Shown here in pieces: positions 1 to 64,000 of a DNA stretch of 64,000 bases. The DNA comes from a virus, in the IMG/VR virus record IMGVR_UViG_3300042261_001929, positions 13,902 to 77,901 of that record; one strand, 5' to 3'. The notes beneath the pieces are model-generated. The model was not told the DNA's origin, searched no databases, and saw only the letters and a program-made list of their open reading frames with translations. Position 1 is the stretch's first letter. Each line of letters starts with the position of its first letter. The position numbers and the translations under genes are program-made.

Positions 1-1104
1 GTAGCCAGCTTCTTTCCCGCCAACCTTAACAATTATTCCGTCTCCAGTATCATGAAATGTGTTATTTCCATCTTTTTTGTACGCATCAATGCCATCAGCC
101 ATACCCTCAATGTCACCGGCATAAATTGCTGGCCTCTCGTCGTCTGATATTCTCTTTGTGTCTGCCTTTTCGATTACTTTTTCAATTCCTTTCTCTCTTA
201 CCTCATCTTCAGGCGTACATTTAAAAGACTCATCCACTGTGCCCCACTTACATTTACTATTCTCTTTTATTATGTTTGATTCAGCATTTAAAATCATTTC
301 ATATTTCTTGATCTGCCAAGGGTCAATCTTACCTTTTACCCGAACGCCCCCACCGTATACAATACTCTCCGCTACTGTATCTCCCACTTTAACACCGGTA
401 CCCCTCTGATTTGCTAATTGATCTTTATCAGCTAACATCTTACTAACAGGTACCAAAACTTCATAAACAGTTGATTTTCCGCCGTTGCCCAAATCTCCAA
501 AGCTTTTTGCTCTTTCTGGTGTATTTGCTAGATATACGTATCCTGATGTCGATTGATAGCTCCTTCTTCTGTTTTTTGAGGTTGGCAACAGACCCTCACC
601 CTCGATGTCCAATGTTGGTGATGTACCATGATAGAATTTCATATAGACTGGATTATATTTATCTTTGTTGGCATCAATAACAGCCTTTATTTCTTTTACC
701 TTTTCCATTGATGGTATACCCTCAACAAACGGGTTATTGATTACTTTGTTGGATGTTCTTTCTGTCCAATTAAAACCCTTGCTTGCGCTTGTTTTTGAAT
801 TGGCCTTGTCCCCCTCAAGGCCACACCTAAAAGATTCATCAACAGTACCCCACTTACATTTACTATTTTCTTTGATTTCTTCATCAGGTACTACGTATTC
901 CTCACCATATTCATTTTCCTCAAATGGCTCAAATTGAATGCCATTATCGCCATCATATACATCAATGTGATCAATTTTTCCCATTAAAATGTCATCGGGT
1001 ATCCCATTTGGAAATGCATCACAATGTAACTTATTTATTCCTGACTTGAACATTAAATTGTGTTTGCAATTCATACATGCCCAAGGCATCATAGGTACTG
1101 TCAT
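1..1104 (-). CDS. Modular cargo protein, truncated at the window edge: small Cys/His domain, tag, H-Y-clade (PARP/Tpt1-like) ADP-ribosyltransferase, tag, further domain
   Basis: Not in the ORF track; translated by hand. ATG at 1104 overlaps the upstream TAA (TAATG) and the frame is open to position 1. Contains CMNCKH..HCDAFPNGIPDDILMGKIDH..GDNGIQFE, then FYHGTS..EGLLP..GYVYLANTPERAKSFG..VYEV..VKGKIDPWQI, and two IKENSKCKWGTVDESF(R/K)C tags. Confidence 0.8.
   Translation of the reverse strand, partial: MTVPMMPWACMNCKHNLMFKSGINKLHCDAFPNGIPDDILMGKIDHIDVYDGDNGIQFEPFEENEYGEEYVVPDEEIKENSKCKWGTVDESFRCGLEGDKANSKTSASKGFNWTERTSNKVINNPFVEGIPSMEKVKEIKAVIDANKDKYNPVYMKFYHGTSPTLDIEGEGLLPTSKNRRRSYQSTSGYVYLANTPERAKSFGDLGNGGKSTVYEVLVPVSKMLADKDQLANQRGTGVKVGDTVAESIVYGGGVRVKGKIDPWQIKKYEMILNAESNIIKENSKCKWGTVDESFKCTPEDEVREKGIEKVIEKADTKRISDDERPAIYAGDIEGMADGIDAYKKDGNNTFHDTGDGIIVKVGGKEAGY
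217..876. repeat. Dispersed ~54-bp direct repeat (217-270 and 823-876) encoding the IKENSKCKWGTVDESFxC tag
   Basis: Shared core ccccacttacatttactatt; differences are almost all synonymous on the minus-strand frame. Confidence 0.85.
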
Positions 1105-4100
1105 TATTCTTTCCTCCTCAAAACGCGGTTAATAGCATCATATGCACTTGGTAATAAGTCCCTGTTAACTTCTTTGCCATTTGTCATCATACTAAACATT
1201 TCAGCCACACACTCATCCTCGTCAGTTATTGCATATGATGATATAGCGCGCTTAATGTTGTTTGAATTTGCATTGTATGCACCAAATGATTTATCGACAC
1301 TTTCTTTATCCAATTTTTTTTCCTTCCATTCTTTTCTAATTAAGGAATTTTCATCAGGTGTAAATAACTGATACTGAACAGCATGTCCGACTTCGTGACA
1401 GTAAGTACCCACCAACCCATCGATAGCACACCCCTTTATCTCATCTTTGCGCGATCTTCTTTTCACAACTCTTTCTAATGATGCGTTATAATGGAACGTA
1501 AGTTTTTTCGATGATGGATTATATGTTGCTAAATACGATCCTAGCTCAGAATCAGCCAGTGCAATTTCTGGTAAGTCGAGTTCTTTCAGGGCTGGGAACT
1601 CGTTAAGCATTCTCGATCTTTCTTTTCCTATAATATTTAATGTATCGAGACATACTTTTGGGTTACTAAGTGCCGATTCTTCTGTAATATTTATTTTTAG
1701 ACCCATTTCTTTTTCTGCATCAGAAACCTTGTTAAATTTTTTGTGCGACACTTCCATTTTTAAACGATCGCCATGCTCCTTGATAAAATCGGTTGCAGCA
1801 TATAGTTGCTCCATTTGGAGGGCCTGCCTGGCCCTGCCTTCGGATGTACCTGGGTCACTTTGATTTCTAACAATATTTTGTAAAACATCTCTATATGCAA
1901 TTCTTTGTGCTATTGACATTTCCTTAAGATCTTCGACAATAAGCGCCTTTTCGGCATTTGCTCGTTTCTCAATCGCAGCATCGCGTTTCTCATCAATGGC
2001 TTTCATCTGACTCATGATCTTCTTTTTCTCGCTTGATTTCAAATCGAGACTATAAGTTTTGTATATTTTGTCCCTCTCAGTGCTGAGCTTTTCGACTTCA
2101 TTTCGATGCTTTTCGACCTCTCTATCATCGAAAATATGATCACCTCGCACAAAATAGTCAAATCTCATTTTTTCAATTGGATCTGACCCAACACTTTCAT
2201 AAGTCTTAGATTCTTTTTCTGGTCGTGTTGTATCATTCAAAGCCTCTTTTTTGGTTCTTGGTAATAAACTAACATGATATAAAGTTCCACCGCCTTTTAT
2301 CTTTTCAATTTTTTCAAGCTTGAATGTAGAATTTGACGTGATCAGAATCTCAGATTCTCCACTTTTTTTACCAGCACTGAATCTTGTAATATCCATCGCA
2401 TTCGATCCCGCAGGTATATTAATTTTCATCATATAGGGTTTTTTCTCATACGAGGCAAATCGATCGCTAACGGATTTATCAGGCGAAGTTGAAACAAACC
2501 CCTTATACTCAAAATTATCGCCTTCTTTTGTACCTTTAATACACGAAAGAAAGTTTAACTTGGACTGCCCAGAAAGACCTCTCCAAACCGTTAAGTCGCT
2601 ATCGATTTTGTTATTTTCTATTATTCGATTGAGGTCAGTAATATCAGATCTTACTTCATTTAGCTGCTTTTCAGTAAACCCCATATAAACCCCATTCATA
2701 TAGTTATTTATAGATGTATATTTAAACCCAGAATAAGCACTTATGGTATCACGATCTTTTGCGCTTAACTTAACAGATTTGTTTGGTTTGTTTGTTATAA
2801 GATCGTTTTTACCCAAAACTTCCTTTAAATTGTCAACGCTCTCTTTAGATACTTTTCCTGATTCCTTTTCCACTTTGACCTGTTTAATGGCTTCAGAAAC
2901 CTTACTTACTTCTAAACTTTTTCCCTCTTTTTTGGCTTTCTTTGCTTCTCTTTTAAGTCTTCTCTCATTTTTCATATTTTTAGCAGCTTCTGCCTTTGTC
3001 TCGCCACAGGAAAAAGAATTCGGTACATATTTTCCTTCAGGACATTTATAATTTAGTTTTATTGTGTTCAAGCTTGATGAGAGAGACGTTTCAAATGCTG
3101 CTTGTATAACATTTTTTAAATTATTATCAATCATAACAGAGTTTAGCTTGGTTCTTGATAAAATCCTCTTAAGAGGAGCAACCATTTCAGGGTAAAAATC
3201 ATTATCAAATTCATGCCCATTCGTAGCCATTGAAAACATTTCAGAAAAGCATTCATCAGGGGTCTTTGTTGCATATTCAGAGACCTGTCCTTCAATCTTA
3301 TTATATAGATCGGAACCACCACCAAAGCTGTGAGAAACCCCTTTCCATGACGCATATATGGCATTTCGTTCCTCTTTGGTAGTTAATTGCTGAAGAGCTG
3401 CATGACCAACTTCGTGCCTATAAAGGTCAGACAGGCTTGTACCCGATAACTGTCTTACGCCGTATCTATCGTTTTTTGCCTTTGATCCCTTTGGTACTGC
3501 CGCATTCTTTCCTCTTGATGCTGAATTAGATAACAGCGTCATTGAATTATCAGAACTATCGAATTTTGCCGCCCCTCCATGTCTGCCTAGTGCCTCATCA
3601 TCAATCTTATATTCTGATATGTCAAGTTTTTTTAGCATCGGGAACTCATTATATATCCTTGCTCTTTCCTCAGACACCTTATTTAGTGTTTTCAATGATT
3701 CTGCCTTGCTTGCTTTTCCAACAATGGTAACTTTCGCACCAAGAATGTCAATAGCTTTATCAAAGTCTTTAAACTCTTCATGCTTCACTGGCAAGCTTTT
3801 GTTTTTGGTCTTGGATTCCTCTATTTTGTTCTCCAGCGCGTCCCTAGCATAACCATATGCAACAGAAAGCCTTTCATATTGTTTCATGCTGTTTTCATTT
3901 CTTGTGTCCAATTTAAATGTGCGGGTCTTCTCATCCAACACGTTAACGACTTTTGACAGATCAGCCTTAGACATAGATGCGAGAATTTTTGTCATCTTAT
4001 CAAAATCACCCTTTCCTCCCTTTCCGTTAATGATTTCCATCATACTAGATGATTTATCACTGGATATTTTCTTTTTGGTGCTGGCAGGCTTTTCTGCTTT

Positions 4101-4229
4101 TTGTTCTTTTTTACCCATTTCCTTTTCAAGACATTTTTCCGTACAACATAAAGAACCTTTAGCAACAGTTCCGTCCTTGCATCGGGCATTAAGTCTTATA
4201 ACATGAAACCTCTTCAATAAAAACACCAC
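1104..4229 (-). CDS. Polyvalent protein: tag, zincin metallopeptidase, tag, R-S-E ADP-ribosyltransferase (VIP2/Alt-like), second zincin metallopeptidase
   Basis: Two HEVGH..S.YA....ECx(S/A)EMF zincin motifs. ART motifs TVWRGL / GFVSTS / GESEILI. Cys tags at the N-terminus and internally. Confidence 0.85.
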   Translation of the reverse strand: MVFLLKRFHVIRLNARCKDGTVAKGSLCCTEKCLEKEMGKKEQKAEKPASTKKKISSDKSSSMMEIINGKGGKGDFDKMTKILASMSKADLSKVVNVLDEKTRTFKLDTRNENSMKQYERLSVAYGYARDALENKIEESKTKNKSLPVKHEEFKDFDKAIDILGAKVTIVGKASKAESLKTLNKVSEERARIYNEFPMLKKLDISEYKIDDEALGRHGGAAKFDSSDNSMTLLSNSASRGKNAAVPKGSKAKNDRYGVRQLSGTSLSDLYRHEVGHAALQQLTTKEERNAIYASWKGVSHSFGGGSDLYNKIEGQVSEYATKTPDECFSEMFSMATNGHEFDNDFYPEMVAPLKRILSRTKLNSVMIDNNLKNVIQAAFETSLSSSLNTIKLNYKCPEGKYVPNSFSCGETKAEAAKNMKNERRLKREAKKAKKEGKSLEVSKVSEAIKQVKVEKESGKVSKESVDNLKEVLGKNDLITNKPNKSVKLSAKDRDTISAYSGFKYTSINNYMNGVYMGFTEKQLNEVRSDITDLNRIIENNKIDSDLTVWRGLSGQSKLNFLSCIKGTKEGDNFEYKGFVSTSPDKSVSDRFASYEKKPYMMKINIPAGSNAMDITRFSAGKKSGESEILITSNSTFKLEKIEKIKGGGTLYHVSLLPRTKKEALNDTTRPEKESKTYESVGSDPIEKMRFDYFVRGDHIFDDREVEKHRNEVEKLSTERDKIYKTYSLDLKSSEKKKIMSQMKAIDEKRDAAIEKRANAEKALIVEDLKEMSIAQRIAYRDVLQNIVRNQSDPGTSEGRARQALQMEQLYAATDFIKEHGDRLKMEVSHKKFNKVSDAEKEMGLKINITEESALSNPKVCLDTLNIIGKERSRMLNEFPALKELDLPEIALADSELGSYLATYNPSSKKLTFHYNASLERVVKRRSRKDEIKGCAIDGLVGTYCHEVGHAVQYQLFTPDENSLIRKEWKEKKLDKESVDKSFGAYNANSNNIKRAISSYAITDEDECVAEMFSMMTNGKEVNRDLLPSAYDAINRVLRRKE

Positions 4230-4273
4230 ACTACTTTAGAATTTTACTCAATTTATGGTATTGCGTAAATGTA

Positions 4274-4287
4274 GAAACATTTAAATA
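4274..4287 (+). promoter_or_regulatory. Archaeal-type BRE/TATA promoter
   Basis: GAAACATTTAAATA about 25 nt upstream of the ATG at 4312; the motif recurs across the window. Confidence 0.6.
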
Positions 4288-4299
4288 GTAGTTGTTACA

Positions 4300-5139
4300 T
4301 TGATTTATAACATGTCAAAGATAAATAGCAATTGGGTAACAGAAAATGGAATAGTAAGGGTATCAAGCAGCTCACAAGAAGACAACTTAACAAGGATAAA
4401 CCTTTCTGGATCAATGGACGAAGTTATGTTAAAGGAAATAAATGGTACATATCCAGGAAAGATAAGTTGCGATAGAAACAAAAGATTTTGTACATGTGAT
4501 ACGAATTATACAAGATATGATAACCCATGTGTGGTGCCATCTGTCGGATATAACTATTCATTTCAAAAAACATTGTTCTTAGAGATTGAAAAATGGGAAG
4601 AACTATCAAAAATTCTTGATTTCGTTGCCATCAGAAACATTGGTATATACTTGGATGGAGAAGTTCCTTGTGGTATCAAAGTGTTGGTATCGGCAAACAC
4701 ATTTTCAATTGATAAATATGTAGAAGCAAAAGGGGTCGTAGGGGTCACTGGATATAAAATACCAAACCCGATCGACCTCGGAAATTTTGATAAAAACAGA
4801 CCACTTATAATAGACAGTAATCGGTACACTGGAAACTTTAGGTCAGTTGCATTTCTTATTCAAATAGAAATAGCCACAGACGCTATGCAAGGAGAGATAA
4901 AAATTCCAGACATGAAATTTACTGTTGATATAGAAAAAGAAGAAAAGTTCTGTAAAAACTGTATAAACTGCTTTGGTAGTGACTTTTACACTGGATTAAC
5001 AAACTGCCATCGTCTAGGCTACCAAAAGGATCTTGTCACTGGAATCAAGAAAGACATTATTTTAGAGTGTGGCATGGAAAGATATTGTGGTGAATGTGGC
5101 AAAAACGGTAAATTTTTCGTAAAGAAGAAGAAAAATTAG
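4300..5139 (+). CDS. Hypothetical protein with a C-terminal Cys cluster (start possibly 4312)
   Basis: 279-aa ORF with its own promoter; CKNCINC..C..C..CGECGKNGKFF at the C-terminus. Confidence 0.6.
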   Translation: MIYNMSKINSNWVTENGIVRVSSSSQEDNLTRINLSGSMDEVMLKEINGTYPGKISCDRNKRFCTCDTNYTRYDNPCVVPSVGYNYSFQKTLFLEIEKWEELSKILDFVAIRNIGIYLDGEVPCGIKVLVSANTFSIDKYVEAKGVVGVTGYKIPNPIDLGNFDKNRPLIIDSNRYTGNFRSVAFLIQIEIATDAMQGEIKIPDMKFTVDIEKEEKFCKNCINCFGSDFYTGLTNCHRLGYQKDLVTGIKKDIILECGMERYCGECGKNGKFFVKKKKN

Positions 5140-6827
5140 CTCTTCTTCTTAGTTTTACTCTTTTTCTGCTTTGGAACCTTAATTTGTATTGGTGCTGGAT
5201 TGGTCTTTGTTTTTAGACCTCGTAGGCCACCTGGCTCTCCCCCACGCACATCCAATTCAGGATTATCCTTAAAATTCGTCAATCCCGTGAGTTTTGATAT
5301 TGCCTTATTAGATGCTGCTATATTAGCCTCTCTCGTACTAGGCTGGGACATCAAATCATAACAGGCATGACACGCTGCACACGCCCCTGTTCCAACATTT
5401 TTCTCATTACAAACTCTAATATTATTTGCTTTATCTTTTAATATTGGTGCATTCAATTTGAGCTGATTCTCCTTCTTCGGCTTTTCACCCGCAGCAACTT
5501 CTTCAGGTGATTGTTCAACTAAATGCCTGCTATATTGTGTCATGTCCAAGTCAAGGATCTTTTCACTGATGTTTTTATTAAAACGTAGCTTAGTTTCAAG
5601 CACCGGTAACGCCAGTTCATTTGCAAAGTCTACTGCATCTTGTTGGACGGCCATTATAGATGGATCGTTTGATGCAATCGACCGTATTCTAAGAACAAAA
5701 TTTGTGTCTGGGTATTGCGTTTTTATCCTTGCAACGTTTATCATTGATTGTCTCATATGATCAGGGTAAAGTGGGTCCAAACTCACTTCTACATTTTTGA
5801 TATAATCAGGATTCCATCCATTTATATTTAACATCTTAGATATAAAGAATATGTTCTTCTCAGGCGTGACCACGTTATCGCCCTTGGTACTTCTTTCAAT
5901 CAAATCTTTTACCTGAAGTGCGGTATGGTTCCAATCCTTCCCAGGTTCTCCATTCGTACCTATTCTAAGGATCTCGTTCGCCTGTAAAGAGCCCTTTAGA
6001 ACGGCCTTTATTGGGTTTTGGTGACGAATGCCTGTCTTTGCTGTGATCTTTGCAGCATAGCACTCATAGCACATCTGATCACATCCCTGTACAGTATCCG
6101 CACCTATGATTCGAAAATTCCCTTCTGGTGTTTTAAGCTCTTCTGTCATTTTCATATTAGCATTTCGCTTATGGGATATGGTAAAACTGCCAGAATAATC
6201 GCTCTTACGTTGACCACGTTCCATCTGGGCGGCTATTCTCGCTCGATCAAATATAGGTAATGCCATATATGCCTTATTTTGCACCAACTCTCCTATACGC
6301 ACAGCCGGTGACTCGGATACCATCTTCTTTTCCATATGATACTTAAAATGGCCGGTTTTCTCATCTACAACCTTAACAGGGTTTCCCTTCGCATCTTTAA
6401 CTTTGATACCATTCTCATCTTTTTGATATTCATATACCTTAACATCTTTTTCGAAACTCTGGAGTTCTTTTATGCTATTGGATTTTAACCAATTCTTGAC
6501 ATCAGATATAGTGCTTATCTTTTGCAAATCGGACGCATTGTCTTTAAGAATTTCGACTTGACTATATGCTTCTTTAACCGCTTGCTTCTTACTGCTTACT
6601 GTTACCTCACCAAGACCGGAAACGACAGCTTTTTTCTCAGACGAAAACGAACTTGACTTTTCCTTTGTTATTTTCTCGCCTTTGACCTTGTTTTCCCTGT
6701 CTAGACATTCTTCAGTACAACATAGAGAGCCAGAGGCAACCGTCCCATCTTTACAAGTACTGTTTAGTTTTTCTTCAAATGCTTTCTGAGCTAAATCTCT
6801 AAGTTTATTGATCTTAATTTTAATCAT
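5136..6827 (-). CDS. Tagged cargo protein with a radical-SAM-like Fe-S domain
   Basis: N-terminal KLNSTCKDGTVASGSLCC tag; DTVQGCDQMCYECYA (CxxxCxxC); LRIGTNGEP; C-terminal C..GACAACHAC. Confidence 0.7.
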   Translation of the reverse strand: MIKIKINKLRDLAQKAFEEKLNSTCKDGTVASGSLCCTEECLDRENKVKGEKITKEKSSSFSSEKKAVVSGLGEVTVSSKKQAVKEAYSQVEILKDNASDLQKISTISDVKNWLKSNSIKELQSFEKDVKVYEYQKDENGIKVKDAKGNPVKVVDEKTGHFKYHMEKKMVSESPAVRIGELVQNKAYMALPIFDRARIAAQMERGQRKSDYSGSFTISHKRNANMKMTEELKTPEGNFRIIGADTVQGCDQMCYECYAAKITAKTGIRHQNPIKAVLKGSLQANEILRIGTNGEPGKDWNHTALQVKDLIERSTKGDNVVTPEKNIFFISKMLNINGWNPDYIKNVEVSLDPLYPDHMRQSMINVARIKTQYPDTNFVLRIRSIASNDPSIMAVQQDAVDFANELALPVLETKLRFNKNISEKILDLDMTQYSRHLVEQSPEEVAAGEKPKKENQLKLNAPILKDKANNIRVCNEKNVGTGACAACHACYDLMSQPSTREANIAASNKAISKLTGLTNFKDNPELDVRGGEPGGLRGLKTKTNPAPIQIKVPKQKKSKTKKKS

Positions 6828-6829
6828 TG

Positions 6830-7042
6830 TTACTGCCTCTTAATAAGCACGCTTTTCCATCCATCTTCCATAAACTTCTTTAATTTTTGTGCTTCTTCTG
6901 ATGTAGTACGTCTTACTTTATACGAATCAGGGGGTACGTATTCTTCGCTTTCCTCGTAGTCATCATCACCACTAAAATTAACAATATCAGTATCCGCACC
7001 CATCAGTTCTTCTAATGTTACAGACTCCATATCAACATCCAT
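6830..7042 (-). CDS. Small acidic hypothetical protein
   Basis: Co-oriented ORF with an upstream GGAG. Confidence 0.55.
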   Translation of the reverse strand: MDVDMESVTLEELMGADTDIVNFSGDDDYEESEEYVPPDSYKVRRTTSEEAQKLKKFMEDGWKSVLIKRQ

Positions 7043-7085
7043 AATCGTAAATTCTCCTTCAAGTTAACATATACCGTAAAACGAT

Positions 7086-8564
7086 CTATTCTGCCTCTAA
7101 ATCAAAGAAACCTTCCTCTCTAAGAGCTTTCATGACATCATCAATGGTCGATTCTAAAATCTCCTGTCCATCCTCACGAACGGCTTCTTCAATAGGAAGC
7201 TGTCTTGTAATAGCCCCTCTTGCATTCTCTTTTATATTTGCAGTATTAAAGTCCTTCACCAACTTGCTCTTTTTGTTGAAAAAATCACCACGTATGTTCT
7301 CCGCCATTTTATCTATCCCAATGATATTGTTATCCTCACTCCTTAAAAATATGTATTTACTGGTAATACCCTTTATGAACAAATCTTTTCCATTTAGATT
7401 CCAAAGTTCACCAGCGTGAACCTCAAAATCCCGTGATCCTCTTATAAAATGGAATGAGTCGTTCATGCTTGCAGGAATTTCATTGTGTTTAACCAGAGGG
7501 CCTGCTTTTATATTTTCAGATACCCGATCGCATGCCTCAGAAATTGCCTTTTTCTCCTCATCAGATACCGGCTCGTCTTTGTAGCCAAGAGATATTGCCC
7601 TAATCATTTTCGTATACGCTTTCTTACCATTCGGTGTTAAACCCCCCACATCGGTTATCTTATCAGGATTTAAATTGAAAAACTCTATAAGAGCCCGCCT
7701 GCCAATCCCACCGAGCCCGCGTATTTCATCTGCAATAACAGCATCTACCCCACCCTCATAATTGAGGACATATCCTACCATATCACCTTTTTTTGTAAAA
7801 AGACCAATACTCTCATTTTCTATACCAATTTTATGAAATTCAATGTCACCGATACTTTTTATCACTTTAGGGTCCATTTTAAAATCCATGTCCTCTATTT
7901 CTTTACCGGAGTCATATCTCATGTATCTCTGACCCCTCAAATCAATAGCATCCATTTCTACACGCCTTATCTGAGGCAGGTCGGGTATGTCTGCACTGTT
8001 GAAAAAATTTGATTCCCCTCCTGCTTTGTCAATCTGATCTTTTATGTTCTGCAAGCCACTATAATTTTTAGGATATTTGAAATTGGATTTTCCACTGGAT
8101 GTTGGTTTTTTGTCAGTAACACTTTTCTTGGATTCAACAACTACTTTATCTATTTTTGCAGATTTGGAATCACGACTTGCTTTGTTCTTATCCCTAATAT
8201 CTTTGATAGCCTTTTTTGCTTCTCTGTAAAGGTCTTTTGACACAAACCCCGACTCTTTCTTTTCCTTTTGAATTTTGCTAATAATATTCTTAATCGTAGA
8301 TATATCTTCTGTGCTACCTTTTGGTAATTTTTTTATTATCTTCTTTGCAGTTTTTGTAGCATCGACCGCTCGCTTAGTTACTTTCTTCTTTTTTTGATAA
8401 TTAGCATAATTCTTTTTTGCTTCAGCCGGTGTTTTTCCGCAAGCAAAAGAATCAGGCACAAACATGTCTTTAGGACACCTGAAATTTAGCTTCACAACGT
8501 TGTTATTGATGCCATTTTCAAACGCTTCTTGTACCATGTCTTGAAATTTCTTATTCTTCTTCAT
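7086..8564 (-). CDS. Tagged cargo protein with a probable GNAT-like acetyltransferase domain
   Basis: KLNFRCPKDMFVPDSFACG tag; VIADEIRGLGGIGRRAL resembles GNAT motif A, followed by GLTPNGKKAY. Start set at ATG 8564 behind GAGGT. Confidence 0.6.
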   Translation of the reverse strand: MKKNKKFQDMVQEAFENGINNNVVKLNFRCPKDMFVPDSFACGKTPAEAKKNYANYQKKKKVTKRAVDATKTAKKIIKKLPKGSTEDISTIKNIISKIQKEKKESGFVSKDLYREAKKAIKDIRDKNKASRDSKSAKIDKVVVESKKSVTDKKPTSSGKSNFKYPKNYSGLQNIKDQIDKAGGESNFFNSADIPDLPQIRRVEMDAIDLRGQRYMRYDSGKEIEDMDFKMDPKVIKSIGDIEFHKIGIENESIGLFTKKGDMVGYVLNYEGGVDAVIADEIRGLGGIGRRALIEFFNLNPDKITDVGGLTPNGKKAYTKMIRAISLGYKDEPVSDEEKKAISEACDRVSENIKAGPLVKHNEIPASMNDSFHFIRGSRDFEVHAGELWNLNGKDLFIKGITSKYIFLRSEDNNIIGIDKMAENIRGDFFNKKSKLVKDFNTANIKENARGAITRQLPIEEAVREDGQEILESTIDDVMKALREEGFFDLEAE

Positions 8565-9066
8565 TGCCAACCTCCCACTCGTCTTCAAGAAGGTTGCTCA
8601 TTCCAAATGAACCCTTTTTTGTCGAAAACTCGTTTTTCTTCTCACCTTCGATGCCAGCCATACCATCTATAGCACTCTCCAAGGAATTTAACGATTCTTC
8701 AGTAACACCATTCTCGTCTATATCTCCGAAAATATTATCTAACTCGGATGATTCGGATTTGGAGTCGTCTTCGTTCTTATATAAATTATTTGCATCACTC
8801 AGAACACTCTTCAACGACAAAATAGTCTCGTCAGTAATATTCCCATCTTTCAGATCAGAAATAACACGATTCAACTTATCAATGTTCTCAGTTGAATCAC
8901 TGCCTTCTACTTCTCTGTCTGAAAAAACAAACCCATGATCTCCATTAAGAGATTCTTCATGCGATATAGTTCCATCTAAAATTTCAATTGGTATTCCATC
9001 TGGATAAGCCGTGCAATCTTTACCACTTGGAAAAACCCATTTACAATTCATACACATTGGATACAT
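8551..9066 (-). CDS. Small Cys/His domain protein with an acidic tail
   Basis: CMNCKW..CTAYPDGIPIEILDGTISH..GDHGFVF; paralogous to the N-terminus of ORF 1-1104. Confidence 0.75.
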   Translation of the reverse strand: MYPMCMNCKWVFPSGKDCTAYPDGIPIEILDGTISHEESLNGDHGFVFSDREVEGSDSTENIDKLNRVISDLKDGNITDETILSLKSVLSDANNLYKNEDDSKSESSELDNIFGDIDENGVTEESLNSLESAIDGMAGIEGEKKNEFSTKKGSFGMSNLLEDEWEVGNEEE

Positions 9067-9070
9067 AAAT

Positions 9071-10705
9071 TTAAACCAACCCTTTTAATATTGGACGTAA
9101 CAGAGGACTAACTAAGTCCTCCCTATTATTAACATGTAAAGCATAGTTTTCAGCGAACCATTCATTACAGTTCGTATCACCATATACTGAGGCACATTGA
9201 AGTGAATCCCCGCCTTTCTCCTTTCCCTTTTTATCATATTTCTCAGAAAAGTATGCCCTTCTTACGGCGACATCCACCTTATGATTAGAATTCATTAAGT
9301 GATGCCCATATTCATGATCGATTGTAAGCTTTCCTCTGTCCACATTTTTATCAATATACGCACTAACATTATGTGGTCTGGTTCCAGCTTTATTTTCAAT
9401 TGTCCATGTATAACCACTATCTGAACTTTTTTCTAAATCATCTAACTGTTTATTAGCCTTCTCTATTGCACTTTTTGCATACTCGACATCATATTTTTTA
9501 CCATCAGATCCAACCCCATTATTGTCAATAATAGCCTGTAATCCCTTTTTCATGCGGGTTAGGATGTCATTGCCGTGCTCCCTCCTATCATCACCAAAGG
9601 TTTTTCTGTCATATTGTTTAGGGTCTAAAAACATAACACCCTCAATTGACATACTTGCTGACCACGAAACATTTCCATCTTCAGGTCTAACAGTGGTTAT
9701 ATATTTAAGTGGTTTTATCCCGTTTAACTTGGACCTTTCGTTCAATTTGGAAATTATATCTGGCAATTTTTTCAACTGATCATCGCTTAGGCCATCCAGA
9801 TGCACTGACTCAGGATCGGATACAAATGACTTTATTTTATTTGAAGTATCTGCCAGTAGTGTTGCACTGTCGGTGTTAGTATTTAAATCTTTCCTATTGA
9901 CCTCATCTGGTTTATTGTTAATATTAGAAGGTCCAATCTCAACTGGTTCTGGTTCTGGCTTTGTTGTAGTGTCATTTGTAACATCTTTTGGTGTCTCAGG
10001 TACCGGCTCTTGTTTTGTATCTGACCGGCTTTCACTTGTATTAGATTTTTTTGACACATTATATTCTTTAAGGACTTTCTTTAATTCCGATTTGCTCATT
10101 GTCTCTGTAAAGTTGTTAGCAGTCACAGTTATCTCATCACCATTTACGTCATCAATGAAAATATCACCAATAAGACCTGCGTTCCAAGTCTCTCCTGGTT
10201 TCATTATTTCAACGGCATGATCTGAATTTATAACACGAGAAGAAGCTTGAGGAACATTTTCGGCCACGGCCACCTCTTTCTGAGCTTTATCTTTCGGTTT
10301 AGTAGCAACGGTTTCCTTCTGTGCAGTCGTTTTTCCTGACTTTGCGGCTCTAAACTCCTTCATAGCAGCTTTTAGCTCTTTGAAAGTTTCCTTTGATACC
10401 TTCCCAGAAGCTTTCTCTGCCTTTACTTTTGCAATAACACTTTTTACATTTTCAACATGCACTGACAGCTCTGGATTTTTTCTCTCTTTTTTCACTTTTT
10501 TAGCGGCGTCCCTTGCTGCTTTAGTAGCATCTTTAGTAACCTTTTTATCTTTTTTTGCTTGGATTTTTGCATCTCTTTCTTTTTTCACGGTCTCTTTAGC
10601 AAGACATTCTTCTGTACAACAAAACGACCCTTGCCCGACTGTTCCTTCTGGGCATTTTTTGTTCAGTTTTTGATAAAAAGGAATTATGTCAACATACCTC
10701 ATCAA
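9071..10705 (-). CDS. Tagged cargo protein with a C-terminal zincin metallopeptidase
   Basis: KLNKKCPEGTVGQGSFCC tag; HEYGHH..SVYGDTNCNEWFAENY. Confidence 0.8.
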   Translation of the reverse strand: MMRYVDIIPFYQKLNKKCPEGTVGQGSFCCTEECLAKETVKKERDAKIQAKKDKKVTKDATKAARDAAKKVKKERKNPELSVHVENVKSVIAKVKAEKASGKVSKETFKELKAAMKEFRAAKSGKTTAQKETVATKPKDKAQKEVAVAENVPQASSRVINSDHAVEIMKPGETWNAGLIGDIFIDDVNGDEITVTANNFTETMSKSELKKVLKEYNVSKKSNTSESRSDTKQEPVPETPKDVTNDTTTKPEPEPVEIGPSNINNKPDEVNRKDLNTNTDSATLLADTSNKIKSFVSDPESVHLDGLSDDQLKKLPDIISKLNERSKLNGIKPLKYITTVRPEDGNVSWSASMSIEGVMFLDPKQYDRKTFGDDRREHGNDILTRMKKGLQAIIDNNGVGSDGKKYDVEYAKSAIEKANKQLDDLEKSSDSGYTWTIENKAGTRPHNVSAYIDKNVDRGKLTIDHEYGHHLMNSNHKVDVAVRRAYFSEKYDKKGKEKGGDSLQCASVYGDTNCNEWFAENYALHVNNREDLVSPLLRPILKGLV

Positions 10706-10715
10706 ATCACCTTTT

Positions 10716-12374
10716 CTAAGCTAATCCCATCTTTTCCAACTCGGCTAAAAGTGCATCTCCCTCAGCCATAACTTCATCATCAGAAAGATCTTCTTCAGGG
10801 GCCTCTTCTCCACCAAAGGATTCCTCACCATTTAAAGTTTCTTCACCCGTAGGCATTCTTGCTTCTCCAGCCATTGGAAGACCACCAGCCTCAGCACCAG
10901 GTTGTTGCATCAATGATTGAGGCACCTTGAATTTAAGCATCTCATCATAAACCTGCTCTTTCTGTTCATCCATAAGTGGTGGCAATCCCACATTTGCCCG
11001 ATATTCATCCCAAGATATAACATGGTTATTAAACCGGTTAAGTTCTTCTGCATTTCTTTGAGCAATATCTTCAGGTACAGGTGGAGACCATTCTAATTCA
11101 ATTCTGTAATCATCAAAACCATTTACAATCAAAAACTTAGTCCATAAATCGTTTTCAAATGGAATTGCACATATCTGTTGCCATCCACTGACCATATGCT
11201 TCAATAATTCAAGAAGTGGATTACTATTCGTTGACATGCTTGGGCTTAAGACTTCTAATGCATCCCTTGGGAAAATGTGGCTTACCGTCTCTCTAATTAA
11301 ATACTGATCAAATTCCGTAGGATTGATAGGTATACTCGGCCTTTGCCAATCAACGTCAATTCCTTCAGGATATACAATACCGACATCAGCCGTTTGGTTT
11401 TCAGCTATAATACATCCCTGATCCCACAATTGTGTATACATTCTATCTGAAAGTGTATCTGTCTCTCCCGGCAATGCACCTGACAAACCACCGCCATTCA
11501 TAACATCAGCTTCAAGATATTCTTTAGGCACCCCGACCTTAACTTTCATTGTTGGAGTCCCGCATCTACTTGCTGCCTGCATCATCCTTTTTCTTGCAAG
11601 TTCTAGCTGTGAAACTGTAGGAACAATTCCAGCCAGATAAGGATCACCATCTACACAAATTGAATTTCTGTCCTTGATATGAATAATATTTTCTGATGGA
11701 ATTTCTTTTGGAATCCCGCTTAGAGAGTCCTGAACCTGATAATAATGATATGTGTTGTCAGACTTGTCAAGTACTATACCCTTTAATAAGTTTCCACACT
11801 GATATCTCGAATTGTTGCTTGTTATTCCTGGAGGAGACATAACAAAAGAAGGTGGTGGCAACCTTTGCAGCGCAATCGGTGATATCCAGCCATCTTCATC
11901 ATCCCCCCAAACTATCTCAAATATCGCAGAACCATATGTCATGACATCGTACATTGCCTGCGAACAACAAGAAACTGTATTTATTTTCCTGTCAAGTTTC
12001 TCCAACTTTGGCTCCAGTTTGGCAACGATTTCCTCGTTCAATTCCTCTTTATAAGGAGGAACGATCTTAAAATCAAAATACTTAAATGTAATCAATTGTA
12101 ATTGCCACAATGATCTAGAAACAGGAGCAATCTTCGCGGTTTCGGCAAGCTCGCGAACCCCATATCTATTATGACTAAAGGACGTATTAATATTTGGAAA
12201 TGCTGTACCCACGGGCGTACCGGTCTTGCTGACTTTTGACATATTTTTTGGATTTCTGGTTTTTCTTTCAACCCTTCTTGCTTTCTTTCTTTCCTCTTTT
12301 TTGGCATTCAATCTAATAGCCGATGTCTTATTTTGAACCGCCTCTTTCTTATACTCATCATAATTAAAACTCAT
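10716..12374 (-). CDS. Phage portal protein
   Basis: 552 aa, same strand as and downstream of terL. Contains DVMTYGSAIFEIVW, EIPSENIIHIK and ISWDEYRANVGLPP, all portal-like motifs. Confidence 0.85.
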   Translation of the reverse strand: MSFNYDEYKKEAVQNKTSAIRLNAKKEERKKARRVERKTRNPKNMSKVSKTGTPVGTAFPNINTSFSHNRYGVRELAETAKIAPVSRSLWQLQLITFKYFDFKIVPPYKEELNEEIVAKLEPKLEKLDRKINTVSCCSQAMYDVMTYGSAIFEIVWGDDEDGWISPIALQRLPPPSFVMSPPGITSNNSRYQCGNLLKGIVLDKSDNTYHYYQVQDSLSGIPKEIPSENIIHIKDRNSICVDGDPYLAGIVPTVSQLELARKRMMQAASRCGTPTMKVKVGVPKEYLEADVMNGGGLSGALPGETDTLSDRMYTQLWDQGCIIAENQTADVGIVYPEGIDVDWQRPSIPINPTEFDQYLIRETVSHIFPRDALEVLSPSMSTNSNPLLELLKHMVSGWQQICAIPFENDLWTKFLIVNGFDDYRIELEWSPPVPEDIAQRNAEELNRFNNHVISWDEYRANVGLPPLMDEQKEQVYDEMLKFKVPQSLMQQPGAEAGGLPMAGEARMPTGEETLNGEESFGGEEAPEEDLSDDEVMAEGDALLAELEKMGLA

Positions 12375-12427
12375 CTATCATTCCTCAAAAAGTGCAACAT
12401 CATAAATAAGGGATGCGTAAATACCAA

Positions 12428-12443
12428 CCGAAAACTATAAATA
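12428..12443 (+). promoter_or_regulatory. Archaeal-type BRE/TATA promoter
   Basis: CCGAAAACTATAAATA upstream of ORF 12462. Confidence 0.65.
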
Positions 12444-12461
12444 AAAGTAACGACTAAGCCA

Positions 12462-12770
12462 ATGCTCATGGGAAAATATACTTTAAACGGCGACTTGTGT
12501 CAGATGTCTACCCAAATGCAATTCCTGATCGAAAACGGATTTGATGTTGGGCAATCTGGCTGCTATCCATATCTGGATTCAAAGCAGGAATACGACCGTG
12601 CCATCAAACTGATATTCGAAAATCGGGTAGAGGGATGGTGGAATTACAGAGATGCTCTACCTGAGATCGAATTGGATCTTCTATACAGAAGAAAAAGCAT
12701 TATTACTGATGAGCTGAAAGATATAGAAAAGAGGATATTAGAGCTGGAAAAGGAGACTAACTCCTCTTAA
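12462..12770 (+). CDS. Hypothetical protein
   Basis: ORF directly behind a promoter; C-terminal coiled coil. Confidence 0.55.
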   Translation: MLMGKYTLNGDLCQMSTQMQFLIENGFDVGQSGCYPYLDSKQEYDRAIKLIFENRVEGWWNYRDALPEIELDLLYRRKSIITDELKDIEKRILELEKETNSS

Positions 12771-12802
12771 AAACATTTAAAATAAAAATGTCGTGATAAT
12801 AA

Positions 12803-13843
12803 TTGTCAAATGAATTTAAATCTTTTTTGAAACTTCCTGGTGGAAGTGAAACAAGTATGTGTTATTACCCATTAAAACTTGACACATATGGTAGAGGGTG
12901 TTCAAACAACTGTCTATATTGTTATGCAAGGTCTATCCTATCATTTAGAAATATGTGGAACGTCGAGGCTCCAGCCATAGCGGACTATGAAAAAATCGAA
13001 AAAATTTTTGATGACGTTTTGTTAAGGAACAAAAAAACTAAATTTTCGAAGTTCATAAATGCAAAAATCCCGATAAGGTTGGGTGGTATGACTGATTGCT
13101 TATCTTGCAACGAAAAAGAGAACAAAATCACTATAATGGTCTTAGATCTACTGAAAAAGTACAAATATCCGTATCTTATATTGACAAAAAGCTCACTATT
13201 ATCATCAGATCCTTATATAGATGCCCTAGACAAGGATCTTGCTTATGTCCAATACTCGATAACAACGCCCTACGATGACATATCAGCCATCTACGAACCA
13301 AATGCAAGCCTCACAAGCGAAAGACTGTCCTCTTGCAAAACCCTGTCAAATAAGGGCTTCTATGTGGCAGCAAGGCTAAATCCACTATTCCCAATATACC
13401 CAGACGGCCACTTTTCCAAAAAACGTAGCAATGCAGAACCGCTTAAATACTTCGATTGGGATTTAATAAGAATGTTTTCAGAGAATGGCATAAAAACTGT
13501 AATTGCTGGTTTTATGCGTCTATCGAGCTGGAATCTGAAATGGATAAAAGAGGCAGCCAACAACGACTTAAGATATTTATTTGATCCATCTACGAAACAG
13601 GCTGATCAGGCCCTACACTTTTCAAATGAAGAAAAAGGATATTACTATGAACGCATACAGCAAATGTGCAAAAACCTTAATATGGATTTTACCATATGCT
13701 ATGATGGTGATGAATCATACGAAACATTTAAATACCTTTGGTCAAATCCAAATGACTGTTGTAATGGTATAGGAAACATCCCAGCATTTAACAAAAATTG
13801 GGACACAATCAGAAACCAAAAAACGACTATAGGAGGCAGCTAA
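12803..13843 (+). CDS. Radical SAM protein, spore-photoproduct-lyase-like family
   Basis: YPLKLDTYGRGCSNNCLYCYAR (CxxxCxxC), IRLGGMTD, ILTKS, YEPNA...ER, C-terminal DCCNG. Confidence 0.8.
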   Translation: MSNEFKSFLKLPGGSETSMCYYPLKLDTYGRGCSNNCLYCYARSILSFRNMWNVEAPAIADYEKIEKIFDDVLLRNKKTKFSKFINAKIPIRLGGMTDCLSCNEKENKITIMVLDLLKKYKYPYLILTKSSLLSSDPYIDALDKDLAYVQYSITTPYDDISAIYEPNASLTSERLSSCKTLSNKGFYVAARLNPLFPIYPDGHFSKKRSNAEPLKYFDWDLIRMFSENGIKTVIAGFMRLSSWNLKWIKEAANNDLRYLFDPSTKQADQALHFSNEEKGYYYERIQQMCKNLNMDFTICYDGDESYETFKYLWSNPNDCCNGIGNIPAFNKNWDTIRNQKTTIGGS

Positions 13844-14038
13844 AATGGCTGAAGAAGATCCCGAAATAGAACTTGTTATGATGTGTGCAAGAACCCACTC
13901 AATGGCATTCAGAAAAACTGCGTTTTTTCAGCGCCGTCTAACAAATGCACAAAGATCAGTAAACGGGTTATTCATGGACTTCTCAGAGCTTAAAAATGAA
14001 GAGTGTTGGCAACCAATCTATATCGAATAAACTTTTTT

Positions 14039-15685
14039 TTATCTTATTTTACTAGGTAAGGTAATTCTCCTGTCCCTTCTTGCTGTATAGAGCCCTTGTA
14101 ATCGTGATGATGGACTTTCAACCTTTGCTATCATCTGGGATTGTGGTCTTGAAAACAACTTTTGCATGTCCTCATCCTTGACAACGTAAGGATTCATACT
14201 TGGTAATTTTGGAATGTTCAATTTAATCCTACCATTGAAATATAATATAGCATAGACTAAACAATCTAATTGATCATCATTTTTTCCATTTGGGAAGTCA
14301 CAAACTTCGATTAAAAAATCATCAGACCAATGGTGGGCATTTGGGTTTGGAATAAAAATATGTCCTGACTCACAATCAGGAGCAGCGGCCATTGCTCTAA
14401 TTTCCTTAGACTTTCCACCTGGTGGTAGCTCAACTATTCCTGGTATTTCATGTTTCAGCATTGACATTATTGCCGGACCATTACCTTTATCTTCCACAAG
14501 TTTTTTTCGAGCCTCTGGCCATCGATTTGACAAAATCTTAAACTGTTTCAAAGTTTCTGCAAAGTCTCCTTGACCCCTATATTGCGCCAATAGATACTTA
14601 TCAATCCCCTGTCTACCCCAAATTTGGCCAACGTTGAAATCACTCTTTTCTTTTACTGCTAAATCCCAGACTTGTACAATTTCATCCATATTAGAAGCTA
14701 AATCATGCAAATCCTCTTCTCCATTATAATTAAAGTTTTGGAACCAATCCCTTTCAAAATAAGTACCGGCACTGGCTATCGGATTTTGTTGCATAAGAGC
14801 TGCCCAATCATAAGGCCCCATAACCGACCTCGTAGCAATCAAAGATTCCATAGAAAATCTTTCCGGCCATAACGGTTCTCCAACCTGTCTAGGATCTTCT
14901 AAACATAGTGGTTCCTCAGCTATCATAGGGAAACTGACTACTACCCACTGATCAGCTCTGGGATCATTTTTTGCCAACTCCAACAATCTTCCAGCCAAAT
15001 CCTTTGAAGACCATCTTGTAAGTGTTAACAAAATCCTTGAATCGTCATCCATTCTTCTTGTATAAAACGTGCTAGTATACCAATCCCAAAGCGTACTCTG
15101 AACAGCATTACTCTCAGCGTCTTTCCTATCTTTTGTGGGATCATCGATAATTCCGTGCGTAAAACCCATACCAGTGATACCACCGCCTACACCACTACAC
15201 TTGTAAATACCCTTTCTACCAACTATCTCAAAATTTTCAGTATTTCTCATATAAGCATTACCAGACGTAACTGTCCTAACGGATCTTCCCGATAGTGTTG
15301 TCTCTGGAAAAACTTTCTTGTACTCAGGGCTATCAATAACTCTTTGCACATCTCTATTCATTTTAGTAGCAAGATCCATACCATAACTTGTCGCGATTAT
15401 GCTTGCGTCAGGATTGTGCCCAAAAATCCAAGCCGGTAGCCTTCTAGAAACAAGCTCACTTTTTCCCGACCTCGGAGGCATGAATACCATTAGCCTCTTG
15501 ATATCCCCAAAAGCCCATCTCTCCAAATATCGGCAAATCACTTCATGATGCCAATTGACCATATACCTCGGAAACGTATACGTAGTAAAATCCCTTAAAT
15601 GCAAATATGCTTTCCTGATCAAAATCTCATCCAATGTAAATCTTGGTACATAAAAACCATTTCGTTTTTCACTATTTTCTTCCAT
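14039..15685 (-). CDS. terL: Terminase large subunit
   Basis: Walker A MPPRSGKS, Walker B GIIDDP, TRW motif, QQNP linker, nuclease WDLA...DDQLD. Confidence 0.95.
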   Translation of the reverse strand: MEENSEKRNGFYVPRFTLDEILIRKAYLHLRDFTTYTFPRYMVNWHHEVICRYLERWAFGDIKRLMVFMPPRSGKSELVSRRLPAWIFGHNPDASIIATSYGMDLATKMNRDVQRVIDSPEYKKVFPETTLSGRSVRTVTSGNAYMRNTENFEIVGRKGIYKCSGVGGGITGMGFTHGIIDDPTKDRKDAESNAVQSTLWDWYTSTFYTRRMDDDSRILLTLTRWSSKDLAGRLLELAKNDPRADQWVVVSFPMIAEEPLCLEDPRQVGEPLWPERFSMESLIATRSVMGPYDWAALMQQNPIASAGTYFERDWFQNFNYNGEEDLHDLASNMDEIVQVWDLAVKEKSDFNVGQIWGRQGIDKYLLAQYRGQGDFAETLKQFKILSNRWPEARKKLVEDKGNGPAIMSMLKHEIPGIVELPPGGKSKEIRAMAAAPDCESGHIFIPNPNAHHWSDDFLIEVCDFPNGKNDDQLDCLVYAILYFNGRIKLNIPKLPSMNPYVVKDEDMQKLFSRPQSQMIAKVESPSSRLQGLYTARRDRRITLPSKIR

Positions 15686-15762
15686 GTTCTATCACTAATA
15701 TCGATTTACGTAAAACCCAACAACCCAAAACCCTTAAATACCATAACTATTATCCAACTAAG

Positions 15763-16024
15763 CATGGCTAACAAACTTGAAATTCTACTAAATCAGTTGC
15801 CAGAAATGATAAAAACAGACGATGGTATAGAAACCCATCTCTCCATATTTAAATATAGAGAGGTAGATAATACTTTAGGCTGGGGAATTTCATACACGCG
15901 AGATAATGAGGTATTCATATCATCAGCATCAGACGATCTCAGAACCGCTCTTGAAGACATCCTATCCAAAATAGGTGACAAGAGAATAACCAAGAAAACC
16001 CACACGCCAAAAAAGGTGAAATGA
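15763..16024 (+). CDS. Hypothetical protein
   Basis: ATG at 15763 behind AAAACCCTTAAATA; abuts the next gene. Confidence 0.5.
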
Positions 16025-16468
16025 ATGACAGGAAAGGTATTTAAACTCGAAAAAATAGACCAAGTACGGCAGGGCGATGTATTTCTAAAGCCTGTAGATA
16101 GCGTACCAGAAGGCTGCGAACCATATAACATAGATGTAGTACATCGTGGCGAAGGCACCCATACCCACCGTATGGAAGGCGAATATAAAATGTTTGAATC
16201 AAAGACGGTCAACCCATTAACTGAAGAAAAGGACATCTACATAATCATAACACCTGAAGATGCCGAACGCCTCAAAGAAGAAGCCATGAAACAAGGTACC
16301 CTAACGCACGAGGAACACGACCACATAATTCTTGCGCCAGGTACTTATCTAAAACGCCCGCAGCGTGAATTTGATGCCATTGCTACAATGCAAGAGCGAA
16401 TAGAAGAGAGCCACATCTCTGGAATATTTGACATGTCAATCATGCGACATCGAAGGGTAATCGACTAA
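16025..16468 (+). CDS. Conserved RQGDV/HEEH protein, usual partner of DUF6745
   Basis: RQGDV..GEGTHTH..LTHEEH..LAPGTY..QRE. Confidence 0.7.
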   Translation: MTGKVFKLEKIDQVRQGDVFLKPVDSVPEGCEPYNIDVVHRGEGTHTHRMEGEYKMFESKTVNPLTEEKDIYIIITPEDAERLKEEAMKQGTLTHEEHDHIILAPGTYLKRPQREFDAIATMQERIEESHISGIFDMSIMRHRRVID

Positions 16469-16484
16469 AACCGTAGGTGACAAT

Positions 16485-17264
16485 ATGCTAAGGAGACGCC
16501 ATTTCATTTTTGAACCAGAATTTAGTGCGCGAATAAACGACTTAGAACTCAGGAGATTCAAGGATATAAATCACAACCAAGGAACAAGACAAACGCCGTT
16601 AAAGCCCAAACCCTCATCCTCATTCACAGAAGAAAATTACCGTATAGATTTTCCACTCCGTGAATCCAATATCCCTCGCGGTATATCAAAAGCTGATGTA
16701 TTGGCCATTGAGCAAATAATATCAACACGTCTAAGTTCCCGAATGATGGGGCAGCTACACTACCCACGCGAATGTTTCCTTACTCGATATGAGGACGGTT
16801 TCAAATTCAACAGAAGAGGCGGGCCAGCCATCACCTACTTCTCCGGTATAGAAGAATATTGGATTCGCGGCAAACGAATATCCGATCATATCACTGAGCG
16901 ATTATTCCGCTATGATCACTACAAAATGTCAATTCGCGATATTCTAACTTACCCAAATATCGAAACCCGCCGTGATATCATGGAACTATTAGGTAGTGAA
17001 CAACTCGCGAAAATGATGGCCTCTATGCTGATGCCTATCCACAGCGATTATTTAAATAACCAGCTCTACACCCTTTACAAAACAAAAGAGCCAATTGTCA
17101 TGGATGGCTATCAGGGCTTTGATATGTATTTTATCCATGTCAATGATGCATCTACCTCTCGCGAATACTATCTGCAAGTCCCACCTATGTCCAATGCCCT
17201 CGATGCTGTAGCATGGACGTTCTACGAAACGAAAGAGACCTACCACCCTCGAATTGAGACCTAA
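16485..17264 (+). CDS. DUF6745-like protein
   Basis: NIETRR..G and C-terminal NDASTSREYYLQVPP..DAVAWTF. Confidence 0.7.
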   Translation: MLRRRHFIFEPEFSARINDLELRRFKDINHNQGTRQTPLKPKPSSSFTEENYRIDFPLRESNIPRGISKADVLAIEQIISTRLSSRMMGQLHYPRECFLTRYEDGFKFNRRGGPAITYFSGIEEYWIRGKRISDHITERLFRYDHYKMSIRDILTYPNIETRRDIMELLGSEQLAKMMASMLMPIHSDYLNNQLYTLYKTKEPIVMDGYQGFDMYFIHVNDASTSREYYLQVPPMSNALDAVAWTFYETKETYHPRIET

Positions 17265-17760
17265 TGAAATGACAAGCAGAATGACATTTGAAACTTTTTT
17301 TCTTTTGCTTTATGCAATTGGCATCCCAACACTATCAATAATTATAATTATTATCTCAGAACTAAAAATGCGAAAAATTGACAAAATATGGAAATCATTA
17401 CAACAAAAATAGATATCAAGCACAACAAAAATCAACCGAAACCTTAATAAACTTATGACACCTATTAATAGTTATGAACCTGAATACTATCGAGAGTCGT
17501 GTAAAGGCTCAAAAAGTGGCACAGTGGCAAAGATACCTGATCAACAGATACGAAAAACCCCACAAGTACGATGAAGTCGCTCATCAATTTGTTCCACTTG
17601 TGCAAAACCCATAGCCACTACTTTCTTATTTTATTTCCGTGCTCCAAATATTGATGTTCTACCAGCTCTTCTTCACTTTCAAAGCACGCTCGGCATTTGA
17701 AACAACAAAACTTACTATTTTCTTTCATACAAACAAAACAAATCACGTAAAAAGTTTAGA

Positions 17761-18270
17761 TTAAGAGGTATATATCCGCCTCTTAACTGTCTCGATATCA
17801 TCCCTGATCTCAGCACCCCTCATATCAAGCTCGGTGAATCTGGTATCAGTGGATTTCTTCAGTTCAAATGGCATGCCCCTGATAACACCCATTGTACCCC
17901 TTAGCCTATCGCAAGCTCTTGCCAGCTTATTAGCTCTGGCATAAACCTTATCCTCGCAAGTATGAGCATTGAGAATTTGGACACCAAATCCAATAATAGC
18001 ATTGTACTCCCAGCCAACGATACCTAATGCAGCTCTAAAATAATCCCTATTATCCCTACCCACCGCACTTGATATTCTCATGTTTAGGGTAGTGTCTCTC
18101 TGAATTGTTGACCAACCAACAGTATCACCACATTTTACATGGCTCTCCAGATACTTAACAAAAGTTCGCGTGTTCCTATGGACTCTAAGAGAGCGCCCCT
18201 TGTAAACCATTTTTATTACATCAGTCTCTTCGGCATTGCACTTTTCAGAATCTCCATTGCAAAATCTCAT
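17761..18270 (-). CDS. Hypothetical protein
   Basis: 169-aa ORF with a GGTGA RBS. Confidence 0.55.
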   Translation of the reverse strand: MRFCNGDSEKCNAEETDVIKMVYKGRSLRVHRNTRTFVKYLESHVKCGDTVGWSTIQRDTTLNMRISSAVGRDNRDYFRAALGIVGWEYNAIIGFGVQILNAHTCEDKVYARANKLARACDRLRGTMGVIRGMPFELKKSTDTRFTELDMRGAEIRDDIETVKRRIYTS

Positions 18271-18499
18271 TTCTAATCACCTTTGGCAGCAAAAACGCGC
18301 CACAAAAATAACATACCGCAATATACTATAAAAAGGTTTTGGACTAATAATCATCCCTACCACGGAAACAATTCATCTTTATCCATCTCTCCTCATAATC
18401 ATCGTACATTTCGGCATCAGTCAACCTCCTGTTTTCTTCGCGTTCGTTTTCCAAGATCGCGACCATACTTTCTACCTTTCCCATGATTCCACCCACATA

Positions 18500-18860
18500 T
18501 TTATCATGATCTATACTTATATTCCAAGCATATATTCCTTGTCCAAATTCACTATATAGATCTATATACTTTTTACAAATCTATATACTTTTTAACATAA
18601 ACCCTTACACACTCTATTAAATATATTTATATGCTATATAGCATAGATAGCATAAATAATGCTATTATCAATAGCAGTAAAGCTCATAAGGGCATAAAAT
18701 GTAAATAAATATAACATACCCCCTTTTCTAGATATGGGGATATGGAAAAAAATACCCTAAAGCCCTATAATTCAGCCTACTCATATCGTTTCGATGCACT
18801 ATATAGGTCTATTTTGCCATATACATTCACAAGAACCGATAACAGAAAGCTTTATATACT
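18500..18860. repeat. AT-rich non-coding region with direct repeats and palindromes
   Basis: ATCTATATACTTTTTA at 18560 and 18579; palindrome TATGCTATATAGCATA at 18630-18645; inverted repeat TGCTATT/AATAGCA at 18660-18676. Confidence 0.7.
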
Positions 18861-18890
18861 TTTAAGTAAAACAAACAACCGTGATAAATT

Positions 18891-19187
18891 ATGGAAATAA
18901 CAAACCTAACTGAGTATCTAAGCAAGGTAAAACCCCTGAGCAATCAGACATCCTATAACTTAGTCCTATACCTTGCTGCAAATGCCCGTGGAGGCATGTA
19001 TCGCGTTATTAAACACGAGTTCTTGCATCCAAACGTCCTATGGGAAGGATCACCAGAAATTATCAAAATCATAGTGAAATACGGCCCCATAGACAAGATG
19101 ATCAAGGACATTCAATCCTATAGGGTGGCTGTGCGAAAAACGCCCATCGACAAGCGAAGGCGTTTTTCTCTCCGCACCCCCCACTGA
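18891..19187 (+). CDS. Hypothetical protein
   Basis: ORF behind the promoter-like GAAAGCTTTATATA. Confidence 0.5.
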   Translation: MEITNLTEYLSKVKPLSNQTSYNLVLYLAANARGGMYRVIKHEFLHPNVLWEGSPEIIKIIVKYGPIDKMIKDIQSYRVAVRKTPIDKRRRFSLRTPH

Positions 19188-19228
19188 AATGGTGAAGGAA
19201 ATGTTACCCGTTACCTGAATCTTGGCAC

Positions 19229-19244
19229 CCGAAACCTATAAATA
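19229..19244 (+). promoter_or_regulatory. Archaeal-type BRE/TATA promoter
   Basis: CCGAAACCTATAAATA. Confidence 0.65.
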
Positions 19245-19288
19245 GTATTCCATCATTTAGCGATTACATAGCAAAAGGAGTTAAACAT

Positions 19289-19837
19289 ATGTTAACAGAA
19301 GAAGAACTTAAGAAAATCGCTACCGACATGAAATCTTCCTTGCAAGAGTTGTCTAAATCTAGTGTTGCTGATGTTTATAACAAAGCCGGAGACATCATTG
19401 TACGATCGGTAGCCGACAAGGCCATGAATAATGAAAAAACTAATGAACTCGGAGCTGAGGCATTGAAACTCTTGCCAGATATCATACCGGCGCTCAGTGC
19501 ATTGAGAAAAACCGGTCTAAATCTAGCCGAGGCAGCATCAAAACTTACGAAGGATTTAATCGAAGCGTTAGATACTGTTAATCTAACCAAAGAGAACCTT
19601 AAGCTTAGCATTCGCATAATAGACATCTTGACCGAAATGGTGAAAGAAGAACGGGCAAAAGCCAACTACTATGAAAGCACATTAAGCGACCTAAACATCA
19701 CGTTCATTCCGTGGGGATTGGCACAAAACGGATCTAATATCCCTGTCGATGATTGGTGGAGAAGGCACCGCGAAATTGCCGCTGAAGAAATAAATGTGCT
19801 ATTCGGAAAGAAGTATATAGATGAGATAACAAAATAA
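19289..19837 (+). CDS. Hypothetical helical protein
   Basis: 182 aa, GGAG RBS. Confidence 0.6.
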   Translation: MLTEEELKKIATDMKSSLQELSKSSVADVYNKAGDIIVRSVADKAMNNEKTNELGAEALKLLPDIIPALSALRKTGLNLAEAASKLTKDLIEALDTVNLTKENLKLSIRIIDILTEMVKEERAKANYYESTLSDLNITFIPWGLAQNGSNIPVDDWWRRHREIAAEEINVLFGKKYIDEITK

Positions 19838-19843
19838 ACTTTT

Positions 19844-20287
19844 TTGGAGGATACCTCAATGGAAACGCATGATCATAAGACTGTCAGCGTATTTAACCCT
19901 ATAAATAACGGTTTTGTGAATATCGATGAAGGTATTGTTGATCTGATCACAGCCCTTTGGGATAAAAATTTTGAGACAGTTTCGTGTTGTGAGGCCATCA
20001 ACAGGAACGAAAACGTGATGATCATATCTTTCATGGGGATATGCACGCTAAAAAGGTTGTTGAAGAAGCTACAGTATACGATTGCAAGCAGTACCAATCC
20101 AGAGATCATACAGTATTCATATAGTGATTATTTTATTAGTCGTATGTGTGGACTTCTCCAGCCAAGATGCGTTCGTCCGGCATGGAAATTTGTATTCTCT
20201 TTTACCAACTATGACATCATCTCAGTTGAGTTCCCAAAAGAAGACTACCAAACGTTCCTAACACTTGTAAAAGAAATGAAAAAATAG
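19844..20287 (+). CDS. Hypothetical protein (IDEGI..LI..L...TVSCCE motif; start possibly 19859)
   Basis: Co-oriented ORF; the motif resembles small conserved phage proteins. Confidence 0.55.
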   Translation: MEDTSMETHDHKTVSVFNPINNGFVNIDEGIVDLITALWDKNFETVSCCEAINRNENVMIISFMGICTLKRLLKKLQYTIASSTNPEIIQYSYSDYFISRMCGLLQPRCVRPAWKFVFSFTNYDIISVEFPKEDYQTFLTLVKEMKK

Positions 20288-20321
20288 AAAAATTTTTTAT
20301 CATTTTTTACTTAAAAAATAA

Positions 20322-21312
20322 TTATTGGTGACAGGATTCTTTCAGGCTAGCAATGTCCTTATTTACTTGCTCCAAGTTCATGCCCCCTTCGATCGCCAAT
20401 ACCCCAACAAACCTTTCTAACCTTTCCACATATTCTTTCAATTCTTCATACTGAATAAAAATCAGTGGTGTCTCTACATCAAGAGAGACCATTGCATCTC
20501 TTCTCAGATCTGCCTGTTCTTTGCTCGATAATTCATCAAATGTCCATGCTGAGCAATCAGGATTCTCATCCAAAAGATGAAGATACCCCGCCCGTTCATC
20601 AACCAATGCTGCCTTAACTTCTTCCAAATTATTCATATCCAACTTAAACACCTACATTACATAATATTTATTCAATCCAAGTTCACGAAACGCCAAATGA
20701 ATAGCCATCAATAATCCGGTATCGCTTTCTCTTGAATCAAAATTTCCGACGACCACAGTAATTTTATGCCCAAACTCTTCATTAACCTTCCAATCCAATC
20801 TACATTTTTTATGTTTTAGGCTTCGGCTAAAGGCATAGTACATCTTGATGCCATTAATAAAATCACGCTCTTCCTCATCCAATATCACAAAAATCACCAA
20901 AAAAGATAGTGCTGCCTTAAGAAATTTGCTTTAATGTGTATGTCAGCTTTCGGTTCATGGGTAGCACCACTGTAAATACTGCTTCCTCACATTTTGTGCC
21001 AACGTATGAAATGGACAGTATTGTGTTATCAAATAATACCTCGAATTTTTCATTCACATTGATTATGAACCCGACAGCCTCATAGATATCTTTCGCGGCT
21101 ACTACCATTGTTTCGTTCTGTGCTGGATCATATCCAAATGTGAATATTTGATTTCCAGCCCCATTCATTGCCTCACAGAGCGCAACGGATAGTATTTCCA
21201 TATTTTTTTCATCGGTTCGTATCGGAATGATAATCGTTTTTCCGCTAGACGTATCTAAGATAAATATCCTCTGAACTTTCTTTTCTTTGGAAGTGGCTAC
21301 TAATCCAGTCAT
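20322..21312 (-). CDS. Three small hypothetical genes (20322-20651, 20652-20900, 20917-21312)
   Basis: Tightly packed co-oriented ORFs. Confidence 0.5.
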
Positions 21313-21352
21313 AACAACACCTCAAAAATCTAAATAGAGTAGGGAGGAATCC

Positions 21353-22738
21353 CTACTCTTTCATCAGTCTTTCCCTTATCTCATCAAAGGTTATGGTCCT
21401 AACGATTTTGCCATTATCGAATACGGTTTCGAGTACATCCTCACCAACAGCATTCAGTGGCACGGTCTTGTATGTACCATCAACCTTGACGAGCTTCATC
21501 AAGCCTGCCTTAGACCTCTTTGCGCGGCTGGTAATTGGATCTTTGTATACATCTCTCCACTGACCATCCACCTTTGCAGCACAGCACTTAAAGGCGAACT
21601 GCATCGTATCCCGATTCAATTTCTGTAACAGCGCGCCGCCCATGCCAAACGCGATATTATCAATGCTCCAACCAGCGTGCTTCATGGCACCCAATATAGC
21701 ATTGATGAGATCCTTGTCTACACCATCACCTTGAATTAAGCGAACGTGCGGATCAAGCACCTTGTAACCCTTATCATTTACAGTGAAACCAAACTTTTCA
21801 CCCAAAGTTTCCAAGCAGGTCATCACAACTTCCAATGGGTTACCACTATCAGGACGAACCACGAGTGTGCCATTACGATTCATGACATCATTCTTCAACG
21901 CGCCGCCCCAGATGTCGCGGCATGCCGCGAATATATCCCATGTATCGGACACACAAGCAATTACACCATTCGGGTACTTCTGCAACATATTTCTCATTGC
22001 ATCGGTTTGGCCATCTCTGAGCCACGCGCTCATTGTGGAATGCTCAGACGCTGGAATAGAGAAGCCCGCCATCTTGGCACCATAGTATTCCCTTGCCATC
22101 CTAAGAGCCGTCATTGTATCCGTGCCTAAGAAGCTCAGCAGGTGAGCAGAACCACCGATAGCAGCGGACTCTACAGAGGAAACACCCCTAAAGCCGAAGT
22201 CATGCAGCTTGAATGGTACACCACCCTTATCGCCGGTCTCCTCAGCATACCAGTCCATGAGCCTTCTTATCTCATAGCTCTGAGTCGCTACCGTACATGG
22301 ATACCACAATTGTACAAGTATGGTCTCCAGCCAAGATGTCAGCCACGGAACTCTTGGATCAGTATTTTCGACAGTCATGAGCACATTCTGTACTGGAATC
22401 TTGGAACCTTCAGGTACCGCTCTGATCTGTACAGGGAGAGCACCATTATATTCATCTAAGATGTACTCCCAACCCTCGCGATTGAAGACACCCTGACCCA
22501 TATGAGCTGTGACTATTTCGTCACCCTCATCAATCTTCTTCTGAGTCACAGCCTTACCAGCAAGGTACTTCTCCAGAATATACTGGAGGCCATAGAACAC
22601 CGTGTAAGGTGCCCATCTACCACTTCTTGCCTCAAAATAAGAAGCAACGAACTGAGTACCCGCTGGATAAAGCGGTGCATGGGAATGCTTATAACTGTCG
22701 GTCAAGTCCAATACAAACTCGTTGTTTTCTTTCATCAT
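21353..22738 (-). CDS. nadV: Nicotinamide phosphoribosyltransferase (NAMPT)
   Basis: TDSYKHSH, LHDFGFRGVSS, SIPASEHS, CVSDTWD, RPDSG, LIQGDG, FGMGGALLQ. Confidence 0.95.
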   Translation of the reverse strand: MMKENNEFVLDLTDSYKHSHAPLYPAGTQFVASYFEARSGRWAPYTVFYGLQYILEKYLAGKAVTQKKIDEGDEIVTAHMGQGVFNREGWEYILDEYNGALPVQIRAVPEGSKIPVQNVLMTVENTDPRVPWLTSWLETILVQLWYPCTVATQSYEIRRLMDWYAEETGDKGGVPFKLHDFGFRGVSSVESAAIGGSAHLLSFLGTDTMTALRMAREYYGAKMAGFSIPASEHSTMSAWLRDGQTDAMRNMLQKYPNGVIACVSDTWDIFAACRDIWGGALKNDVMNRNGTLVVRPDSGNPLEVVMTCLETLGEKFGFTVNDKGYKVLDPHVRLIQGDGVDKDLINAILGAMKHAGWSIDNIAFGMGGALLQKLNRDTMQFAFKCCAAKVDGQWRDVYKDPITSRAKRSKAGLMKLVKVDGTYKTVPLNAVGEDVLETVFDNGKIVRTITFDEIRERLMKE

Positions 22739-22744
22739 TTTTTT

Positions 22745-24409
22745 TCACTCCTTTATATCATAGAACTTTTTGTATGCTGTTTTGTCTATCAATTCCAATC
22801 GCTTAACTTTTCCGGATTCGATGTCTTTGAAGGATATACCACATCCTCCGGCATCCCCGCCTTTTACTTTTCTCCAGAGACCAATTATTGCATACTCATT
22901 AGATCGATCTCCTTTTATAATTTCGTCGATTCTTACATAGTCAAAGTATCCATCTCTGCGAATACATTTGACAATATCGCCTATTTTGACAGCGAAAATG
23001 CCAATCGTTGGACCGCTCAGATTCAATTCCATGTATGCATCCTCATATGATATACCCCCATATAGGACAGCCTACTATTTAGTTATTTCGGTCGGAGATC
23101 CAATATCATTTTTGGATCTTCAAGTGGATTGCGGCAGCGAACGGCATCGGGCTCCTTGTAATTTTCCAACGCCTTCACTATCATGGTCAATCGGTCCCTA
23201 AGTTCTGCTTCGATCTCGCGAATATCATCCTTCTCATAGTCAATCGTCTTCGCGAACTCTACATACACGAATCTCTGATCACTATAATCAGGCTTCTCAA
23301 TTTCCCAGTTAAAGAACCACTTAAATGGGCCTTTCGTCGCGCGAAATATACCTCTGTAGTCCCAATCATAATAGACGTATCTTTTCACGCTAGGCACAGC
23401 TTCCATTATGATTATATCAGTCGCGAATGACAAACTGTGGTTTCTACCATCTATATATACCTCAGATGGGTCGTCCGTGTGCGCTATTCTTCTCCTGTTG
23501 ATTTCTACCTTCATTCCAACACCAACCCTTATTAATCCAATTTAATAATATTGTCGGGAAAAAGATCTTAATCCACTTTTTTTCATTTTCGAACATTCTG
23601 GTCCTTTTCCACAAGCTCACACAACTGCCTTAGCCTTAAGAGACAGTTATGTGCTTCGTTGTTTGTGATGTCTTTTCCAACACCCTCATCATGAAGATGT
23701 CCATTTGGGTCAAATTTGGCTATAAATTCCGCAAACAGTCCAACGATTATTGCATCTTTAGGCTGTACCAAAGATTTGATCTTAGCAAGCAATCCCTTTG
23801 ACATTTTTAATCCTCCGCTATATAAATACTTGGATATCTACGCGACAGTTCTTTTTCCGCCTCACTTTCTTTCCTCATTCTTTCGTGTCCCCCAAGATTG
23901 GACCACGAACATACTCCTTTGCCAAGTCCGTCCTCATAATAGCGACTTTTTGCGGTGGCCTTGATCAATTCATCTCTAAGAATCCAGAAATTTTCTACCA
24001 GATATTTTATATCTTTGGTGACGTACATTGTCAATCCTTCTATTGAGCAATTCGGTCTTTGAAGAGATTTTGATACTGTCTCCTTAAATGTCCTAAGTTC
24101 TTCCACCTCAGAGACCGCCGCCACCGCGATTTCAAGAGCATCCCTGAGCATCGTATATTGCTCAGGTGGATAGTTTTGTCGAATTGTTTCAATAGCCTCT
24201 TTACCATCCATTTTTATCTACCGCCTGTTTTTTTCTAGGGCAAAATTCAATATGTCTATAGTCGCCTTTTGAGAATCAATGTGTTCCAAAATTTCTGGAA
24301 GCTTCTCAACAACCCAATTAGCTTCGTTAATTGTCATGCACCTTATATTGATGCCTCTTAGTTTTTCCAATGTCTTATTATCCATCATTTTTACACCTCT
24401 CGCTACCAT
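22745..24409 (-). CDS. Run of small hypothetical genes (22745-23032, 23083-23514, 23583-23804, 23807-24211, 24218-24409)
   Basis: Co-oriented, closely spaced ORFs; no recognisable motifs. Confidence 0.5.
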
Positions 24410-24484
24410 TGGTATTCGTTATCCTATTAATACTTTACGATTCAGACAAATACCACAGCATTTAAATAGAATAACAAAAAACAC

Positions 24485-26286
24485 ATGCACATGGACGAAA
24501 ATAAACAATCCGAAATTTCACCAACAATCTTTGATGAAATGCTTGTCAGCCAACCACTTTTTGAAGAGCTATTTCCATTCGTGGCGGACTACGTACTAAC
24601 TGCGTGGAGAGAACACCCAAGAATGCCAGATAGTCTACTTGAAGAGCTGGTTATGAGAAGAATAGAAACCAATACTGAATGTATAGAGATTTATTTAATG
24701 GATCGACTGCTTGAAGAAGAGGGATAAAAATGGTTTTGGTTGAAGCTATAACGATAACGGTCATAATTGTCATCTATGCGTTATTACTTGTTATTCCATT
24801 CTTTGCCATAATGGGGCTACTTGGTGACGACCTCGTATCGCTATTCATTTATTTCATTTGGGTAATATTTATAACTATATATTATTTCATGTGGTTATCA
24901 GAATCGACATATGCATATTTGCTTATATAACCTTTTTTCAACTTTTTTTATAAAACATTTCCCATATAACGGTACTGGTTCCCTCTTATTGTAATAGTAA
25001 CAAGGTCACCCTCGCGATAACTATCATAGACAATTCTGGGTACCTGCTCTATATCATAAAATCGGTCAGACCCAACTAATACAAAATGTAGTGTTCCACC
25101 GTCATCCATGTACTTTTTTTCAATATAACCAGTAACAGGATGCCGATTTATGTCTCTCGGAATCACAATAAAAACTATTAGAAAAACCAGAAAAATAACA
25201 ACTAACTTACGAAATAATTTCATTTTCGCACTCCAAACATGCCGCAAAACACCAGTGTCGGGCGATACAATACTTACAGCATAGATCGCCCATTCGCCAG
25301 CAGGTGTTATGTTCGCGGCACTTTCCTACTTTCTCTTCCACAGATACAATAACACGCCCACTAACGGGAACAGAAAGGTCAATACTGCCCAAAACACTGC
25401 ATTCATATTCCTCTTTACTGCATCAGCATACACGGCATAGGTTACAGCCAGTAATACTACAAATGATACCAGTTCTATAATTCCTGACATATTTTATCAA
25501 TACTCCTGTTTTGCGTAAAAACAGACCAATACCTTTAAATACCAACAGGTATATAAGCCTTTCTATTAAAAAAGGAGTGATTCATTTGGGAAAAAGATGT
25601 GAAATATGTAACCGGTATCATGCAGATCCAATGCCACCGGTATGTACAAAATGTGGAAACCATTTTGGGGTTACCGTTATTCTCAGGTTGCACCTCACCG
25701 GACCACATTATGTAGAATTTCTTAACAGATGGGGTATATAAATGGCTGATAATGATTTTTCAATGACATTCCCGTTGCTTCTGATATTTATACTTTCGGC
25801 TTATGGTGTCCTAACTCTATCAATGATTTCATATGATAGTAGTCACATTCAAAAATACACTGTTGAAATAAAAACAACAGTGAACCCTACACAGACAACC
25901 GACTTAGGCAACACTATATTTACAGTTACCAATATCGACAAACCCGAATATATTGTTTATGCTATCTGTTCTTCTGCGGAGCTAACTCTCTCCAATCCCA
26001 CAGAAAGTGAGCGCAGATGGGTAGAAACATTAAAAATTGGTGATCGTATAAGACTAAATTCTACAACACAGTCTTGGGAGACAGTATGAAAAACAAAATA
26101 CCTTTTTTACTTAAAGCCCTTGTAATATGGATACTTGCAGCATATTGTACGTCACTATTCTCCGATTTCTCATTCCAAGAGATATTTGTAAAGGTAGGTT
26201 TCGTGATGTTGGCAATTGTTATTGAAATTATCATAATAATATCCACATTGATTTACGGAACACGCCACCACAAATACGAAGAGTAA
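24485..26286. CDS. Cluster of small, mostly membrane-associated hypothetical genes on both strands
   Basis: 24485-24727+, 24730-24930+, 24948-25247-, 25742-26089+, 26074-26286+; several have hydrophobic segments. Confidence 0.45.
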
Positions 26287-26478
26287 TGCGGGGCTATACT
26301 AATATATCAAACCTACAATATACTTTAAAAAATAAAAATCAGTGATCCTTTTTTATTTTTTGCTCTTCAATTTCGATATCACCAATTGTTGAGACAATGA
26401 TATCCAGTTCTGAATGGTCCCTAATTTCACCACCATCCAGTTCAATATTTTTTAAATCAAATCCTCTCTTACTCATAT

Positions 26479-27502
26479 TTAGTACCTCAACAGCGCACCG
26501 ATTCCACCAAAAATTTTCTCTAATTGAGCGCCTTCCTCAAAACCAGAGTCGATGTACTCTATTTTTGTACCATAGGCAACAGATTCGTTTTCTAATCCTT
26601 TATCTACATTTGATAACAAAAGCGTGTCAACTTTTCCATTTCTCAGCTCTTCCAAGACATTTTTCCCATAAGAAACGCGATCATCATTAGCTAGCCGTCT
26701 GAAAAACGTGCTCATAAGCTTCCTTTGTTTAACTAGCTCTGATTCAGCAAGCAACTCTCCAGCATTACCAATAGTCTCTTTAATGCCCTGAACACCAACA
26801 TAACCGGTATCAATAACACCAAGAATCTTCTTGCGCAGCTCGTGATGTAAGTATTCACCAAGATAAAACTCATTCTTAGTAAGTCCAGGACCACTGATTA
26901 TAATACCAGCAAGATCCTCATCCAAAAGAACTTTATCAATTTTTTCCGCAGAGGATTTATACCACGCGATGATAGCAAGATCCCTATTTTTATCAAATCT
27001 CCTTTGGGACTGTCCACCCCTATCTTGTTTTGATGGAACAATGCTATCTTCATGCAATTTGGTCTCTACATGAACACCTTGTAAAATCGCGAGGTCCATT
27101 TCGTGCAAATCAATGCATACAATAGCATATTTTACACCCTTGTCAATCATGCTATCAATTGGAGAAAAATCAAACTTGCTTCCGCATCGATAAATTATAC
27201 TCGATAATGGCTTTGGAACCTCAATAATTTCCGATATCCAACCATCAGATGTAGGCCCAACAAATATAACCACGTCTCCAGAGGCCATTTTTAGCCTCTC
27301 TAAGGCACTTTTTATTCCGGATGTAACAGAGTTCCTAGTGACCCTAGATTTTATGTTTGAAGCCTTACCAAGCTCATCTCTGAGCATCCCAGATGCTTCG
27401 GGAACCTTTCCATTAGGTACGTATAGGCTGATCAGTTCTGTGCCCGACCCCTTCAAATTTCGCAGTCCGTCAAAGACAGTATTTCTTAGTTTCTGATATC
27501 AT
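26479..27502 (-). CDS. prf1: Archaeal-type peptide chain release factor aRF1, probably needing a +1 frameshift at codon 10/11
   Basis: GTELISLY, ASNIKS, YRCGSKF, GGQS, FGGIGALLRY. RBS GAGGTG plus ATG at 27502 opens a frame that stops at CTT-TGA-C (27475-27469); the main frame is +1. Confidence 0.9.
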
Positions 27503-27645
27503 TACACACACCTCTGTTGTCGATTATTATCTCAAGTCCGTCTAAACTATTTGATCCATTTTTATATGGAATCCGAATATCCTTGATAAATGATGATCCA
27601 AACATATTATCCTCTAAAAATATGTACAGCCATTCTTAGGCTGCA

Positions 27646-28400
27646 TTACTCATCTATTGTTGTACTTTGCTGGCTACTGGTGCCCGCGTCCGCCTTCACT
27701 TTTGCTGCAATGAGTCCCATAAAAATTGGTAGACGTTGATTGATGCTGTCTAGTGATTTAGCATCCTTACAATAGTTCGTCATGGATACAAATCCAACCA
27801 ATGTATATTCCATGATAACGTTCTCATCCCCATCACAGACAGCAATTTTAATCTTATTTGTGTCGGCAGGCTTTATCAAGTAGATAAAGTACGTTATGTT
27901 CTTTTCAACAATGCTGAATACTGATGTAGTATCCATAAAACTTATCCCAATTGGGACGACTTTTTCCCAACGCTCTACAGAGTTCACTAAACGACTTAGT
28001 GATACTTCTCTTTCGCTTTGATCAGTGTTAAACATAGCCGAATCCTCAGCTTCTCGCACTTCAGCCAATATCTTTTCAGTGTCTTCTATCATATATATTG
28101 CTCCATAAATCTGGATCTGATTTTTTGAATATCATCAAGAACATGCTCTTCGGCATATTTCTTTACCGCTGCTTTATATCTAGCTTTGTCCTCTTCATCA
28201 TCACGATAATATCCCCGGATGTCATTGTTCTTGGTGTAATAGGCATACAACAATTTTGCATAGGCCCTTTCTATATATTCCAACATGTCAGCCATGTCGT
28301 CCGCTACGTCAGGAAGCTCACAGCGATATCCCTCACCACACGCTCCCTCGAATCCGAGGGATCTTGCCTCTTTTACCAGAGGATTTTCCGGAATTTCCAT
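27646..28400 (-). CDS. Two hypothetical genes (27646-28092, 28089-28400)
   Basis: Coupled ORFs with overlapping start/stop. Confidence 0.55.
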
Positions 28401-28404
28401 ATAC

Positions 28405-28947
28405 CTAACATGCCTCCATTTTGTTTATTATATCAAATCCCTTTATGTATTCATCCCGCATTTTATTTCCATTTCTTAATATGTATGCTGGATGGTACAT
28501 TGGAATACAGTCTATTCCTGCCCATTTAAATACTTTTCCATTTGCAAGAGATATCCTTTCAGTGGGAAAGAAGTACTTAAGGGCGATTGCGCCCAGCAAA
28601 ACGATACGCTTGGGCTTCATCTCAGATATCTGATTCAATAACCACATTTCACATGTTTGTATTTCTTCATGTGTGGGTGCGCGATTGTCTGGCGGATGGC
28701 ATTTAACCATATTAGTAATAATATAATTATCAATATTATTTTTTTCCAAGCATTCATCAAGGAGCTTCCCACTCCTCCCGCAAAAAGGAATGCCCTGCTT
28801 CATCTCCTCAAATCCAGGGGCCTCACCAATGATCATAATATAAGGTGATCCCTTCCCTCGCGACACAACCACTTTTCCATTTTCTTTATCACGATTTCCC
28901 GACAAACTACAGTATCGGCAAGCCTGAATCATCTCCGTTAAATTCAT
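28405..28947 (-). CDS. udg: Uracil-DNA glycosylase, family 4 (Fe-S)
   Basis: CRYCSL, IGEAPGFEE, PFCGRSGKLL, KCHPPDNRAP, YHPAY. Start reset to ATG 28947. Confidence 0.92.
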   Translation of the reverse strand: MNLTEMIQACRYCSLSGNRDKENGKVVVSRGKGSPYIMIIGEAPGFEEMKQGIPFCGRSGKLLDECLEKNNIDNYIITNMVKCHPPDNRAPTHEEIQTCEMWLLNQISEMKPKRIVLLGAIALKYFFPTERISLANGKVFKWAGIDCIPMYHPAYILRNGNKMRDEYIKGFDIINKMEAC

Positions 28948-29578
28948 GAGAAACCCACTACAGACGTTGATATAAAATATCCAGATATTGCCCCACCATA
29001 ATACAATATCGTAAAATATGTATCGCTCTTGTTTCCGGTATGCCTGTCGATCAAATGACCCCCAAGCCCACCAATAAAAGCACATCCCAATATAATAACA
29101 AACATTGATACTAATCGACCAATCGTCTCATATCCATTCATACACATTCACCTCATTGATGCCACTGTCATAACCATATAGTATATGGACAAAGCTGCAC
29201 ATACGATCCCACCAATTATATAGAGCGGTTTATAGAATATTCCCTTGTTCTTCTCTTTCTTCAATAACGTGTCAATGGTAATCCCAATAGCCCCACCGAT
29301 GACCATTCCGATTAGTCCGGACACCATCACAATTATTGTAGCACCGAGGGTATAAACCAGCTTCATAGCCATTGTCATCATATTGATCCACCTTTTGATA
29401 TAAAATTATAAAACATCATTACAAGTCCCACGATTGCTCCCACGACACTAAGTATCACAGACAATTTGTTCTCTGCATGCAATATTTCACGATCTAAAAT
29501 CATTCCGAATATTTGTCCTGTGCATCCACATATAAATGCGAACAATAATATTATACCTAGTTGAAACAATGTTATCAT
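28944..29578 (-). CDS. Three small two-TM membrane proteins (28944-29147, 29148-29381, 29378-29578)
   Basis: Gly-rich hydrophobic helix pairs; coupled ORFs of similar architecture. Confidence 0.55.
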
Positions 29579-29582
29579 GGAT

Positions 29583-30125
29583 CTACCCCATTTTGTCTAA
29601 GTCGTTTGCCTTTATAAATGCTTCGATCAAAGGATCGCCATAATAAACTAGATCAAAATAACTTGATCCACTACAATAATACCACAAATATGCATCCTCA
29701 TCTCCGACATCAATTTCCATCAGCCTAGCTAACGTACCTGAGCATGATCGCGAGCCCCATACATTTTCATAACATTCTCCAGCTATCAATAGTCCGACAT
29801 CGCGAGCACTATATTCACTGACCAACTTTAATACGTTTGCGTGCCTTCTTCTTAACTCATCTAGAGAAAAGTCACATATATGTGGCAAATTATTATGTGT
29901 GTTATTATAATTATCCCAGAATATACTAGCCTGTCTTCCGATCTTATTCCATTCCCTAACAGCCTTATGACATTCATCACACAGCAAAGATTTTTTCCAA
30001 AAAAGTACCTTCTTGTTTACATGAGGAATTCCTTCGATTTCTTCTTCACAGATATCGCATTTATCCCAATGCCCAAATATCATAGTAAAAACCCATGTCC
30101 CCACATCATATATGATCGATAACAC
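29583..30125 (-). CDS. Hypothetical protein with CxxC pairs
   Basis: CDIC...CDEC. Confidence 0.5.
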   Translation of the reverse strand: MLSIIYDVGTWVFTMIFGHWDKCDICEEEIEGIPHVNKKVLFWKKSLLCDECHKAVREWNKIGRQASIFWDNYNNTHNNLPHICDFSLDELRRRHANVLKLVSEYSARDVGLLIAGECYENVWGSRSCSGTLARLMEIDVGDEDAYLWYYCSGSSYFDLVYYGDPLIEAFIKANDLDKMG

Positions 30126-30247
30126 ATATCACATGTCACAACAACATCCCCCAAAATGCTATGATTTATATGCGGATGTTTTGCAATCCGTGTCTTGCAC
30201 ATCTTACATTTAAAGAACAGCTTCACATTATCACCAAAAAAATGAAA

Positions 30248-31477
30248 TTAGTTGGTTACTTCAACTATGACATCAGTGAAGTACTTACCATTCTCAGCAA
30301 ACCTCACTTGCCATTTGTTTGAACCAACTTTAAGTAAAAAAATCGTCCTCATTTTATTCATATTCATGACCCTATCAGTATAAAGAGTCTTGTTATCCTT
30401 TGTATTGAACGCTAACCTTATCTGATCGCCCTTGTTAAAACCGTTCTGCATCCAAGTAGCACTTGGTGATACATTAAACATCCTAGTTTTTATAGGAGTT
30501 ACCATATCAATGGACGCTATATTGTTCCCAGCTTTTAGTGCCGTGATCTTCGCGCTCACGTTGCCTGACTTTGTAAGAATTATTACATCATCACTTGGTT
30601 TAACAACCGGTGGCGTGGGAGGTACGGGCGGTACAGGTGGCTCTATTGTCTTATCCGCTACAATTCCATAGTATCCGTATGATCCAAATCCAGTGTCGGC
30701 TGTATACGAAATTCGGAACCACCCTGATTCTCCCCAGCTCTTACCCCAACTATTTTTGCAAATCCAGTACTTCTCGGCATCATTCCATCCTACAATAGCA
30801 ACAGCATGATTCCCGACATATCCACCATACTCAGCCGTGTAGATGCCCCTCTCATAATTAAAGAAGTCTTCATATACCTGCATGCCGGTAATTACCGGCC
30901 CCTTTGTCACAATCCAGTTTTTAACTTCATCAATGGATGACAACTGCTTGTATGCACCAACCTTAGTTAATTGTGTGCTATACTTTGCACATTTTGCTTC
31001 ATCTGTTAAATAGGGATAGCATGATTCATTGCATACACCATATTTCACAAGGGCCTTAAGTGCTGGTTCAAATGTCCATCCAATAGCACAGTTTCCGCCT
31101 CTGGAAAACAAATCCCACTCACTTAAATCTAGATTAAGAGATGAGCTATTCCCATACACTTCCTTTGTACTCTCTGTTGCTGCTATTATAGCAAATGCAA
31201 CACATGCCCCGCACCCTTCCTGACTCCTTATTCCCGTCGCAAAATTCTTCCCATTTACATCCCTAAGATCGTACTTGACCGGATTCGAATATGAGATACC
31301 AGAAGACATCATTGGCGTCTCGACAGTTGTTTGATTATCTGCCAACCCAAGCATTCCCCTCATCTCAGATAGTGTCATTTCAGAGACTCTGTTTGGGGCC
31401 TCGCTCCAAGATTTGTCGGCTGATATCGGAAATACCAGAATCGACAAAAGTAAAAAAACAGCTAATATTCTTTTCAT
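30248..31477 (-). CDS. Secreted papain-like (C1A) cysteine protease with a Pro-rich linker and C-terminal domain
   Basis: Signal peptide; QEGCGACVAF, GNHAV, KNSWG..WGESGWFRI. Confidence 0.9.
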   Translation of the reverse strand: MKRILAVFLLLSILVFPISADKSWSEAPNRVSEMTLSEMRGMLGLADNQTTVETPMMSSGISYSNPVKYDLRDVNGKNFATGIRSQEGCGACVAFAIIAATESTKEVYGNSSSLNLDLSEWDLFSRGGNCAIGWTFEPALKALVKYGVCNESCYPYLTDEAKCAKYSTQLTKVGAYKQLSSIDEVKNWIVTKGPVITGMQVYEDFFNYERGIYTAEYGGYVGNHAVAIVGWNDAEKYWICKNSWGKSWGESGWFRISYTADTGFGSYGYYGIVADKTIEPPVPPVPPTPPVVKPSDDVIILTKSGNVSAKITALKAGNNIASIDMVTPIKTRMFNVSPSATWMQNGFNKGDQIRLAFNTKDNKTLYTDRVMNMNKMRTIFLLKVGSNKWQVRFAENGKYFTDVIVEVTN

Positions 31478-31500
31478 CGTACCTCAAATCAACGATATGA

Positions 31501-31537
31501 TATATAAATGTTTCGGTAAAATCGAAGGTTATAAATA
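31501..31537. promoter_or_regulatory. Divergent pair of BRE/TATA promoters
   Basis: CCGAAACATTTATATA on the minus strand and CGAAGGTTATAAATA on the plus strand. Confidence 0.65.
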
Positions 31538-31577
31538 CTATAATCACTACCATACTGGTATACTAAGGTGATGAAAT

Positions 31578-31766
31578 ATGAAAAATCAAGGTGAAAGCTT
31601 AAAGGAATGCGTCACGAGAAAATGGATCGGTTTCTGTGAATTTATGCACTGGCATTTTCCGAATAAGAACATTGGATTCGATGGGTGCTCATTTGAATCC
31701 AGATGCAAACATTGTAATAGAAGGATATTACAGGACAGCCAAGGCAATTGGTTCACAATAGACTAA
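31578..31766 (+). CDS. Small Cys-containing hypothetical protein
   Basis: GGTGA RBS; CKHC..QDSQGNWF. Confidence 0.55.
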   Translation: MKNQGESLKECVTRKWIGFCEFMHWHFPNKNIGFDGCSFESRCKHCNRRILQDSQGNWFTID

Positions 31767-31801
31767 TTATTTTTTTTTCCTATAAATATATAAAAACAAG
31801 A

Positions 31802-31890
31802 AGCCTCTGGAGGGATTCGAACCCCCTACCTCCTGATATCTTGGATCAAGTCCTACAAGTCAGGCGCACTGCCAACAGTGCTTCAGAGGC
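31802..31890 (-). tRNA. tRNA-Thr(UGU) with a 16-nt intron (31838-31853) at 37/38
   Basis: Cloverleaf GCCTCTG/CAGAGGC-U; CCTGA CT TGT A|intron|A TCAGG; bulge-helix-bulge with central helix CTTG/CAAG. Confidence 0.9.
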
Positions 31891-31912
31891 ATCATAATAC
31901 TGTATGCGTAAA

Positions 31913-31986
31913 AGCCGCTAGAGGTATTCGAACCCTCGACCTATCGGTTACTGGCCGATCGCTCTATCCAACTGAGCTATAGCGGC
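31913..31986 (-). tRNA. tRNA-Thr(AGU); A34, C33
   Basis: GCCGCTA/TAGCGGC-U; ATCGG CC AGT AA CCGAT. Confidence 0.85.
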
Positions 31987-31997
31987 AAAATGATTTT

Positions 31998-32786
31998 TTA
32001 GATGTTCTCTACCATCATCGTACCTGATATCCCTTTTCCTACAGCACTAACGGAATAAACATCTATACTCTTAAACAATTTTAATATATTTCCTATGTTT
32101 ATCCACTCTTTTGTTCCGTCTTTGCACTCAACCAATACAAAGTCGTACCACGATCCGATCACAACACCTTCATAATATGACATGAAATGTGGATTTGTTG
32201 CCCATTCTCCAGCTCGATCCTTGTCATCCGTTACATGCCCATACCCAACCGTGTTCCCTATCAGATATGAGCTTGAATTTATATCGGAAGATGCTGATCC
32301 CACTGCTAACAATAAAATCAGCACACCGATGCATAAATACATTCTCATTCTCATACACATGGGATTCTCCTAATCATATTTATACCTTTTGGTTCCCTGT
32401 TTGCCTGACTTCATGCCAAATAATTACTCCCGCTTGACGCCCAAAAGTACATATTTCACAAATCGACCCGCAGAACAGAGTACAATGCCCAAGAAGAGCC
32501 ACATGAAACCAAATATTATAGCAAGAGCTGGACCCGTCATAGCCAAACCCGCGATGGTAATTAGTATATAGTTATACTTTAGACCTATCGCGAACACAAT
32601 AAATCCAATGATCGTGAACGATAATAGTTCTAGGGTGTAGTCGCCTTCCTTCGTATCGAGGTTTCGAATGCTTCTTGGAATATGGGCAGCTCCGAGAAAT
32701 ATGGCATCGATTAATCCCAACAGTCCTAAGATTGCGAATATTATTAGCGCACTATTGACCACGAGTATGTCAATTGTCCTGTCCAT
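31998..32786 (-). CDS. Two hypothetical genes: secreted (31998-32360) and multi-TM (32424-32786)
   Basis: Signal-peptide-like and hydrophobic segments. Confidence 0.5.
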
Positions 32787-32793
32787 ATCTATA

Positions 32794-33141
32794 TCACCAC
32801 TTTACTATATAAACAAAGTTTGGTTTACCAATTTTCGTCATGAAATCGATCATATGTCTAGCTCCCTTTGATCTTCCATCCCAGATCGCGACAAGAGCAT
32901 CCGCATATTTTCCCATTTCCTCATTTCTTTTTATGCCCGCAGATCTACCATACTTATTCCAATCCGCAGGCATTCTCTTTATTGGTATTCCTAGTATATC
33001 AGCGTATTGCTCACCCAACTGATCAGCGCCGCGAGCAGTTCCCGAAACAACCTCATCTATAACAAAATCGGATAACCGGACGGCCTCTACTACATCATCG
33101 AGGTTCTTTATGGTCCGGCTGCCCGCTATAATAACTTTCAT
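32794..33141 (-). CDS. SLOG-family protein (DUF2493/YspA-like)
   Basis: IIAGSR..VVSGTARGAD..ADWNKYGRSAG..RN..WDGRSKG. Confidence 0.85.
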   Translation of the reverse strand: MKVIIAGSRTIKNLDDVVEAVRLSDFVIDEVVSGTARGADQLGEQYADILGIPIKRMPADWNKYGRSAGIKRNEEMGKYADALVAIWDGRSKGARHMIDFMTKIGKPNFVYIVKW

Positions 33142-33473
33142 AGCAATTTTAAGTCCTTGGTAAGCTCCTTTGTTTCATCGGTCGCCCTGAAACCCAAACA
33201 TGTTATAGTTCCTGGGGCTACTTCGGTCAGCCCAGCATCCTCAATATATTCACCATCAATCTCACCATGATCAATCATATCAATGAATTTCTTAAAATCT
33301 TCAGACTGAGCTTTCAATATGATTGCCTTTCCCAATACCGAATATTTCCTTGCTAATTTCATCGCGACATGACTTACCTGTGACGAAATTTTACCCTTTC
33401 TCATCCCAAGACCACTATCAATTATATATACATAAGTTATACTTAGATCCACTATTCCCCTCATGACTACCAC
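33138..33473 (-). CDS. pth2: Peptidyl-tRNA hydrolase, Pth2 type
   Basis: MRKGKISSQVSH, EDAGLTEVAPGTITCLG, LTKDLKLL. Confidence 0.88.
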   Translation of the reverse strand: MVVMRGIVDLSITYVYIIDSGLGMRKGKISSQVSHVAMKLARKYSVLGKAIILKAQSEDFKKFIDMIDHGEIDGEYIEDAGLTEVAPGTITCLGFRATDETKELTKDLKLL

Positions 33474-33810
33474 CTATTCCAATGCTACGCTATATCCATC
33501 GATAAAACCATTGACCCACGCACTCTTGATATCGAGGTCCAGTGTTGATATTTTTTCCTTTTCCTGAATTATACACATAACGAATGCTCCGGCCTTTTTT
33601 CTTTTCTCGATGCGCTGGTTCTTCCCTAACGGGAAATGCCTAATAATTTCGTTCCCTAAATCAGGATCATAGAATGGCTTCCCTATAAAATATTCAATCT
33701 CCATGAACCATGATTTTCTTCCTTAATATATAAGCTTTTGGTATTTGCAAAACCCTTAAATATCATCAAATACGATAGTAAGCCCGACACGCATAAGAGG
33801 AGGTTAATAT

Positions 33811-34384
33811 ATGAAGTATGAAGATAAATACCCGAACGCGAAGCATCTTGAAGAAGTTGCTCCATCATTAGTAAAATTTTTACCATCTGAGGAATGCCTT
33901 ATATGTGGTGCCCCTACTACCTTTGGTGATATCGATTTTGGAGCACCTTTTTGCTCTGAGGAATGTTTTCAAGCAATGTGGGAGCAATATATTCGCGATT
34001 CGTGCAGCACCACAGGATATCCAGATGAAAAGGTGATCATCCATGATAATTGAGTTATCAAACTGTTACTTAAAAATAAAATGGGTGGGGACACAAGAGG
34101 AGCTTGATATTAGAGATTGGTGTTATAGCTCTCACAAGCATCCGTCTAAAAAGAAGACCCAGCCCCTGAAGCATACACACAGCAAGTCACCCAATAAGAA
34201 TATATTGAAGGATCACACAACTTCGATTCGGTATTGCTTAGACTGTTGTAAAAAAACCATGTTCACACACAAAAAAGGCAACAAACATAGCAAATGCAGT
34301 GAATGTGGTAGCACCAGAAGCTCTAGAGGAAAACTAACTACAAAAATGAATGCAGTGTTTCATCCCAATCAGAGACGGGATTAA
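33811..34384 (+). CDS. Two small zinc-finger proteins (33811-34053, 34043-34384)
   Basis: CLICG..FCSEEC; CLDC..CSECG; own promoter near 33750. Confidence 0.55.
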
Positions 34385-34387
34385 ATA

Positions 34388-34978
34388 CTAATTTTCATAT
34401 CTTTTATTTTTCCAAAGTCGCTTGCTAACTTGTCGATCTTCGCGCATAGGATAGGATCTTATTTTTCGCTCTTGTTCGCCTGCATCCTCTTGAAGCTCTT
34501 CTATTTCCGCTTCGATGTCTTCAAGCTGATCTTCCCATAATTTAATAGTTGCCTCTTCCTCACTCCCCTCCACAACAAACGTTTCGCGATATACTTCCAT
34601 AATTTTTTCAACAGATGTATAATCGTTTAAATATACAATACGAGAGGATGTAACATTCGGCAACTTTACACTATTAACCTTTCTTTTTCTTAACTTATCT
34701 TTTATATTATTATAGATATCTATTGGTATTGAAGCGAACTTATTATCATAACTATAGACAAAAACCTCATCAATGCTACGACATCTTATACAAAATTGAA
34801 TCTGATTTGCAAGCCCACCATCAAGGTTACTTTGAATGCTTTTTAACTTCCTGCCACATACCAAACAGCAATCATAAGGTTTGACATCTTCAGAAATTTT
34901 CGAAAAAAAGGATTTCAGGGCATCACCTTCTGACATTCGCTGGGCATGATACACATACGGACGTTGGTAGTGTATCAC
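34388..34978 (-). CDS. Hypothetical zinc-finger/coiled-coil protein
   Basis: CLVCG..CIRC, then an acidic coiled coil. Confidence 0.5.
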   Translation of the reverse strand: MIHYQRPYVYHAQRMSEGDALKSFFSKISEDVKPYDCCLVCGRKLKSIQSNLDGGLANQIQFCIRCRSIDEVFVYSYDNKFASIPIDIYNNIKDKLRKRKVNSVKLPNVTSSRIVYLNDYTSVEKIMEVYRETFVVEGSEEEATIKLWEDQLEDIEAEIEELQEDAGEQERKIRSYPMREDRQVSKRLWKNKRYEN

Positions 34979-35707
34979 GATATCCAGTTACCCGATGCTG
35001 GGCGATCTGTCTTGTTTTGTTGTTCTCTTCGTACTGAGACACGTTTATACAGAAGGTATGTCCATTTACTTGTGGTATTATCCTATCCTTTTCTATCTCA
35101 CCAATATCGCAATCCCTTACCCCGACCTTATGAACTACGATATTAATCGTGGAATCCCCAACATGCTTTCGTACAATGAAGTCTAACTCCTTTCCATTGA
35201 AGTCAATGTACAATCTTCTTGGGTCCGTTACTTCTCTACCACGGCGGATAGCATGTTTCAAGTCCTCGGCCTCAAAGTTTCCTATATATGTCTTCACCAT
35301 GATTCTCACCTATCATCGCCCACCGGACAGGCAATACAATGTCCATACCCCATCATTTCCTCAATTTCAGTTCTTCTGTTTCTATACCCTCGAATGGCCT
35401 CGTTATCAATATCCCTTCCTCGGATAGCGTTTTCGAAAGCTGGGATACTAAGACACACTGGAACTCCATTAACAGTATCAAGCTCGGCATCGCCAATGTC
35501 TGAGTCATTTACCGCAATCTCGCGAACTACGTGCTCTTTGATTGCATTAGATGCGTCTCTGGTTCTTCCTACGAATTGCAGTTTCTTTCCTTCCATTCTT
35601 AGGTACAACCGCTTTGCATTCGGATTTATATTTTTCATTGTTTTGATTGCATTATCGACATCACTTGCTCTGACATCACCGAGATACATTCTTACCTTAG
35701 ACATCAT
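34923..35707 (-). CDS. Tandem paralogous hypothetical genes (34923-35309, 35306-35707)
   Basis: Shared Y(I/L)G..A.D...AI..RLY...GK.L.F..(D/S)DIG..VNG...C..GYR..C..CP. Confidence 0.7.
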
Positions 35708-36839
35708 TTCTTTTCACCAAATCCAGAGGTGTATCAGTTCCTATTTATAGGTTTTGCTCACCAAAGGCCCCATGCCAATATACCGGCGCGGCCCATTAAT
35801 CTTTTATTCACTACATCCCTGATTATATCTTCATCAAATCTTCCATCACCATCAATAACAGGATACGTTGAAAATGGTCCATGCTCCCTAAATTTAACAG
35901 TATTTCCACAAATGATGTCTACAAATGCTTCGCGACCCTTTTCATCTAACTGAGATAAAATCAATTCAAACGCCTTCACAATATCAGCTTCTTGTGCTGC
36001 TGCTCTCGCGCATTTCTCAGAGCAGTAAATGTCTTCATCATAGATAAAGTCATATCCACAGCTCACACAATGATGATATTTTCCACCACAGTTTTGACAC
36101 ACATTATTCTGTTCCATTTTTTTCTCCCCACACAATTCTAAGATATGCAGTACTAATCCGTGATAAAAATTCAGAGTAAGGTATAATATTTCCATCTTTT
36201 TCTCTGCATGTTATAAAATCATGATCAAAAAACAGGTGAAACTCTACATCCTCTTTTGAATAAAATTCATCCCCACACGCTTCACATATGAAACACCGGT
36301 CGTCATCCGCTAATGTCTCATAAGCCTCACTGATTGCTATTTCCATTGGATCTTTTATGACTCCAATTCTTTCACTGTCTTCCATTTCATATCCCTTATA
36401 TTTTCAGCTTCATGAATTAATTCATTTTCATAAGGACCATAATATTTTAGGTCCAATATTCTGCTTCGCTTAACAAACGATTCACAGTTGCGATTTTCAA
36501 CTTCAACTAAAATTCCTGTATGCCTTCTATACTCAAATGATTGATAATCAAATTCAGTTACATATAAAATCCAGATGGAGTCGTCATCTATTTCGTCTCT
36601 CCATATTTCTTTGAGAGAGTAACCATCGCTCTCCCAAAGAAAAATTAGTCCACTCAATCTCAACTGTGATTTAGAAGTTTGGTCTCTTGTATTCGGCATC
36701 ATTGTATCCCAACTCCTCAAACCAATTCTTCCCAAACCTTTCTTCAAGCAGTTTTACTTCCCTTCTGCTAAGGTCTTCAGGAAGCAAACCACCATTCATG
36801 TTTAACAAAAGGTTCGTTGTATCATCAATTTCCAATATT

Positions 36840-37118
36840 CTATCTCCTGCTAGCTCTCTGTTTTTCAACCAAATCAAACATTGGACTTATCACTTTAGGC
36901 ACATTAATCTCGATGATCGTTTTATCACTTTTCATCTTATTTAACATGTATTGATGAATAAATGACCTCGTTGTTGATTCTATTCCATCAAAATCAACAA
37001 CGACAATACTTGCGTCTGAGTTGTTTATATCTTCATTGAAAACGTCATCAGCACTGCCTCTAAATGCTAAGTTTGGCGATACCTTCTCTCTTAGTAAAAT
37101 TTTAATTTCATTAACCAT
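36840..37118 (-). CDS. STAS-like (DUF4325-like) protein
   Basis: LAFRGSA..VVDFDGIESTTRSFIHQY. Confidence 0.65.
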   Translation of the reverse strand: MVNEIKILLREKVSPNLAFRGSADDVFNEDINNSDASIVVVDFDGIESTTRSFIHQYMLNKMKSDKTIIEINVPKVISPMFDLVEKQRASRR

Positions 37119-37141
37119 AATTTATCACACAAAAAAATGAT

Positions 37142-37570
37142 TTAAGCCTGTGCTCGACGGCTCGTGCTTAAACCTCTTCCCGCTTCAAGAATTGGCAACT
37201 GTGCTTCCGTTGGTACATATACAATTTCTTTGTCTGCATCAGTTCCGATCTTCTCTGTTATCCAGAGATAGTCCAAATACACTGAATTGTTCTTAAGAGA
37301 GTCACCTATAATTTGATTTGACTGTGCAACTCCTCTTGCCCTCGTTATTTCCGCCTGTGCTAAATAAGTTGCGCTTTCGTTTTTTGCATTTGCCTCAGTC
37401 ACAGCAATCATACGAGAGCTTTGGGCCTCTGCCAATCTTGCCTTTCCTGCTTGCTCAGACGACCATACGTTATACAATGGTAGTGCAATCGCGAGCGCAA
37501 CCAAGACGCCGATTACGACCGCGACCGTACCAATTATCATTCCCGTTGATACTTCACCATTTGTTTTCAT
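37142..37570 (-). CDS. Single-TM coiled-coil protein (SPFH-like C-terminus)
   Basis: TM, then GKARLAEA..RARGVAQSNQIIGDSL..YLW..IVYVPTEAQLPILEAGR. Confidence 0.65.
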   Translation of the reverse strand: MKTNGEVSTGMIIGTVAVVIGVLVALAIALPLYNVWSSEQAGKARLAEAQSSRMIAVTEANAKNESATYLAQAEITRARGVAQSNQIIGDSLKNNSVYLDYLWITEKIGTDADKEIVYVPTEAQLPILEAGRGLSTSRRAQA

Positions 37571-39749
37571 CTATATCGCTTTCCTTTTCCAAATACTTGT
37601 TACCCAACAATTTTATCACGGAATCAATATGTATGCTCAATAGTGCTTCGCGCACACCTACGGATTCACCTGATCTCATCTTGAATAATATTGGACTATA
37701 TTTATACTTTACTGCTTTTAAAGCGAACTCTTTCTGATCATCGATATCACATATTCCCTTGTATGTTTCCTCGATTTCACGTACAAGTGACTCATACACA
37801 CATTTTGCATATTCAAACTTGTCAATAAACATCGGGAAATATGCTAACAGTTCATCGCTTTCGTTTCTCCGTACTACATCCATTATTTTTCTTGGTGTGA
37901 TGCCATTTTTCAAATGGTGTAGGGCCACGTATTTAGGGGCCTTTAACTTTACCCTGTTGAAGTCCTTGTCCCTTATAACAAAACCTTCATACTTTGCGGG
38001 GTCGAGCTTTGCACATGCCTCTACAACCTCGTCTAGGGTGCCTAAATCGAAGGATCTTACGATATCCCAATCATATTGAAGCCCGATCTCTGGATCGACT
38101 TCTTTGAGGGTTTTAAGGCTTCTGACACCATGCAATACCAGCTTTGGATCATCATATGATACCACGATCTGATTTAGGGGTGTACACATCTCAAACATGT
38201 AGGTATATCCTTCTTCAGGCAATTTATACCCCATTTTGGTAAATAGTTTCCAGAACATATGGCTAAATGTGTCCTTTCCCATTGGTGTCATACTAGCCAT
38301 ACCATCGGGAGTACCCGATGTTCCTGCATACCATATTCCATCGTAATTATATAACTGCATCATTGAATTATGTACAAATATTCCATTTGCCATATAGTTC
38401 CCTGTCGTTGTTTGTATATCATATCCCACCCTTCCTGCCGGAAATTCTTTTTTGGTCAGTTTGGGATAAGATATACTGTTCACTTCTATTTTTATGGGTA
38501 CATATTCTTCCTTTCTACTTAATGTATCCATGATATATGGCACGTTTTGAAACCCCTTTGGTAACTTATAACGCAACCCATGTGGTATATATGGAGATAT
38601 AGACTCCCAGAATCTATTTATTTCTCCACAACGTCCTGAATTTATTCGAATGTTCCACCCTTTCGATTGATATACAGTAACATCAACTGAAAATGTTTTC
38701 CTAAGATGATCTGCCAATCTATTGACATCATTTTCAGCAAACCCATTTGTCGCAAATAAGGCACGATCCGCCTGTTTGCTATTATGAGCTAAACTCCCAT
38801 CATCCATGTACCACTTCGCGAATGAAAATGCATCCATCCAATCAATATTAGATGGTATGCACTTTTTTCTTCCATTTGGGTACCACTCATCTCTTAACGT
38901 TTTTAATATCCGATATGTCTTTGAAGTAATTTGGGTTATATCAGAACCATATCCAGATATGATCTTTCGTGAACTGAGATATGAATCACCCAAGTATTGT
39001 TTTGCCATATCCTCGAAATCGGGATATTTTGATAAGTGCCCCTCTTGAAATTTACAGTTTGTACCATTATAAATTATGCTTCCATCACCGAGCAGCGATG
39101 ATCGTATATAATGCATAGCTGCCTTGTGTGGTGACAACAACACAGATGTTAATATATCGTCTGTTTGGATATTACTTGCTAATTTGTAGCATCCGTTATT
39201 ATAAATTTCATGATTTGTTGTGACCCGAAGTCTCTTAGATGACATATTTTTATGTGGTCCGGGTCTGTCTTTTAAATTGATGTCTACCCAATTTGTTCTT
39301 CCCTTAGACTTTGACCTTCCAATAACATATGTTGGTACGGGATTTCCGTTAGAGTCAATACCAATTAGCTTCGGAGACAGTGATTTGTTAACGATGTCAC
39401 CAATTTTAACTATGCCACCATCCCATAAATTCAATGACGTGTCGTAATAAAAACAACCATCAAGCTTTTCTAATATGCTCGCGGTACTCCAGTCTATAGG
39501 AGCAGCATGTCCCTCATGCACATTGAAGAATTTCTTATAAGGATAAGATATTACTCTCCAATCCTTATCGCGATCCAATATGATCCCTCTACATTCTTGT
39601 ACTAAAGGATCGCCCAATGGTGAATCGATTTGACCATACTTAAATGAAATCAAATTCGGATGAGAGGTATGGGATCTGGATTTTATTCCATACTTAATCC
39701 CCAGATCTCCAATAGAACCAGACCGCAAAAATTCTTGAATTTTCAACAT
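37554..39749 (-). CDS. rnl1: T4 Rnl1-like RNA ligase with a LAGLIDADG intein
   Basis: ECRGIIL..KFFN..EKLDG|intein|SMM..FEM..EGFV..RVKLK. Confidence 0.85.
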   Translation of the reverse strand: MLKIQEFLRSGSIGDLGIKYGIKSRSHTSHPNLISFKYGQIDSPLGDPLVQECRGIILDRDKDWRVISYPYKKFFNVHEGHAAPIDWSTASILEKLDGCFYYDTSLNLWDGGIVKIGDIVNKSLSPKLIGIDSNGNPVPTYVIGRSKSKGRTNWVDINLKDRPGPHKNMSSKRLRVTTNHEIYNNGCYKLASNIQTDDILTSVLLSPHKAAMHYIRSSLLGDGSIIYNGTNCKFQEGHLSKYPDFEDMAKQYLGDSYLSSRKIISGYGSDITQITSKTYRILKTLRDEWYPNGRKKCIPSNIDWMDAFSFAKWYMDDGSLAHNSKQADRALFATNGFAENDVNRLADHLRKTFSVDVTVYQSKGWNIRINSGRCGEINRFWESISPYIPHGLRYKLPKGFQNVPYIMDTLSRKEEYVPIKIEVNSISYPKLTKKEFPAGRVGYDIQTTTGNYMANGIFVHNSMMQLYNYDGIWYAGTSGTPDGMASMTPMGKDTFSHMFWKLFTKMGYKLPEEGYTYMFEMCTPLNQIVVSYDDPKLVLHGVRSLKTLKEVDPEIGLQYDWDIVRSFDLGTLDEVVEACAKLDPAKYEGFVIRDKDFNRVKLKAPKYVALHHLKNGITPRKIMDVVRRNESDELLAYFPMFIDKFEYAKCVYESLVREIEETYKGICDIDDQKEFALKAVKYKYSPILFKMRSGESVGVREALLSIHIDSVIKLLGNKYLEKESDIDENKW
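38367..39455 (-). mobile_element. Intein (363 aa) with a LAGLIDADG homing endonuclease
   Basis: Begins CFYYDT right after KLDG; block B VTTNHEI; SLLGDGS and WYMDDGS; ends FVHN followed by S. Confidence 0.9.
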
Positions 39750-40964
39750 CTTCGTCCTCTCCTCTCCTCATCAAATAACTTCTTTATCTCAGTCCGTGCT
39801 ATAATTGAAATTATAGATGCAACAACAACTACACATGCCATTATATATGAACCTATCGATCGGGCATATGCATCCCCATACAAACAAGATGATATTGCTA
39901 ACACGCTGAATGATCCTGTGGCAATAAGACCCAGCCATGCCATTATTAAATCACTATCGCTATATAAATAGGACGGCCTGAATAACATTTGGAGCAAGGC
40001 AATAACAAAAATCGCCGTACCAACGCATAGTAAAACAGCGGATTCACAAAATGCTGCAAAAAATATGATTAAGATGGCTATCCCTACAGTGCTGGGTGCA
40101 TCATTTCGCGATTTATCAAGAGCAAAAATTTTCATTTTCTTCTCCTCAATATGAAAACGGTATCAATCTTTCCAAAGGCGTTCTTCCAACTCTTGGATGT
40201 CTTTGTCAATCTTCTCTTGAAACTCTTTCGACTTAAAATACTTTCCAAATCCGGATTCATTCCACCATTTTTCTCTATCTTCGCGATATTTCATCAGCTC
40301 AGGATAAGACAAATATCTTCTACCCCTGCAAGCATGGCACCTCTCAGGTATCCCGCCAATAAAATTTGGATCGTTAGGAGTCTGGCATATCATGTCAGCA
40401 ATGCTCCCACCCTCATCCCCCGTACCCTCACACGGAATCAATCTAAGCGTATCGTCATTGATCATCATCTTTTCTCCGATAATAGTATATGTAATCAACT
40501 TTTGAAGGTGTTACAATAATGGCCTCGTCCTCACCCTCAATAACCAGCAAACCATCAGATCTAAAACCGGCTGCGACTTCCCTCGCAGAAAGCTTTGGCA
40601 TCTTGATGGTAAAACTATCATCATCTGTATACACATCGACATACGGTATGCCCCTACTTTGTGGTATTATATTTCCCTCATCACACTTGTTAATGTCTCT
40701 TTTGAGATAGGTTCTATATGCCCGCAGTCTCAAAACATCATTATCAATAGATATTAATGAGGTGTACACGTCTTTAGGTATTCTTATCCATGCTTTGTAA
40801 CACTTCGTGAACTCGATATCAAACTTGCTACTCTTGTCGTTCCACCGAAGGTAGGCATAATTACAATCACAAGACCCCGTTCCACCCATCGACATTTCGT
40901 TATCAATTTCCGTACCTGTGGCCAGTCTTCCACAGCTCTCACAAACAAAAAATTTTTCTTCCAT
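39743..40964 (-). CDS. Three hypothetical genes (39743-40135 multi-TM, 40163-40498, 40455-40964)
   Basis: Co-oriented, overlapping junctions. Confidence 0.5.
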
Positions 40965-40980
40965 AATAATACATTCCCCT

Positions 40981-41796
40981 CTAATACAACTTAGAAATCT
41001 CTTCTAACCGTTGTCTATCAAGCTCACTCAATGCGGTCTTTTCCCAAAAGTCGAGAAGCGCACTGGGTGTTACGATTTTTAATAGCAAGTTGTCTCTAAT
41101 ATCAGCAACCTTACGTTCGGTATCATCATCGTAGCCCCATTCAGTGTATTCACTTAGGAGTTTATGAACTTCATACGCACTATCAGATCCGCTCATAGAA
41201 AAATGTCTAAGAATATCCGATAGGCGCAACCCAATTGGAAGCTTTTTATCAAGTGACTTAAAATCCCTGAATTGATCTTTGATCTTCTCTCTTTCTTTGC
41301 GGTATCGAGCATTGATCTCAACTTCCTTGTCTGTCCTTCGTCTGATTATTTCGGCTTTCAGATCGGAACACGAATAACTACTAAGATCCATTTTAATTCT
41401 TCCTAATCAATATAACTTAACAATTTCGTTCTTTCGCTTTCTTTCAAGCTCTTCCAGAACCGATTTCTCCCAAAAATCTAGGATAAGTTTCGGTGTTATT
41501 TCTTTGAATCGAATGCTTATAAAGGTTTTTGATGTCGATCGATCAAAGTTTTCAGTATATTCAACCAGATGACTTTCGAGATAGTGTCTTAGAATATCAT
41601 TGTTAAACTCTGGCAGATCTAACAAGGAAAGACCCTCCGGCATTTTTCTATCAATCTTCTTGAAATCGCGAAACGCCTCTAATATCCTGTTTTTCTCCAT
41701 AGAAAATTTAGCATTGATCTCTTCTTCTTTTGCCTTTCTACGGGCCACAATTTCCTTCTGTAGATCAGAACACGAATAACTACTAAGATCGACCAT
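40981..41796 (-). CDS. Tandem paralogous hypothetical genes (40981-41391, 41407-41796)
   Basis: Both begin DLSSYSCSDL and share EINA, FRDFK and LDFWEK; both end in KLY. Confidence 0.8.
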
Positions 41797-41798
41797 AA

Positions 41799-42248
41799 CT
41801 ACCTTACCTCCGAATTAAATTCCATGAGTTCGTTGAGTTTAAATACCATAACACTGTATTGATTAAGCAGCTCTAACCCCTTAATATCACTTGGATATTC
41901 CTCTAAATATATTACTGATCTTATTCCAGACTGTAATATCATTTTGGAACAGTGATAGCAGGGTTGTAATGTAGTATACATTGAAGATCCAATAGTTGAA
42001 ATACCATACATCGCGCATGAAATGATAGCGTTTTCTTCTGCATGTAATGCGTGACACTCCCATAAGTTCCCAGGATCTTTTTCACATTTCTCACAATGGG
42101 CGACTCCGCTAGGCACGCCGTTATAACCAAGGGCAATAACTCGCTTATCCTGAACTATGGCAGTTCCCACCTTTCTAGATTGACAATTGCTTTTCATCGC
42201 AGCAACTTTTGCAATCTCCATAAAATAATTGTGCCAAGAAATCGTCAT
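41799..42248 (-). CDS. dCMP deaminase
   Basis: SNCQSRKVG..GYNG.PSG..HC..HAEENAI..PCYHC. Confidence 0.88.
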   Translation of the reverse strand: MTISWHNYFMEIAKVAAMKSNCQSRKVGTAIVQDKRVIALGYNGVPSGVAHCEKCEKDPGNLWECHALHAEENAIISCAMYGISTIGSSMYTTLQPCYHCSKMILQSGIRSVIYLEEYPSDIKGLELLNQYSVMVFKLNELMEFNSEVR

Positions 42249-42343
42249 GCTTGGATGATGTATCGTGGAAATATTTATAGTTTTTGGTATTCTATTATTA
42301 GAAAATTATTATAAAAAAAGATTTAGAAGGTAAAAGAGTTTCT

Positions 42344-43111
42344 TCACCTTCTTAGTGGCCGTGGACAATTTGTGCTATAGACGACCCTCTTTTCCGGCAA
42401 CGGCTTCGGTATGTACTCATTCTCAGAGACAATCAATCTGAGGTAAATGGTAGTTGCAGGTTCGTTATGCTCCAAGTCGTCAACAGTGACAAAGTTTTGG
42501 TCCGAGTGACCACTCAATCCTGTTCCAGCTACACTCAATGATTCAGATTGAGGGATAGCACAGCTCTTTGATACACATCTTGATCTCGTAAGAGATGCCG
42601 ACTTTATACCACTATAGCCACCATCATGACAACAGTTATAACTCAAACTCACATGATTGCTGAACGGGTCATAGTCAGTATGATCACTGGTAGTGATATT
42701 GAACGGTGAGATTGGCTGTTCATAGAAGTTATTGATCACGATTGGTGCTCTATAAACTTCTTTTACTTTTCCTGGACGGAAAACCGCCTTTATGACACCG
42801 GTTTCACTATCAAACTCACACAACTCAGCCCGATTCCCTTCCCATGAATTTGCCTTATATGCTGTGAACCTTCCGCTATCATTAGCAGACCTCTCAAGAT
42901 ACATGGTCTGACCATATCGCAATCGATAGGTTCCGATGAACTTCCCGTCAATGTAAATATCGACATCGGCAGGTTGACATCCAAACGGTCCCTTGTGACT
43001 GTTATGTAGTCTTAAGCTGTACTGTTGCCCGTGATTCATTTTTACGTAGCCATCACAGGTCTCTTCTTTACATCCAGATACACTGAATCTGAATCCATTT
43101 AGTTCTGACAT
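42344..43111 (-). CDS. Conserved hypothetical protein
   Basis: 255 aa; YSLRLHN..IYIDGK..LER..F and C-terminal GTGLSGHSDQNF. Confidence 0.6.
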   Translation of the reverse strand: MSELNGFRFSVSGCKEETCDGYVKMNHGQQYSLRLHNSHKGPFGCQPADVDIYIDGKFIGTYRLRYGQTMYLERSANDSGRFTAYKANSWEGNRAELCEFDSETGVIKAVFRPGKVKEVYRAPIVINNFYEQPISPFNITTSDHTDYDPFSNHVSLSYNCCHDGGYSGIKSASLTRSRCVSKSCAIPQSESLSVAGTGLSGHSDQNFVTVDDLEHNEPATTIYLRLIVSENEYIPKPLPEKRVVYSTNCPRPLRR

Positions 43112-43652
43112 TTTTTTATTCTCCCTAGAAAGAACCTTTTCGGTTCAATCGGATTTCGAAAGAAAACCGAGAATCACATCCTCGATTTTCAAAGTGAGGT
43201 TTCCGAGTCGGACGGAACAAAACCACTATCCCCACACCACCTTGAAGATTTCATAAAGTGGAATCAGCATCATAATCGATATGCATACAATCGCGAATGC
43301 TGCAATCCAGTATACAAAATCTCTTGTTTCGGTAGCACATCGTATTATTAACTTCGTGCCAATGAATATATAGTAATATGCCACGGTGACAAGTATGACT
43401 CCCATAGCACACGCAATTTGCTCCATCATATTCATGCCCATACGATACTCAATACTTTTCCTGACAGTATCAGGAGAACCAAGTCAAAGGCCACCATGAG
43501 GGTGAATACCAATAATCGGATCATTCCGAGTCCTTGTCCCATCCTGTTCATGAGATATATTATATACACAAATACGATATTCATCAATATGACACATATC
43601 GATGCGAATATTGCATAGCCAATGAACATATCTACCTCTTTTTGGTTTTTTA

Positions 43653-43736
43653 CGCCAGCCGTCTGATTCGAACAGACAAGACCCTTGCGGGCCAACGGTT
43701 TTCAAGACCGTCGCAGTACCATTGTGCCAGGCTGGC
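43653..43736 (-). tRNA. tRNA-Ser(UGA)
   Basis: GCCAGCC/GGCTGGC-G; ACGGT CT TGA AA ACCGT; long variable arm. Confidence 0.92.
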
Positions 43737-43816
43737 ATCCTGCCTGATGTCTCACTATCTTACTATACATTCTGATAGTATTTAAGCTTTTTGGTTTGAA
43801 GCGTCGGTGAAGAGAT

Positions 43817-44236
43817 TCATCTTACTATGTAATCCTTGCCATAATTATGGTTATTTCCGTTGTTTGTTTTTGTCGGATCAATCCTTATCGTAAGGCATCT
43901 ATGCCCCTCAATCCGATCTATTGGGATCTTATATAAATTACCATCTGTCATACAGTATACCCAAATTTCATCGATCTCGTCAGATGTATAATATTTGCGA
44001 ACATTTTCGTACTTGTTACTGTTTAACGAAAACCCACTAACTTTAATCGTGCCATTCTTCTTGGCTATGTTTTTAACTTGGATTCTAGTAAAATTTCCAT
44101 CCTTTTCCGATACTAGATCATATCTATTGTTGTCTCCAAATGGAATCGACACATTATATCCATTATAGAGTAGATATTCCAGAACCTTTATTACACCAAT
44201 ATCACCCTTGCGTTTCGTGTTCATAATATTATTCAT
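43817..44236 (-). CDS. PD-(D/E)XK homing-type endonuclease (group I intron-associated family)
   Basis: NTKRKGDIG..GYNVSIPFGDNNRYDLV..RIQVK..YTSDEID. The ORF-track start overlaps a tRNA and was moved. Confidence 0.85.
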   Translation of the reverse strand: MNNIMNTKRKGDIGVIKVLEYLLYNGYNVSIPFGDNNRYDLVSEKDGNFTRIQVKNIAKKNGTIKVSGFSLNSNKYENVRKYYTSDEIDEIWVYCMTDGNLYKIPIDRIEGHRCLTIRIDPTKTNNGNNHNYGKDYIVR

Positions 44237-44247
44237 CCCAACAAACA

Positions 44248-44333
44248 CGGTGAGAAGGAGAATCGAACTCCTGTGAATCAATTAAGATTCAACGGTTTAG
44301 CAGACCGTCGCTATACCACTAAGCGACCTCACC
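44248..44333 (-). tRNA. tRNA-Ser(GCU)
   Basis: GGTGAGG/TCTCACC-G; ACGGT CT GCT AA ACCGT; long variable arm. Confidence 0.92.
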
Positions 44334-44357
44334 ACAGTACTAGGATATCATACCTAG

Positions 44358-44373
44358 TATTTAAGACTTTCGG
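44358..44373 (-). promoter_or_regulatory. BRE/TATA promoter for tRNA-Ser(GCU)
   Basis: CCGAAAGTCTTAAATA 25 nt upstream of the tRNA. Confidence 0.65.
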
Positions 44374-45699
44374 AAACACTCTGGTTCGCATACCTTGATA
44401 AATTTGTCTGGATTGTGAACCTCGATTGTTACCCATTCTTTTGTTTCGTGCCAATTTTCTTTACAAATTTCTCTTCTCATTCCGATTCTAGGCACCATGT
44501 CACCTATTCTCATAATGACATCATTTGTAATATCTTGTGAAATCACAAACTCGGCATCACTGTTCTTGATTCCTCGTGGCACTAAGTAATAAACATTTTT
44601 TGGTATATGATCAACAACAAATGTTTTTATATCCCTGAATGCGGGCAGCTCATGTGATGATATTATATACTCGATGTCAAATTCCATTAAAGCGGATAAT
44701 AAGTTATCGCGAATTGTCTTTGTGCTATCAATTCCAACCAAACCGAATACCTTTTCACCATGAATGAAAACATAATCTTCGGTTTTGTGTATAGAACCAG
44801 ATGCCACCATTTCTTTGAATCGGACATATCCAATATCTTTCCCACTCACCTCGTTAGTTGTGAACCCTTCAGCTACCATAAACATCTGATGTTTTCCATC
44901 GAAATCAATATCTCTCGATACACCAATATCACGGGATGGTAATATCTTTCTTACAATATTTAACTCATAAATTTTACTAACGTCATTCAATAACTCAATA
45001 TCTTCTACAGGAATTGCACCTTTCGGTATAAAATTTCCCATTATTTTTCACATCCATTTATTTTATTTGGGATATATATGGTCTACAGACCCTTACAAAC
45101 TCATCTGGTTTATGAATTTCAACCGTTGCCCATTCACTAATATAATGCCACCATTTCCCATCTTCACCTAAATATGGGGATTCCTCATGAAGGTCTTCGG
45201 ATATCACAAATTCCGCAACCTCTGGATCAAGCATGGACTTCGCTGGTATAATATAATGTTCATATTTAGGTATATATGGACAATAATGTACGTCAATACC
45301 ACATGGATCTAACCATCGTGAAGAAGTTATTATGGAACATGGACTAAACTCTTTAATAGTGTTATATAAATCAGTTCGTATCGTTTTAGTGCTATCGATA
45401 CCTATTAATCCTAATGAGCTTTCACCACATATAAAGCAATGGTCTTCTAATGAGAAGATGTTCCTCTTCGCGATCTCCTTTTCACGGTCGGCTATATCAT
45501 CTTTTTCATTTGTATACCAACCACACGCGAATTTATACATCTGATAATACTTTGCCCATGCGGACTCGTTGCCTTTTGGATCTTTTTCCCACCATCGGAC
45601 AATATCAAACTCGATCTTTCCGACATTTCGTATGGGAAGAATGCTCCTTAATACGTTTTCTCTTCCCTTAACATTTCGATCATATTTTACTCTTGTCAT
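44361..45699 (-). CDS. Tandem paralogues (44361-45041, 45058-45699), possibly reduced encapsulin/HK97-like fold
   Basis: Shared R.ILP.R..G..I.FD, ED..FI.GE...GL.GIDSTKTIR, AEFVIS(Q/E)D, EW.T.E.H.PD.F..VC. Confidence 0.6.
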
Positions 45700-45866
45700 T
45701 ATTCACATCTTCTCTATTATTTATATTCCTTATTATTGTCAGTACGTCAGAAATTGTGCTCTCTACATACCGTTTGCTGACATTTGTTCTTATTATAATT
45801 CCAGGTCGCAACAAAGGACTGGAAAACTCAATTTGATAGGTTTCATTCATAAAAAATCACTGTTAG

Positions 45867-45942
45867 GTTGAGGGGTGGGGTTTGAACCCACGATCACCGG
45901 ATTCACAGTCCGGGGCTTTTATCCTGCTCAGCTACCCCCAAC
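45867..45942 (-). tRNA. tRNA-His(GUG) with genome-encoded G-1
   Basis: G-TTGGGGG/CCCTCAA-C; CCGGA CT GTG AA TCCGG. Confidence 0.9.
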
Positions 45943-45948
45943 ACGAAG

Positions 45949-46023
45949 CGGATCTGAAGGGATTTGAACCCCTGACCTATTGGTTCGTAGCCAATTGCTC
46001 TATCCAGACTGAGCCACAGATCC
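45949..46023 (-). tRNA. tRNA-Arg(ACG); A34
   Basis: GGATCTG/CAGATCC-G; ATTGG CT ACG AA CCAAT. Confidence 0.9.
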
Positions 46024-46276
46024 TTATTCTTCTGATTATCGTTCTAATATTTAAACTTTACTACCGTACCAAAGACATTCCAACCAGCATACCAATTATA
46101 AATATTGCAATAGCAATGTTAACAATTGATAGGATAAGAGCGTTTGGGATCTCTACAGAACTGTCCTTCATTTTGTTACCACTACCCTTTAAACGATATG
46201 CCCATCATTACTCCAATAAGTAGGCATCCTGCTCCATAAAAAATAATTAATAGTGTCTCGATTGAAACATATTTCA

Positions 46277-47089
46277 TTACTCATACCTCTTGTTATACAT
46301 CCTTCTGACGACATCAAAGGTTTTTTGATACGCCGGTAGCCTGAAATACCCTTCAGCAAGGCACGCATGATAAATATCGTATATATGCTCTGGTGTCAAT
46401 CTTTCAAGCTCTTCTTCCAGTGTATCTGGATCGCTGCCCAATAACATTTTCATCGGGCGAATGATTATATGGGCCTCGTTGCTCACAATGAAATCCACAT
46501 ATTCATGGACATTTCGTATGCCCGCAAAATTAATTCTCGATTCAATTGCAGCATTCAGCCCCCCGTATTTCCCATAGTAAACAAAGAACGCATCATTTTT
46601 GATGCCCCTTTGCTTCATGATATCGATTAATTTGCGTTCGTGCGTGCCTGTGATATTAACGTCATCAACAAAGATGAGAAGCTTTCCTTCTAAGAACTCT
46701 ATGTTCATGTAGAAGTCATCGTTATTTATCAAAGCCTCGCGCTTTTCCTTGTTCAAGAATCCATAATCGTTAATATAAGACACTTTCCTGTGGATTGTAT
46801 CGTATTCCACTGGAGATCCATTTTCATGAACCAGTTGCTCATTTAACCGGTTCACAAAGTACTTTGTCATTATGGTTGCCGCGTTTGGTACATGGTTGTA
46901 CGGTGATGGAATCACTACCACCCGATTAGCAAGCAGCACGGCCATATGCTTCATAAAGAAGGCATCCGCCAACCTCTTCCCGAACTCCTTCGCGATTTCA
47001 ACACTCCCGAATTTCAGCATAGAATATTCTCTTGGTTGAAACCCAAACCCCTCGTCACCAAAATGATGTAAAGCAAAGCTCTCATGCAT
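46277..47089 (-). CDS. ComF-like phosphoribosyltransferase
   Basis: YSMLKFGS..PSPY..PNAA..LIFVDDVNITGTHE (PRPP-binding loop). Confidence 0.75.
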   Translation of the reverse strand: MHESFALHHFGDEGFGFQPREYSMLKFGSVEIAKEFGKRLADAFFMKHMAVLLANRVVVIPSPYNHVPNAATIMTKYFVNRLNEQLVHENGSPVEYDTIHRKVSYINDYGFLNKEKREALINNDDFYMNIEFLEGKLLIFVDDVNITGTHERKLIDIMKQRGIKNDAFFVYYGKYGGLNAAIESRINFAGIRNVHEYVDFIVSNEAHIIIRPMKMLLGSDPDTLEEELERLTPEHIYDIYHACLAEGYFRLPAYQKTFDVVRRMYNKRYE

Positions 47090-47094
47090 TTAAA

Positions 47095-47775
47095 TCAACA
47101 CTCCGTGAGTATATTAAGCAATTCATCTGGACTATTCACGCCTAAGCTGTTTATTCCAGCATGGAATGCCCCCAACACATCACAGTTATAATTATCACCA
47201 ACATGGACGATGCTATCTGCTTTTATTCCGACATCTCCCGCAAATAGTTTGATATGTTCAAAGAATGCCGGACTTGGTTTTGATCGCCCAACCTCATCAC
47301 TAAATATGCATCGATTAAACTTCAGTCCATTAGCGGTGAAGACATTCTTAAGAAACTCGCCCTTTATGAAATTTGTGTTGCTGCTTACGATAATTACTTT
47401 ACTTAGACGTAGCTTCATAATGACCCTAACTAATTCAGGATTGATTTTTGGGGGAAATATCTCCACAAGTTTTTCCATTCCCGCTCTGATCACGTTTGAG
47501 CGAGATGAGCATAAATTTAATCTCTCCGCAAATATATTATATATCACTGGAATGGTTGGGATCACGCCAAGGGTTAACTCCATTTTGGATAGATCCATTT
47601 TTAGCCCGCCATATACGGATTCTACAGTATCTTTCGGCAATCCAAATGTATCGGAAATAAACATGGTCCTTGCTTTTGCGTATTCCTTGTTCGGAGTAAG
47701 AACTGTATTCCATGCATCCAACGATATGAATTTTGCATCCTTTAATATCTGATTCATAGAACAAAGTGTGGACAT
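47095..47775 (-). CDS. HAD-superfamily hydrolase
   Basis: SLDAWNTV, SSNT, SDEVGRSKPS, HVGDNYNCDVLGA. Confidence 0.85.
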   Translation of the reverse strand: MSTLCSMNQILKDAKFISLDAWNTVLTPNKEYAKARTMFISDTFGLPKDTVESVYGGLKMDLSKMELTLGVIPTIPVIYNIFAERLNLCSSRSNVIRAGMEKLVEIFPPKINPELVRVIMKLRLSKVIIVSSNTNFIKGEFLKNVFTANGLKFNRCIFSDEVGRSKPSPAFFEHIKLFAGDVGIKADSIVHVGDNYNCDVLGAFHAGINSLGVNSPDELLNILTEC

Positions 47776-47795
47776 GCCATTATATAATGCTTGCG

Positions 47796-48442
47796 CTACA
47801 ATCGTATTGTAAACGCTGCATATTTCCAGCTATTTATAATTTCGTCTGGTTTTAAAAACCTTGGAGCAAGATCTTTTGGGTATACAACTAATCCCCAGCT
47901 ATCGGTGTTCCAATATTTTTCGGACAGGCACCTAACGACCATCCATCTTGTCATGTCCTCAGCCGTAACATCTCCCATCAATACAATGTTTCGATCGCGA
48001 TAATTGGGCACTTCTTCCCAAGTCCCGTCCTTCCGAGGAATTATTCGGTTACCGTTCTCACTTGATCTTATCGTAAAGTCATCACCAATTACCTTCTCTT
48101 TAGTCCTAAGCTTGATTCGCGAATTTAAACGCTCTATCTGCTCATATGAGAACTTGGGCTTCTTCTGAGGGAATAACCCGTTTAAAAGATTCAATATCAT
48201 ATTGGTTCGCCCTCCGAGGTGTAATCATAATCATATACATCTTCTGAGTCGAGACGGTTTACTATCTCTTGGTAAGATTCGCGCGATATAATACTTCGTT
48301 CTACAAGGCTATCCAAGAGATCCCCCAAAAGCGCCTTCCCTTCCCAAGCACTCTCAGGATATCTCCCATAAAGTTTATCATACTCTACGCAAAATTTTAC
48401 AATGTCATCCAACTTTATAAGAATATCAGTCATTACTATCAA
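47796..48442 (-). CDS. Two hypothetical genes (47796-48200, 48197-48442)
   Basis: Coupled ORFs. Confidence 0.5.
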
Positions 48443-49145
48443 CCAGCTTTATCTTCCCATCTTCAATAATCACATACCGGAACCTGTCTCCACCAAATCC
48501 CTCTTTAGAATACGGGTCAATGACATAAAAATTTTCCAATTTTCCTACGCTCTTCTCAATCCATGCCGGAGGAGTGTGCCCAACAACCTGAACTATGCTT
48601 TTGTACGGCAAGTCGTCAGGCTTTGGCCTATACCACAGTGGGCTATTGTCCTCCCACAAGTCCCTTAACTTCCTCGTGTTTAGGTAATGGGCTAAGCAAG
48701 TTGACGTGCTAGGAAAATCCTCTGTATAAAGATGACTATTAATCATTTTAATAAGTGGATCTATGTTTTGGAAATAGTAATCAGTTGATATTCCAGCATG
48801 TGTTATCAATATGTTATGGACCTTATGTTTCGGAAATTCATCAACGTGGGCAGCCATCGTAAACATGGAGCTTATTGAAACTATTTTATCTCTCGTTTCG
48901 GTATCATATACATTTTGCGGCCAAATTGCCTTGTTCAACGGCACCGCTGCATCATGATTTCCCCACAAAAGTTCTGCTTCATTTTTGATAAGTAATGCAA
49001 TGCATTCGAGGCCCTGATCTCCCACATCGATGATATCACCGGCATGTATTAACCGGTCAACCCCGATCTCATAACCAGAGTCCTTTAGTGCATTTTTAAT
49101 TAAATGTGGTTGTCCATGACAATCACTTATTACAAGAGTTCTCAT
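48426..49145 (-). CDS. Calcineurin-like metallophosphoesterase
   Basis: SDCHG, GDIIDVG, GNHD, HAG, VGHT. Confidence 0.9.
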   Translation of the reverse strand: MRTLVISDCHGQPHLIKNALKDSGYEIGVDRLIHAGDIIDVGDQGLECIALLIKNEAELLWGNHDAAVPLNKAIWPQNVYDTETRDKIVSISSMFTMAAHVDEFPKHKVHNILITHAGISTDYYFQNIDPLIKMINSHLYTEDFPSTSTCLAHYLNTRKLRDLWEDNSPLWYRPKPDDLPYKSIVQVVGHTPPAWIEKSVGKLENFYVIDPYSKEGFGGDRFRYVIIEDGKIKLVDSND

Positions 49146-49603
49146 TAGTTATACACCAACTCGTTGAGTTTGGACACGCATGTCTCCATACACTGTTTTT
49201 CCTTTATTGTGGCTTGATATTTACTTTCTAAAGTATTTGCTATATCTTTTACACATTCAACAACATCTGAATAATACTTAACGATTACTAGACATTCTTC
49301 AGCTCTTGACACATGAACATCGAGAGGCACGATTCTGTCCTTCGGAACCCGTTTGACTTTTCCCAAACTCAATGTGATCTCTTCTTCATCCCAAAAATAT
49401 CGCCGTATTCTAACTTCATATAGCTGCCCATTATGATCTATCAACCTCTTTGATGATATGCCATCACTTGGGATATATTTTTTTAGATGTTTCGGTATGT
49501 TCTTTTTTATGATGTCCGATTTGCAAGACTCAAAATTCTTTTCCTTTGGCTTCCGCTCATTTTCGTTAGCACAACAAAATAGCCTCTTTATAAAATTAAT
49601 CAT
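49145..49603 (-). CDS. Hypothetical protein
   Basis: GGTGA RBS; coupled to the next gene. Confidence 0.5.
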   Translation of the reverse strand: MINFIKRLFCCANENERKPKEKNFESCKSDIIKKNIPKHLKKYIPSDGISSKRLIDHNGQLYEVRIRRYFWDEEEITLSLGKVKRVPKDRIVPLDVHVSRAEECLVIVKYYSDVVECVKDIANTLESKYQATIKEKQCMETCVSKLNELVYN

Positions 49604-49633
49604 GTCTTATATCACCTTCAAAAAAAACAGTAG

Positions 49634-49710
49634 CGGATCTGGGGGGATTTGAACCCCCGAAATGGCGGGTTAAAAGCCCGCTGGACTCGGCCTGGCTATC
49701 CAACAGATCC
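49634..49710 (-). tRNA. tRNA-Lys(UUU)
   Basis: GGATCTG/CAGATCC-G; GCGGG CT TTT AA CCCGC. Confidence 0.88.
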
Positions 49711-50258
49711 AAAAATATTTAAATCTCGATCAGCTTTTTCGCTAAATCGAGAGGGAAAGACGCTCCTGTCTTCCCGATATCTGACGCGGCTCCAATTGGA
49801 TCATTCTCATATCGGAGACTTCCCATCCCAATGAATGCCTCTTCCCCATATTCTTCATTCCTTGTTATGACGATTCCAATGGGAAATGGATTATCCATTT
49901 GCTTAAACCATTTGTACCCAAGCAATGTCTTCATACAATTCCCTTTATCTCGATAGTATTTAAATCTTTCCCTACTTGATCTCAATTAACATTATGGTAG
50001 GCTCGGTATCTTCACTGATAGGTACATCATTTATAGAATTTATGATGCCCTTCATCGCGAGTCGGTTGAGTTCATCCATCGCGCGATCGCTGAGATTACC
50101 ATTCTCGCTGTTAATGATAATGGTCAATGAGTCTCTAACGATTGTTATTTGTGCCTTTACCATATCCCATGTCTTTCCCTTAGCAAGATATGCTTCAGCC
50201 GAAAGCACGACACCAATATCTCCCAATATTCCAACTGTTTCCTTGTTTTCCATGTATC

Positions 50259-51191
50259 TCACTCTTCAAAATGCCTAGCCAATTCATAATACATCATCAG
50301 GTGTTCTTCTACTACTATATAGCGATACTTTTCCATTTCTCTTACAGGAATAAGTATGATATCATCAGCATCGTCACCCGCACGCGGTTCACCTATTGCA
50401 TCAGCTACAAAGAACATGGTCATTACCATGTCGGATTTGTACCGCCAATCATTCACAAAGAATGAACCAAGATATCGAATTGTATCGTCTTTTGCCTCAA
50501 GATCAGCTTCCTCCTTGCATTCCTTAGCGGCCTGTACTTCTGCAAACTTATTTTTGTATTGACCTTTTCGATCAGGTTCAATATGACCACCGATAAATCT
50601 GATCTTACCATTGTCAGAGTCCTTTTTGATCATTACGAGCGTCGCAGCGCCTTCATGATATATGATTGGTGCTATATCAACGGTAGGAACCACCCGCACA
50701 TACTGATTTTGCGTGGCCCAAATTGCACCCCTTCTAAAGTTTTCACTGCCATCATCAGGGTTGCATGCTACCTGCTTTCTTTGAGATGTACCTGATTGGG
50801 AATTCATCTGTTGGGAGAACTCCTCAACTTGATATTTACCAAAGTAGTGAGGCAAGAAGCTATCCCTACCACCATACAGTTTGACTTTAGATCCTGGAGG
50901 AATATTTTTCGCTATCATTCGATCAAGTTCTTTCGACCATTCCACATCATCTCTTCGATCCATTATGGAGAGGACAACCACTTTTGGGAACCTATATTTT
51001 ATCATGTTCCGCCTCATCTCGATACTTAATGGGTCTGTATGATTTGGTCGTACTGGAGACTCACCTAAAACGACAATTACCCCATCGTTTTCAGCCATCA
51101 TGTACTTGATTAGCTCCTCATGTCCAACCGTTAGTGACGAGACCTGACATCTCATCACCGCAACACCAACGTTAGATCTTAACATAGCCAT
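50259..51191 (-). CDS. nadM: Bifunctional NMN adenylyltransferase / Nudix hydrolase (NadM-Nudix type)
   Basis: VMRCQ..LTVGH..DPLSIEMR..LYGGRDSF..SGT..R; Nudix box GGHIE..AAKECKEEADL..AGDDA. Confidence 0.85.
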   Translation of the reverse strand: MAMLRSNVGVAVMRCQVSSLTVGHEELIKYMMAENDGVIVVLGESPVRPNHTDPLSIEMRRNMIKYRFPKVVVLSIMDRRDDVEWSKELDRMIAKNIPPGSKVKLYGGRDSFLPHYFGKYQVEEFSQQMNSQSGTSQRKQVACNPDDGSENFRRGAIWATQNQYVRVVPTVDIAPIIYHEGAATLVMIKKDSDNGKIRFIGGHIEPDRKGQYKNKFAEVQAAKECKEEADLEAKDDTIRYLGSFFVNDWRYKSDMVMTMFFVADAIGEPRAGDDADDIILIPVREMEKYRYIVVEEHLMMYYELARHFEE

Positions 51192-51210
51192 ACCTACACA
51201 CTCATAGTAG

Positions 51211-51510
51211 TTAAAGGTTTTGGTCGTCTAACTCTCTATATAAGGTACGAACAAAATCAATCGTTATACTATTTACGGCAAACTTTCTCACCCACATATT
51301 ACCGATACTATCCCAACTAACATCAATCGATCCCAAATCAACCAAGTGGTCGATAGTTGTATGAAGTGTCGATGTGTTTATTGCACTATCATTTTTGTTT
51401 TCGTGCAATATAGAACTGAAATATGGTACTTCATTCTTTTCCTCTAACGAATAAATAGTAACCAACACTTTCAATTCATTCGATAGCATATTATATCTGG
51501 TTTGATTCAT
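51211..51510 (-). CDS. Probable winged-helix DNA-binding protein
   Basis: Start at ATG 51510 behind GAGGTGA; STLHTTIDHLVDLGSI resembles a wHTH. Confidence 0.55.
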   Translation of the reverse strand: MNQTRYNMLSNELKVLVTIYSLEEKNEVPYFSSILHENKNDSAINTSTLHTTIDHLVDLGSIDVSWDSIGNMWVRKFAVNSITIDFVRTLYRELDDQNL

Positions 51511-51526
51511 CAAAATCACCTCTAAA

Positions 51527-51605
51527 AGCTGGCGACCGGATTTGAACCGGTAATCCTTTCGGAGTCGATCTGCAATCGACCGCCTTACCACTCAGCCACA
51601 CCAGC
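51527..51605 (-). tRNA. tRNA-Cys(GCA) with an extra variable stem-loop
   Basis: GCTGGTG/CGCCAGC-U; GTCGA TT GCA GA TCGAC; variable arm TCC-GAAA-GGA. Confidence 0.88.
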
Positions 51606-51617
51606 AACAAAAAAAGG

Positions 51618-52163
51618 TTATCGCTCTTCGTATATTAACTTTTCGACCCAATCATGTTCATAACTTTGAGCATAATTTACTAACCATTCATATCTAAATT
51701 TCATTTCGCGAGCATCCCATAAAGCATGGTGTTCTATCTTCTTTTCGAGTACAGGCAACCTCGGATTTCCCAAACTGTGAGCCAACTGTTTGATATCGAG
51801 GCAATACATTGGGAAACCTCTTGGAAGATCTATCATTCGACCAAAGAGCCCACAGAACACAACCCAATCATAATCAGAATAGTAGCCCCAAAATTCGATA
51901 TCATCCGAATATCCAGAAACACCTTTTGACACAAAATTCAAAACATCATTTTTTATCTGTGCGCGAGTCTTTGCATTCGAGTAGTCAAGATGCCTAATAA
52001 CATTTTCAAATATCCAAGGGTCTGCATTCACAAAGCTGACTTCCTTTTTATCTACAACGGCATAATATTCTCTGTTATCCTCAGCCACGATTCCTATACT
52101 AAGCAACTCAATGGGTGCCTCAGACCCACGTTCTATAAATTCAGTATCCAAAAAATATTTCAT
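51618..52163 (-). CDS. DEDD 3'-5' exoribonuclease (Rv2179c/DUF5051-like)
   Basis: YFLDTEF..SIGIVAED.REYYA..YDWV..HHALWDAR. Confidence 0.85.
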   Translation of the reverse strand: MKYFLDTEFIERGSEAPIELLSIGIVAEDNREYYAVVDKKEVSFVNADPWIFENVIRHLDYSNAKTRAQIKNDVLNFVSKGVSGYSDDIEFWGYYSDYDWVVFCGLFGRMIDLPRGFPMYCLDIKQLAHSLGNPRLPVLEKKIEHHALWDAREMKFRYEWLVNYAQSYEHDWVEKLIYEER

Positions 52164-52164
52164 G

Positions 52165-53715
52165 CTAATCCACTTCCTGAAATGCATCTTTAAATGTCTC
52201 TCTTCCTATGTGCCATTGGCGATTGAATTGATCCGTTAGTATATAATCTCCTTCATACACTAACGAGCTAGTAGATCGCGAAGCAAACGATCCCTTTCCA
52301 TCATAGTAAGGTAACCAAAGAGAATTTGATGGTCCGTTATATTGTGACGCGGTAAATACCAATTCAATTGCTTTGTATTTCGGGATTTTTGTCATACTTC
52401 CACCGTGCAACTATCGCCCCATTTGGTTGTCTTTTTTCCTAATCGGCAATGTCCACTGTGGTCGAAATCGCACATGTCGAGCCAATGCCTACAGGTACCA
52501 CAAACCTCAGACTGAGTTATTGCCTTATATCCTTTTACCATGCTTTTGTGGTTGTCATTATCCCATTTAAGTGTTTTGTTCTCATCGTATAATCCGTATA
52601 ATGCTAAGTATACAGCCCCACCATCTTCCCTGTAGACTCGATCAAATGTATATAGCATAACGATTTTGTCTCTTTCTAGATCAGCTATCCAATGTAGAAC
52701 TTGAAATTCGTTATCAGCATCTAGCCTTTTACACAACGATGGAATGCTTTGTGGTGACTTTTCGATGAGGGAGAGGATGATCTTATCTTTTCCTATCTCG
52801 TCTTTGATTTTGCTACCGAGAAACCCTTTAAACATTCGCCTCTTCCTTCTTTTTTGCTTTCCACTCAGCCATTTCTTTCTCTTCTTCTATCTTATGCTTT
52901 TCAATCAAAACCTTGATCGAGTCCTTGATGTCTTGTGGAATTGCCGCCGTTAATTCGCGAAGGTCGTCACCGCGTTGTGATTCCCAAGAAGTTTCATCAG
53001 TAATACCTGGCCATCCAAAGCAATACCACTCACTCTTATATTTTACTTCCTTAAATCCTACTGCTAGCATTTCCTCAAGTACATAGTCATGAATCTCTTC
53101 ATACGAAACTCCATCGTCATGAACATAAACATCATACTTACCATCTATGATGCCCCTAAAAACCCGTATAATCGCATTAAACACGATTTCTTTGAACTCC
53201 GCACCTGAGTACTCAATCTCATGAAGAACCTCGCTAAAACGGCTATCTTCATAAGATCCATAACCAAACTTATATAAAAACATTTATATTTACCTACCTA
53301 ATATATGTTCCTTTGTATTGAGAAATGCCTCTTTGATTTCTGTAAAGTCGAGGTACCTTACGGCAATTGGTTTATCCTTCTCTACTATGATATTAGTATA
53401 ATACGAAGTCAATTGTCTTCCTGTTAGCTCTGATGCCCTTGTCATATGATCATAAAGAAAGGGTGATACGGCCCCATCCCATTGATCAACGATTACCAAT
53501 TTCGGAGTACATTCGCTGCTAAATATATTACCTTCAAAACTTATTTTCTCCTTTATCTTGAAGTACCAAAAGGCAATTTGATTGCAATTTGAACATATTA
53601 GCACGCCAGAATTGACTCCTTGTATACGCTTTTGGTGATTATCTTGCTCAAATGCAATGTCCTCGGACCCACACCATCCACATTTACACTTAATTACTTC
53701 TTTTGTCATCAGCAA
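52165..53715 (-). CDS. Four hypothetical genes (52165-52410, 52392-52835 wHTH-like, 52828-53283, 53290-53715 Zn-ribbon)
   Basis: Closely packed co-oriented ORFs. Confidence 0.5.
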
Positions 53716-54076
53716 TCATCGGCTTTAGATCCACTATCTTGATTGCGATTAATCCATTTTTATTATCATACTTTGATAAAAAACCATCCAGAAAACCAAT
53801 AACAACTGGATCATCAGCAACCTTCGGAGGTATTATCTTTTCCTTGATATGAATTGGTATATCGCTCCAGCTCTTCACAATAAGATACCCATCTATCTTA
53901 CCCACATATGGATCATATTGATATCCCCTGCGAATTTCCACTGCCCGCCCAACGTCACAACTCTTCTCATTAAATCGCTTTCCATAAGCCCTAAGCTCCC
54001 ATACCTTCTCACCTGACAGGAAAAGCGTATGCCAGATGGTATTTAATGGTAAAAATAGTCTATCCAATTTTTTCAC
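53690..54076 (-). CDS. ASCH/PUA-like domain protein
   Basis: LPL...W..LFLSGEKVWELR. Confidence 0.6.
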   Translation of the reverse strand: MKKLDRLFLPLNTIWHTLFLSGEKVWELRAYGKRFNEKSCDVGRAVEIRRGYQYDPYVGKIDGYLIVKSWSDIPIHIKEKIIPPKVADDPVVIGFLDGFLSKYDNKNGLIAIKIVDLKPMIADDKRSN

Positions 54077-54236
54077 CTTATTATATTTTCGATCGTGTCA
54101 TTATCAAAGTTCTTAAAACCGCAATTGTCACATGTTTTTGCCATGCGTACAAGAGAACACAAAATAGCATATTCAAAGATTTCTATATATGCAATAGATT
54201 GAAAGTGTCCACATTTGGGACACCAATTATTGATTA

Positions 54237-54965
54237 TCATACCACTTTCTCACGTTCCTTTTTTGCCCTGTATTTTCGTTGACCTTCCTCACCACAAATA
54301 ATACCTATCAGGAAGTCCGAGGTTAGGCGCTCAGGATCATCAGCAAGGGCATCGTGATGGATCTTCAGATTAGCACAGACACCATACCTACAATTCTTAA
54401 TCTCATTTATCTTCAACAGTTTTTCGTAGTTTTCTCTCTCTTTCTTCCTATTAGCATCAAGTCTCTCTTTCTCTATGCGCGCAGCCGTCTCGCGTTTCTC
54501 TCTCATTTCTTTTGCCCGCTTTTCTGCCCGTTCTTGCTTCTCTTGGGCCTCTAATATTTTCCTCGCTTTAATTTTTTCATTAGTATAAAACGAGGTTGAA
54601 TCTATAAGCGAGACGGTGAGATTTACTTCCGCTGCTATTCCGGACTTAAATTTTTTTGTGTCACGATCAATCCCACTGTATGTATTTATTCTGAGGGTGC
54701 TTAACTCGCTTGCTCTTAGATTTAGTCTTGATTCAATCATAGCTCGCCTATTGTTACGCATTTCAGTGCTCTCCTCTAACGACAAAGCTCCCATTATATT
54801 AGGGCACTGATCACCCAATTTGAAACAGTATTCACACTTCATATCGTGTCCCATCCACTCAAATTTAGGAACACGATCACCGCATACGGTACAGGTCGGA
54901 GAGTCTGCCTTCTTCCATATCACATTCCTTAAGTCGGATATCATAATGCTATATGTATCCCTCAT
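54237..54965 (-). CDS. Hypothetical zinc-finger/coiled-coil protein
   Basis: CTVC..HDMKC; long charged helix. Confidence 0.55.
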   Translation of the reverse strand: MRDTYSIMISDLRNVIWKKADSPTCTVCGDRVPKFEWMGHDMKCEYCFKLGDQCPNIMGALSLEESTEMRNNRRAMIESRLNLRASELSTLRINTYSGIDRDTKKFKSGIAAEVNLTVSLIDSTSFYTNEKIKARKILEAQEKQERAEKRAKEMREKRETAARIEKERLDANRKKERENYEKLLKINEIKNCRYGVCANLKIHHDALADDPERLTSDFLIGIICGEEGQRKYRAKKEREKVV

Positions 54966-55257
54966 GTTATTTATACGTTTCGCAAGAAATATCGGAAAAG
55001 GATAATTTAAATGTGTGTAATAAAAATATGAAAAGAAGTGGTTTTAATAAAAGATGTAAATAACACAAGCTGTAAATCTGTTTTTAGCAGAACCCACGAG
55101 TCCCTGATCTATGATATTAAACGGCATCTGATCTTACGAGGGCTTATAGCCTATATCACTAGCCATGAATGTATCTACTCATTGGGAATATCCAAAAAAC
55201 ACCATCTACACCCTTTATCCAAACCACGTTATGAGAGGAAAATCCTCTCGATAACCA

Positions 55258-55746
55258 TTATAATTCGGTTTGCCAGTTTAATGCTTGAATCTTAGCATCT
55301 AATGTGGCTTTCTTTGATTCTAGATGCTTTATGTAATCGTCGATACCAAGCTTCTCCCTCAGTCCATCATCAATTGTACTGTCCCGATATCCACCGCGCG
55401 AGGCAGCCACATATTTCATGATTCTGCTTAACTCAATCCTGATGTACTTTATATCTTGCAAGTACCGATCAATTCCACAGACAACGTTTTTCTGATTAAC
55501 TGCGATCTTCATCTTAACAATTTCTTTTGTAAGTACTTCGATTTGATTTGAGATCTCTAGAAATCGGAAAGACTTTTTGTCATTAAATTCTAGCTGGAGT
55601 CTATTGTACTCCTCGATACTCATATCCTTAGCTCCGTATCGAAGTCTATCATCTTCCTCTCTTACAACAGAATCCCTCTTATCCAAGAGTCTTGTAAGCT
55701 CTCCTTCCTTCTGTTTGATAATTGATAATGTCTCAGCCAACTTCAT
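55258..55746 (-). CDS. DIP1984-like coiled-coil protein
   Basis: MKLAETL...LDAKIQALNWQTEL. Confidence 0.7.
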   Translation of the reverse strand: MKLAETLSIIKQKEGELTRLLDKRDSVVREEDDRLRYGAKDMSIEEYNRLQLEFNDKKSFRFLEISNQIEVLTKEIVKMKIAVNQKNVVCGIDRYLQDIKYIRIELSRIMKYVAASRGGYRDSTIDDGLREKLGIDDYIKHLESKKATLDAKIQALNWQTEL

Positions 55747-55771
55747 ATTATTAACCACCTAAAAATTTTTA

Positions 55772-55845
55772 TGGACAGAGGCGGGGGTCGAACCCGCAGC
55801 CTTTACCATGCCAAGGTAACGATCTTCCAATTGATCTACTCGCCC
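55772..55845 (-). tRNA. tRNA-Ala(GGC) with a bulged acceptor stem
   Basis: GGGCGAG/CTCTGTCC-A, G3:U70; TTACC TT GGC AT GGTAA. Confidence 0.85.
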
Positions 55846-56245
55846 TTTTAATTACTCTTTAACAAATCTGCACCTGTTGATGTCAATCAAGTGTTTGGCA
55901 CCCCACTGATCCACAGCAAGCCACATGCCTTTCGTATTTGTATAAACCGATCCCTTGTATTCATATGTGTTTGATTGAATCTCTTCTATGAGGATGTATA
56001 TCGGTTCTATGTCCTTGTATTTTTCTCCAGCTTTTGCCATCAAGTCATCCTTTTTATTGTTCTTCAACCTCTATCTCGTTTACAGAACCATTGAAGCAGT
56101 TTCCAGATACAATCGTTTCCATACAATATAGTGTAACGTACTTAGTATTTAAATGTTTCGTTGAGTCGAATACCACTCACCTCTTAATAATGAATACCTG
56201 CCTACTGACTTAATCAATGGTCCTTTTTGCTTGCAGCCGACTCAT

Positions 56246-56315
56246 ATCGGAATGAGGATTTGAACCTCAGTCTCCCAACCAATGGGCGTCTTTCACCATA
56301 TCGCGACTCTTCCGA
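56246..56315 (-). pseudogene. Degenerate tRNA-like element (possible UGG loop)
   Basis: 6-bp acceptor TCGGAA/TTCCGA, intact T-arm TGAGG TTCAAAT CCTCA, shortened anticodon arm CCCA TTGGT TGGG. Confidence 0.6.
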
Positions 56316-56382
56316 GCTAAATAAATCTATGATATAACCGAATGCATCCTTCACATGATTTCATCTCGCGATGAGTCGCGGA

Positions 56383-57078
56383 TTATATATCTTCTTCATC
56401 TTTCTTACATTCATGCTTAATCCATTGCACGGTTTTGTCGTCTAAGGGAATTTCATCAATGAAATACGTTATTTCTTTTTGAAGTGGAAGATCGACAACG
56501 ATAGCAGCATACCCATCTGAATACCTTATCCTGACATTGTTTCTCTTCCATAACATATCAAGCTCTGGATAATGATTAAAAACGCTTATAACCGCGTCTT
56601 CCATACTATCTTCAATAAAATTTATATTGTCATGACGATTTCCACGCACTTTATATAACATCTAACCACCTGCAACAAATTCCATATCAGGATATTCATG
56701 ATCCAACTTTTTGCTATCCTCTTCATAATACGGACAGTATATTGCAAAATCTTCTACAGTCGGAAGATTAATATCCAGAGAGACATAAATGCGATTTTTA
56801 ATATCTTTCGGTATTACACAAGGGACTTCCTTGTTATTTAGCTTTCCATCATACTCGATTTTGGTATCCTTCGTTATATACTCCCTTATTGTTTTTGCCA
56901 AATCGTAACCAATTAATTCCGAAAACTCATTTTGCATATCCCATGCTGGTTCATGCGTGCAATGTGCTTCTGCCGGTTCCGGTGGCCATCCGGGATCGCC
57001 ATTGCTTAAATAGCTGCATCCAGTATCGCCGGGATCAATTTCTGCAAACTTACAGAAAAAACAAGACTTCTCTATCAT
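56383..57078 (-). CDS. Two hypothetical genes (56383-56661, 56662-57078)
   Basis: Second start moved to ATG 57078 to avoid the tRNA-like element. Confidence 0.5.
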
Positions 57079-57079
57079 A

Positions 57080-57204
57080 AACCGATAACTGGATTTGAAC
57101 CAGCGACTCTCCACTTGCTTTTATAGAGATATTTAAATTTATATCCGGTACCAGACATAAATCCTCATGCCATGTGGGCCTCTACCAGACTGAGGTATAT
57201 CAGT
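57080..57204 (-). ncRNA. tRNA-like RNA with ~50 nt inserted in the anticodon loop
   Basis: Acceptor ACTGATA/TATCGGT, canonical D- and T-arms, CCAC/GTGG stem enclosing a long hairpin. Confidence 0.7.
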
Positions 57205-57209
57205 TTTCA

Positions 57210-57284
57210 TGGTCCCTACGGGATTTGAACCCATGTTGAGAGGTTGAAAGCCTCCTGTGATTAACCGAGCTACACTAAGGGACC
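57210..57284 (-). tRNA. tRNA-Glu(UUC)
   Basis: GGTCCCT/AGGGACC-A; CT TTC AA. Confidence 0.9.
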
Positions 57285-57285
57285 A

Positions 57286-57653
57286 ATTTGCGCGGATCTT
57301 CTTACCCCTTTATTACCGCGCGTTGCCCTGCTGAACTGATCCGAGTTTTTCAAGGGTACAGGACAAATTTCTGTACAGACTCTGAGGTTCTACTTCAGAG
57401 GTGGCTTGTGGGATTCCAGACCACCACTATTCCGATCTCCTGGCATCGATTTCTCGATTTCCGAATCGGTAATCCAAGATTTATTCCTTGTATAGCATGC
57501 ATCAAAGGAGCCAGTTTCATTCGTGTCTGTACGAAAAGCTTGTACAAAGAACGAGATCTGGCGTCTTTAAATTTCCGTGGGAAGCACGGCGTCTTCATCT
57601 CGATTTATTCTCCCTGCCATCAAGGCAGTAAACCAGTTATTCCTTTGTACAAA
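57286..57653 (-). ncRNA. Candidate ~370-nt structured ncRNA
   Basis: No credible CDS; at least six stems; lies between tRNA-Asp and tRNA-Glu. Confidence 0.55.
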
Positions 57654-57725
57654 CGACCTGCCAGGGAATCGAACCCTGCCCCACGGAGTGACAGTCCGAG
57701 ATACTAACCGATATACGAACAGGTC
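57654..57725 (-). tRNA. tRNA-Asp(GUC)
   Basis: GACCTGT/GCAGGTC-G; CT GTC AC. Confidence 0.9.
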
Positions 57726-57736
57726 AAATAAATTTT

Positions 57737-57814
57737 TGGCGGATCTGGCGAGATTTGAACTCGCGATGGCTGGATTAAGAGTCCAGTGATTTATCCTGAC
57801 TAACCAACAGATCC
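57737..57814 (-). tRNA. tRNA-Lys(CUU), CCA encoded
   Basis: GGATCTG/CAGATCC-GCCA; CTGGA CT CTT AA TCCAG. Confidence 0.9.
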
Positions 57815-58442
57815 AATTTTTTCTTTCTTACCACTCAAGATTTATCTACCTTTGAAGTCACTGTGATGGTAGCAGATTCTCTCGCGGCAGCATACCCCAA
57901 TATTTCCTTAACAATACCACTAAATATTTTTGCTTTTACTACATTGGGTACACGCATGCCATTCGTTTGATCGAGCATCTTTCCCGATCTCTCAAACGAA
58001 TCAATGATATCGCTGCCGCTTCTTGTCGATCCCATATCGACTTCAATTGTGTATGAAATCTTCATATAGCAATCACATCCTCAAAGGTTTTTATAGTTTA
58101 GCATTTCATTCATCCAAGCGACCGCTTCTGCGAATGTGTCAAACTTGTATATTTCAGCACCTTCGTTCAGATAGAGATCTACCACATCTCGTAAATTCCT
58201 AGAACAGAACTTAGTCCAAGGAAGCTCGTTGATATCGAGAACAATCATACTATAGGTTATATCTATTAAATCAGCAAACCCACTTGTATATCTTTTGTGC
58301 TTTGTCAGCACTCCGAAATGCCCTTTGTGATACATAAAGACATTTTCATTGTTCTCCAGATTTGATACATCTATAGTCGATCCATTAAGCTTAACTACAG
58401 TTCTCTTCGATATGTATATGCCTCCTATTGTTTCTTTTGAAG

Positions 58443-58516
58443 TGCGCACGATGGGATTCGAACCCACGCACCTTGGTTGGAAGCCAAGGATTCTTACCAG
58501 ACTATACTACGTGCGC
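58443..58516 (-). tRNA. tRNA-Gly(UCC)
   Basis: GCGCACG/CGTGCGC-A; CT TCC AA. Confidence 0.92.
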
Positions 58517-58573
58517 ATGTTTCTTGCCATGCACTACACCATAACAATGTTGATATAAATACTTTTTGGTTCA

Positions 58574-58646
58574 CGGTCTTATTGGGACTTGAACCCAAAA
58601 TAAGAGGTTCGAAGCCTCTCGTGATATCCAATTTCACTATAAGACC
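58574..58646 (-). tRNA. tRNA-Arg(UCG)
   Basis: GGTCTTA/TAAGACC-G; CT TCG AA. Confidence 0.9.
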
Positions 58647-58775
58647 ATATTTATTCGTCAACCGTCACGCCATTTTTCAAAGACTGATAGATTGCATATC
58701 TCTGAAAAAGGTTAGCAATCACGCGACATATTGTTATCTCGCACTTACCGAACTCGACCTCAATTGTATTCATAA

Positions 58776-58848
58776 TGCGTCCGAGGAGATTTGAACTCCT
58801 GTCCCTACCTTGGCAAGGTAATATCCTAAACCACTAGATGACGAACGC
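58776..58848 (-). tRNA. tRNA-Gly(GCC)
   Basis: GCGTTCG/CGGACGC-A; TT GCC AA. Confidence 0.9.
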
Positions 58849-59198
58849 AACCCCCGATATTTATATTCACCGCATCGTCGTGAGGGAAGTGACGGTGATA
58901 GTTGTTGGTTTTCTGGAACACCACTGTATCGCATTTTTCGTCTATCCCGGATACCACAGCGTCCTGTGGCATACACCATTCTTCCAGATGTATGTCTGGT
59001 TTCTTCCATCGAGACTTATGGTAGCAAACTATCAAGTTTGCATCATCGAATGTTCCACCAACGGGCGGAAACCCATCTGCTATCACAGATAGTGGCTGAT
59101 AACCTCTCACAAGCAAGGCGCTTTTCATGCGCGAATCTTGTATCCTACTTTACCAAAAAACTCTGAACCACTGACATTATTTTTGGTTACTGAGGTTA

Positions 59199-59271
59199 CG
59201 ACTCCGGGAGGGCTCGAACCACCACACTTCGCGTTAACAGCGCGACGCTTCACCAATTAAGCTACGGAGTC
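59199..59271 (-). tRNA. tRNA-Asn(GUU)
   Basis: GACTCCG/CGGAGTC-G; TCGCG CT GTT AA CGCGA. Confidence 0.9.
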
Positions 59272-59405
59272 TCATTCCTTTTTGCTATAATGATCCCAAG
59301 AATATCAAGGTCAACATTATCAATATAAACGCGAACGCAGCAATCCCAATTATGTTACTTTCGGTCTCTATAGACACTATTTACCACATCCTATCGATCA
59401 CTGAA

Positions 59406-59480
59406 TCTGTGCTGCCGGATTTGAACCGACGATTTTCGCGGTCTACAGCCGCGTGCGATTGACCTCTCTGCCAAGCACAG
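59406..59480 (-). tRNA. tRNA-Tyr(GUA), archaeal type
   Basis: C1:G72, short variable loop; CGCGG CT GTA GA CCGCG. Confidence 0.9.
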
Positions 59481-59673
59481 CCAAATTAAATTATTCCCTT
59501 ACTCATTAACTCTTTTTCAGCAACTTCTTTCGCTTCTTCATATGTTCTGGCGATATCCTCAACACCATTTCGATCTTCCCAGATCTCATCTGCCCTCATT
59601 TTTATAAGAGCCTTCCTCATCTTATATTCCTGTTCCCATCCCACAATTATCACCTTTAAAAGGTTGATTCAAT

Positions 59674-60180
59674 TTAACTGGATTTTGTGTAAGGTTTTGC
59701 CTTCGATTGGACGAAACTTGACCTGCCCATATTCATTACACGCTCATCATGTTCACGTCTTTCGCAGTCACACATGAACGTAACATTGACTTTCTTTTCT
59801 GCCGAATATTGTCTCATATAACAAGACTCTATGGTGTATGCTACCCTTTGAGTATTGCATTTTTGGCATGTATCGATGATCTTAAGGGCGTCTTTCCCTA
59901 TCTCGGTGATACTGTAGTATTCTCCTTTATTAAGGTTAATCCATCCAGCATTGGACAGGACTTTAAGCACGCTTTTTCTATGTGAGCTAGGCATGTCATA
60001 CAATGACCCATTTGGCCTTCTCATGCCCCAACCCGGACCAAATCCAATTTCGCCACCTTCACCTTCAGAGATCGGGCCAAGGAAAGCAACGTCCCTCAAT
60101 ACTCTAACACCGCGAGCCTGTACTGTCTTTTTACTATTAATTACCGATAGCACATCATTCACTTGCATACAACCATACAC
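59674..60180 (-). CDS. Hypothetical protein (wHTH-like plus CxxC)
   Basis: LSNAGWI..YSITEIGKDAL; CQKC..CDC; upstream TATA. Confidence 0.55.
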   Translation of the reverse strand: MYGCMQVNDVLSVINSKKTVQARGVRVLRDVAFLGPISEGEGGEIGFGPGWGMRRPNGSLYDMPSSHRKSVLKVLSNAGWINLNKGEYYSITEIGKDALKIIDTCQKCNTQRVAYTIESCYMRQYSAEKKVNVTFMCDCERREHDERVMNMGRSSFVQSKAKPYTKSS

Positions 60181-60234
60181 GCTTCAATGCTATATAAGCA
60201 TTTCGGTGATTATTTTGCAATGATTTTATTTAAA

Positions 60235-60309
60235 TGGGGTTGGTCGGATTTGAACCGACGACCTAACGGCTCCAGACCGCCAATGCTGACCAGGCTACAC
60301 TACAACCCC
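60235..60309 (-). tRNA. tRNA-Pro(UGG); C33, A37
   Basis: GGGGTTG/CAACCCC-A; GGCGG TC TGG AG CCGTT. Confidence 0.85.
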
Positions 60310-60656
60310 GAAACACATTTGAGCTTTGGACACTCACATTTTTTAACTACATATCCACATGCGAAACATGCAGATTCAATTTCTGAAGATATATATTGTT
60401 CCATCATTGCCCCACATTTCGGACACTCAGGATGATAACCACCACTCATTTTGATCCTCTTAATAAGAAATTTACCCACATATCCACATAATCAGGATGT
60501 GCTTTTTTCCAGTCATCGATACATCTTACATGCATCATATGCCCCCGCACCTTTTTATATCCAGATCTTCCAAGAGGGAGACCGCAATGCGAACACTCTC
60601 TTACCATGTAATAAGGAAATCTCTTATAGTATAAATACCTTTTCCTTTGTATTTTG

Positions 60657-60805
60657 TGTAACCGTTACTTAGTGAATCGCGACGGTCACAGCGCGCGATC
60701 GTGGTGAAGAATTCGCTGGACACGACCCCAGCACTCTTCTCGATTTTCAGCTTCCAGAACGTGGTACGACTTAATCTTACAGGTGATCAATCTGCTCAAA
60801 GTCGG
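60657..60805 (-). ncRNA. Candidate structured ncRNA ending in a pseudoknot
   Basis: CGACTT/AAGTCG, GCTGG/CCAGC and ATCGCG/CGCGAT stems; loop GTGACCGT pairs with downstream ACGGTTAC. Confidence 0.55.
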
Positions 60806-60862
60806 TTTTCTCTAAATATATACAAATACCAATATTCTTTGGCTTTGGCAACCTTGGGCCAA

Positions 60863-60936
60863 TGGACAGAGGTGGGATTCGAACCCACTGCCTTCCGATT
60901 GCGGATCGGACGCTCTACCAGATGAGCTACACGCCC
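60863..60936 (-). tRNA. tRNA-Ala(CGC); C33, bulged acceptor stem
   Basis: GGGCGTG/CTCTGTCC-A; TCCGA TC CGC AA TCGGA. Confidence 0.82.
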
Positions 60937-61299
60937 TCTAAATATTTTGCTGGAAAAAACCAGCATCATTAAAGTAGTGCAATTGAAGCTACTATTGTCG
61001 GAATTAAACAAATTAGTGCCAACAGACGGAGTTCTGTATCAATACGACTTTCTCCGATCTTCTTCATAGGCATCAATGGCTTATCAAACCAATATTGTTT
61101 CTCTACATGTTTTGCCTGCTCAGCAAGTTCTGCACGGAAGATCGACATAGCCTCATCATCGGTACAGTCAATCCTCATAGGTGCTGGATCTTCAGGTGTA
61201 TACAGGTTTTTGTCTGCCCAATTCTTTATATCACCGAACATAAATTCCGCTCCATATATCGATTTTTTTATCCACCCCAAGTTAGGTTAGCTGTGGATA

Positions 61300-61375
61300 T
61301 GGACCCATCGGGACTCGAACCCGAAGCCTCCGCCTTGCAAAGGCGGCGTTCTATCCAGTTGTTCACTATAGGCCC
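61300..61375 (-). tRNA. tRNA-Ala(UGC)
   Basis: GGGCCTA/TGGGTCC-A, G3:U70; TT TGC AA. Confidence 0.88.
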
Positions 61376-61407
61376 AAACTATTAATTTTTCTGAGAGTAA
61401 CTAACTC

Positions 61408-62255
61408 TCAGAGTGCTTCTCCTTCCCATGATATGAGCTGACGACCACCGGTATAATATCCGCTATAAACTTCCCTCTCTTTGAAGACTTTGATAGAGCG
61501 AGCACCATCAAGTTCTATCTTCACGATAGGAGAATCTGGGAAGTCATACTTTTTGAATCCATGACGCATCAGTTCTATTTCGATTCCCATCAAGGCAACA
61601 TCCATTATTCATCCCTCATACCACATGTCCTACATCGAAACTATTTAAACCTTTCTAACGAACTTTAATTTTTTATAGGAGTTCTTACAATCCCTCTTGT
61701 TGTCTGTATCTAAACAAGTCTCTTAGATCTACGGTTTTAGCATATCCAACAATAGCTTCCACCCAATCCTCAAAACTGTTAACTGTTTTGTCGAAGTATG
61801 TGGCACCGTACCATCTATACGTATCATGACCTTCGAATGGAAACCAAGAGCTTGCGGTATCATCCCCTTTGCATCCTTGAATGAACTCCATATTGACGGA
61901 ATTTATTACAATCCATGCTCGGAAGTCCCATCCTATGACATCCGTATCCACTTCACAAACATCAACCGTTACTTCCTTTATTGCCCCGCGTGGCATTTCT
62001 AATTTAACGGTATAAGTAGACTCATTCATGATACAATCATCCTCCAAACTACTGCTTTCTATCAACGAACACTGTTGTAATTTTCCGCTTTGTTTGTACA
62101 ACAACATCGCCAGTGTATCCGCGCAATGTGATTTTTACCGATGCCTTTCCGCACCGCTTTATTCCCAATACTTCGCGCGAACATGCATGAAAGGGAGGCT
62201 CTTCATACAGAAAGTCTCCGACTTTCACATTTGTAGCCGTAGTTTTAATCGACAT
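61408..62255 (-). CDS. Small hypothetical genes (61408-61605, 61685-62029, 62049-62255)
   Basis: Similar promoters (GAAAGGTTTAAATAG near 61645, AAAGGATTAAATAG near 62280) precede the first and third ORFs. Confidence 0.5.
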
Positions 62256-62297
62256 ATCAAGTACTATACATTGAAACTATTTAATCCTTTTGGTTCA

Positions 62298-62371
62298 TGG
62301 AGCGGGCCAGATTTGAACTGGCGACAATCCGATCTTCAGTCGGACGAACTCCCAAGCTGTTCTACCGCTCC
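62298..62371 (-). tRNA. tRNA-Phe(GAA)
   Basis: GGAGCGG/CCGCTCC-A; TCCGA CT GAA GA TCGGA. Confidence 0.92.
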
Positions 62372-62400
62372 CCATCATTATATATTTCTACGTAAATTTT

Positions 62401-62840
62401 ATTGGGGAAGTGAGAGGATTTTGAGCATAAAAATTCCCCAATTGCTCATGCCTCTCTCGCTTTCTTGGTACACGTATAATCAATCGGACCCGCCATTCAT
62501 ATACGCTTAACATGGGTAGCTTGAACCCAATGCGCGGGCGAGATTCGAACTCGCTCGTCTTGCGGACTTAAGCCAAAGGTTTACTACAACCCACGTAGTT
62601 AAGGGGAGTCGGACCCCACACCCTCGCGCATCCGAACACCTTTTATAGTGTTCTTTTCCCCGAATTTCGACATCGGGAACACCGCGCTTCGCGAAAGAAC
62701 GTGCGCAAATGGCTATCATCGGGTTTCTCACAATAGCTAGTTATGAGGTTACCGACTCTCCTTCCATCCCACTTGTCGGGATCATGTCATTCTATTGCAC
62801 ATTAGGCATGCCGGATTTGAACCGGTTACCCTTTCATGCC
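62401..62840 (-). ncRNA. Candidate large structured ncRNA region with several T-loop hairpins
   Basis: Multibranch domain at 62527-62713, minihelix at 62804-62840, pseudoknot at 62401-62456. Confidence 0.6.
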
Positions 62841-62862
62841 TTTTTCTAATATTGCCTCTCGA

Positions 62863-63111
62863 TTATCTCCAACCATAGTTATACATTGGCAAATAACTAT
62901 GCCAGAATGTAGTAGCGAACCCTAACCCCGAATTTCTCATCCAGTTCATTGCTCCGTAGGACGCTGAATAATGGGTACCATAACCCCATCCTCCGTACTG
63001 TGAGTATGCACCATAATCCGATCCAAAGTACTGAGCCTGCGCTGAACCGATGCCAACGACCATGATTGCGATTAAAATCATAGCCCCCATTATGATATAT
63101 CTTGTCCTCAA
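62863..63111 (-). CDS. Small secreted Gly/Tyr-rich peptide
   Basis: GGTGA plus TTG at 63111 (or ATG 63090); signal peptide ending AQA; mature QYFGSDYGAY... Confidence 0.55.
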   Translation of the reverse strand: MRTRYIIMGAMILIAIMVVGIGSAQAQYFGSDYGAYSQYGGWGYGTHYSASYGAMNWMRNSGLGFATTFWHSYLPMYNYGWR

Positions 63112-63140
63112 TCTGATCACCCGATTACTGGTTAAAAATT

Positions 63141-63269
63141 TGGGCAAGGGAGATTTGAACTCCTCGCAAATTATGCTTTTCCTCATCGCGAGCCTAAGAG
63201 AACTTAATCCCGTTCTCGCCATTACCCAACTTCTGGAGGTGTCATGACTGACACAACTTCTTTGCACCC
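63141..63269 (-). ncRNA. tRNA mimic (acceptor and T-arm, non-tRNA core)
   Basis: GGAG TTCAAAT CTCC CTTGCCC-A; 5' GGGTGCAA; internal hairpins GTGTCA/TGACAC and GAGAAC/GTTCTC. Confidence 0.5.
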
Positions 63270-63270
63270 T

Positions 63271-63401
63271 GCACCACTCACTATCGATTTTCGGTCAGTG
63301 AGAACCGATGCTCCGCACCACTCACTATCGGTTTTTGGTTAGTGAGAACCAAGCCGCTATCCGCCGCGCCACCAAACATATTCGAAGGCGTTTGGAACCT
63401 T
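63271..63401 (-). repeat. Three tandem structural repeats with pseudoknot potential
   Basis: Units at 63271-63308 and 63315-63352 (near-identical) and 63366-63401 (same pairing, different sequence). Confidence 0.75.
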
Positions 63402-63436
63402 ATCCTCCCGAACATACATACTATCAAACGCCATAG

Positions 63437-63452
63437 TACTTAAGACTTTCGG
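63437..63452 (-). promoter_or_regulatory. BRE/TATA promoter upstream of the repeat RNA
   Basis: CCGAAAGTCTTAAGTA, nearly identical to the tRNA-Ser(GCU) promoter. Confidence 0.6.
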
Positions 63453-63460
63453 GAGGAAAT

Positions 63461-63580
63461 CGCACCTCTAGGAGTCGGACCTAGTTCTACAGCATTATTC
63501 GAAAATATCTACGTTTGCCACCGCAAATATTTTATGCTGTCACATGAAGCCGTATCACACTCCACTTTTTGTGATAGCGC
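63461..63580 (-). ncRNA. Second tRNA-mimic candidate
   Basis: CTAGG TCCGACT CCTAG AGGTGC-G; hairpins TATCAC/GTGATA and ACAGCAT/ATGCTGT. Confidence 0.45.
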
Positions 63581-63938
63581 ACATGCTGAGGCACAACACA
63601 ATTCGGTTAGCCAATGGGTCTATATGGTTATCCATCCCACATGGGTGGCGTGGGTCAGACCACATATAATTTCAATGTGCGTTATTTCCCCATTTGTTTC
63701 CTTCACGTATGCATTAACCTTTCGGTCGAATTGTAAATGAGGTGTGGACGTTACGAACGCCTTACCCATCACGTATTGTGATGGTGATTTTAAGTCTCAT
63801 AAATCTAACACCTCGACACATTAAAGAATATTCCTTAATGTGCGTTTCCACTATATCCAACCGTCACATATGGTGCTGAGCACCTGCTTCTGGTTCGACT
63901 GTTGGAAAACTACCGCTCTGACCTCGCGCGAAGGTCGA

Positions 63939-64000
63939 TTGGCGTAGCCGGATTCGAACCGGCTGTCATCCCCTTATAAGGAGGGCGCATTTACCTCTTA
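63939..64000 (-). tRNA. tRNA-Ile(UAU), 5' part outside the window
   Basis: CCCTC CT TAT AA GGGGA; GCCGG TTCGAAT CCGGC. Confidence 0.7.

Follow-up and report, generated by a model that had tools for sequence, protein, structure and literature searches.

The release factor gene of a tailed virus with a likely archaeal host is, very probably, under the control of a conserved programmed +1 ribosomal frameshift at a YUU codon followed directly by a stop codon, the factor being made in full only after the slip. From its sequence, the gene is predicted to encode a compact archaeal-type class-I release factor (aRF1) with release activity. It lies in the 64,000-nucleotide stretch of viral DNA analysed here (the window), which is part of a 77.9-kb IMG/VR record estimated to be about 56% complete. 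An earlier note on the window had proposed +1 recoding at CTT-TGA-C in this gene, and the comparative evidence from relatives presented below supports that proposal.

Reading frames of the viral aRF1 locus

On the minus strand, a Shine-Dalgarno (SD) site, GAGGTG (27509-27514), is located 6 nt (tgtgta) 5' of an ATG that opens a short 0-frame ORF (27470-27502). This ORF reads ATG (27502-27500) ATA TCA GAA ACT AAG AAA TAC TGT CTT TGA C, that is, ATG plus nine codons and a TGA (MISETKKYCL-stop). Its last sense codon, CTT (27475-27473), the TGA (27472-27470) and the following C (27469) make up the putative shift site CTT TGA C (27469-27475), in which the stop codon would occupy the A site. Directly 5' of the slip codon lie the Tyr-Cys codons TAC TGT (27476-27481), which are conserved and constitute a candidate stimulator. 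The aRF1 body (26479-27471, minus strand; 330 codons plus TAA) is in the +1 frame. Read from GAC (27471), this frame gives DGLRNLKGSGTELISLY and continues to the TAA at 26479. The layout of the locus therefore has two parts, a short 0-frame ORF that runs to a stop and a body in the +1 frame without a start of its own.

A TAA TGA that overlaps the ATG at 27502 closes the +1 frame on its upstream side. The first ATG, GTG or TTG codon of the aRF1 frame is a TTG (27454-27456, minus strand), the sole canonical +1-frame start near the 5' end; it lies 14 nt past the TGA, has no SD site in front of it and would give a product beginning MKGSGTEL. The only SD-backed start is the ATG that stands one base out of frame with the aRF1 body. 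The SD site of the short frame is meaningful because SD-like 4-mers are enriched 5' of the long ATG ORFs of this virus (37 of 64, 58%) compared with internal ATGs (16%). On the letters, every part of the layout described in the earlier note was correct (ribosome-binding site, ATG at 27502, UGA at codon 11, aRF1 in +1), and reading the frames likewise bore out its statements that no ATG or GTG precedes the TTG at 27456 and that the frame is closed upstream.

The region in front of the gene contains a further putative gene, a 39-codon ATG ORF in the third frame (27486-27605, minus strand), which overlaps the aRF1 SD site and ATG and occupies most of the 143-nt spacer upstream of aRF1. The sequence CCATATAAAA, present upstream of aRF1 in the window and in one of the relatives described below (L002), was considered as a promoter motif and dropped, as it was not enriched.

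The frameshifted product resembles archaeal aRF1 across the junction

When TGA-C is read as one step, the frameshifted product has 340 residues (P0121). Pfam eRF1_1, eRF1_2 and eRF1_3 match its body at 31.9, 90.7 and 46 bits, respectively, all above the cut-offs. The motifs SNIKS, YRCGSKF (YxCxxxF) and GSGTEL fall in alignment columns that are invariant with cellular aRF1, and the catalytic GGQ (G162, G163 and Q164) lies within an invariant RGGQS. Identity to a Methanoperedens aRF1 is 39%, with a gap of ~50 residues at the CxxC...CxxC insert; the C domain is present in the compact viral proteins without the ~50-residue Cys-rich insert of many cellular aRF1.

The shift had been expected to restore the first helix of aRF1, and this is what the alignments and the model indicate. 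The BLASTP alignment to the Methanoperedens aRF1 begins at residue 7 and phmmer alignments to solved a/eRF1 structures begin at residues 8-9, in each case crossing the junction (residues 10/11). In the multiple alignment, KYCL-DGLRNLKGSG stands opposite KKTLEALRDKRGRG of cellular aRF1. An AlphaFold model computed on the multiple alignment (mean pLDDT 89.5) has one helix over residues 4-14, the first helix being shorter in viral than in cellular aRF1.

The layout recurs in diverged relatives

DNA evidence for the frameshift layout comes from four loci, the window and three relatives (L002, L003 and L036), whose aRF1 proteins show about 60-65% identity. In L002, an IMG/VR contig of 76.6 kb, the short frame reads ATG ACC ATT AAC AAC TAC TGT CTT TAG C (MTINNYCL-stop; L002:2970-2996). 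The corresponding sequences are ATG GAC GAC GAA AAT AGC AAC TAT TGT TTT TAG C in L003 (MDDENSNYCF-stop; L003:512-544) and ATG GCA TAC TGT TTT TGA T in L036 (MAYCF-stop; L036:1133-1150).

At all four loci the aRF1 body is in the +1 frame relative to the short frame, and the distance from the stop to the GGN ACN GAR codons of the conserved GxGTE is exactly 25 nt. Each ATG is preceded, at 5-7 nt, by an SD site of 5-6 nt (GAGGTG, GGTGA, GGTGA and GAGGAG in the window, L002, L003 and L036, respectively). The short frames span 5 to 10 codons and differ in sequence up to their three final codons, which encode Tyr-Cys-Leu/Phe (TAY TGT YTT) throughout. The slip codon is CTT or TTT, both re-pairing on UUU, and CUU-U or UUU-U is found in four out of four cases. 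As the 0-frame stop, TGA and TAG are each found twice, and the base that follows is C in three loci and T in one (L036).

The recurrence in three diverged relatives places the arrangement of the site far beyond chance. Conservation of the site among relatives, raised in the earlier note as a point to be checked, held in part: the same layout is present at the four loci, none of which has unrelated sequence at the site, whereas L004 and about eight proteins have a continuous frame.

Translation of the +1 frame from the junction

No ATG, GTG or TTG occurs in the +1 frame of L002 until codon 30, or in that of L003 within 100 codons; in both, the conserved GxGTELIxLYVPxGK precedes any canonical +1 start. 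Coding constraint was assessed over the 32 codons after the junction, with differences summed over the six pairs of the four loci. Synonymous and non-synonymous differences amounted to 76:64 in the +1 frame (the aRF1 body), versus 15:129 and 12:124 in the other two frames, a pattern that indicates that the +1 frame is under selection beginning at the junction. Because of this selection, and because a conserved N-terminus precedes any canonical start, the aRF1 protein appears to be made from the junction onward. The TTG at 27456 was rejected as the start of the gene, since its product would be shorter than every relative, an equivalent codon is absent in L002 and L003, and it has no SD site.

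Three explanations without a ribosomal frameshift were weighed against these data. An indel introduced in sequencing or assembly is almost certainly not the cause, nor is pseudogene decay: one extra base in one sequence would look like this, but the same arrangement is found at four independent loci, and the body of 330 codons is undamaged, retains every catalytic motif and has synonymous changes in excess. Moreover, an independently assembled contig (X3), obtained from a lake water run of a different sample and study, is identical to window positions 26971-27800 (0 differences, 0 gaps). The assembly indel that the earlier note had wished to see excluded was thus looked for with a negative outcome, given the identity of X3 and the layout in three diverged relatives. 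A different possibility is that there is no frameshift and that the short frame is a regulatory uORF, aRF1 starting alone in the +1 frame, possibly by termination-reinitiation, at a non-canonical or downstream codon, in the window the TTG at 27456. The location of this TTG 14 nt after the TGA is in keeping with such a scheme, as is a GTG 18 codons into L036. We nevertheless regard it as improbable, as the start position is not common to the loci, L002 and L003 have no start ahead of the conserved N-terminus, purifying selection is seen on the +1 frame right from the junction, the TTG has no SD site, and no near-cognate codon upstream of the junction is shared in the +1 frame.

Correction at the RNA level, by which RNA polymerase would slip in the T run and drop one U so that some mRNAs are in frame, is highly improbable. 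T5 runs are present at the site in L003 and L036, but the window and L002 have only T3, which is too short for a slippage-prone run, and the conserved 0-frame stop right after the run would then be purposeless. The metatranscriptome data provided one contig of 226 nt inside the aRF1 gene (26844-27069); this sole RNA-library contig lies off the site and could be carried-over DNA.

Shift signal and proposed mechanism

Under a ribosomal +1 frameshift, translation would start at the SD-backed ATG at 27502 and, after ten codons, would place peptidyl-tRNA-Leu on CUU in the P site and UGA in the A site. Two outcomes would then be open. Either aRF1, from the host or the virus, would terminate and a 10-residue peptide would result, or the tRNA would slip by +1, from CUU to UUU, GAC would be read and translation would go on in the +1 frame to give the 340-residue protein. 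The stop in the A site would provide the time for the P-site tRNA to re-pair one base forward. Because stop recognition would decide the outcome, the yield of viral aRF1 should fall with high termination activity and rise with low termination activity. We infer the slip itself, its efficiency and the feedback by aRF1, the last of these following from the layout. From the intact NIKS, YxCxxxF and GGQ motifs, viral or host aRF1 would be expected to read the stop codon of the site, as feedback needs. The even split of this stop between TGA and TAG, two loci each, is consistent with a sensor that recognises every stop (aRF1) rather than just one (RF2); variation between TGA and TAG is as expected with an omnipotent aRF1 in this role.

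A C after the stop is a weak termination context, and TGA-C is among the rarest stop contexts of the virus (2 of 97 crude ORFs). The earlier note was right in its caveat that an internal SD stimulator as in prfB is not evident: an SD-like element ~3 nt upstream of the slip codon is found at none of the four loci, which read A(A/C)(A/T) TAY TGT, without a G-rich run. No conserved RNA structure was detected at the site either (alifold consensus -2.6 kcal/mol; single-sequence fold z-scores -0.2 to +0.7). As both the SD-like stimulator and a conserved structure are absent, the efficiency of frameshifting could be low. The only candidate stimulator is TAY TGT, invariant in all four loci. The pattern TGTYTTTRR is unenriched in the window (13 matches versus 8.4 expected).

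The main functional rival to feedback is a real frameshift that works as a fixed attenuator, keeping viral aRF1 at a low constant level with no sensing of termination activity. That a stimulatory element was not found would be consistent with this, and so would the relatives that manage without the site. On balance, a fixed attenuator seems unlikely: a 0-frame stop is kept in the A site in all four loci while its identity varies (TGA or TAG), a rare sense codon would do equally well, and the gene encodes the very factor that reads this codon, as in prfB and Mimivirus R726.

A more comprehensive reading can be offered tentatively, as a possibility that joins the signal, its role and its history. 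In it, UAY UGU YUU plus a stop would form a self-contained 10-nt, SD-independent +1 signal for archaeal ribosomes that titrates total aRF1 activity; the virus would make its compact aRF1 only when the termination capacity of the host drops; and the site, present in the ancestor of the viral clade, would have been lost repeatedly since then. Possible triggers would be shut-off of the host, an overload of translation or a defence that hits termination.

Distribution of the frameshift site

A protein search retrieved a tight clade of ~20 short aRF1 (304-339 residues, 51-62% identity), while cellular aRF1 in the same search have ~415 residues and 35-43% identity. In a rapidly built maximum-likelihood tree, the viral proteins form one clade that excludes ten cellular aRF1 (SH-aLRT support 100). 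The frameshift loci fall in two of its subclades. One contains the window and L036, beside the open-frame protein P0001. In the other, L002 and L003 belong to a group of eight (support 100) whose remaining members are all gene calls cut at the N-terminus, the outcome to be expected where a gene caller fails at the site. Judging from their N-termini, the cut gene calls P0004, P0005, P0007, P0011 and P0016-P0018 are likely to represent further frameshift cases.

Open-frame members (L004, P0006, P0008-P0010, P0012, P0014 and P0015) lie between the two frameshift subclades. The frameshift device is dispensable, given that some members of the viral clade manage with an uninterrupted frame. The site is either old and lost several times, as in prfB, or has arisen more than once. 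P0012, which starts with MIVFS, and P0009, in which TIFD occurs, both match the +1 reading of the site letters (T-V/I-F-S/D) and hint at loss of the site through gain of an in-frame start.

Searches of further collections added little to this set. IMG/VR scans with the protein, the clade alignment, three relatives and a DNA pattern of the site returned only L002 besides the window's own record; a scan of species genomes gave only distant cellular aRF1, and an aRF1 match was absent from the 'phages' collection. As a control, ~45 cellular archaeal aRF1 loci were inspected, and in these an in-frame start is located 11 or more codons 5' of the equivalent point, with L067 as the sole exception. L067, a metagenome contig of 1.8 kb, has a DPANN-like aRF1 of the RHTEL type without an in-frame start (L067:60-130): GGTGAT is followed after 9 nt by ATG AGC ATA TCT TAA A and then by the aRF1 body in the -1 frame. 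As a single sequence, it could be a recoded aRF1, a gene with a non-AUG (ATC) start, or an indel. Three hot-spring loci (L010, L012 and L013), considered as start-less aRF1, were discarded; a conserved TTG (MSEK...) serves as their start, and they are ordinary loci.

Two other kinds of interrupted release factor gene were observed. In L069 and L070 (Ga0209542 and Ga0209541 contigs), aRF1 carries a long insertion, in frame and over 340 residues in length, whose end, ...VVHN, directly abuts SARF and which looks like an intein at the GGQ motif. A eukaryote-type eRF1 (L075:1500-1545) contains a 24-nt GT...AG interruption with a TAG just before the GTS motif; this resembles a very small intron of the ciliate type and has no connection with the frameshift.

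Virus, host and neighbouring genes

The virus is tailed and likely has an archaeal host, probably a methanogen. The closest match to its large terminase, at 46% identity, comes from a virus assigned to Methanomicrobiales, with bacterial phages at 39% or less, and the metagenomes in which it occurs are from freshwater and lakes. All three stop codons are in use. The virus has 22 tRNA genes. One of them, tRNA-Thr(UGU) (31802-31890, minus strand), found by Rfam and missed by ARAGORN, contains a 16-nt intron at position 37/38. Introns of this type, which is archaeal/eukaryal, are processed by the archaeal splicing endonuclease, and the intron argues for an archaeal host. Two more viral tRNAs, Thr-AGT and Arg-ACG (31913-31986 and 45948-46023, minus strand), have A at position 34. 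This is unusual, as archaea normally use G34, and with these tRNAs the virus may bring decoding capacity absent from its host.

A gene for a T4 Rnl1-type RNA ligase (37554-39749, minus strand) is interrupted by a LAGLIDADG endonuclease domain, which is either an intein or a homing endonuclease insertion. The ligase, a metallophosphatase gene (48426-49145) and the tRNA set jointly resemble a tRNA-repair kit. Genes for NAMPT, a ComF-like PRTase and a NUDIX protein (21353-22738, 46277-47089 and 50259-51191, minus strand) look like a set for viral NAD salvage.

Comparison with known systems

If confirmed, the viral site would make a strong case, on comparative grounds, that regulatory +1 frameshifting exists in the archaeal domain, and it would imply that archaeal viruses tune translation termination in addition to carrying an RNA ligase and many tRNAs. 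The 10-nt cassette would then be a reporter of termination activity in archaea, and the Tyr-Cys codons that replace the SD site would point to a different kind of stimulator.

The textbook case of such control is bacterial prfB, in which RF2 regulates its own synthesis through a +1 frameshift at CUU UGA C. The heptamer is identical to that of the window. In both systems a release factor gene is cut early by a stop that its own product should read, a C follows this stop, slippage of the P-site tRNA-Leu from CUU to UUU (proposed for the virus) sets the new frame, and the site is found in many, not all, members of the gene family. The differences are also clear. The viral factor is of the archaeal type and non-homologous to RF2, its gene is viral and the ribosome would be archaeal. 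The site is placed at codons 5-10 in viral aRF1, versus around codon 26 in prfB; the stop can also be UAG and the slip codon UUU; and the SD-like stimulator located 3 nt upstream in prfB has no counterpart. The viral site is thus prfB-like in layout, not a copy of the prfB signal.

Eukaryotic +1 sites at a stop or hungry codon include antizyme (UCC UGA U) and yeast Ty1 (CUU AGG C). There, too, a P-site tRNA slips +1 as a slow A-site codon waits, and CUU is known to be slip-prone. However, these sites sense polyamines or a rare tRNA, not a termination factor, and antizyme has a downstream pseudoknot, whereas none was seen at viral aRF1.

Outside bacteria, Mimivirus and Megavirus provide the one known case of a release factor gene with a stop-dependent +1 frameshift. 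Both CUU UAG C and CUU UAA C have been shown to be working +1 sites in the release factor genes of Mimivirus and Megavirus (PMC3521657). Jeudy et al. (2012) proposed autoregulation of Mimivirus R726 and Megavirus mg280; besides these, the motif was known only in bacterial release factors, and the authors asked whether archaea and eukaryotes had lost it (PMC3521657). R726 and mg280 resemble the genes described here in being virus-encoded, in specifying an a/eRF1-type factor and in depending on +1 slippage, with CUU UAG C or CUU UAA C as the site, the R726 heptamer being identical to that of L002. By contrast, they additionally need readthrough, their frameshift lies further inside the gene and their hosts are eukaryotes (amoebae). 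The Mimivirus and Megavirus proteins form a deep separate clade, whereas the viral aRF1 studied here cluster by Halobacteriota aRF1 (38-46% identity).

For archaea, a 2021 review of recoding gives one demonstrated -1 case, Saccharolobus fucA1, and shifts in the tail-chaperone genes of tailed haloarchaeal viruses, among them one in HSTV-2 suggested to be +1; a release factor or aRF1 frameshift is absent from it (PMC8211752), and our literature search found no paper describing +1 frameshift control of aRF1. The fucA1 and tail-chaperone shifts have archaeal ribosomes in common with the viral aRF1 site, and some occur in tailed archaeal viruses, but they yield two structural or enzyme products and involve no translation factor, stop-dependent site or feedback loop. 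If the proposed control is true, it would be the first regulatory +1 frameshift known for archaeal translation and the third independent instance of release factor self-control by frameshifting, the same regulatory idea appearing in a third, unrelated setting with a different signal.

Follow-up and report, generated by a model that had tools for sequence, protein, structure and literature searches.

What kind of RNA is encoded by a short tandem array of pseudoknots in a viral tRNA island, and what might the constant tail of its units bind? The array considered here lies on the minus strand, close to the end of a 64,000-nt stretch of viral DNA, which we refer to as the window. Our best explanation, to which we assign a probability of roughly 60% as a whole, is that the array is a divergent three-unit relative of the wcaG RNA motif (Rfam RF01761), a non-coding RNA of modular construction that would serve as a trans-acting platform. 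The wcaG motif was described as an orphan riboswitch candidate from marine metagenomes and T4-like marine cyanophages (Weinberg et al. 2010, PMC2864571). The initial annotation of the locus had missed this link, namely that the repeated unit is the building block of the described motif.

Pseudoknot units and the predicted transcript

Read on the minus strand, the locus contains what the initial annotation had reported, small pseudoknots in tandem whose stems covary between units (Table 1). From 5′ to 3′, a unit comprises the 5′ strand of stem 1 (S1), NNGG(U), a linker of one or two U, the 6-nt 5′ strand of stem 2 (S2) with an initial C, 0-2 nt, the 3′ strand of S1, a loop 3 (L3) of 7-8 nt, the 3′ strand of S2 and finally UGGYGC. 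At the level of sequence, this layout confirms the reported pseudoknots, each of the classical H-type. The two elements said to be constant, GGTTC and TGGYGC (GGUUC and UGGYGC in RNA), are invariant across units 1, 2 and 3 (U1, U2 and U3). U2 and U3, separated by a spacer of 6 nt, are 92% identical over 36 nt and differ in S1 by a compensatory change (U-A to C-G), and U1 differs from both of them in either stem.

Table 1. Features of the array and its surroundings, in coordinates of the window.
Feature	Coordinates	Strand	Sequence and remarks
10-bp perfect inverted repeat	63457-63448 and 63412-63403	minus	brackets the promoter; upstream arm overlaps the BRE
BRE/TATA-like promoter	63450-63437	minus	CGAAAG-U-CUUAAGUA; TATA element 63444-63437; 36 nt before U1
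Predicted transcription start	63415-63413	minus	22-24 nt past the TATA element, by analogy with the motif's other occurrences; some 13 nt ahead of U1
Unit 1 (U1)	63401-63366	minus	AAGG(U)-U-CCAAAC-G-CCUU-CGAAUAU-GUUUGG-UGGCGC; S1 AAGG(U)/(G)CCUU; S2 CCAAAC/GUUUGG; L3 CGAAUAU; tail UGGCGC
U1-U2 spacer	63365-63353	minus	GGCGGAUAGCGGC; 13 nt; at the position of the wcaG P2 hairpin; hairpin of 3 bp at most
Unit 2 (U2)	63352-63315	minus	UUGGU-U-CUCACU-A-ACCAA-AAACCGAU-AGUGAG-UGGUGC; S1 UUGGU/ACCAA; S2 CUCACU/AGUGAG; L3 AAACCGAU; tail UGGUGC(GGAG)
Unit 3 (U3)	63308-63271	minus	UCGGU-U-CUCACU-G-ACCGA-AAAUCGAU-AGUGAG-UGGUGC; S1 UCGGU/ACCGA; S2 CUCACU/AGUGAG; L3 AAAUCGAU; tail UGGUGC(AGGGUGC)
Hairpin	63254-63239	minus	GUGUCA-GUCA-UGACAC; between array and tRNA-like element; similar in cyanophage wcaG
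tRNA-like element	63229-63139	minus	43 nt after U3; called by ARAGORN at relaxed thresholds only
U5 run	63138-63134	minus	directly after the tRNA-like element; candidate archaeal terminator

A structural search of the 64-kb window, on either strand, returned U1-U3 as the sole candidates to combine an S1 of 5-6 bp, an S2 of 6 bp and UGGYG, bar an AU-rich one at 39457-39415 whose loops are much longer; in the remaining candidates S1 has only 3-4 bp. The nested minimum-free-energy fold of the array region is unremarkable (z = -1.96), as expected for such structures because they are pseudoknots, and shuffling of the loops gave weak p-values for S1 in single units (0.02-0.16). Pair counts taken from a MAFFT alignment were abandoned, as differences in loop length shift the register of stem 1, and a partner-swap test was used instead on 39 distinct units, consisting of U1-U3, cyanophage units and a unit from a metagenome contig (L282, described below). 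With its own loop, S1 forms 3.62 Watson-Crick pairs, against 2.06 +/- 0.15 with swapped loops. The observed pairing was attained in 0 of 2000 swaps, and S1 is thus specific to its own unit.

The initial annotation had also placed a BRE/TATA box about 35 nt upstream. Judged from its sequence, such a promoter is present at very nearly that distance and belongs to a recurring motif, AAAR-N(0-3)-HTTAARTA, of which the minus strand holds at least eight copies where 1.8 are expected in shuffles (the copies, AAAG-N-YTTAAATA, lie at about 63449, 62291, 61654, 49969, 46059, 44370, 43792 and 9892). In four copies the TATA element stands 22-24 nt ahead of the mature 5′ end of a tRNA or of an ATG (ATGs at 62255 and about 49932), which suggests that some starts may be leaderless. 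A spacing of 22-24 nt fits archaeal BRE/TATA promoters and leaderless transcripts. The inverted repeat that brackets the promoter is expected in RNA solely where transcription reads through from upstream, because its upstream arm precedes the predicted start.

RNA libraries provide a view of the locus in the environment. A 167-nt contig from a wastewater metatranscriptome covers 63400-63187 and skips 63318-63368, which is exactly one unit; the deletion arose by recombination between UGG tails and left an intact two-unit array. This shows that unit number is polymorphic, with a two-unit allele in circulation. As to transcription of the array, the contig is a weak hint, its depth being about 4, its ends uninformative and carry-over of DNA possible. 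Runs that contain the stretch come from freshwater, lake and wastewater samples, and DNA contigs are identical across the array. A second short contig of the same RNA library covers 63697-63958, just downstream of a truncated tRNA at the end of the window, and this interval may hold another structured RNA.

Taken from promoter to U5 run, the transcript would be a non-coding RNA of about 280 nt, starting near 63414, passing through three modules, a hairpin and a tRNA-like element, and ending near 63136. In each module S1 (4-6 bp, with a GG end) and S2 (6 bp, C-initial) would stack into one quasi-continuous helix, with the A-rich loop 3 crossing stem 1 and the UGGYG(C) tail leaving the end of S2 as a 3′ overhang. 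The element that follows is predicted to be tRNA-like, not a canonical tRNA: its acceptor stem (UGGGUAA/UUGCCCA) and T arm (GGAG-UUCAAAU-CUCC) accompany a long D-like stem of 6 bp and a 20-nt ‘anticodon’ loop that starts with the C-box-like GAUGAGGA. It has no Rfam tRNA match at E≤10 and receives no call from ARAGORN at default settings. Its 5′ end, UGGGUAA-(U)-GGCG, occurs again at about 63770. No ORF is positioned for regulation by the array, what lies downstream being the tRNA-like element and then the U5 run.

Relationship to the wcaG RNA motif

Among 4227 Rfam families, wcaG is the sole notable match to the array (22.3 bits, 63262-63354 on the minus strand, spanning U2 and U3), with an E value of 0.23 in a 2-kb search against all 4227 families and of 0.034 in the 291-nt region. 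The score is well under the wcaG gathering cut-off of 42 bits, so that the array falls below the family threshold, and canonical cyanophage copies score 58-93 bits (eight of 79 loci re-checked with Rfam). Comparison with the Rfam wcaG alignment finds the conserved letters in agreement, with GUUYC before each hairpin and GUGGUGCGGA after it. The published alignment further contains a pseudoknot in the 3′ half (SS_cons_1), in which bases before UUUC pair with the hairpin loop (PMC2864571). That annotated pseudoknot is the stem 1 of the initial annotation.

We took 79 canonical wcaG loci from IMG/VR and scanned them for this architecture. The same pseudoknot module was found in both halves of wcaG. 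Cyanophage units follow the order S1, U-rich linker, 6-bp S2 nearly always with an initial C, A-rich L3 and UGGYG, and their stem 1 is diverse yet complementary (GAG/CUC, UAGG/CCUA, UGG/CCA, CGAG/CUCG, UCGG/CCGA, GACCC/GGGUC, AAUGG/CCAUU). The S2 of U2 and U3, CUCACU/AGUGAG, is also that of three canonical loci (L141, L146 and L199).

Set against these loci, the array shares the tandem modules of a hairpin (S2) followed directly by UGGYG, of which wcaG has at least two and the array three, as well as the 6-bp C-initial S2, the A-rich loop 3 and the pseudoknot itself, in which the bases adjacent to the linker pair with the hairpin loop (AAGG/CCUU, UUGGU/ACCAA and UCGGU/ACCGA). It also has GUGGUGCGGA behind an inner unit, and it belongs to a cluster of viral tRNA genes, whose strand it shares, with a hairpin and a tRNA-like gene to follow, where wcaG has a hairpin and a tRNA gene. 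The differences are several. Two units are modelled in wcaG against three here, the linker is UUU in wcaG and U or UU in the array, and S1 mostly has 3-4 bp in wcaG as opposed to 5-6 bp. Unlike wcaG, the array keeps L3 at 7-8 nt in all units and has its own BRE/TATA promoter. Where wcaG carries a P2 hairpin between its units and GUGGCGAGCC as the last tail, the array has no clear P2 hairpin and its last tail is UGGUGCAGGG (UGGUGCAG versus UGGCGAGCC). Finally, wcaG belongs to T4-like marine cyanophages and marine metagenomes, whereas the array stems from freshwater, lake and wastewater runs and from a virus that is probably archaeal, with BRE/TATA promoters and an aRF1 homologue.

An independent model allowed us to assess the similarity of single units. 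R1, a one-unit covariance model, was built from 43 cyanophage units only, with only stem 2 represented as pairs. Searched against both strands of the window (128 kb), it placed U2 first (17.9 bits, E 0.023) and U1 second (16.3 bits, E 0.059), and the next match had 10.5 bits; U3 obtained only 5.6 bits because its tail lacks GG. As a control, 919 kb of unrelated viral DNA, picked for carrying the tail motif, contained one match of 16 bits or more. We consider a chance origin of the resemblance very unlikely, since the two top matches are adjacent, lie on the right strand and each possess a stem 1 that the model does not include.

A module of the same kind also turned up in a metagenome. The single match there, contig Ga0222753_1002976 (L282), is a GC-rich array of tRNA genes that includes a tmRNA-like gene at 320-742 (Rfam tmRNA, 43.9 bits, E 2.5e-16), in which both tRNA-like halves align, G3:U70 is present and the tag frame ends in ...ALALA*. 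Past the tag stop, at 515-556, lies a near-copy of U3 (GGUUCUCACUGACC...AUAGUGAGUGGUGCA) whose S1 is changed yet complementary (CGGG/CCUG). Flanked by the tag reading frame on one side and the 3′ tRNA-like half on the other, this module sits where a structural pseudoknot like PK2-PK4 of tmRNAs is expected. A hairpin followed by UGGUGG at 610-638 resembles the upstream module of cyanophage arrays.

The possibility that the array is itself part of a tmRNA was rejected. The window has no tmRNA by ARAGORN (default) and no match to such a family in Rfam at E≤10 in 62000-64000; cyanophage wcaG loci have no tmRNA either; and 21 ordinary tmRNAs (20 from a sample of the cyanobacterial phylum, one from a Bacillus MAG) hold no UGGYG-type unit with both stems in such geometry. 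Archaea are not known to possess tmRNA. Since ordinary tmRNAs are without the module, it would seem to be a mobile component of phage tRNA-island RNAs rather than a general feature of tmRNA.

The tRNA island, the host and the search for relatives

Location in a tRNA cluster, on the tRNA strand, is a trait of the wcaG family that was found in this analysis and lies outside the Rfam definition; the array conforms to it. A tRNA gene is present in 69 of the 79 fetched cyanophage loci, always with the nearest one on the strand of wcaG, and in 28 loci there is a tRNA 32-58 nt downstream, past a hairpin. The annotated wcaG of cyanophage S-CREM1 lies within a tRNA array, beside manA and abiF RNAs. In the window, at least 22 tRNA genes are encoded on the minus strand, the same strand as the array.

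Several further observations concern these arrays. Orphan abiF RNA motifs (RF03085) share cyanophage tRNA arrays with wcaG in three loci (L120, L124 and L157), and in L120 the abiF RNA is also near a manA RNA. Inspection of L141, L144, L189 and L199 showed a second module that lacks a separate UGGCG tail and passes straight into a tRNA-Leu with UGGCG at positions 8-12; for L146, L182 and L194 the locus scan reported the same overlap with tRNA-Leu. This overlap hints that module tails and tRNA 5′ regions are related. Within the window, tRNA-Arg(ACG) at 45949-46023, tRNA-Lys(UUU) at 49634-49710 and tRNA-Lys(CUU) at 57740-57814, all on the minus strand, have an identical acceptor stem, GGAUCUG/CAGAUCC, together with G73, and among these three CCA is encoded only in tRNA-Lys(CUU).

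We consider it likely that the virus infects an archaeon, given the recurring BRE/TATA motif, the leaderless-looking starts and a three-domain homologue of aRF1/eRF1 (325 aa, 26479-27456, minus strand). The nearest named cellular relatives of this protein are archaeal aRF-1 from Halobacteriota methanogens and their relatives (35-43% identity), and short relatives of metagenome source, one of them on an IMG/VR viral contig, are 51-62% identical. For the terminase large subunit (TerL), a Methanomicrobiales virus gave the best match in the phage collection. Relatives of TerL are found on contigs of bacterial MAGs as well, and an archaeal host is thus likely, not proven.

Our IMG/VR searches found no close viral relative with the array. 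A pattern search of IMG/VR for the exact unit returned nothing, a loose tandem pattern returned glycine-rich coding repeats only, and neither a neighbouring 140-aa ORF nor the aRF1 homologue by itself, used as query, led to an array-bearing relative. TerL relatives are at most 53% identical, and R1 produced only weak, short matches on five whole records. One relative that carries aRF1 (76.6 kb, 54% complete) had no unit, its sole R1 match lying in coding DNA, and the phage collection contained no DNA match to the stretch.

Elsewhere on the minus strand, the virus encodes a set of genes related to RNA repair and NAD (37554-39749, 21353-22738, 46277-47089, 48426-49145, 50259-51191, 51618-52187 and 1104-4229). 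The set includes a T4 Rnl1-like RNA ligase with a LAGLIDADG insert, a NAMPT, a ComF-like PRTase, a metallophosphoesterase, a weak Nudix match, an Rv2179c-like 3′-5′ exoribonuclease and a 1041-aa protein with an ADP-ribosyltransferase domain. The eight ORFs that neighbour the array gave no toxin or defence match above a trace and no informative family.

Possible partners of the UGGYG tails

The RNA that we propose would be a multivalent platform, working in trans or inside a tRNA-type transcript, and its UGGYG tails would bind a partner that bacteria and archaea have in common. Since bacterial viruses and, probably, archaeal ones use the same module, its partner should be universal. Our favoured candidate is the single-stranded RCCA 3′ end of mature tRNAs together with C72, and the next is a conserved RNA-binding protein. 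UGGYG is the exact complement of C72-R73-CCA, and the acceptor end of a tRNA could stack on the overhang of the pseudoknot helix. Among the tRNAs of the virus, 16 of 22 have a purine discriminator (8 G73 and 8 A73), and CCA is encoded by one gene only. With respect to this virus's own tRNAs, the UGGC of the U1 tail matches CGCCA ends, and the UGGU of the U2 and U3 tails matches up to 7 nt of both tRNA-Gly ends. This agreement fits the proposal, but is a suggestive coincidence and not a test, because it involves only 4-5 bp and follows largely from the consensus of tRNA ends.

In T-box RNAs, a UGGN element beside a helix end pairs with the NCCA end of tRNA. The array likewise presents a UGGN-type element beside a helix end, which makes the T-box a working analogy only: the array lacks a Stem I and a specifier, has neither terminator nor expression platform and gives no Rfam match to that class. 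That wcaG-type modules are viral trans-acting binders of uncharged tRNA 3′ ends, with UGGYG pairing to C72-R73-C74-C75-A76 and stacking on the helix, is put forward as a tentative suggestion, more of a working guess than an expectation.

A protein partner is also possible, though in our estimate hardly probable. Here the UGGYG beside the helix end would be recognised by an RNA-binding protein, viral or from the host, that forms dimers or oligomers, and the array would titrate or recruit this protein as a sponge or assembly platform. A protein sponge and a ligand-binding array were two of the readings in the initial annotation, and both correspond to ideas that the wcaG authors had put forward. 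The authors of wcaG noted its two conserved UGGYG and proposed a dimeric-protein site for the duplicated element (PMC2864571). Variation in the number of units, 2-3 here and at least two in cyanophage loci, would suit a multivalent binder, as would an RNA with its own predicted promoter and no ORF to regulate. No protein was identified, however, as common to cyanophages or cyanobacteria and an archaeal-type virus or host, the neighbouring ORFs offer no informative family, and the conservation of a 5-nt site across domains favours a universal partner.

The modules could instead be elements of RNA processing or stability, a reading we regard as improbable. Their stacked helix of 11-12 bp with a 3′ overhang would mimic an acceptor/T minihelix and direct or block RNase P, RNase Z or an exonuclease, thereby protecting or punctuating the tRNA or tRNA-like RNA with which they are co-transcribed. 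Their position is what such a role would lead one to expect, always on the tRNA strand, with a hairpin and a tRNA next in the 28 cyanophage loci and a tRNA-like element next here, and a unit near-identical to U3 occupies the place of a structural pseudoknot in the tmRNA-like gene. Such a role leaves the strict conservation of UGGYG, and of Y at its position 4, without explanation, and most tRNAs of the virus lack a module of this kind.

Quite improbable, too, is that the pseudoknots are tandem riboswitch aptamers, each binding a small universal metabolite and controlling downstream expression in cis. The riboswitch reading is the one under which wcaG was originally listed, as a candidate (PMC2864571). 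Against it, no expression platform is visible in the array, where the downstream sequence is a tRNA-like element and a U5 run instead of an ORF, and canonical wcaG RNAs are found within tRNA arrays, in many cases with a tRNA immediately downstream. Known aptamers do include small H-type pseudoknots with an A-rich loop 3, such as preQ1-I, a pseudoknot of roughly 34 nt with GGUUC at the boundary of stem 1 and loop 1. The array units resemble preQ1-I in all these features, again as a working analogy only; their junction loops (L1/L2) of only 0-2 nt would hardly accommodate a ligand pocket where the stems meet and are too short for a preQ1-like one, and the 291-nt search found no match to preQ1 or another aptamer family at E≤10.

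The initial annotation had proposed, among others, a mimic of type III toxin-antitoxin antitoxins, whose repeats would be cut to monomers and neutralise a ToxN-, CptN- or TenpN-like RNase of the host; this is the least supported of the alternatives and very improbable, for although the array resembles ToxI, CptI and TenpI in its tandem, phage-encodable pseudoknot units (about 36-45 nt, with the units here put at about 37-50 nt), U2 and U3 are close in sequence and cyanophage tRNA arrays with wcaG also carry orphan abiF RNAs, antitoxin repeats are near-identical where U1 departs from U2 and U3 in both stems and the halves of canonical wcaG differ mutually, the constant element is a 3′ tail in place of a cleavage site, no ToxI-type Rfam family matches at E≤10, and the eight neighbouring ORFs include no toxin or defence gene.

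Since its description in 2010, wcaG has remained an orphan riboswitch candidate, and it had been regarded as limited to marine cyanophages. Its divergent yet recognisable counterpart in a virus that is probably archaeal, with its own archaeal-type promoter and among tRNA genes, argues against a regulation specific to cyanobacteria (exopolysaccharide or high-light genes), and it narrows the partner to something that bacteria and archaea share. Both halves of wcaG are then seen to be the same pseudoknot module, present in variable number. If the modules do bind tRNA ends, they would be a free-standing, multivalent counterpart of the T-box discriminator, whose effect during infection could be to shield tRNA ends, to sense them or to sequester them, and the universality of the RCCA end would allow one module to serve viruses of both bacteria and archaea.
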